A stretch of 26,721 nucleotides of DNA from a bacterium. Its GTDB lineage: Bacteria; Acidobacteriota; Blastocatellia; HR10. Numbering within the stretch: position 1 is the first letter of the stretch; each line of letters opens with the position of its first letter. The notes under the pieces are model-generated. The model was given only the letters and a program-made list of their open reading frames with translations. It did no database searches and had not been told where the DNA came from. Of this stretch, positions 1 through 26,721 are shown in pieces. Position numbers and translations under genes: made by a program. The stretch is taken from positions 1 to 26,721 of the forward strand of contig JBEPZV010000034.1 of assembly GCA_041640655.1 (NCBI GenBank), read 5' to 3'.

Positions 1-38
1 CAATCCCGATTTCGTGTATTCTCTCTACCGAACGCGGT

Positions 39-114
39 GGGGCTATAGCTCAGTTGGGAGAGCGCGTGAATGGCATTCACGAGGTCGCCGGTTCGAATCC
101 GGCTAGCTCCACCA
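39..114 (+). tRNA. tRNA-Ala (anticodon GGC)
   Basis: 76-nt GGGGCTATAGCTCAGTTGGGAGAGCG...GGTTCGAATCC...AGCTCCACCA. Anticodon stem CGTGA/TCACG with loop ATGGCAT (GGC at 72-74), G3:U70 alanine identity pair, encoded CCA. A -10-like TATTCT lies at 17-22. Confidence 0.98.
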
Positions 115-419
115 AGCGACCTTTTTTTATTGCCCCGATAATAAGCCGCCCAATGAAGATGGAGCCCACAGCTCCCTTCGACTGAGAACACCATGCGCTT
201 TTCTCGTGCGTCGGCGGGAGGCCGCCTCTGCAGGGTCGCCATCGGCGTCTCGCTGTGACCGGCCCGACATCATACTGCGTCAGGACGATATTTTCTCCTT
301 GATTTTTCGCCAAGCCGGATGGAAAATCCCCTTCGCCCCATATACCGGTGGGGAAGCGCGGGCCGACCTCGTCCAGAGGGCCTGCGCATGGAAAAAACCA
401 CACATGGAGGGAAGGAGCC

Positions 420-587
420 ATGACCCTGACGAAGTGGTTTATTCTGATCCTCTTGAGCCTGTTGATGGGCAGCTCATCCTGGTTCACGCGAGAGCCCGAT
501 CTGCGGACGCCCGGTCAGATCACGACAGCGAGCGATGGTTTGTGCTGCGCAGTAGGAGCCCCCTGCTGCTCGACCTCACCGAAGTAA
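420..587 (+). CDS. Small (55 aa) putative secreted cysteine-rich peptide, MTLTKWFILILLSLLMGSSSWFTREPDLRTPGQITTASDGLCCAVGAPCCSTSPK
   Basis: Internal ATG at 420 of ORF 348..587, preceded by a strong SD-rich tract (GGAGGGAAGGAG). It has a Lys plus hydrophobic signal-like N-terminus and a C-terminal CC-x5-CC motif. Its stop is 23 nt from the convergent CHAT gene stop. Confidence 0.7.
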   Translation: MTLTKWFILILLSLLMGSSSWFTREPDLRTPGQITTASDGLCCAVGAPCCSTSPK

Positions 588-610
588 ATCGCACCTCGTG
601 CGATCGCGCG

Positions 611-3598
611 CTAAGGTGATCCGATCACGATAAACGGCGCCCAGTAGAACGGAGCGAGTCCGCGCCGGATGAGCGCGAGTTTCGCCAAACGGAGGGCGTG
701 TGCCGTCGGGAGGCCGCGCGCGAGAAGACCTTCGTAAAATTTCGTCATCAGCACCTGTGTCGCCGCATCCTCGACTTTCCAGAGCGAGCCGCAGACGCGG
801 CGCGCCCCGGCCAACAGAAAAGCGCGGCCGAGCCCGATGACCGACTCCGCCTCTGTTCTTTGTCCGGTTCCGGTCTCGCATCCGCTCAGGACGACGAGAT
901 CGGCATCAAGCCGCAGACGCGCGATCTCGGCGGCGGTGAGGATGCCGTCATCGTCGTTGCAATCCTCTTTGAGACGAGCCCCCGGTTCCGATCGGCAATT
1001 CCCACCGACGAGCGAGAGGACGATGGCCGAGAGCTCTCCATCCTCCGCATCGGCGACGGCATGCGTCGCCAGATGCAGGAAGCGATAGGCCGTGAGATCG
1101 CGGCGCTTCACGTTCCCTTCGCTCGCTTCAAATCCGAGCCAGACGGTCGGACGGAGCCGATATCGCGCGCCCAGGGCAGCGATCTCTCGCACCTCGCGCT
1201 CCGTTGATGGGAGCCGATGCAGGCCGCTGCGAAGGCGTCCGCCAGCACTCATCGCGATGAGCGCGGAGGCGTTCTCTTGCTCATTCTTCTCCTTGGCCCG
1301 AGGATCGTCCGCGTTGAAGACGGGATCGCCGACAAGAAGCAGGCCGCTCTTGTGAACCGCCTGTTGGGGACGTCCCGTGACCTCGACGAGCACAGAGGCT
1401 GAAGGGGCGTATGCGATAGCATGCTCTTCGACGAGATAGCGCGCCCGCATGTTCTCCGTGTCGGGTGGGTTCACGACGAGCGCCTCAAAGGCCAGATTGT
1501 AGAGGGCGGCATCGGGGATGATGATCAGCTCGCGGCCGCGGATCAGCGGAGCAGCCGGTTGCACGAGCATTTGATAGAGCCGGTGAGCGGCTTCCGCGTA
1601 GGCGCGGAGGGCGTCTGCTGTGCGACCGGCCGCTGTGGCCTGTCGCCGAATGTGCGCGCGCCACTGGGCCACGGCATCACGGATCGTCGTCCAGTCGGGC
1701 AGCTTGAAGAGCCGAACCGAGTCTCGCGTGAGGACGATGAGGAAGCTCTCTTGAATGCCGAGTTGATAGAGGAGGACGGCCGTCTCGGGCCGCGCGGCCA
1801 GATACTCGCGTTGCACGCGCTCGGCCGTGAGTGGCGCGATCCACGCTTTCTCGGCGCGCTCGGCCACAGCATGGCGAATCCGGGCTTCCAGGCGAATGCG
1901 CTCGTTGAGCAGTCGAGCGCGCTCTTCTTCCAAACGATCCAGCTCCGACACATCCAGTGTCCCGCCGGCACGCGCGAAGACGATCTGACGGCCGAGCGCC
2001 GAGAGGCGATCAAGCAACGCACGCTCTTCCTCGAAGAGTTCGACCGCGCTTCGCGCCGAGGGGGTGATCTTCAAAGCCGCGAGCTGTTCCAGGAGCGAGC
2101 GGCTCCGGCTCCGCTCGGCGATGTCGAAAGCCTGACGCGCGTATTCGTCATGAGGATGGCGCGCGTAGAGGGCGTAGAGGCTCTGAACGATCTGCGTGGA
2201 GATCGCCTTCACTTGCGCGAGGAACCGTTGCCGCAGCTCCTCGATCGTCGCGCGCGCCCAGGCGCGCTCCATCACGCGCAGAGCTTCGGTGCACAATTGC
2301 AAGGCGGCTTCATGATTCCCCTTAAGAGATTCGGCGAAGGCCTGCATTTGTAAAGCCATTCGATAGGGGTCTGAGCCGTCATTCGGATCAATCAAAGTGA
2401 GGGCCTCGCGGGCCGAACGGATGATCCCTTCGGCATCTTTCAAGACGAAATACCCCACGCTCATCACGATGAGGAGTGCGCTCTCCTGGTCCCGGCACTC
2501 AAGACGGCGGGCGAGATCGCGGGCTTCGGCGGCGACGGCCAGTCCCTCCCGAACCTTTCCCGACATGATATATGCTTCGGCGAGTCGGGAGGCGACGAGT
2601 AGACGAAGCGTGGGATCGAGGCCATCGCGAAGAGCGTGCGCCCGCTCGGCGTACGCAATGGCGCGTTCTCTCTCCGAGAGGCGGAGGAAATCGAAGAGCG
2701 AGGCGTAGAGTCGGGCAAGCGGCGTGGGGTGTTTCAGGCGTTCGGCTCGCTCAAGCGCCTGGCGATAGTACACCGTGGCCGCATCATTGCGATCCAGGGA
2801 GCGATAGAGATCGCCCAGATGGGTGAGCGTGAGGGCCTCGGCGTATTCGGCAGCGCGCAAGCTCTTACCAAGGGCGAGCGTCCGCTCCAATTCGGCGATC
2901 GCTTGCTCGTAGTGCATGCGGCGGGCCAGAAGCGCCGCGCGCTCCATACCGATGGCCCATTGCCCGTAGCGGAAATCGGCGGCTTTCGCCGCGGCCAGGC
3001 TCTCGGTGTAGTGAGCTTCGGCTTCGGTCCAGCGCCGATGTTCCCGCAGATAGCGGCCGAGGGCCAGATGCAGCCAGCTTCGCGCGCGCCGATTCTGTCG
3101 GCTCTCGGCCCACTGGAGTCCACGCTGAACGTAGGCGAACACATCCGCCTCGCGCCAGAGGGGCTCATCGTCACCTGCGCGCAGCGCGATCCAGTAGGTA
3201 CCGTATTGATCAGCGTTCGCTCCGCAGACGATGGCCGTGTAGCGACCGGTAGTGGGCAACGTGGTGCGGATGCGGGCAGTGAAAAACCAATCGTCGTCTT
3301 CGCTCCAGGCGATCGGGCGCCCCCAAGGGCCGAGAAGTTGCAGCGAAGGGTCGAATTCGTAAGACGTGACCGTGAGGGTGATGCGCTGACCGGCCTCGGC
3401 CTCGAAGCTCCAGAAGTGCTTCGGCCCGCAGACGCCGCCCGGGGTGAACGAATCGTTGGGATGAAGGACACTCTCCTGCTGTTCGCCGAAGCGGATCGGT
3501 CGCGCCAGCGGGGCGCGCCAGCCGAGAATGAAGGCGAGGGTCGAGAGGCCGACCATCAGGCCGAGGATGAGCATTCGCCGCATGGCGCGATCCCTCAT
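611..3598 (-). CDS. Exported CHAT-domain (caspase/HetF-like) cysteine protease with N-terminal signal/TM, PPC-like domain and TPR array
   Basis: Hydrophobic N-terminus (MRRMLILGLMVGLSTLAFILGW); PPC-like segment (FEAEAGQRITLTVTSYEFDPSLQLLGP...LPTTGRYTAIV); TPR-like helices; CHAT motifs LIIIPDAALYNLAFEAL, FLHLATHA (catalytic His), LVVLSGCETG (catalytic Cys), GSLWKVED and PFYWAPF. ATGA overlap with the upstream anti-sigma; an alternative start is at 3583. Confidence 0.93.
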   Translation of the reverse strand: MRDRAMRRMLILGLMVGLSTLAFILGWRAPLARPIRFGEQQESVLHPNDSFTPGGVCGPKHFWSFEAEAGQRITLTVTSYEFDPSLQLLGPWGRPIAWSEDDDWFFTARIRTTLPTTGRYTAIVCGANADQYGTYWIALRAGDDEPLWREADVFAYVQRGLQWAESRQNRRARSWLHLALGRYLREHRRWTEAEAHYTESLAAAKAADFRYGQWAIGMERAALLARRMHYEQAIAELERTLALGKSLRAAEYAEALTLTHLGDLYRSLDRNDAATVYYRQALERAERLKHPTPLARLYASLFDFLRLSERERAIAYAERAHALRDGLDPTLRLLVASRLAEAYIMSGKVREGLAVAAEARDLARRLECRDQESALLIVMSVGYFVLKDAEGIIRSAREALTLIDPNDGSDPYRMALQMQAFAESLKGNHEAALQLCTEALRVMERAWARATIEELRQRFLAQVKAISTQIVQSLYALYARHPHDEYARQAFDIAERSRSRSLLEQLAALKITPSARSAVELFEEERALLDRLSALGRQIVFARAGGTLDVSELDRLEEERARLLNERIRLEARIRHAVAERAEKAWIAPLTAERVQREYLAARPETAVLLYQLGIQESFLIVLTRDSVRLFKLPDWTTIRDAVAQWRAHIRRQATAAGRTADALRAYAEAAHRLYQMLVQPAAPLIRGRELIIIPDAALYNLAFEALVVNPPDTENMRARYLVEEHAIAYAPSASVLVEVTGRPQQAVHKSGLLLVGDPVFNADDPRAKEKNEQENASALIAMSAGGRLRSGLHRLPSTEREVREIAALGARYRLRPTVWLGFEASEGNVKRRDLTAYRFLHLATHAVADAEDGELSAIVLSLVGGNCRSEPGARLKEDCNDDDGILTAAEIARLRLDADLVVLSGCETGTGQRTEAESVIGLGRAFLLAGARRVCGSLWKVEDAATQVLMTKFYEGLLARGLPTAHALRLAKLALIRRGLAPFYWAPFIVIGSP

Positions 3599-4410
3599 TT
3601 CACCGTGCCGAAGCGAAGGAGCTGGCGTCTGGCCTGTTCGGCTTCACGGCGGTAGACGCTGTTTTCCGCAATGAGCGTCTCCAGTTCGCGAAGGGCATCC
3701 TCGCGTTGGCCCGCGCGCGCATACGCGAGTGCCAGATGATACCGGCTGCGTTCCTGTTCCACGCCCACGCTGAGTTGAACGGCCCGACGCAAAGGGCCGA
3801 TGGCTTCCTGCGGGCGATCGAGCTGAAGCCAGGAAGCGCCTAAGTAGAAGTGCGCTTCGGCGTTCTCCGGCTCAAGCCGCACAATCGGCATGAGCAGTTC
3901 GATGGCTCGTACGAAGTCGCCTTTCTCGTAAGCGGAGAGCGCGCTCTCAAACGGCGTCCGCGTCTCCACGCTGCGCAACCGCGCGATCTGTTCGGGTGAG
4001 AGGGAGGATTTTGGGGCAGAAGGGGGTGCCTTCTCCGATGGGCCGATGTGCGCCATCTCCGGGGGCTTCTCGGGCGCGCGCAGCCAGAGCCAAGTCGTCA
4101 CGCCCACGCTCACGGCGATGAGGATCGCGGCGGCCCATGCGATGCGCCGCTTCTGCAGATGGGTCAGAAGGCGCATCTGCCAGAGCAGTTGTCTCGCTCT
4201 TGAGGCGCTCGCTTTCGAGGCCAAAGCCGCCTCGCGTTTGGCGCGCAGCAGGTCTGTGGCAGGTTCCAGCGCGTACAGCTCGGCATGGCAGAAGTCGCAC
4301 TGCGCGAGGTGGTCCAGGAATGCGTCCCGCTCCGAATCCTCCAACATGCCCAGCTCGTATTGCGGGAGCAACTGCCCGACTCGGGGATCTGTGCACCTCA
4401 GCTCGGACAT
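3595..4410 (-). CDS. Zinc-binding (zf-HC2/ZAS) transmembrane anti-sigma factor with C-terminal extracytoplasmic TPR repeats
   Basis: N-terminal C...LL..Y..G.L...E...F..HLAQCDFC (HxxxCxxC); one TM helix (IAWAAAILIAVSVGVTTWLWL); Pro-rich linker; TPRs (EPENAEAHFYLGASWLQLDRPQEAI; SRYHLALAYARAGQREDA). SD GAGGAGG. Lies directly downstream of an ECF sigma gene. Confidence 0.88.
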   Translation of the reverse strand: MSELRCTDPRVGQLLPQYELGMLEDSERDAFLDHLAQCDFCHAELYALEPATDLLRAKREAALASKASASRARQLLWQMRLLTHLQKRRIAWAAAILIAVSVGVTTWLWLRAPEKPPEMAHIGPSEKAPPSAPKSSLSPEQIARLRSVETRTPFESALSAYEKGDFVRAIELLMPIVRLEPENAEAHFYLGASWLQLDRPQEAIGPLRRAVQLSVGVEQERSRYHLALAYARAGQREDALRELETLIAENSVYRREAEQARRQLLRFGTVK

Positions 4411-4434
4411 ACTCGTGTCCTCCTCTGGCGGGGG

Positions 4435-5031
4435 TCACCACTCAATCCCCCACCGCTCCTTGAGCAGGCGCCGCAGGGTTCGGCGACTGCGATAGAGTAA
4501 GGTGTCGAATTGGTTCGAGGTGATGCCCAGGATTCGACACAGCTCCTTTTTGCTCAGTCCATTGCAAATCCCCCGAAGGACCACGGCATACTGAGGATTG
4601 ATCCGGTACAACTCATCGAGCGCCTGTTCGAGGATCCGCTCCAGCTCGAGCGCTTCCGGATTCGCCTCGATGCGGCAGGAACGGATCACCTCCTCCAGAG
4701 GAACCTCATGTGGATCCCGAGAGCGACGATACCGAGCGTGAACGCTGAGCCTGTTCCTCAATGCCCTCCGCGCGAGTCGCAACACATCCTCCCACGTCCG
4801 AAGCTTCGGGAGATGCTCGTGAACGGCGAGCATCGCCTCCTGAACGGTGTCTTCAACGTCCGCCGCGCGCAGGCCGAGGCCTTGCCTGTGCCGGGCGAGA
4901 GCGAGCAGGCGTTCCCGCAGGAAGGTGAAGATTTCCTCCAGCGCCTCATGCGATCCCTCTTGGGCTTGCCGCAGCAGCTCCGTCAGCTCGGCTCTCGTAT
5001 ATGCTCGAGCGGCTTTCTCAACGGCTTCCAT
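4435..5031 (-). CDS. ECF-family RNA polymerase sigma factor (198 aa)
   Basis: Region 2 (AQEGSHEALEEIF...DVEDTVQEAML) and region 4 HTH (GLSKKELCRILGITSNQFDTLLYRSRRTLRRLL). Start moved to ATG 5031 (MEAVEK) because a purine-rich SD precedes it and the predicted promoter lies at 5068-5097. Confidence 0.9.
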   Translation of the reverse strand: MEAVEKAARAYTRAELTELLRQAQEGSHEALEEIFTFLRERLLALARHRQGLGLRAADVEDTVQEAMLAVHEHLPKLRTWEDVLRLARRALRNRLSVHARYRRSRDPHEVPLEEVIRSCRIEANPEALELERILEQALDELYRINPQYAVVLRGICNGLSKKELCRILGITSNQFDTLLYRSRRTLRRLLKERWGIEW

Positions 5032-5067
5032 ACACCACCCCTTCTCCGACCGAGCGATTCGCGCGTT

Positions 5068-5097
5068 AGAATACCACACCCGGCGAGGGCGTGACAA
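5068..5097 (-). promoter_or_regulatory. Sigma-70-type promoter for the ECF/anti-sigma/CHAT operon
   Basis: Minus strand TTGTCA-N18-TATTCT with extended -10 TG, located in the comEC-sigma gap. Confidence 0.6.
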
Positions 5098-5117
5098 TGG
5101 GGGGATCTCCGGATGCT

Positions 5118-8009
5118 TCACAGGCGTTCCCGGCCATAGGGGCGAATCCGGACGGTTCGCCCATCGGTCATGAGGGTGATCATCCCCTGCTGCCCGGTGT
5201 GGAAGAGGGAGATCTCCCGGCGTTCGTATCGCTCTCGAACTTCGGGATGAGGGTAGCGGAAACGCCCGCCGGTTGTCGGATCAGCCGCCGAGAGGATCGC
5301 CCATCGGGGGCGAACGCGATTGAGGAAGGGATCGGAGCTGCTGGTCCGACTCCCGTGATGCGGGACCTTGAGGACATCGCTCCACAGGTCCCAGCCGGAG
5401 AAGAGCAAGGCCTCTTCGGCCGCGCGCTCGATGTCTCCCGGAAGCAGGATGGAGATGTCGCCGTACTGAAGTCGGAGGACGAGCGAGTCATCGTTTCCCC
5501 AGGTCTCCGGCTGTCGCGTCGTCGGTGGAGGCCAGAGAACGGTCATCGTGACCGGCGGGTCTCCGATCCTGAGGCGATCACCTTGTCCGAGGCTCAGAAG
5601 GGGAATACGCTTGCGCTCCGCCGCGCGCAGGAATGAGGCGAAGAGCGCATCTGACATCGGGCGTCGCGCCAAGAGCACGCCTCTGATCTCGAAGTTTCGG
5701 ATGACGTCTGTGAATCCGCGCAGGTGATCGGCATGAGCGTGCGTCGGGACCAGATAGTCGACGCGCTTGAGTCCTCGCGACCAGAGGAAGTTGGAGACGA
5801 CGGCCTCTCCGATCGGCGGGCGGTCTTCGAGGAATTCTGGTTCCCCATCATCGGACGACTCCCCGGCGGAGACGTCGGGAGAAGCGGGGCCGATCTCTCC
5901 ACCGGCATCCACGAGCATCGTCGTCCCGTCGGGGAATTCGATGAGGGCCGCGTCTCCATGTCCGACGTCGAGGAAATGGATGAGGAGCCATCCCTTCGGG
6001 CGAGCGGGCTCCAGAGGGTGGAGGACCAAAAACGCGAGGCTCAGGAGGAAAACGAGCGCGCTGCCCCACGAACGTGCTCGCCGCAGTGGGAGCCCTGCTC
6101 GCTGCTGCGATGGCGCTGGTCGAGCGGCCGGACGCGGGCGATCAAGTGGATGCCATGCGTGCAGCCGATACGCGAGGTAAAGGACCGGAGCCCAGTAGGC
6201 GAGGTAGACAAAGGCGCCGACGCCCGAATAATCCGGGGTGCGAAAGCTCAGCGCAGGGAATCGGAGCGCCAGGTCGGAGCTGGCGATCGTCGCTTCGGTG
6301 AGCGCGTGAGTGAGTTTGGCCAGTCCTGCCCCCCATTCCGGATGCCACAGTGCGAGCGCGAGCGTTCCGATGGCCGTCAGCCCCAGGAGAGCGACGAGCG
6401 CGCTGACGATCACGTTCAACGCGATGCCGATGAGCGCGACCCGGTGAAAGTATTCGACCATGAGGGGCAGCATCGCCAGTTGGACCGTGAGCGAGACGAG
6501 CAGCGAAATCGCGAGCGCGCGCACCAGAGGTTGGACGCGGAATCGGTTGAGCGCGCGGGCGAGATCGGCCTTCTCCAGTCGGAAGCGAATGGGGGAGCGT
6601 TGCTGCTCGCGCTGAAATCGCCGTTCGTTCCAAAAGAGGCATTCGGCGAACGCGCGGATGATCTCAGGGGCGCGCGGCGGATAGGGGTGATCGGGTGTCG
6701 GCTGCCAGCTGCCGATCGCTTGGAGCCGCGCCAGGAGTGGGATGACGAGCAGAGCCAGGCTGCCTGCAGCGGCGAAGGAGAGCTGAAATGAGGGGGAGAA
6801 GAGTTGCCGGGGATTGACGGCGAGCAGCACCAGTGCGGCGACCCCCAGGCTGTTCGCCACCGGAGCGTGTCGAAACAAGAGCGAGGCCAGCACGAGGGCC
6901 GTCACCATCATAGTCGCGCGCCAGACGGGCGGTTGCCCCCCGACCATGAGCGCATAACCCCACAGCGGGATGAGCGTGCCCAGTGCCCGCCCCAGAGGGC
7001 GTCGCGTGTACCACGAGATGATGCCGAAGAGCACGCCCGCCAAAAAGCCAATGTGCAGCCCGGAGATGACCAGCAGGTGAAATGTCCCTGCGGCGCGAAA
7101 CGCTTCCGCTGCGCGCGCATCGAGGAAATGCCGGTTTCCCAAGAGGAGGGCTTTCACGAGTCCCGCCGTTCGAGGCCCAGCGTCTTGAAAGACCCGGTCC
7201 ACCTCCTGCTCCAGCATCTCCTTCGCATCAAAGAGCGGCGCCAGAAGGCGCGCGATGAGTCGTTCCGTGACCCCGGGCTGCCAGGTGTGCGCGCACGGCA
7301 TCGCGTGCCGAAGGCCCTCCGGAGGTGGAGACACGTCGAGTGGCTCGATGAGGCGTGGGCTCTTGCTCACGGCCGGGAGGTCGTACCCCCGCAGTTCCAA
7401 ATACTCATCGTGGGGTGGCGATCCAGGATTTTGGTATCGCTCGGGCCGCGCGATGCGCACGAGCGCTTGAAGGCGTTGGCCGTAGCGCAGCCCCAATCGT
7501 TCATATGCGGCTTGCGCGTCTGGATCCCCCGCGATGACCATGAGCCGGAGGCGACCGCTCGCGCACACGGTGCGTCCGAAGGTGGCGACGTGCTCGACGT
7601 CGAGATCAAGATAAACCCTTCCCGGCGCGCGCTCGGGCGGGGCTGCGAGTCGCCCGATCACGCGCGCGGGTTCGCCGGCGGCGAGAAGTCCTCGGTCGTA
7701 AAGCGCGCGCAGGCGATGCGGAGTGACGCGCCCCTCCACGACCTGAAGGTGGACGATTCCGGCCAGGCCGTAACCGACGAGGATCAAGGGAACGAATGCG
7801 CGGGAATCCCGCATGCGAATGCTGAGAAGCCAGATGCTCGCGGCAGTCGCCCCCCAGAGGATCGGGCGGGCCGGGAGCATTCGACCGAGGGCGATCCCCA
7901 CGGCGAAAGCGGCGGCCAGAAAGAGCATGGGCTGGCATCGCGGATGCAGTGGGGCGAAGCGATGAGCTTCGACCGAGGGCGGAGCTGGCTCCGAACGCGA
8001 AGGGATCAC
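5118..8009 (-). CDS. comEC: ComEC/Rec2 DNA uptake channel (DUF4131/OB, competence and metallo-beta-lactamase domains)
   Basis: Motifs YQNPG, ALLLG, GTFHLLVISGLHIG, FQLSF, FLDVGHGDAALI, THAHADH, NDDSLVLRL, LKVPHHGSRTSS and YPHPEV, with many TM segments. ATGA overlap with the helicase stop. Confidence 0.95.
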   Translation of the reverse strand: MIPSRSEPAPPSVEAHRFAPLHPRCQPMLFLAAAFAVGIALGRMLPARPILWGATAASIWLLSIRMRDSRAFVPLILVGYGLAGIVHLQVVEGRVTPHRLRALYDRGLLAAGEPARVIGRLAAPPERAPGRVYLDLDVEHVATFGRTVCASGRLRLMVIAGDPDAQAAYERLGLRYGQRLQALVRIARPERYQNPGSPPHDEYLELRGYDLPAVSKSPRLIEPLDVSPPPEGLRHAMPCAHTWQPGVTERLIARLLAPLFDAKEMLEQEVDRVFQDAGPRTAGLVKALLLGNRHFLDARAAEAFRAAGTFHLLVISGLHIGFLAGVLFGIISWYTRRPLGRALGTLIPLWGYALMVGGQPPVWRATMMVTALVLASLLFRHAPVANSLGVAALVLLAVNPRQLFSPSFQLSFAAAGSLALLVIPLLARLQAIGSWQPTPDHPYPPRAPEIIRAFAECLFWNERRFQREQQRSPIRFRLEKADLARALNRFRVQPLVRALAISLLVSLTVQLAMLPLMVEYFHRVALIGIALNVIVSALVALLGLTAIGTLALALWHPEWGAGLAKLTHALTEATIASSDLALRFPALSFRTPDYSGVGAFVYLAYWAPVLYLAYRLHAWHPLDRPRPAARPAPSQQRAGLPLRRARSWGSALVFLLSLAFLVLHPLEPARPKGWLLIHFLDVGHGDAALIEFPDGTTMLVDAGGEIGPASPDVSAGESSDDGEPEFLEDRPPIGEAVVSNFLWSRGLKRVDYLVPTHAHADHLRGFTDVIRNFEIRGVLLARRPMSDALFASFLRAAERKRIPLLSLGQGDRLRIGDPPVTMTVLWPPPTTRQPETWGNDDSLVLRLQYGDISILLPGDIERAAEEALLFSGWDLWSDVLKVPHHGSRTSSSDPFLNRVRPRWAILSAADPTTGGRFRYPHPEVRERYERREISLFHTGQQGMITLMTDGRTVRIRPYGRERL

Positions 8010-10012
8010 GCCGATTCGATCACCCAGGTCTCGAAAAGCTCGGGCTCCACTTCGGTGATGAACCGGGAGGGGCGGAGCAGGATCGTGCGCGCGCCCTCGC
8101 GGGCGATGAGCGGATAGCAGATGTACAGCTCGTCCTTGGCGCGGGTGAGGGCGACGTAGAAGAGCCGGCGCTCTTCCTCCAGCGCCTCCTGGTCATGCAG
8201 TGAGCGGGCCGTGGGGAAGCGTCCGTCGGCGACCCAAATCAGGAAGACGACACGCCACTCCAGCCCCTTCGCTTGATGGATCGAGGAGAGAACAAGGTAT
8301 TCGTCTTCGCCCTCAGCCCCGTCCACGATGTCTTCGCCGTAGAGTCCGTCGCGCATGGAGAAGCGCTCTTGTCCGAGGAGCGCGACATCGCTCAGGAAGT
8401 GGTCGGTCGAGGGGTATCGGGCGGCGAATTGCGCGAGCTGGCGCAGATCTTCCAGTCGCATCTCAGCATTGCTGTAGGTCGCGCGCACGTGATCCGCGTA
8501 ACTGCTGGCGAGGACCGTCTCGATCTGCGCGGCGGGGCGATTCGCGATGGGCTCGCTGAGGAGCGCACCGATCAGCTCGCGCAGCTCGTGCCATCCCGAA
8601 TGGGCGCGACGGGGAATGAGACCGCGCGTCTGCGCGTCTTCGAGCGCGCGCGCGAGATCGGCGCTCCCGGCCAGAATCGGCCAGACGCGTTCGATCGTGC
8701 GCTGACCGATGCCGGGCACCAGGCGCAGGATGCGCCGCCAGGCCAATTCATCGCGCGCGTTCACGACGACGCGCAGATAGGCGAGCACGTCTTTGACATG
8801 CGCCTGTTCGAAGAAGCGCAATCCGGAGCGAACGACGTAGGGGATGCGCCGCCGCATGAGTTCGATCTGCAGCTCCATCGAATGGTAATGCGACCGATAG
8901 AGCACGGCGATCTCCGAGAGCGGCACCCCGTCTTCGTACAACTCCAGAACGCGCGTGGCGACGAAGGCCGCTTGCTCGTAAACATCCTGCGCGGGCACAA
9001 GAGCGGGCTTCGGTCCATCCGGACGCCGCGCGCGCAACGCCTTCGGGAACTGCCGCTCGTTGTGGCGGATGGAGGCGTTGGCCAGGGCCAGGATCTGTGG
9101 CGTGCTGCGATAGTTCGTCTCCAGGCGGTAGATGCGCGCGTCCGGATAGCGCTCGGGAAACTCGTAGATGTTGCGGAAATCGGTCCCGCGCCAGCTGTAG
9201 ATCGTCTGGCAGTCGTCGCCGACGACCATGACGTTGCGGTGCCGCCCGGCCAGCCGATCCACGATCTCCGCCTGCAGACGGTTCGTGTCCTGATATTCGT
9301 CCACGAGGATGTGCTGGAACTGCTCGGCGTAGAGGGCTTCGATCTCCGGGTGCTCACAGAGCAATCGCCACCAATTCACGAGCAGGTCATCGTAGTCCAT
9401 CACATTCTCGCGCCGCTTGCGCTCGGCGTACTCCTGCGCGACGCGCTCGATCTCCGGCAGCAGCGGCTCGAAGTACGGGAAGCGCGTGAGGACGATCTCC
9501 TCCAGCGATCGCCCTGTGTTGCGGGAGAGGCTGAGGATGTCCTGTAGGACTTCCCCACGGGGGAACCGCCGCGCGCGGGTATCCAGGCCACAGGCGCGCA
9601 CGCATGCCTCGAGCAGCTCGCGCGCATCCTCACTGTCGAGGATCGTGAAGTTCGGATGATAGCCGAGCGCCTCCGCGTGCCGGCGCAGGAAGCGATTGGC
9701 GATGTGATGGAATGTCCCGCCCCAAATTCGGCGGCACTCCGTCTGCAGAAGCGCCTCGACGCGCTGGAGCATGCTGCGCGCGGCCTTGTTGGTGAAGGTC
9801 ATCAGCAGCACCCGCGATTGATCCACGCCCTGTTCCACGAGCCAGGCGACGCGATACGTGATCACGCGCGTCTTGCCCGAGCCAGCGCCCGCGATCACCA
9901 GCGCCGGCCCTTCACCCGAGGTGACCGCGGCGTATTGCTCCTCGTTCAGCTCGGCTCGGTAATTGATCAGCGTGCGCCGGATCACCGCGCGCTTGATGAC
10001 GTATCGTCTCAT
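8006..10012 (-). CDS. UvrD/PcrA/Rep family SF1 ATP-dependent DNA helicase
   Basis: LNEEQ, AGAGSGKT (Walker A), TFTNKAA, GTFH, LVDEYQDTN, VGDD.Q.IYSWRG, LETNYRST, SIHQAKGLEW and EERRLFYVALTRAK. Start placed at ATG 10012 (MRRYVIKR); the ORF is open to 10096. Confidence 0.95.
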   Translation of the reverse strand: MRRYVIKRAVIRRTLINYRAELNEEQYAAVTSGEGPALVIAGAGSGKTRVITYRVAWLVEQGVDQSRVLLMTFTNKAARSMLQRVEALLQTECRRIWGGTFHHIANRFLRRHAEALGYHPNFTILDSEDARELLEACVRACGLDTRARRFPRGEVLQDILSLSRNTGRSLEEIVLTRFPYFEPLLPEIERVAQEYAERKRRENVMDYDDLLVNWWRLLCEHPEIEALYAEQFQHILVDEYQDTNRLQAEIVDRLAGRHRNVMVVGDDCQTIYSWRGTDFRNIYEFPERYPDARIYRLETNYRSTPQILALANASIRHNERQFPKALRARRPDGPKPALVPAQDVYEQAAFVATRVLELYEDGVPLSEIAVLYRSHYHSMELQIELMRRRIPYVVRSGLRFFEQAHVKDVLAYLRVVVNARDELAWRRILRLVPGIGQRTIERVWPILAGSADLARALEDAQTRGLIPRRAHSGWHELRELIGALLSEPIANRPAAQIETVLASSYADHVRATYSNAEMRLEDLRQLAQFAARYPSTDHFLSDVALLGQERFSMRDGLYGEDIVDGAEGEDEYLVLSSIHQAKGLEWRVVFLIWVADGRFPTARSLHDQEALEEERRLFYVALTRAKDELYICYPLIAREGARTILLRPSRFITEVEPELFETWVIESA

Positions 10013-10095
10013 CTCCGTGCCCTCGACTTCCGGAGGGTGCTCTCGCGAATGTCGTGAGCCGCGCGCGGTCGGGCCGTCATCCGAGGCGTCGAACA

Positions 10096-11259
<1,164 letters not shown>

Positions 11260-11332
11260 GAGGTTTCTCTCCATCGGAAGCCCTCGGCGATCCACCCCAT
11301 CGCCCGAAGGCCTCCTTGCGACTCGCGGTTGG

Positions 11333-11362
11333 AGTTTAGGGAGAGCCTTCTGATGAAGTCAA
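11333..11362 (-). promoter_or_regulatory. Putative sigma-70 promoter of sucC
   Basis: Minus strand TTGACT-N18-TAAACT. Confidence 0.55.
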
Positions 11363-11437
11363 GGCGGCCGCGCCCTCTCGTGAGCGGCTGCATCGCTCAG
11401 CGCAGGCCAGCTCGAGAGGCACACGCCCTCCCGAGCG

Positions 11438-11467
11438 TTGGCGATGTGGCCCGCTCGATGCTAAGAT
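11438..11467 (+). promoter_or_regulatory. Putative sigma-70 promoter of the pfp-SIS operon
   Basis: TTGGCG-N18-TAAGAT with extended -10 TG. SD GGGAGG precedes ATG 11509. Confidence 0.45.
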
Positions 11468-11508
11468 TAGGCCTTCATGCCGGTTGAGGGGGAAAGGGAG
11501 GCATCAGC

Positions 11509-12819
11509 ATGAGCGGCGCGCGTTCAGAACGGGTGGGGATTTTGGTCGGAGGCGGTCCGGCGCCTGGGATCAACGGCGTCATCAGCGCAGTGACCCTCGA
11601 GGCGCGCAACCGCGGATATGAAGTCGTGGGGATCTATGACGGCTTCGCGTGGTTGATGAAGGGGGAGACCAGCCGCGTGCGGCTTTTGGATCACGACGAG
11701 GTCTCGCGCATCCATTTTCAAGGCGGCTCGATCCTGAACACGTCGCGGGCGAATCCGACGCGTCGGCCGGAGGATTTGGAGCGCGTCGTCGCGGCGCTCG
11801 AAGCTCTGGGCGTGCGACACCTGGTGACGATTGGGGGCGACGATACGATGTACGCCGCTCATTGCGTGGCGCGGCAGGCCGCGGGACGCATCCGCGTCTG
11901 TCATGTTCCCAAGACGATTGATAATGACCTGCCCTTGCCGGGGGACATGCCGACCTTCGGTTTCGAGACGGCGCGGCAGCTCATCTTCGAGCTGTTGCGG
12001 AATCTCATGGAGGATTCGCGGACGACGAACCGATGGTATTTCGTCGTCGTGATGGGGCGATCCGCCGGACATCTCGCTCTGCAGAGCGGGACGGCCGCCG
12101 GGGTGACGACGATCATCCTTCCGGAGGAGTTCCCGGGCGTTGTGCACCTGGAGACGCTGGCCGATGTGTTGGAGGGGGCGATCCTCAAGCGACGCGCGTT
12201 CTGGCAGCGGCGCGACGGCGTGGCTGTGATCGCCGAGGGCTTGCTGGAGCGCATCCCAGAGAGCGAGTTGAGCGGGATCGAAGGCGTGCGCCTCACGCGC
12301 GACGAATACGGCCACTTGCGGCTGGCCGAAATGGACCTGGCGCATATCCTCAAGACGATCGTCGAGCGCCGATTCGCCGCCCGTGGTGATGCGCTCACGA
12401 TCGTCCATAAGACGATCGGCTACGAAGTGCGTTCAGCCCCTCCGATCGCCTTCGACTGCCACTATGTGAAGACGCTCGGCTACGGGGCCGTCGAATTCTT
12501 GCTCAACCCCGCGCCGGAGCACCGGGGATGGCCGGGAGCGTTGGTCTGCGTCGTGAGCGGGCAGCTTCGGTATCTGCCCTTTGAGGAATTGATGGACCCG
12601 GCAACAGGGCGCACGCGCATTCGCGTGGTGGATGTCACGGCGCCGATGTATCGGATCGCGCGCGAGTACATGATCCGACTCGAACGCGAGGATCTCGAGG
12701 ATGAGCGCCGATTGGCCGAGCTGGCGCGCGCGGCCTCGACCAAGCAATATGCGATGACGCCGGAGGAGTTCCGGCGGCGGTTCCAGCATGTCGTCACAGA
12801 CCTCGTCGGAGGCATGTGA
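11509..12819 (+). CDS. pfp: Pyrophosphate-dependent 6-phosphofructokinase (PfkA family)
   Basis: GGGPAPGINGVI, IGGDDT (Asp in the GGDD motif indicates PPi type), PKTIDND, MGR and IGYEVR. Confidence 0.9.
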   Translation: MSGARSERVGILVGGGPAPGINGVISAVTLEARNRGYEVVGIYDGFAWLMKGETSRVRLLDHDEVSRIHFQGGSILNTSRANPTRRPEDLERVVAALEALGVRHLVTIGGDDTMYAAHCVARQAAGRIRVCHVPKTIDNDLPLPGDMPTFGFETARQLIFELLRNLMEDSRTTNRWYFVVVMGRSAGHLALQSGTAAGVTTIILPEEFPGVVHLETLADVLEGAILKRRAFWQRRDGVAVIAEGLLERIPESELSGIEGVRLTRDEYGHLRLAEMDLAHILKTIVERRFAARGDALTIVHKTIGYEVRSAPPIAFDCHYVKTLGYGAVEFLLNPAPEHRGWPGALVCVVSGQLRYLPFEELMDPATGRTRIRVVDVTAPMYRIAREYMIRLEREDLEDERRLAELARAASTKQYAMTPEEFRRRFQHVVTDLVGGM

Positions 12820-12821
12820 AC

Positions 12822-13478
12822 ATGAGGGGGCGACTCGAGACGCGCGAAGTGACGACCGTTCGTCGCTACGAATCGGCCGTTCGAGAGTTCTTGGACATCG
12901 CGCTCGCCCAATTGCAAGCGCTGCGGCAACGACTCACCCCCGGGTATTTCGATCAAGCCGTGGAGCTGATCCGGCGAGCCGAACAGCGCGGCGGGCGCGT
13001 GCACGTCACGGGCGTGGGCAAGCCCGAACATGTGGCGACGTATATCGCTTCGCTGCTGAACAGCACGGGCACGCCCGCCTATTTCCTGCATGGGACGGAG
13101 GCCGTGCACGGAAGTGCCGGACAGGTCCTGCCCGGCGACGTCGTCATCGCTATCTCCAACAGCGGGGAGACGCAGGAGCTGAAAGAGACGGTCATGACCG
13201 TCAAGCGCATCGGCGCGCACATCATCGGCGTCAGTGGGCAGCCGCAGTCTTGGCTGGCGCGACATTCGGACGTCTTCCTCTACGCGGGGGTCACGCACGA
13301 AGGCGATCCCCTCAATCTCCCGCCCCGCGCGAGCGTCCTGGCTGAGATCTACGTGCTGGCCGCTCTCTCCGTCGCATTGCAGGTGGAGAAGGGCCTCACC
13401 CGACAGCAGTATCATCTCCTGCATCCGAAGGGACGGTTGGGGCAGCTCTCCTCAGAAGATGGTTCATCTCCGGCATAA
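12822..13478 (+). CDS. KpsF/GutQ-like SIS-domain sugar-phosphate isomerase lacking CBS domains (arabinose-5-phosphate isomerase-like)
   Basis: VTGVGKPEHVA, STGTPAYFLHGTEAVHG, AISNSGET.E, EGDPLNLPP.AS and HLLHPKGRLG. The protein ends where the CBS pair would begin. An alternative GTG start is at 12816. Confidence 0.85.
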   Translation: MRGRLETREVTTVRRYESAVREFLDIALAQLQALRQRLTPGYFDQAVELIRRAEQRGGRVHVTGVGKPEHVATYIASLLNSTGTPAYFLHGTEAVHGSAGQVLPGDVVIAISNSGETQELKETVMTVKRIGAHIIGVSGQPQSWLARHSDVFLYAGVTHEGDPLNLPPRASVLAEIYVLAALSVALQVEKGLTRQQYHLLHPKGRLGQLSSEDGSSPA

Positions 13479-13553
13479 TCCGTCGCGTGGGGGAACAAAA
13501 GGGGGCCGTTCTTCCTAGGCCTCAATCGCGAGCATTACTCCTCTGGGAGACCC

Positions 13554-14294
13554 TCACTTGAGAAAGTCCACAATCCGGCCCAGGGTATCCAAGACCTTGG
13601 GATTGCTCAAAATGACGAGGGCGATCACAACGTAAAGGATCATCTTGACGCGGAAGAGCTCACCTCTCATCTCTTCGCGCACTTGCGCAATGTCTCGCTT
13701 CAACTCATCCCGGATCTGGTACATCTCGGCGCGGACGGCGGCGATGTCCCCCTTCAGCTCATCCCGAACGGCGGCGATGTCCCCCTTCAGCTCGTCCCGA
13801 ATCTGATACATCTCGGTGCGGACGGCGGCGATGTCCCCCTTCAGCTCGTCCCGAATCTGATACATCTCGGTGCGGACGGCGGCGATGTCCCCCTTCAGCT
13901 CGTCCCGAATCTGATACATCTCGGCGCGGACGGCGGCGATGTCCCCCTTCAGCTCGTCCCGAATCTGATACATCTCGGTGCGGACGGCGGCGATGTCCCC
14001 CTTCAGCTCGTCCCGAATCTGATACATCTCGGTGCGGACGGCGGCGATGTCCCCCTTCAATTCGTCCCGAACGGCGGCGATGTCCCCTTTCAGCTCTTCG
14101 CGAACGGCAGCGATCTCTTCTCTGAGCTTATAGAACTCATCCTTGGTTTCCTCGCGGAGCTTATAGATGTCTTCCTTCGTCGCCGCGTGGGTTTGAGCCA
14201 CCTCTTGGATGTACTGCAACAGTGCCGCCGTGGCCTCATCCCCTAGCTTCTCCCGCAGCAACCGATAAGCTTCGAAGGTGTGCGCGTTCGGCAT
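13554..14294 (-). CDS. DUF1640/CCDC90-like (head-neck-stalk-anchor) coiled-coil membrane protein
   Basis: Helical head (HTFEAYRLLREKLGDEATAALL), neck motif AATKEDI, long repetitive coiled coil, and C-terminal hydrophobic anchor (MILYVVIALVILS). Start placed at ATG 14294. Confidence 0.8.
   Translation of the reverse strand: MPNAHTFEAYRLLREKLGDEATAALLQYIQEVAQTHAATKEDIYKLREETKDEFYKLREEIAAVREELKGDIAAVRDELKGDIAAVRTEMYQIRDELKGDIAAVRTEMYQIRDELKGDIAAVRAEMYQIRDELKGDIAAVRTEMYQIRDELKGDIAAVRTEMYQIRDELKGDIAAVRDELKGDIAAVRAEMYQIRDELKRDIAQVREEMRGELFRVKMILYVVIALVILSNPKVLDTLGRIVDFLK
13677..14099 (-). repeat. In-frame coding tandem repeat: six 54-bp units (DELKGDIAAVR[T/A]EMYQIR) and three 33-bp units ([D/E]ELK[G/R]DIA[A/Q]VR)
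   Basis: Near-identical nucleotide copies of cggacggcggcgatgtcccccttcagctcgtcccgaatctgatacatctcgg[t/c]g on the + strand. Unit order along the protein is 11-18-18-18-18-18-11-18-11 aa. Confidence 0.97.
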
Positions 14295-14306
14295 AGTTCG
14301 TCGAAG

Positions 14307-14335
14307 ACTATAGCACGATTCGCGTTTGGCGTCGA
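14307..14335 (-). promoter_or_regulatory. Putative sigma-70 promoter giving a near-leaderless transcript of the coiled-coil gene
   Basis: Minus strand TCGACG-N17-TATAGT with extended TG. Only 12 nt separate the -10 box from the ATG, and no SD is present. Confidence 0.55.
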
Positions 14336-14370
14336 GAGAGGATAGACTGACCGCGTGGCAGGGGGCGATC

Positions 14371-15522
14371 TCACGTCTCCCCCTCGCCCTCACGGGGTGT
14401 GTGAGGGCGAAACCGATGAGGATGAAAGGGCGCGAGATCTCTGCTCGTCCGTCCGGAGGTGATCAGCTCCGCGATGAGGCGGGCTGTGATCGGGGCCAGC
14501 AATATCCCATTGCGGAAGTGGCCAGTGGCGATGAGGAGTCCGGGTTCGGCTTCCCCCAAGATGGGGAGATGATCAGGCGTATCGGGGCGAAATCCGGCCC
14601 ATGCTTCCACGAATGTGCACTGTTCGATGGCCGGGAGGACTTGCCGGGCTGCGATGAGGAGACGAAGGAGCGCTTCGGCCGTCACGCGCCTCTCGTAACC
14701 GACATCTTCCATCGTGCTGCCGATGAGCAGGCGGCCATCGCGGCGGGGAACGATATAGCAGTGGGCCGAGTGCACGACGTGTTCAAGAAGTGGCGCGCGC
14801 GCTTGGAGGACGAGGATTTGCCCGCGAATGGGTTTAACCGGAGGCGAGGGGTACCGTTCCGGGTCCACCGTCGCCGCCCACGCGCCGGCGCAATTGATGG
14901 TGACGGCCGCTGCGTACCGCTCTCGATTCGTGCGCACGCCGACCACGCGGTCCCCCTCGCGCACGAGGCCGAGCACGGGCCAACCCGTCACCAGGTCCAC
15001 GCCTTGGCGCTGTGCGGCGAGAACAAGGGCGTCTGTGAGCTTTCGATTATCCACTTGATGGTCCTCTGGCAGAAAGAGGCCCATTTGTATGGCCCCAGAG
15101 AGCGCCGGCTCCAGATGGCGCACATCCTCGGCCGTCAGATCCTCGACGGTCAAGCCCGCGGCCTTTTGCTTCTCATAGGCGGCGGCGAGAATCTCCCCCT
15201 CGGTGAAGTCGGCAGCCAGAAACACTGTTCCTTCGCGGCGATACTCAACGGAGAGGCCCGTCACCGCCTCGATCTCGGCGACGAAATCGGGATAGAGCTG
15301 CAAACTCGCTCGACAGAGCTCGAAGAAGGGGCCCTGTGGCTCGTGCAGCGCCTCGGATTGAGGGGCGAGCATACCGGCCGCCGCATGCGACGCCTCGCGT
15401 CCGGGCTCCCCTCGCTCAATGAGTCGGACGCGCAATCCCTCTTTCGCCACCGCATAGGCGATCGCGCATCCGATGATTCCTCCTCCAATGACGATGACGT
15501 CCGAGGTCTTCGTGCTCCTCAT
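14371..15522 (-). CDS. thiO: Glycine oxidase ThiO (FAD-dependent D-amino acid oxidase family)
   Basis: VIGGGIIG, EASHAAAGMLAP, VKPIRGQI, YIVPRRDGRLLIGST, WAGFRP.TPD.LPILG and ATGHFRNGILLAP. Confidence 0.9.
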   Translation of the reverse strand: MRSTKTSDVIVIGGGIIGCAIAYAVAKEGLRVRLIERGEPGREASHAAAGMLAPQSEALHEPQGPFFELCRASLQLYPDFVAEIEAVTGLSVEYRREGTVFLAADFTEGEILAAAYEKQKAAGLTVEDLTAEDVRHLEPALSGAIQMGLFLPEDHQVDNRKLTDALVLAAQRQGVDLVTGWPVLGLVREGDRVVGVRTNRERYAAAVTINCAGAWAATVDPERYPSPPVKPIRGQILVLQARAPLLEHVVHSAHCYIVPRRDGRLLIGSTMEDVGYERRVTAEALLRLLIAARQVLPAIEQCTFVEAWAGFRPDTPDHLPILGEAEPGLLIATGHFRNGILLAPITARLIAELITSGRTSRDLAPFHPHRFRPHTPREGEGET

Positions 15523-16238
15523 CGTCGGTGGAGGCGTCCCCCGGCGATCCGTTCCGCCAGAGCCTTCGCCTCCTCGTAATGTTTGAACCGCTTCTCGGCG
15601 GCGCGGAACGCGGCCGTGTGGTAGTAGCGCTTGCCGTTGATCGTGCGCGGCGGATACACGAGATGCAGCATCTCGTGGAAGAGGACGTACTCGAAGAAGA
15701 ATTCAGGGATGCGTGGATCATCGAGCAGGCGACTGATGACGAGCGTCCGATGCGTGTGATCGAGGTGGCCGAGCACAGTCCGGCTCCGATAGGGACTCCA
15801 GGTCAAGATCGGCATCCGAAGCGCGCCGCCGAAGTAGAGTCGGTTCAGGCGCTGGAAGGCCTGTTCGAGATTCCGATACCGTCCTTGGGGGCCGAGGATG
15901 CGCTTGCGCCCGCGCTCGCGGCGCGCCTGCTCGGCCGCCCGGATGACGGCGGGGTCAGCCGTGTAGGCGCGGTAAATGCGTTCGAACTCCTCATCCACCT
16001 TTCGCCGGAAGAGCTTGGCCACCAGGATATGGGCGAGCGCGTAGTGGACGCGCCGCGGGGCATCGCGCAGGATGTCGGAGAGCTTCACGTACAGGCGGTG
16101 GCTGCGCAAGCGGATGTAGCTGTTGAGGCCCGCGAACGGATAGAACCCCACCTCGATCTCCGGCACTGATCGCCGACCCGTGATCTCGCGCACGGCCTCA
16201 GCGAAAATCCGTCTCAACTCGGCTTCCGTGACCGCCAC
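15519..16238 (-). CDS. SprT/M48-like zincin metallopeptidase family protein
   Basis: F.RLNRLYFGG.L, LGH, ISRLLD, YVLFHEMLH (HExxH) and a downstream HT..FR..E. GTG start at 16238 follows AGGAGAAGGAG. ATGA overlap with thiO. Confidence 0.85.
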   Translation of the reverse strand: MAVTEAELRRIFAEAVREITGRRSVPEIEVGFYPFAGLNSYIRLRSHRLYVKLSDILRDAPRRVHYALAHILVAKLFRRKVDEEFERIYRAYTADPAVIRAAEQARRERGRKRILGPQGRYRNLEQAFQRLNRLYFGGALRMPILTWSPYRSRTVLGHLDHTHRTLVISRLLDDPRIPEFFFEYVLFHEMLHLVYPPRTINGKRYYHTAAFRAAEKRFKHYEEAKALAERIAGGRLHRR

Positions 16239-16284
16239 AGCGCTCCTTCTCCTTGCGGAGAATCTCCGAGAAAGACAGTGTGTG

Positions 16285-16314
16285 ATGTTAGCCAAAACCG
16301 CCCGAGGGCGTCAA
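16285..16314 (-). promoter_or_regulatory. Putative sigma-70 promoter of SprT-like/thiO
   Basis: Minus strand TTGACG-N18-TAACAT. Confidence 0.5.
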
Positions 16315-16467
16315 ACGCGCGCCCGGCGGCTCTTCCTCCAGCCGCGGGAGCCTCCCATCTGTGGAAAATTCGGTTCGAGATTGGTATCATGAGGGCCTGA
16401 ACAGCGTGTCCTCATCTTCGGTGAATCCTCCTCTTGGGGGATTCCCTGGAGCGCGAGGAGGAGGCGT

Positions 16468-19224
16468 ATGGGCGTGAGGACGAAGGACAGTTTCGGCGTT
16501 CGATCCCGACTCTCCGTGGGGGCCCTCTTGGTGGACTATTTCTCTCTGGCGGCTCTGGAGCGCGCGGGAGTGGAGGACGTCGCGCGGTTGCCGTTCTCCT
16601 TGAAGATCCTCGTGGAGAATCTTCTCCGCTTCGAGGATGGTCGGACGGTGACGGCCGAGGACATTCTGGCCATTTGTCGCAGCGTGAGTGGAGAGCGCCG
16701 GGAGCGGGAGATCGCCTTCCGTCCGGCGCGCGTCCTCATGCAGGATTTCACGGGCGTGCCGGCGATCGTGGACCTGGCGGCGATGCGCGAGTGGATGCGC
16801 GCGCATGGCGGCGATCCGCGGCGGATCAACCCGTTGACGCCGGTGGATCTGGTCATTGATCACTCCGTTCAGGTGGATCACTTCGGCACGCCGACGGCCT
16901 TCGCCGAAAATGTGGCGCGGGAGTTCGAGCGAAATCACGAGCGGTATCGCTTCCTGAAATGGGGGCAGCAGGCCTTTGCGAATTTTCGGGTCGTCCCGCC
17001 CGGTATGGGGATCGTGCATCAGATCAACCTCGAATATCTGGCGCGCGTCGTCTTCGTCGAAGATGGGGTCGCGTATCCGGATACGCTCGTGGGCACGGAC
17101 TCGCACACGACAATGATCAACGGTTTGGGGGTGCTCGGCTGGGGCGTGGGGGGGATCGAAGCGGAAGCGGCGATGCTCGGCCAGCCCATCACGATGCTCA
17201 TCCCCGAGGTCGTGGGCTTCAAGGTGACGGGCGAGCTGCCGCCGGGAGCGACGGCCACGGACCTCGTGCTCACGGTCACCGAGATGCTGCGGCGGAAAGG
17301 CGTCGTGGGGAAGTTCGTGGAATTCTACGGGCCGGGTCTCCGGAGCTTGAGTCTGGCCGACCGCGCCACGATCGCGAACATGGCTCCGGAGTATGGGGCG
17401 ACGATCGGCTTCTTCCCCGTGGATGAAGAGACTCTCCACTATTTGCGTCTCACCGGGCGCGATGAAGAGGTGGTGGCGCTGGTGGAGGCCTACACGAAGG
17501 CCCAAGGGCTCTTCCGAAGCGAGGAGATGCCGGATCCGATCTTCGCTGATACGGTCGAGCTGGATCTCAGTACAGTTGAGCCGAGCGTAGCTGGACCTCG
17601 TCGTCCTCAGGATCGCGTCTCACTCCGGCAGTCCCGGCGCGCCTTCCGTCGCGCGCTCCTGGATATGGTCAATGGAGGGGTGTCGAAGCTCGATGCCGCG
17701 CAACTCGCTCGATGGGTAGAGGAGGGGGGACCTGAGCCGGCGCTCGCTCCGCTTCAGAAGCGCATCTCCGTGCGCGTGAACGATCACGAGGTGGAACTCG
17801 GGCATGGAGCGGTCGTCATCGCAGCCATCACCAGTTGCACGAATACCTCGAATCCGGCGGTGATGGTCGCGGCCGGGCTTCTGGCGAAGAAGGCCGTCGA
17901 GCGCGGGCTTCGCGTGAAGCCGTGGGTGAAGACGAGTCTGGCGCCGGGCTCGCGCGTTGTCGTCGAGTACTTGCGCGAGGCGGGATTGCTACCGTATTTG
18001 GAGGCCCTGCGCTTTCATGTGGTCGGTTACGGCTGCACGACGTGCATCGGCAATAGCGGCCCGTTGCCGGAGCCGATCGCCCGCGCGATTCAAGAGGGGG
18101 GACTTGTCGCGGCCGCCGTCTTGAGCGGGAATCGGAATTTCGAGGGACGCGTGCATCCTCTGGTGCGTGTGAACTATTTGGCCTCGCCGCCACTTGTGGT
18201 CGCCTATGCCCTTGTCGGCACAATGGATGTGGACCTGCTCGCGGAGCCGCTCGGTCGTGATCCCGAAGGACGGCCTGTGTTCCTGAAGGACATCTGGCCG
18301 ACGCCTGACGAAGTGCGGGCGGTGATAGCCGGGGTCCTTCGAAGCGAGATGTTCCGCCGAACGTATACCGACGTCTTTCGCGGCGAGGAGCGGTGGCGCG
18401 CGCTCTCGGCCCCTGCCGGGGAACTGTTCGCCTGGGACGAAGCCTCCACCTATATTCGCCGACCTCCGTTCTTCGAAGAATTGCCAATCGAAGCGCCGCC
18501 GCTGGCGGATATTCGCGGGGCGCGCGTATTGCTCGTGCTCGGCGATTCGGTGACGACCGATCATATCTCGCCAGCCGGTTCGATTCCGGTCCAGAGTCCG
18601 GCCGGACAGTATCTGATCGCGCGCGGTGTCGCTCCGCAGGACTTCAATTCCTACGGCGCACGGCGTGGCAATCACGAGGTGATGGTGCGTGGCACGTTCG
18701 CCAATATTCGGTTGCGGAATCTGCTGGTGCCGGGGGTCGAGGGGGGATGGACCGTGCATCTGCCCGATGGAGAACGCTTGACGGTCTTCGAAGCGGCCGA
18801 GCGCTATCGAGCCGAGAACGTGCCGCTTCTGGTCATCGCCGGGAAGGAATACGGTTCGGGGTCCTCTCGAGATTGGGCCGCCAAAGGTCCGCGCTTGCTT
18901 GGCGTGCGCGCCGTGCTCGCCGAGAGCTTCGAGCGCATCCATCGGAGCAATCTCATCGGCATGGGCATTCTGCCTCTGCAATTTCGCGAGGGGGAGAATC
19001 GCGAGACGCTCGGCCTCACCGGACGCGAGGTCTACGACATCGAGGGATTAGCTGGCGGACTCGCGCCGCGTCAGATGGTCACCGTCCGCGCTCGTCGCGA
19101 CGATGGTTCGGAGATCATCTTCTCAGCCATCGCGCGCGTGGATACGCCGATCGAAGTCGAGTACTATCGGCACGGCGGCATTCTCCCGTATGTCCTGCGT
19201 GGGTTGTTGAAAGGCGATTTCTGA
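16468..19224 (+). CDS. acnA: Aconitate hydratase AcnA
   Basis: [70 protein letters not shown] and [21 protein letters not shown]. Confidence 0.98.
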
Positions 19225-19291
19225 CGCGCGCGTCTCGCCGAGAGGATCGGAGGCCGCGCCTCGGCGGAAATCCCCATGATGGGGTCGCTGC

Positions 19292-19741
19292 ATGTACCGA
19301 CCACGCTATTGCGCCGAATGCGGCCATCGCATCGAGCGGGAGCGATGGCGCTTCTGGCATAGCCGACAGTTTTGCCAAACGTGCGCCCGCGTCCTGGAAC
19401 GACGTCGTCGAATCTGGCTGAGCGCGCTCCTTGTCGTCAGCTTCGCTCTCGGCGTCGGTATCGGTCGCTTCTCGATGCGCGATCCCGCGCCGCCTCCTTC
19501 GCTGTGGATTGAGCGGCTCGCGTCTCCGATGGGGGTGACCCCTCTGCCGGCGGATGGGGGGGGCGTGTCCTCATCATCCGCGACGGACGCCCCTCGGATC
19601 ACGATCTGCGGCGCTCCGACCAAACGCGGGACGCCGTGTCGGCGCCGCGTGCGTGAGGGGGAACGTTGCTGGCAACATCGCCAGGTGGCGACTGAGCGCG
19701 AGCTGAGGGGCGAACCCGCCGCCCCGTCCGGACGCCCCTGA
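19292..19741 (+). CDS. Hypothetical single-pass membrane protein with N-terminal CxxC...CxxC ribbon and C-terminal CGAxTKxGxPC...RCxxH finger (DUF5763/HGGxSTG-like)
   Basis: CAECG...FCQTC, TM segment IWLSALLVVSFALGVGIG, and CGAPTKRGTPCRRRVREGERCWQH. Confidence 0.75.
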   Translation: MYRPRYCAECGHRIERERWRFWHSRQFCQTCARVLERRRRIWLSALLVVSFALGVGIGRFSMRDPAPPPSLWIERLASPMGVTPLPADGGGVSSSSATDAPRITICGAPTKRGTPCRRRVREGERCWQHRQVATERELRGEPAAPSGRP

Positions 19742-19758
19742 GCGAAGCTCTGTCCGCT

Positions 19759-20322
19759 ATGGTGAGGCCGATGGATCCATCCGTGGAATCCAGACCGCAC
19801 CTCCTGATCACGGGACGACCGGGCGTCGGCAAGACGACGCTCATCCGACAGGTGGCCGAGCGCCTGGCTCCTCATGCGGCTGGCTTCTACACCCTCGAAG
19901 TGCGAGACGCCGCGGGTCATCGCGTCGGATTTGAGATCGTCACGCTGGACGGCGAGCGCCGTCTGCTCGCTCACGTGAATTTCCAAACCCCCTATCGCGT
20001 CTCTCGGTATGGCGTGGACGTTCGCGCGATGGATGCGGTCGCCGTCGCGGCGCTGGAGCGCGGATTGACCGAGCCGAGCGTCACCTTCCTCATCGTGGAT
20101 GAGATCGCGCGTATGGAACTCTTCTCGCGCGCCTTCGTTCGTGCTCTGGAACGAGCGCTCCTGAGTCCGAAGCGCCTCATCGCCACGCTCCAGCAGAGCG
20201 CGCATCCGGTGATCGAGCGGATTCGCGCGCGGGACGATGTCGAGCTGTGGGAGCTGACGCCAGCCAATCGTTCGACAATGCTCGCGCGCGTGCTGGAGCG
20301 CGTGAATCCCTCACCGCGCTGA
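19759..20322 (+). CDS. THEP1/NTPase_1 family nucleoside-triphosphatase
   Basis: LITGRPGVGKTT, GFYTLEVR...RVGFEIVTL, RVSRYGVD and LIVDEIARMELFS. Confidence 0.9.
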   Translation: MVRPMDPSVESRPHLLITGRPGVGKTTLIRQVAERLAPHAAGFYTLEVRDAAGHRVGFEIVTLDGERRLLAHVNFQTPYRVSRYGVDVRAMDAVAVAALERGLTEPSVTFLIVDEIARMELFSRAFVRALERALLSPKRLIATLQQSAHPVIERIRARDDVELWELTPANRSTMLARVLERVNPSPR

Positions 20323-20338
20323 ACAGGCTCGCGCGATC

Positions 20339-20578
20339 TCAGGATCCCCTCTTGCGCGAGGCCCGCCATTCGAGGATCACGCCCACCGCAGAACCGAAGA
20401 GACCGATCAGCCCTCCGAGGACGACCATGCCGATCCCAATCAGCGCGCCGATTCCCGTCAGGATGAACAGCAGACCGAAGAAGACAAACCCCGCGCCGAT
20501 GATGAAGAAGAGCAGCTCGATGCCGAATCCCTTCTCGCGCGCCGCCTCCGGCGCCTGTTCCTCTTCCGGCTCCGGCAT
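20339..20578 (-). CDS. Small (79 aa) Gly-rich two-TM membrane protein, hypothetical
   Basis: ATG 20578 follows the SD GGGAGGGGGAG. Acidic N-terminus, about 50 hydrophobic/Gly residues, and a basic tail RASRKRGS. Confidence 0.75.
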   Translation of the reverse strand: MPEPEEEQAPEAAREKGFGIELLFFIIGAGFVFFGLLFILTGIGALIGIGMVVLGGLIGLFGSAVGVILEWRASRKRGS

Positions 20579-20641
20579 ACTCCCCCTCCCTTCGATGTCG
20601 GCGATCGCGCGGATCGCCCCCTGCTCCCCATCTGCGGGGGT

Positions 20642-20657
20642 TGCAATTTGCGTTCCA
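20642..20657 (-). promoter_or_regulatory. Sigma-54 (-24/-12) promoter candidate
   Basis: Minus strand TGGAACGCAAATTGCA: exact GG-N10-GC spacing and one mismatch to TGGCACG-N4-TTGCW, about 64 nt upstream of ATG 20578. Confidence 0.7.
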
Positions 20658-20922
20658 CACAGCGCGCGGCGCGAGCTCGGTAAGGGACGCGCAGACAATC
20701 ATCTCGCAGGATGCTCCATCGGCGCTGCATGCTCCTCGTTCCGCGTGAGGAAGATGGCGCGTCGCGGGGCAGCCGTGTGGGGATTTTCGCGCAGAAGAGG
20801 GGCGTGACCTTCCCGGGATGAACCTCCAGAGGGCCATCTCCGGGAAGGCCTCGCGCCGCTGGAGATGCTCACCTCATCAAAGTGGGGAATAGACTGGCCA
20901 GAGACGTCCTGCGGCGCGGACG

Positions 20923-21132
20923 CTAGAGCTTCACCACGTTCTCCGCCTGCAGTCCCTTGGGGCCTTCCACCAGGTCGAACTCCACGAGCTGTCCTTCCTT
21001 CAACGACTTGTACCCCTCCTCCTGAATCGCCGAGTAGTGGACGAACACGTCGGGGCGGCCATCAGGTTGCTCGATGAAACCATACCCCTTCTGGTTGTTG
21101 AACCACTTCACTCTTCCTCGCATTCTCGGCAT
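20923..21132 (-). CDS. Cold-shock protein (CspA family)
   Basis: [36 protein letters not shown] and [23 protein letters not shown] precedes ATG 21132; an alternative start is at 21123. Confidence 0.97.
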
Positions 21133-21319
21133 GACCTCCAACCTCCTGACCGAAGATCCTTCGGGAGCCCGTTCCGAGCGGGCAACCCAATATCACCCAG
21201 GGCGAGCGATGGCGGCCCCGGGGAAGGAGACCGCGAGCCCACGCCTCAAACCGGGGACGTCAGGTCGCGGCTCGCTCTTACCACTTCCACGCACAACCTC
21301 CAACATACCGACGCCGCGC

Positions 21320-21348
21320 ATACTATAGCAAGAGGGCGAGTAAGTCAA
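21320..21348 (-). promoter_or_regulatory. Sigma-70 promoter of the csp gene (implies a ~180-nt 5' UTR)
   Basis: Minus strand TTGACT-N17-TAGTAT preceded by an A-tract (UP-like). Confidence 0.7.
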
Positions 21349-21553
21349 GACTTTTTTCTCCGCTCGTGTGAAGAGGTGGCTGGAGAGGACAGCGGTGATG
21401 ACCAGTCCATGATTCCGGCGATGGTGCAGTCGGTGGGGACTTCGCGCGGGAAGAAGGGGAAGCTCGTCTCATGTTCGCGACACCAGAAGTTGCATCGCCG
21501 GTCCTCAGCGCGGGTGTTCGTCAAGCGAAACGTTCGCGAGCTTGCGATGAGGC

Positions 21554-21940
21554 CTATTCCCGAGCCGCAGCGTCAAGAGGGTCCTGTGATCGGTCTTCCC
21601 TCAAAGCGTTCGCGCAGTGTTCGCAGGGACAGAGGGCGCGGAGTTGAGCGAAGGGATAGATACCCGTGCTGTGTCCATCGCTCCATTGGAAGTGCAAGGC
21701 GTACTGGCCGACCAGCTCCACGCTCAAGATCGTGAGATCCGCCGGGATCGTCTCGGGGACGAGTCTGGGACGACCGGTCAGCTCGTCCACACAGAGCGCA
21801 CAGCGACAGTGCCGTCGGAGATAACTCGCTCGGTACGTGCTCAGATGCCCATCGCCCCAGAGGATTTGGATCTCCGCGGCGCCGATCTTCTTGATCGCGC
21901 TCGGACGAACGGAGGATTCCGTTCCCGGAGAGGTGATCAC
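21554..21940 (-). CDS. DUF971 (gamma-butyrobetaine hydroxylase N-terminal-like) protein
   Basis: I.W.DGH.S.Y...YLR..CRCALC, VGQYAL.F.WSDGHSTGIY and CPCEHC. GTG start overlaps the mrp stop (GTGA) and has SD GAGGAGG. Confidence 0.9.
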   Translation of the reverse strand: MITSPGTESSVRPSAIKKIGAAEIQILWGDGHLSTYRASYLRRHCRCALCVDELTGRPRLVPETIPADLTILSVELVGQYALHFQWSDGHSTGIYPFAQLRALCPCEHCANALREDRSQDPLDAAARE

Positions 21941-23022
21941 CTGGAGACCTCCTCGATTCGAAGAGGAGCTATCCGGTAGTTCACAATGCTGATTTGTGCG
22001 GCCAGTCGTTCGGCGATCTCGCGATAGGCCGTAGCCGCCGGGGAGCTTGGATCAGCGAGCACGATCGGCACGCCAGTGTCGGCCTGCTGGCGGATACGCG
22101 TGTCGATAGGGATCTCTCCCAGGAAGGGGACGCCCAGCGCTTCGCTCGCGTGGCGGGCTCCGCCATGGCCGAAGATCTCCTCGCGCGCGCCGCAGTGCGA
22201 ACAGATGTAGTAGCTCATGTTCTCGATGATCCCCAGAATCGGGATGTTCGTCTGTTGGAACATGCGCAGCGTCTTCATCGAGATCACCAGACCCACGTCC
22301 TGGGGCGTGGAGACGATGACGGCCCCGGTGACGGGCACCGATTGCGCGAGCGTCAGATGGACATCGCCTGTGCCGGGAGGCAGATCCACGAGCAGATAAT
22401 CCAGCTCTCCCCACTCCACGTCGAAGAGGCATTGTTGCAGGGCCTTATGCGCCATCGGGCCGCGCCAGATGAGCGGCTTATCCCCAGGGACGAAGAGCCC
22501 CATGGAGATGAACCGGAGGCCATGATGTTCGGCCGGGAGGATGCGGTTCTCGCGGATTTCCACCTGTTGTCGGTGGCCGAGCATCAAGGGGATCGCCGGG
22601 CCGTAAATGTCCGCATCGAGCAGGCCGATGCGGGCTCCGCTCATGCGCAAGGCCGCGGCCAGATTCACAGCGACGGTGGATTTCCCCACACCGCCCTTGC
22701 CGCTGCCAATGGCGACGATGTTTCGCACGCTCGCGAGCGCCGATCGGTCGAGCGCCGCGTGCGGTCGGACCTCGGCCGTCAGATTCACGCGCACTTCGCG
22801 CACGCCTTCAAGCTGAGCGACAGCGCGTCGTGCCTCTTCCCGCATCCGCTCTTTCACGGGGCAGGCCGGCGTCGTCAGATTGATGTCGAAACTGACGACC
22901 GAATCTTCGATCTTGAGGTTCTTGATGAAGCCCAGCGAGACGATGTCCTGATGCAGATCGGGATCAACGACCTGGCGCAACGCCCGCAGGACATCGCCCT
23001 CGCTGACCGTCTTCCCGAACAT
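21937..23022 (-). CDS. mrp: Mrp/ApbC/NBP35 Fe-S cluster carrier ATPase with N-terminal DUF59 domain
   Basis: V.DPDL..DIVSLG, LTTPACP, SGKGGVGKST, DADIYGP, WRGPM, DLPPGTGD, ENMSYYICSHCG and FLGEIP. Confidence 0.95.
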   Translation of the reverse strand: MFGKTVSEGDVLRALRQVVDPDLHQDIVSLGFIKNLKIEDSVVSFDINLTTPACPVKERMREEARRAVAQLEGVREVRVNLTAEVRPHAALDRSALASVRNIVAIGSGKGGVGKSTVAVNLAAALRMSGARIGLLDADIYGPAIPLMLGHRQQVEIRENRILPAEHHGLRFISMGLFVPGDKPLIWRGPMAHKALQQCLFDVEWGELDYLLVDLPPGTGDVHLTLAQSVPVTGAVIVSTPQDVGLVISMKTLRMFQQTNIPILGIIENMSYYICSHCGAREEIFGHGGARHASEALGVPFLGEIPIDTRIRQQADTGVPIVLADPSSPAATAYREIAERLAAQISIVNYRIAPLRIEEVSR

Positions 23023-23080
23023 GGGGGCTTCCTTTTGGGAGGGGCTCGGCGAAACGTCGGGCGTCTCGTCGAAAGCTCCC

Positions 23081-23413
23081 TCAGACAGTGAAGCTACTGC
23101 CGCAGCCGCACGTCCCGCGCGCGTTCGGATTCCGGAAGGTGAACCCTGAGCCCATCACCGAGCGCACGTAGTCGATCTCCACGCCGTTCAAATACCGCTT
23201 GCTCAATGGGTCCACGAAGACCCGGATCCCATTGATCTCGAGGATCTCGTCGCCACTCTCGGGCGCCTCATCCAGAGCGAGATCGTATTGGAATCCCGAA
23301 CAGCCTCCCGGGATGACCCGCACGCGCAGGCCGACTTGCTCGGGCGAGAGATTCTCGCTCTCGATGAACTTCTTGATCTCAGCCGCGGCGGCTTCGGTGA
23401 TCGTGAGCGTCAT
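23081..23413 (-). CDS. A-type Fe-S carrier (HesB/IscA/SufA/ErpA family)
   Basis: ITEAAA, LRV.V..GGCSGFQY and F.NPNA..TCGCGSSF. SD AGGAGGAGG. Confidence 0.96.
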   Translation of the reverse strand: MTLTITEAAAAEIKKFIESENLSPEQVGLRVRVIPGGCSGFQYDLALDEAPESGDEILEINGIRVFVDPLSKRYLNGVEIDYVRSVMGSGFTFRNPNARGTCGCGSSFTV

Positions 23414-23456
23414 ACGTCGCTACCTCCTCCTGACTGGTTTCTCGCATCAAGGACCA

Positions 23457-23495
23457 ATGTTATCAGCTCTCCCCGAAATAGGCAATATTTTGCCT
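23457..23495 (-). promoter_or_regulatory. Promoter of the Fe-S operon (TTGCCT-N17-TAACAT) whose -35 box is one arm of the palindrome AGGCAA-tatt-TTGCCT (candidate operator)
   Basis: Perfect 6-4-6 inverted repeat at 23480-23495 in an AT-rich patch between divergent genes. The -10 is at 23457-23462 with extended TG. Confidence 0.7.
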
Positions 23496-23508
23496 GAATA
23501 ATTTACGT

Positions 23509-23536
23509 TTGCCGGGGAGGCGAGCTGTGGTACAAT
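23509..23536 (+). promoter_or_regulatory. Putative sigma-70 promoter of the SufR-like regulator
   Basis: TTGCCG-N16-TACAAT with extended -10 TG. Confidence 0.6.
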
Positions 23537-23546
23537 ACACGCGCAT

Positions 23547-24215
23547 ATGGAGCGGGGATTGAACGTCAATGAGTCCACCCGCATGCGCGTCGTCCATCGG
23601 CTCAAGCAGTGGGGGAGCGCGACGGTCGCCGATTTGGCGCGCGACTTGAACCTCTCCGGCGTCAGCCTCCGTCGGCATCTCGACATCCTGGAGCGGGATC
23701 ATTTGGTCACCGCGCACGTTCAACCGCGGGGGCGAGGTCGGCCCGTGAAGGTCTATCGTCTCACGGAGGAGGCCGATCGTTTCTTCCCCGAACGCTACAG
23801 TGAGTTCGCTGTGGACTTGCTGCAAGGGGTGCGCGAGGTCTTTGGCGAACGCGCCCTTCGGCGGCTCTTGCAGCATTGGACGAGCAAACTGATCGAGCGC
23901 ATCAAGGGGCGCTTGATGGGGAAATCGCTACGGGAGCGCGTCCAAGTGCTCACGGAGGCGATGACGGAGATGGGGTTCTTGGCCTCCTGGAGATGCGCGG
24001 GCGCAGGCCGATTCATCCTCACGCAAGCTCACTGTCCGCTGCGGCGCATCGTCTCCGTCTGCCCCGAACTCTGCGAGCAGGAGCTGCGCATGCACGAAGA
24101 GGTCTTGCAGGCATGCGTGACCCGCGAGTGCTTCATGCCGCATGGGGAGGCCGTCTGCCGGTATCAGATTCGCCGTTCCTCTTCGCGAGCGAAAGCCCTC
24201 CCTTCCCCTCGTTGA
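23547..24215 (+). CDS. SufR-like winged-helix transcriptional regulator with C-terminal Cys cluster-binding motif
   Basis: TR..V...LK..G.AT..DLA..L.LS...LRRHL..LE, GRGRP.KVY.LT, FP.RY, and HCP-x-C (C-x12-C) ...E...C.Y. Divergent from the Fe-S genes. An alternative TTG start at 23559 has a GGAG upstream. Confidence 0.85.
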   Translation: MERGLNVNESTRMRVVHRLKQWGSATVADLARDLNLSGVSLRRHLDILERDHLVTAHVQPRGRGRPVKVYRLTEEADRFFPERYSEFAVDLLQGVREVFGERALRRLLQHWTSKLIERIKGRLMGKSLRERVQVLTEAMTEMGFLASWRCAGAGRFILTQAHCPLRRIVSVCPELCEQELRMHEEVLQACVTRECFMPHGEAVCRYQIRRSSSRAKALPSPR

Positions 24216-24266
24216 GATTCCTCACCCCCTCGGGACTGTGGTAGACTTGAAGCGGTCGGGCGCACG

Positions 24267-25013
24267 ATGACGGCGGCGTCGGCGATCATCTACGGCTGGG
24301 CTCCCGTGCGCGAGGCCATTCGCGCTCGCGGACGCGCCGTGCGCAAGGTGCTGGTGGCGCGGGGAGAGCGGCGCCATCGTGTGAACGAGCTCCTGGCTGA
24401 CGCGCGTGGCATGGGCATCCCCGTGCATCTGGTCTCGCGGGGTGTTCTGGACCGCCTGGTCCCGCATGCCGCTCATCAGGGAGTGGTCGCCTATCTGGCG
24501 GCAGGCGAATATGCCGATCCGGAGCAAGTCCTGACCGCGCTCACCCAGGAGGCGATGCTCGTGCTTCTGGATCATGTCGAAGATCCCCGAAACCTGGGCG
24601 CGATCGTGCGCACGGCGCATTGCGCTGGCGCGCAAGCTGTCGTGATCCCCAAGGACCGCGCCGCCGGTCTGACCGATGTCGTCGCTAAGACCTCGGCCGG
24701 GGCGTGGGCGTATACGCCGTTGGTGCGCGTGACCAATCTCGCGACTTTCTGCCGCGAGCTGCGCGAGCGTTCTGTCCGAATCGTCGGCGTCGAGGCTGAT
24801 GGCCCTATCCCCTATACGGAGGCTGAGTACGGGGGCCCTGTGGCTTTCGTCTTCGGCAGTGAGGGGAGGGGCTTGCGCCGCCTCACCCGCGCTCAGTGCG
24901 ATCTCCTCGTCTCCATCCCGATGAGAGGACGGATCAACTCGCTCAATGTCTCAGTCGCCGTGGGGATCGTCCTCTTCGAGGCGCTGCGGCAGCGCGCCAG
25001 GGGGAGCCAGTGA
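24267..25013 (+). CDS. rlmB: 23S rRNA (Gm2251) 2'-O-methyltransferase RlmB (SpoU family)
   Basis: IYG..PV.EA, HQGVVA, LDHVEDPRNLGAIVRTA, KTSAGA, GSEGRGL and IPM.G.INSLNVSVA. Confidence 0.95.
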   Translation: MTAASAIIYGWAPVREAIRARGRAVRKVLVARGERRHRVNELLADARGMGIPVHLVSRGVLDRLVPHAAHQGVVAYLAAGEYADPEQVLTALTQEAMLVLLDHVEDPRNLGAIVRTAHCAGAQAVVIPKDRAAGLTDVVAKTSAGAWAYTPLVRVTNLATFCRELRERSVRIVGVEADGPIPYTEAEYGGPVAFVFGSEGRGLRRLTRAQCDLLVSIPMRGRINSLNVSVAVGIVLFEALRQRARGSQ

Positions 25014-25052
25014 GGGCGAGGGGGGAGAGTTCTCGGAGGACTTCCGTTCGTG

Positions 25053-25079
25053 TGTAACCTCTTCCTTCTCGCCGGCGTC
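25053..25079 (+). promoter_or_regulatory. ECF-type promoter candidate (TGTAAC-N17-CGTC)
   Basis: Matches the AAC/CGT pattern typical of ECF sigma promoters. Lies about 55 nt upstream of ATG 25134. Confidence 0.6.
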
Positions 25080-25133
25080 CTTAGCCTTCGGAGGTGGCCG
25101 AATCGAAAATCTCGCCAATCAGGAGGAATGAGC

Positions 25134-25637
25134 ATGAAACGATGGGTCGCATGGGGCATTGCCTGCCTCGTTCTCGGGATCGGCGCGATGGCTCAGGAGA
25201 AACCGAATCTGAGTGGGACCTGGGTCTTGGATAAGGAGAAGAGCGATCCCCCCGGCATGGGGATGGGCGGACGCGGGGGATTCAACCCGGACGTCACCCT
25301 GATCATCGAGCATCAGGAGCCGGTGCTCAAGATCAAGCGGATCATCAAGACCGAACGCGGGGAGCAAGCGCAAGAGCTGGTCTACACGACCGATGGGAAG
25401 GAGAACAAAAATCCCGGCATGCGCGGTGGGGAACTTCGATCGAAGACGCGGTGGGAGAAGGGCAAGCTGGTGACCAAGGGCACGCAGACGATCGAATCGC
25501 CCATGGGGACGATGGAGCTCGAGATCACCGAGACGTACACGCTCTCGGAGGACGGCAAGGCGCTGATCCTCGAGACGACGACCGTGACGCCGCGGGGCGA
25601 GCGGACGCGCAAGCAGGTCTTCGTGAAGCAGGGATAA
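25134..25637 (+). CDS. Secreted hypothetical protein, probably a lipocalin-like beta-barrel
   Basis: SD AGGAGG 7 nt before ATG 25134; signal peptide MKRWVAWGIACLVLGIGAMA|Q; PNLSGTWVLD (GxW motif); alternating beta-strand pattern. Confidence 0.8.
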   Translation: MKRWVAWGIACLVLGIGAMAQEKPNLSGTWVLDKEKSDPPGMGMGGRGGFNPDVTLIIEHQEPVLKIKRIIKTERGEQAQELVYTTDGKENKNPGMRGGELRSKTRWEKGKLVTKGTQTIESPMGTMELEITETYTLSEDGKALILETTTVTPRGERTRKQVFVKQG

Positions 25638-25640
25638 GGG

Positions 25641-26408
25641 TCATCGTCTGCGAGAGCGCGCCGTCGCATCGGAGGTGAGGCGCTTGAGGGCTTCGCGGGC
25701 GGTCGCGCTCAGATACGGGTCGGTGGAGCGCGAGAGCGTTCGAAGGGTCTCTGCGGCGTGCGGATTGCCGATCTCGCCCAGCGCCCAAGCGATCGCGCGC
25801 TTGACTTCCATGTCCTCCTCTCGGACCAGACATTCGAGGAGCGCGGCGAGCGCCGTCGGCGCGCGAAGTCGTCCGAGGGCGCGCGCCGCCTGACGTCGCA
25901 CGAAGGGGTCTTTGTCGCGCAATCGCTCAAGGAGCGTGGTGAGCGCTGCTTGATCCCCCTGCTCGCCGAGCGCTTCGACGGCCGCCGCCCGTACGGCCGC
26001 GTCTCGATCCCGCGCCGCTTCCTGAAGTGCTCTCACCGCACGTGGGTCCCGCACGCGCCCGAGCGCTCCGGCAGCCGCTCGCCGCACAAGCGGATGCGAA
26101 TCCTTCAGGGCGCGCAGCAACGTGGGGATCACCTCCTGGGCAGTTGAGGCGTTCTCGACGGGGCTCGCGTGTCCGAGCGCCGTGATCGCTGCCGCGCGAA
26201 CACCGGGATCGGGGTCATCCATTGCTCTCTGAATGAGAGGGGACAGGGGGGCATCGTTGAAGGTCCCCAGCAGGAGAAGGGCATCTCGACGGCGCACTGC
26301 GTCTGGATCGTGAAGGCGCTTCAGGATCTCGTGTTTGGGATCCGCCCCGCCCTTCTGAGCCCCTGCGCTTCCGATGAGCGCCAGCACGAGTATCGCGAGC
26401 GCGCGCAT
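25641..26408 (-). CDS. Secreted HEAT/PBS-lyase repeat protein
   Basis: Signal peptide MRALAILVLALIGSAGA|Q, followed by about seven L.D.D..VR..AA.ALG repeats. Start chosen at ATG 26408; the ORF is open to 26489. Confidence 0.88.
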   Translation of the reverse strand: MRALAILVLALIGSAGAQKGGADPKHEILKRLHDPDAVRRRDALLLLGTFNDAPLSPLIQRAMDDPDPGVRAAAITALGHASPVENASTAQEVIPTLLRALKDSHPLVRRAAAGALGRVRDPRAVRALQEAARDRDAAVRAAAVEALGEQGDQAALTTLLERLRDKDPFVRRQAARALGRLRAPTALAALLECLVREEDMEVKRAIAWALGEIGNPHAAETLRTLSRSTDPYLSATAREALKRLTSDATARSRRR

Positions 26409-26485
26409 TCGCTTCCGGACTCGAAGAAACGAGGGATCACGCGGCCTCGCACATCCCATCCTGCAGCGACGGCCCTCAACGGACC

Positions 26486-26704
26486 TCACTCCGCGCTCTT
26501 CCGACCCCGCGAGGCCGGCGCGCCCCCTCTCTCCGGCTGAGAGAGCAGCGAGAGCAGCTCCCGCTGAAACTGCTCCGGATGGCGTTCCTCCTCCTTCATC
26601 AGCCGCATAATGGAGATGTATTCGAGGACCTCCACAGCCTCCTCTTCACTCAGATTTTCGATCTCCTCGGCCAGACGCTGTCTGGCGCTCGATGACTCCG
26701 GCAT
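26486..26704 (-). CDS. Small helical hypothetical protein (72 aa)
   Basis: Strong SD GGAAGGGAGGAG before the ATG. Amphipathic helical sequence LAEEIENLSEEEAVEVLEYISIM. Confidence 0.75.
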   Translation of the reverse strand: MPESSSARQRLAEEIENLSEEEAVEVLEYISIMRLMKEEERHPEQFQRELLSLLSQPERGGAPASRGRKSAE

Positions 26705-26721
26705 GTCTCCTCCCTTCCTGC

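Follow-up and report, generated by a model that had tools for sequence, protein, structure and literature searches.

A conserved four-gene locus of Acidobacteriota joins an ECF sigma/anti-sigma pair to a TPR-CHAT protease and a cysteine-tailed peptide, probably for proteolytic signalling

Four neighbouring genes in a hot-spring acidobacterium probably use proteolysis to couple an external signal to gene expression. We propose, with a probability of about 0.45, that the locus is related to the DdvA/DdvS switch but split into four parts, and that in it site-1 proteolysis of an anti-sigma factor is linked to a peptide. The natural interpretation of the locus is that proteolysis of the anti-sigma is regulated; the cleavage itself, the intramembrane cut after it and the nature of the trigger are what we infer. 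The genes lie in assembly GCA_041640655.1, on contig JBEPZV010000034.1, and the window that we analysed is the whole 26,721-nt stretch. On the minus strand, an ECF sigma gene is followed by an anti-sigma gene and a CHAT gene, and a 55-aa small open reading frame (sORF) on the plus strand converges on them (Table 1). The sigma and anti-sigma genes are separated by 24 nt containing GAGGAGG, the anti-sigma stop and the CHAT start share an ATGA overlap, and 23 nt lie between the convergent stops of the CHAT gene and the sORF. This layout had been described in a first-pass annotation, and it was borne out when all coordinates were re-checked. It exceeds chance, since a CC-x5-CC motif occurs in only 1 of the 228 open reading frames of 30-140 aa in the 26.7-kb window and the layout is repeated in 19 loci. 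No CBASS, CRISPR or cas genes were found in the window.

Table 1. Positions of the genes and candidate promoters of the locus within the window
Feature	Position	Strand	Details
Sigma-70-type promoter candidate, peptide gene	299..327	+	-35 TTGATT 299-304, 17-nt spacer, -10 GAAAAT 322-327
55-aa peptide gene	420..587	+	GGAGG/AGGAG just upstream
PPC-like/TPR/coiled-coil/CHAT protease gene, 995 aa	611..3598	-	Pfam CHAT E 3.9e-65
Class-I zinc-binding anti-sigma gene, 271 aa	3595..4410	-	Cys/His motif, TM, TPRs
ECF-type sigma gene, 198 aa	4435..5031	-	Sigma70_ECF and TIGR02937 matches
Sigma-70-type promoter candidate, sigma/anti-sigma/CHAT operon	5068..5097	-	TTGTCA, 18-nt spacer, TG-extended TATTCT

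Judged by sequence comparison, the four genes form a module that has been conserved. We compared 19 related loci in which the 3′ end of CHAT is complete, six belonging to a single genus; in every one the peptide gene and the CHAT gene are convergent, with gaps of 21-163 nt and one exception of 1308 nt. The sigma/anti-sigma pair adjoins CHAT and peptide in 17 of the 19, across two classes; that it does so in two gene orders speaks for a functional link. The earlier view of the four genes as a unit is supported. Strong matches to the peptide also lie consistently beside a CHAT orthologue, both among 401 genomes of the class (15/15) and among 401 genomes of the phylum (5/5). Three of the 19 loci have CHAT divergent from sigma/anti-sigma, and in two others (G007:C93 and G443:C24) there is no sigma/anti-sigma within the flank examined; in all five the peptide gene still converges on CHAT. 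Sigma/anti-sigma homologues without CHAT exist as well (for instance, G007:C54). In rearranged loci the peptide gene travels with CHAT rather than with the anti-sigma, and this favours a contact between peptide and protease over one between the peptide and the anti-sigma TPRs.

The peptide gene is genuine, under purifying selection and tied to the CHAT protease. Its product has a basic N-terminal residue and a hydrophobic segment (1-21), a Pro/Thr-rich linker and a C-terminal CC-x2-G-x2-CC tail whose cysteines are C42, C43, C49 and C50. Amino acid identity is 84-95% in all six genomes of the genus, so that the peptide is more conserved than the anti-sigma (60-95%). The 15 within-genus pairs give dN/dS values of 0.06-0.30, and differences by codon position (125:33:228) show a third-position bias. 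A profile search of public data yielded 35 further homologous clusters of 53-79 aa, which gene callers had predicted independently; with the dN/dS values, these confirm as real the signal-bearing, Cys-rich peptide gene that the first-pass annotation had picked out. Among 43 peptide sequences only M1 and the four cysteines are invariant, the Pro/Gln-rich linkers of 22-36 residues between hydrophobic segment and tail hold no conserved residue, and the stretch after the Cys motif varies in both length and sequence. In 19/19 loci a suitable start has a Shine-Dalgarno-like motif ahead of it, a lenient count given that the script picked a start having such a motif, and RNA contigs from one metatranscriptome span 393-574 over the gene. 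Many family members have no obvious signal-peptidase site, as judged by eye without SignalP, and these may therefore stay tethered to the membrane.

The sigma factor scores above the cut-offs of Sigma70_ECF (35.3 bits against 21.1) and TIGR02937 (50.9 against 42.9), and its ATG start at 5031 is common to the orthologues. The anti-sigma carries the zinc motif C6, H34-x3-C38-x2-C41, whose C...H-x3-C-x2-C pattern is retained in 18/18 aligned orthologues, although the Pfam zf-HC2 match (21.4 bits) falls below its cut-off of 22.2. A single hydrophobic segment (90-112) leads into a Pro-rich linker (111-150) and three TPRs at about 150-260; across the 18 orthologues, a PK...LR[S/G] stretch (132-147) is conserved within this otherwise variable linker. 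As to promoters, the site before the operon is the sole promoter-like one from a scan of 1..5300, where 0.7 would be expected by chance, and it is conserved in 6/6 upstream regions of the genus. The peptide promoter was read by eye from the alignment, the consensus scan not having called it; its hexamers and spacing are kept in 6/6 same-genus regions while the flanking sequence diverges. We identified neither an ECF-type promoter or regulon nor a promoter motif that the sigma operon has in common with the peptide gene.

In the CHAT protein, the CHAT domain covers residues 669-994 and there are TPR matches too. The His/Cys dyad that had been called intact (H846 and C907, the latter in ...SGCETG...) is invariant in 33/33 aligned orthologues and in all 19 loci. 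Of the PPC-TPR-CHAT architecture first suggested, TPR and CHAT stand, and PPC is seen only below threshold (20.4-23.3 bits against a cut-off of 25.9 in 3/3 orthologues tested) and as a beta-sandwich at residues 39-141 of a structural model (pLDDT 72.4) in which the order PPC-like/TPR/coiled-coil/CHAT is visible. A hydrophobic stretch (6-28) with four Arg ahead of it predicts that the protein is membrane-anchored or exported. All three sensor parts (protease, anti-sigma sensor domain and peptide) are predicted to be on the extracytoplasmic side, and this predicted topology supports the common compartment proposed earlier. Foldseek and VIA matched the fold to Csx29, DdvA and separase; a PDB sequence search gave no CHAT match at E <= 0.01.

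Complex prediction for peptide and CHAT gave scores of 0.69, 0.02 and 0.79 in three runs, so that, for this pair, the structural check proposed in the first-pass annotation was favourable in its median (0.69, against 0.02 for the best of three controls) but not in every run. Of 157 solved complexes, 116 attain the mark used for such scores, as do 2 of 215 mismatched pairs; these counts hold only roughly here because our own alignments were used. The partner pLDDT is 30-52, and the stated agreement between the runs is only at least 13% of contacts. They place peptide residues 38-55 on TPR residues 303-472, such that the Cys tail is predicted to sit in the TPR groove of the protease, and also dock the tail next to where the CHAT domain starts (613-616, 636-640 and 697-698). 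When overall CHAT identity is allowed for, identity in the peptide tail still correlates with that in the columns of the predicted interface (partial r 0.29; 5 of 1000 randomly drawn column sets do as well), in a test on the same 19 related loci in which phylogeny can inflate the value. Conservation of the predicted interface does not exceed that of the remaining TPR region (0.589 versus 0.662; 9445 of 10000 random subsets reach the observed value).

In the mechanism that we propose, the zinc-binding anti-sigma would hold the ECF sigma at the membrane with its linker and three TPRs facing the periplasm, and a separate, N-terminally anchored TPR-CHAT protease of the separase/craspase kind would share the compartment of that linker. 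The CC-x2-G-x2-CC tail of the small self-made peptide, either Sec-exported or membrane-tethered, would occupy the TPR groove, and the state of the peptide (present, lost, displaced or altered at its four cysteines) would set protease activity. The active protease would make the site-1 cut in the periplasmic linker, with the conserved stretch at 132-147 as the candidate site, and an RseP-type intramembrane protease would then free the sigma factor. We lean slightly towards a securin-like peptide that stays with the protease as its guard or cofactor, rather than a diffusible activator. The quorum-sensing-like reading offered at first is not supported, given that the locus has no exporter, maturase or importer, that the peptide gene has a conserved promoter of sigma-70 type and no promoter motif in common with the operon, and that many of the peptides are perhaps tethered.

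CHAT and peptide might instead be a self-contained protease/guard pair, securin- or immunity-like, that is an output or a neighbour of the sigma system rather than its sensor and serves, for example, envelope protein turnover or antagonism. The two CHAT/peptide loci without adjacent sigma/anti-sigma would suit this idea, as would the homologues of the pair that have no CHAT, and ECF operons often include genes from their own regulon. An RNA depth of 87-101 over the peptide gene compared with 2-8 over the operon, taken from contigs of one metatranscriptome, would also fit a stoichiometric inhibitor. Nevertheless, adjacency in 17 of 19 loci argues against it, the promoter of the operon resembles the sigma-70 type more than an ECF-dependent one and so gives no sign that CHAT is a target of the ECF sigma, and the sole characterised relative fuses the same domains in one anti-sigma (accessible text of PMC11506125). 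We consider this explanation unlikely.

Somewhat less likely still is that the peptide is a substrate of the protease, with CHAT cutting the linker of a pro-signal and the freed Cys-knob peptide being sensed by the three-TPR domain of the anti-sigma in an autocrine or quorum-like loop. The variable linkers ahead of an invariant tail would suit such a precursor, the predicted docking near the CHAT-domain start is exosite-like, the anti-sigma TPRs show weak sequence similarity to PEX5 and other receptors of C-terminal peptides (E 2.4e-10 at best), and tails diverge in two-system genomes as in insulated signal/receptor pairs. However, a linker without one conserved residue, a peptide gene that stays with CHAT instead of the anti-sigma and the lack of a common promoter motif for feedback all speak against it, and the variable residues after the cysteines make a PEX5-like C-terminal read-out unlikely. 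Finally, that the sORF is a chance frame or a cis-acting or antisense RNA element is close to refuted: a role in termination or antisense control would suit its strict convergence, at 21-163 nt from the CHAT stop, and one RNA contig (494-1112, from either strand) joins its 3′ part to the CHAT 3′ end, but the dN/dS values with third-position bias, the four cysteines kept despite nucleotide divergence across two classes, the Shine-Dalgarno-like motifs (leniently counted) and the 35 independently called homologues all point to a protein.

Several known systems resemble parts of the proposed peptide-linked switch. In type III-E craspase (Csx29, Csx30 and CASP-sigma), an allosterically activated TPR-CHAT protease acts on a sigma-binding inhibitor, but in the cytoplasm and guided by RNA through Cas7-11, whereas our protease is predicted to be extracytoplasmic with a peptide as partner (PMC10028731, accessible text). 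The best structural match for our model is Csx29, with a Foldseek E of 2.3e-11 and a VIA Z of 17-19 at an rmsd of about 6 A over 556-592 residues, yet the NCBIfam Csx29 score is 12.8 bits against a cut-off of 300 and cas genes are missing here. In separase-securin, a large TPR-like/CHAT-family protease is checked by a small partner along helical repeats (PMC11506125, accessible text). Separase chains align with our model at VIA Z 17-18. Separase is eukaryotic and cytoplasmic or nuclear, and securin is a long disordered pseudosubstrate, unlike a Cys-knob peptide; an inhibitory role for our peptide is only a lean. RRNPP receptors such as Rap and NprR take a short self-made, exported Phr-type peptide into the groove of a TPR superhelix, but they are cytoplasmic Firmicute proteins that need peptide re-import and act via HTH or phosphatase domains, while our receptor is predicted to be extracytoplasmic with a protease as output. 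Their peptide complexes (8rsu, 4gyo, 6t46 and 4gpk) align with the model TPR at VIA Z of about 18-21, values common among helical repeats. In the ECF54 context, a CHAT/TPR protein is conserved beside the sigma factor and proteolytic control has been proposed; that group is described as 100% actinobacterial, has no anti-sigma and occurs with a subtilase and a carboxypeptidase-regulatory-like protein, and no peptide is mentioned in the accessible text of PMC8999054 and PMC7826278. RseA/DegS/RseP-type pathways also combine a single-pass anti-sigma, a periplasmic site-1 protease activated by a peptide-like signal and an intramembrane site-2 cut (PMC11506125, accessible text), but our site-1 candidate is not a PDZ serine protease: it is a cysteine protease of caspase fold that has TPRs as its sensor, and its candidate ligand is encoded inside the locus.

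The closest characterised system, as far as the accessible text of PMC11506125 goes, is DdvA/DdvS of Myxococcus xanthus, which the first-pass annotation missed when it knew of no characterised example, although no peptide partner is described there. DdvA fuses a transmembrane anti-sigma to a periplasmic TPR-CHAT domain, and its signal is unknown. As in our locus, an N-terminal zinc-binding domain sequesters the ECF sigma, one TM helix leads into a flexible periplasmic linker, the TPR-CHAT carries a canonical His/Cys dyad, and a CHAT-mediated site-1 cut followed by RseP is proposed (PMC11506125). RseP acts once the periplasmic TPR-CHAT domain of DdvA is removed, which provides a precedent, but autoproteolysis is only proposed, and in the conditions used there mutants of the dyad did not differ from wild type (PMC11506125). 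DdvA structures 8rw5 and 8rot match our CHAT model with Foldseek E values of 3.8e-9 and 1.4e-8, even though the PDB search gave no CHAT match at the sequence level. In contrast to DdvA from Myxococcota, our acidobacterial anti-sigma, which has a small TPR domain itself, is a separate protein from the TPR-CHAT, each has its own membrane segment, the latter adds the N-terminal PPC-like beta-sandwich, and a conserved Cys-tailed peptide gene accompanies it. We found no publication on the present four-gene module. What it would add to DdvA/DdvS is a design split into two proteins and a previously unnamed Cys-tailed peptide partner.

Every element named by the first-pass annotation, which had proposed a peptide-triggered proteolytic circuit controlling a sigma factor, was recovered by ORF, family and sequence checks at the coordinates listed in the table. 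The window is a complete contig of 26.7 kb, part of a 3.1-Mb metagenome-assembled genome, and DNA near-identical to it is present in hot-spring metagenomes. The stops of the peptide ORF and of the CHAT gene converge 23 nt apart, and the remaining genes of the window encode ComEC, a UvrD-type helicase, succinyl-CoA synthetase beta, PFK, aconitase and similar proteins. Within the 26.7-kb contig, no CBASS or CRISPR defence island was found beside the module, PADLOC giving one generic TPR match. The stretch at 127-248, between tRNA-Ala and the peptide promoter region, is strain-variable, since around 116-120 nt of it are skipped or replaced in two DNA runs from other samples.

Genes of the module, the neighbouring tRNA and segments of the predicted CHAT protein structure
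Feature	Position	Strand	Remark
tRNA-Ala	39-114
Peptide ORF, 55 aa	420..587	+	GGAGG/AGGAG directly upstream
CHAT protein, 995 aa	611..3598	-	overlaps anti-sigma gene by ATGA
Anti-sigma, 271 aa	3595..4410	-	24-nt gap after sigma gene, containing GAGGAGG
ECF sigma, 198 aa	4435..5031	-	ECF profiles above threshold
CHAT model, N-terminal helix	residues 3-25
CHAT model, beta-sandwich, PPC-like	residues 39-141
CHAT model, TPR superhelix	residues 150-480
CHAT model, two long helices	between TPR superhelix and CHAT domain
CHAT model, alpha/beta CHAT domain	residues 606-995

The CHAT protein begins with four Arg followed by a 19-residue hydrophobic stretch, and its CHAT domain (Pfam CHAT, 220.6 bits, E 3.9e-65) carries a His-Cys dyad, H846/C907, that is unchanged in 33 of 33 aligned orthologues and at all 19 loci of the linkage set. 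Profile, AlphaFold model (7-sequence alignment, mean pLDDT 72.4, pTM 0.66) and fold matches agree on a TPR superhelix ahead of this domain, as in TPR-CHAT proteins, and from the dyad and the fold the protein is a putative protease. For the PPC-like domain, PF04151 aligned over nearly its whole profile in three of three orthologues at 20.4, 20.5 and 23.3 bits, against a gathering score of 25.9. The TPR-CHAT part matches Csx29 (Foldseek E 2.3e-11; VIA Z 17-19 over 556-592 residues), the DdvA structures 8rw5 and 8rot (Foldseek E 3.8e-9 and 1.4e-8) and also separase, and the CHAT profile run against PDB sequences found no CHAT chain at E <= 0.01 and TPR matches only (LGN and similar). The TPR part alone aligns to the peptide-binding TPRs of Rap, NprR and LGN at Z values of around 18-21, a level common among helical repeats. 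RRNPP regulators sense a re-imported Phr-type peptide through a TPR receptor in the cytoplasm and respond through an HTH or phosphatase domain. We rejected this assignment for the present locus, because here the TPRs sit in a protein that starts with a membrane or signal segment and whose output domain would be a protease, the fold alone being similar. A type III-E craspase, whose Csx29 is encoded together with Cas7-11 and Csx30, was likewise rejected, as NF041237 (Csx29) gave 12.8 of the 300 bits needed and no cas genes were seen in the 26.7-kb window.

The anti-sigma contains C6 and H34-x3-C38-x2-C41, a motif kept in 18 of 18 orthologues. Behind it come one hydrophobic segment at 90-112, a linker rich in Pro and a set of three TPRs. 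Its score for Pfam zf-HC2, 21.4 bits, lies marginally below the cut-off of 22.2. With H-x3-C-x2-C, an upstream Cys, a single TM and an adjacent sigma gene, it has the features of a class I zinc-binding (ZAS) anti-sigma factor, and as such would bind and inhibit its cognate sigma. Within the otherwise variable linker, a motif of the form PK-A-x-Y-x-P...L-R-[S/G] at residues 132-147 (window 3970-4017) recurs across the 18 orthologues, and we consider it a candidate protease site or docking motif. The sigma factor itself has sigma regions 2 and 4 only, as expected of the ECF group (group IV), and scores above threshold with Pfam Sigma70_ECF (35.3 bits, cut-off 21.1) and TIGR02937 (50.9, cut-off 42.9). 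No ECF subgroup model reached its cut-off for this protein, the best being TIGR02999 with 40.3 of the 126 bits needed, and the ECF54 genomic context, described as actinobacterial, was rejected.

The closest studied system, and the one studied example of a periplasmic TPR-CHAT controlling an ECF sigma, is DdvA/DdvS, an anti-sigma/ECF sigma pair of Myxococcus xanthus. DdvA is described as a zinc anti-sigma domain followed by a single TM helix, a flexible linker and a large TPR-CHAT in the periplasm whose His/Cys dyad is in a resting state, and it has been proposed that an unidentified signal causes the CHAT domain to cut this linker, leaving the rest of DdvA for RseP to degrade (PMC11506125). 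Truncated DdvA is reported to be RseP-sensitive and dyad mutants to have no phenotype under the tested conditions, and the triggering signal and the proteolytic step are described as still unknown (PMC11506125). In contrast to DdvA, the present locus distributes the same parts over two proteins and adds a peptide, the CHAT protein having its own gene, joined to that of the anti-sigma by the ATGA overlap, and its own N-terminal hydrophobic segment. We do not assign the module to the DdvA type because there is no fused polypeptide, no sequence-level match and no defence island; by analogy, it would work most like DdvA, with a protease acting in trans and a genetically linked ligand. A literature search that left most subscription journals outside its coverage found no description of the present module or peptide.

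Our overall reading, to which we give a probability of about 45%, is that the sigma factor would be held by the anti-sigma while a separately anchored protease resides in the same compartment as the anti-sigma. The Cys tail of the peptide would occupy the TPR groove of this protease and set its activity, and the active protease would then cut the periplasmic linker of the anti-sigma, for which the motif at residues 132-147 offers a concrete candidate site, with intramembrane proteolysis following the cut. The data establish the genes and their domains, conservation, linkage and selection, and the trigger and the two proteolytic steps are what we infer.

We assembled all reachable loci with a complete 3′ end of a CHAT orthologue (n = 19), of which 6 are from the genus and a further 8 from the class (G007, G010 twice, G137, G167, G185, G188 and G200), the other 5 coming from G410 (twice), G428 and G443 (twice), genomes that belong to a different family of the phylum. 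The G004 locus, which is divided between two contigs, and two loci of G011 truncated at contig ends were left out, and L080 and G137:C125, which are the same stretch, were counted once; a locus search yielded only 11 loci because both of its patterns derived from the PPC-like domain. At each of the 19 loci a peptide gene points towards the CHAT stop, with a gap of 21-163 nt in 18 of them and of 1308 nt in G007. The sigma/anti-sigma pair precedes the CHAT gene directly and in the same orientation in 14 loci, diverges from it in three (G010:C103, G443:C36 and G410:C43) and is absent from the fetched flank in two (G007:C93 and G443:C24), and anti-sigma and CHAT are separate genes in all 17 loci in which both are adjacent. 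The peptide therefore tracks the protease, and the protease usually tracks the sigma pair. The two CHAT/peptide pairs without a linked sigma and anti-sigma speak for another explanation, in which protease and peptide are an output of the sigma factor, or an independent protease and guard, rather than its sensor; with the sigma pair adjacent elsewhere, we consider this unlikely.

Starting from the peptide, a search of 401 class genomes gave 15 strong hits (E <= 5.2e-8) and one of 401 phylum genomes gave 5 (E <= 1.8e-10), every one of them next to a CHAT orthologue. The peptide family is narrow, being present in only 14 of the 401 class and 4 of the 401 phylum genomes sampled, and the CHAT orthologue group is as narrow: it consists of 28 clusters with at least 43% identity and at least 94% coverage, weaker matches being generic TPR-CHAT proteins. 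The 13 clusters that have a source name are called only “CHAT domain-containing protein” or “hypothetical protein”. The record L074, with a 73%-identical CHAT gene, is titled “uncultured Clostridia bacterium”, a label that looks doubtful, the rest being Acidobacteriota/Blastocatellia or an unnamed bacterium. Two paralogous CHAT/peptide systems each occur in G010 (L051/L067), G410 (L110/L112) and G443 (L108/L109). The peptide tails and groove residues clearly differ between the paralogues of these genomes, a divergence that fits insulated parallel channels. In the sister genus (genome G007), the sigma/anti-sigma pair (L048, C54) and the CHAT/peptide pair (L054, C93) are on different contigs, the latter with around 1.3 kb between the peptide gene and the CHAT stop.

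Complex modelling of peptide and protease, which the first-pass annotation had suggested, predicted a contact. With CHAT residues 36-995 (33-row alignment) and peptide residues 17-55 (43-row alignment), three runs scored 0.69, 0.02 and 0.79, a median of 0.69 against 0.02 for the best control. In calibration, 116 of 157 solved complexes attained a median of 0.69, as did 2 of 215 mismatched pairs, counts that are approximate here because custom alignments were used. The partner pLDDT was 30-52, and the runs have at least 13% of their contacts in common. In the best run, the Cys tail (peptide residues 38-55) lies on the concave face of the TPR superhelix (CHAT residues 303-472) and also touches the start of the CHAT domain (613-616, 636-640 and 697-698). 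Conservation at the predicted interface is not elevated over that of the remaining TPR residues (0.589 vs 0.662). Among the 19 pairs, tail identity tracks interface-column identity once overall CHAT identity is removed (partial r 0.29, reached by 5 of 1000 random column sets), which lends weak support, as the 19 loci are related. The contact in the groove is a prediction, as is the topology of the proteins.

As to what the peptide might do there, which may be to activate or to restrain the protease, we lean slightly towards a resident guard or cofactor. This preference comes from its own conserved sigma-70-type promoter, from a hint in RNA-contig depth and from the fact that no exporter, maturase or feedback promoter was found at the locus. 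Conserved sigma-70-like hexamers precede both the peptide gene and the sigma operon, where the start common to the orthologues is ATG 5031 and the conserved promoter (5068-5097) falls within a longer mechanical ORF; that ORF begins at GTG 5121, where it overlaps the end of a ComEC/Rec2-like gene (5118..8009) lying upstream. A two-block word search for a common ECF-type promoter in 15 sigma upstream regions found nothing common to more than 4 of them. In one metatranscriptome (n = 1), contigs over 393-574 have a word depth of 87-101 and five CHAT/anti-sigma/sigma contigs one of 2.3-7.9, a contrast that is a hint, as these are assembled strandless contigs from a related strain around 90-95% alike, possibly with DNA present, whose depth cannot rank genes; stretches of the CHAT gene lacking RNA-contig cover are uninformative. 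The locus could also be read as one in which the peptide is a substrate or pro-signal of the protease and the anti-sigma TPR reads the released knob, a course of events that we find quite improbable. The redox or metal state of four cysteines in an oxidising compartment would be an obvious candidate signal, which is speculation on our part.

The peptide belongs to a family of its own. A profile of 11 copies, run against 1.84 billion representative proteins, matched 36 at E <= 1e-3, of which 35 (53-79 aa) share the same build: a basic residue at around position 5, then some 13 hydrophobic residues, a linker of 22-36 residues that is rich in Pro, Gln and Ser and varies in sequence and, before a short variable end, CC-x2-G-x2-CC, in which five residues separate the Cys pairs. 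Invariant among 43 aligned sequences are the start Met and the four Cys alone, and a basic residue within the first 7 positions together with a hydrophobic stretch is found in 19 of 19 peptides of the linkage set. In the window peptide, the h-region is followed by small residues (GSSS). Pro occupies this place in many homologues (A-S/G-P-x-W) and would be expected to disfavour cleavage by signal peptidase I. The peptide matched no Pfam family and nothing in PADLOC, its NCBIfam matches were at chance level (E 0.07-0.1), the best ESM Atlas score, 0.83, was under the meaningful level and gave no structure, and its own genome holds no paralogue (second match E 0.52). These searches define an unnamed micro-protein family that the standard family libraries miss, built of a membrane or signal segment at the N-terminus and a CC-x2-G-x2-CC tail. 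Weak profile matches fell in seven places (E 8.8e-6 to 6.6e-4); the four inspected (G341, G130, G264 and G397, leaving out G344, G076 and G026) were rejected, none lying beside a CHAT orthologue and three being a different Cys-rich peptide type. Among the weak matches in other Blastocatellia, with no CHAT gene beside them, are small signal-bearing proteins, very rich in Cys and rich in Lys/Asp/His (L099 6948-7307, L102 7109-7372 and L101 6005-6409), whose CC, CCC and CCCC runs make them look like metal binders.

The peptide gene is present at the same position in all 6 other genomes of the genus with 84-95% amino acid identity, the adjacent anti-sigma being less conserved (60-95%). Over 15 genus pairs, its dN/dS is 0.06-0.30 and differences at codon positions 1:2:3 number 125:33:228, a pattern of selection that marks a genuine gene and nearly excludes that the small ORF is a non-coding feature, an idea to which we attach almost no probability. 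The spacer at 588-610 contains a short inverted repeat, TCGCAC-CTC-GTGCGA, related strains have a 13-nt insertion at 608/609, and one RNA contig (494-1112, strandless) spans the 3′ part of the peptide gene into the 3′ end of the CHAT gene. Together with the convergence at all 19 loci, these features raise the possibility of coupling by read-through or antisense transcription.

Our most specific proposal, which we hold tentatively and at odds that are against it, is that a micro-protein with a four-Cys knob is the dedicated ligand, either a guard or an activator signalling by its redox, metal or occupancy state, of a periplasmic separase-like site-1 protease acting on a zinc anti-sigma. In this module the sensor protease and the anti-sigma are separate proteins and a candidate ligand is genetically linked to them, and its three small, separately expressible parts make groove binding, linker cutting and sigma release directly testable. 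If the proposal is true, this would be the first known protease/ligand pair in which a caspase-fold enzyme gates an ECF sigma, and it would suggest the type of signal that DdvA-like and other peptide-linked CHAT modules read.
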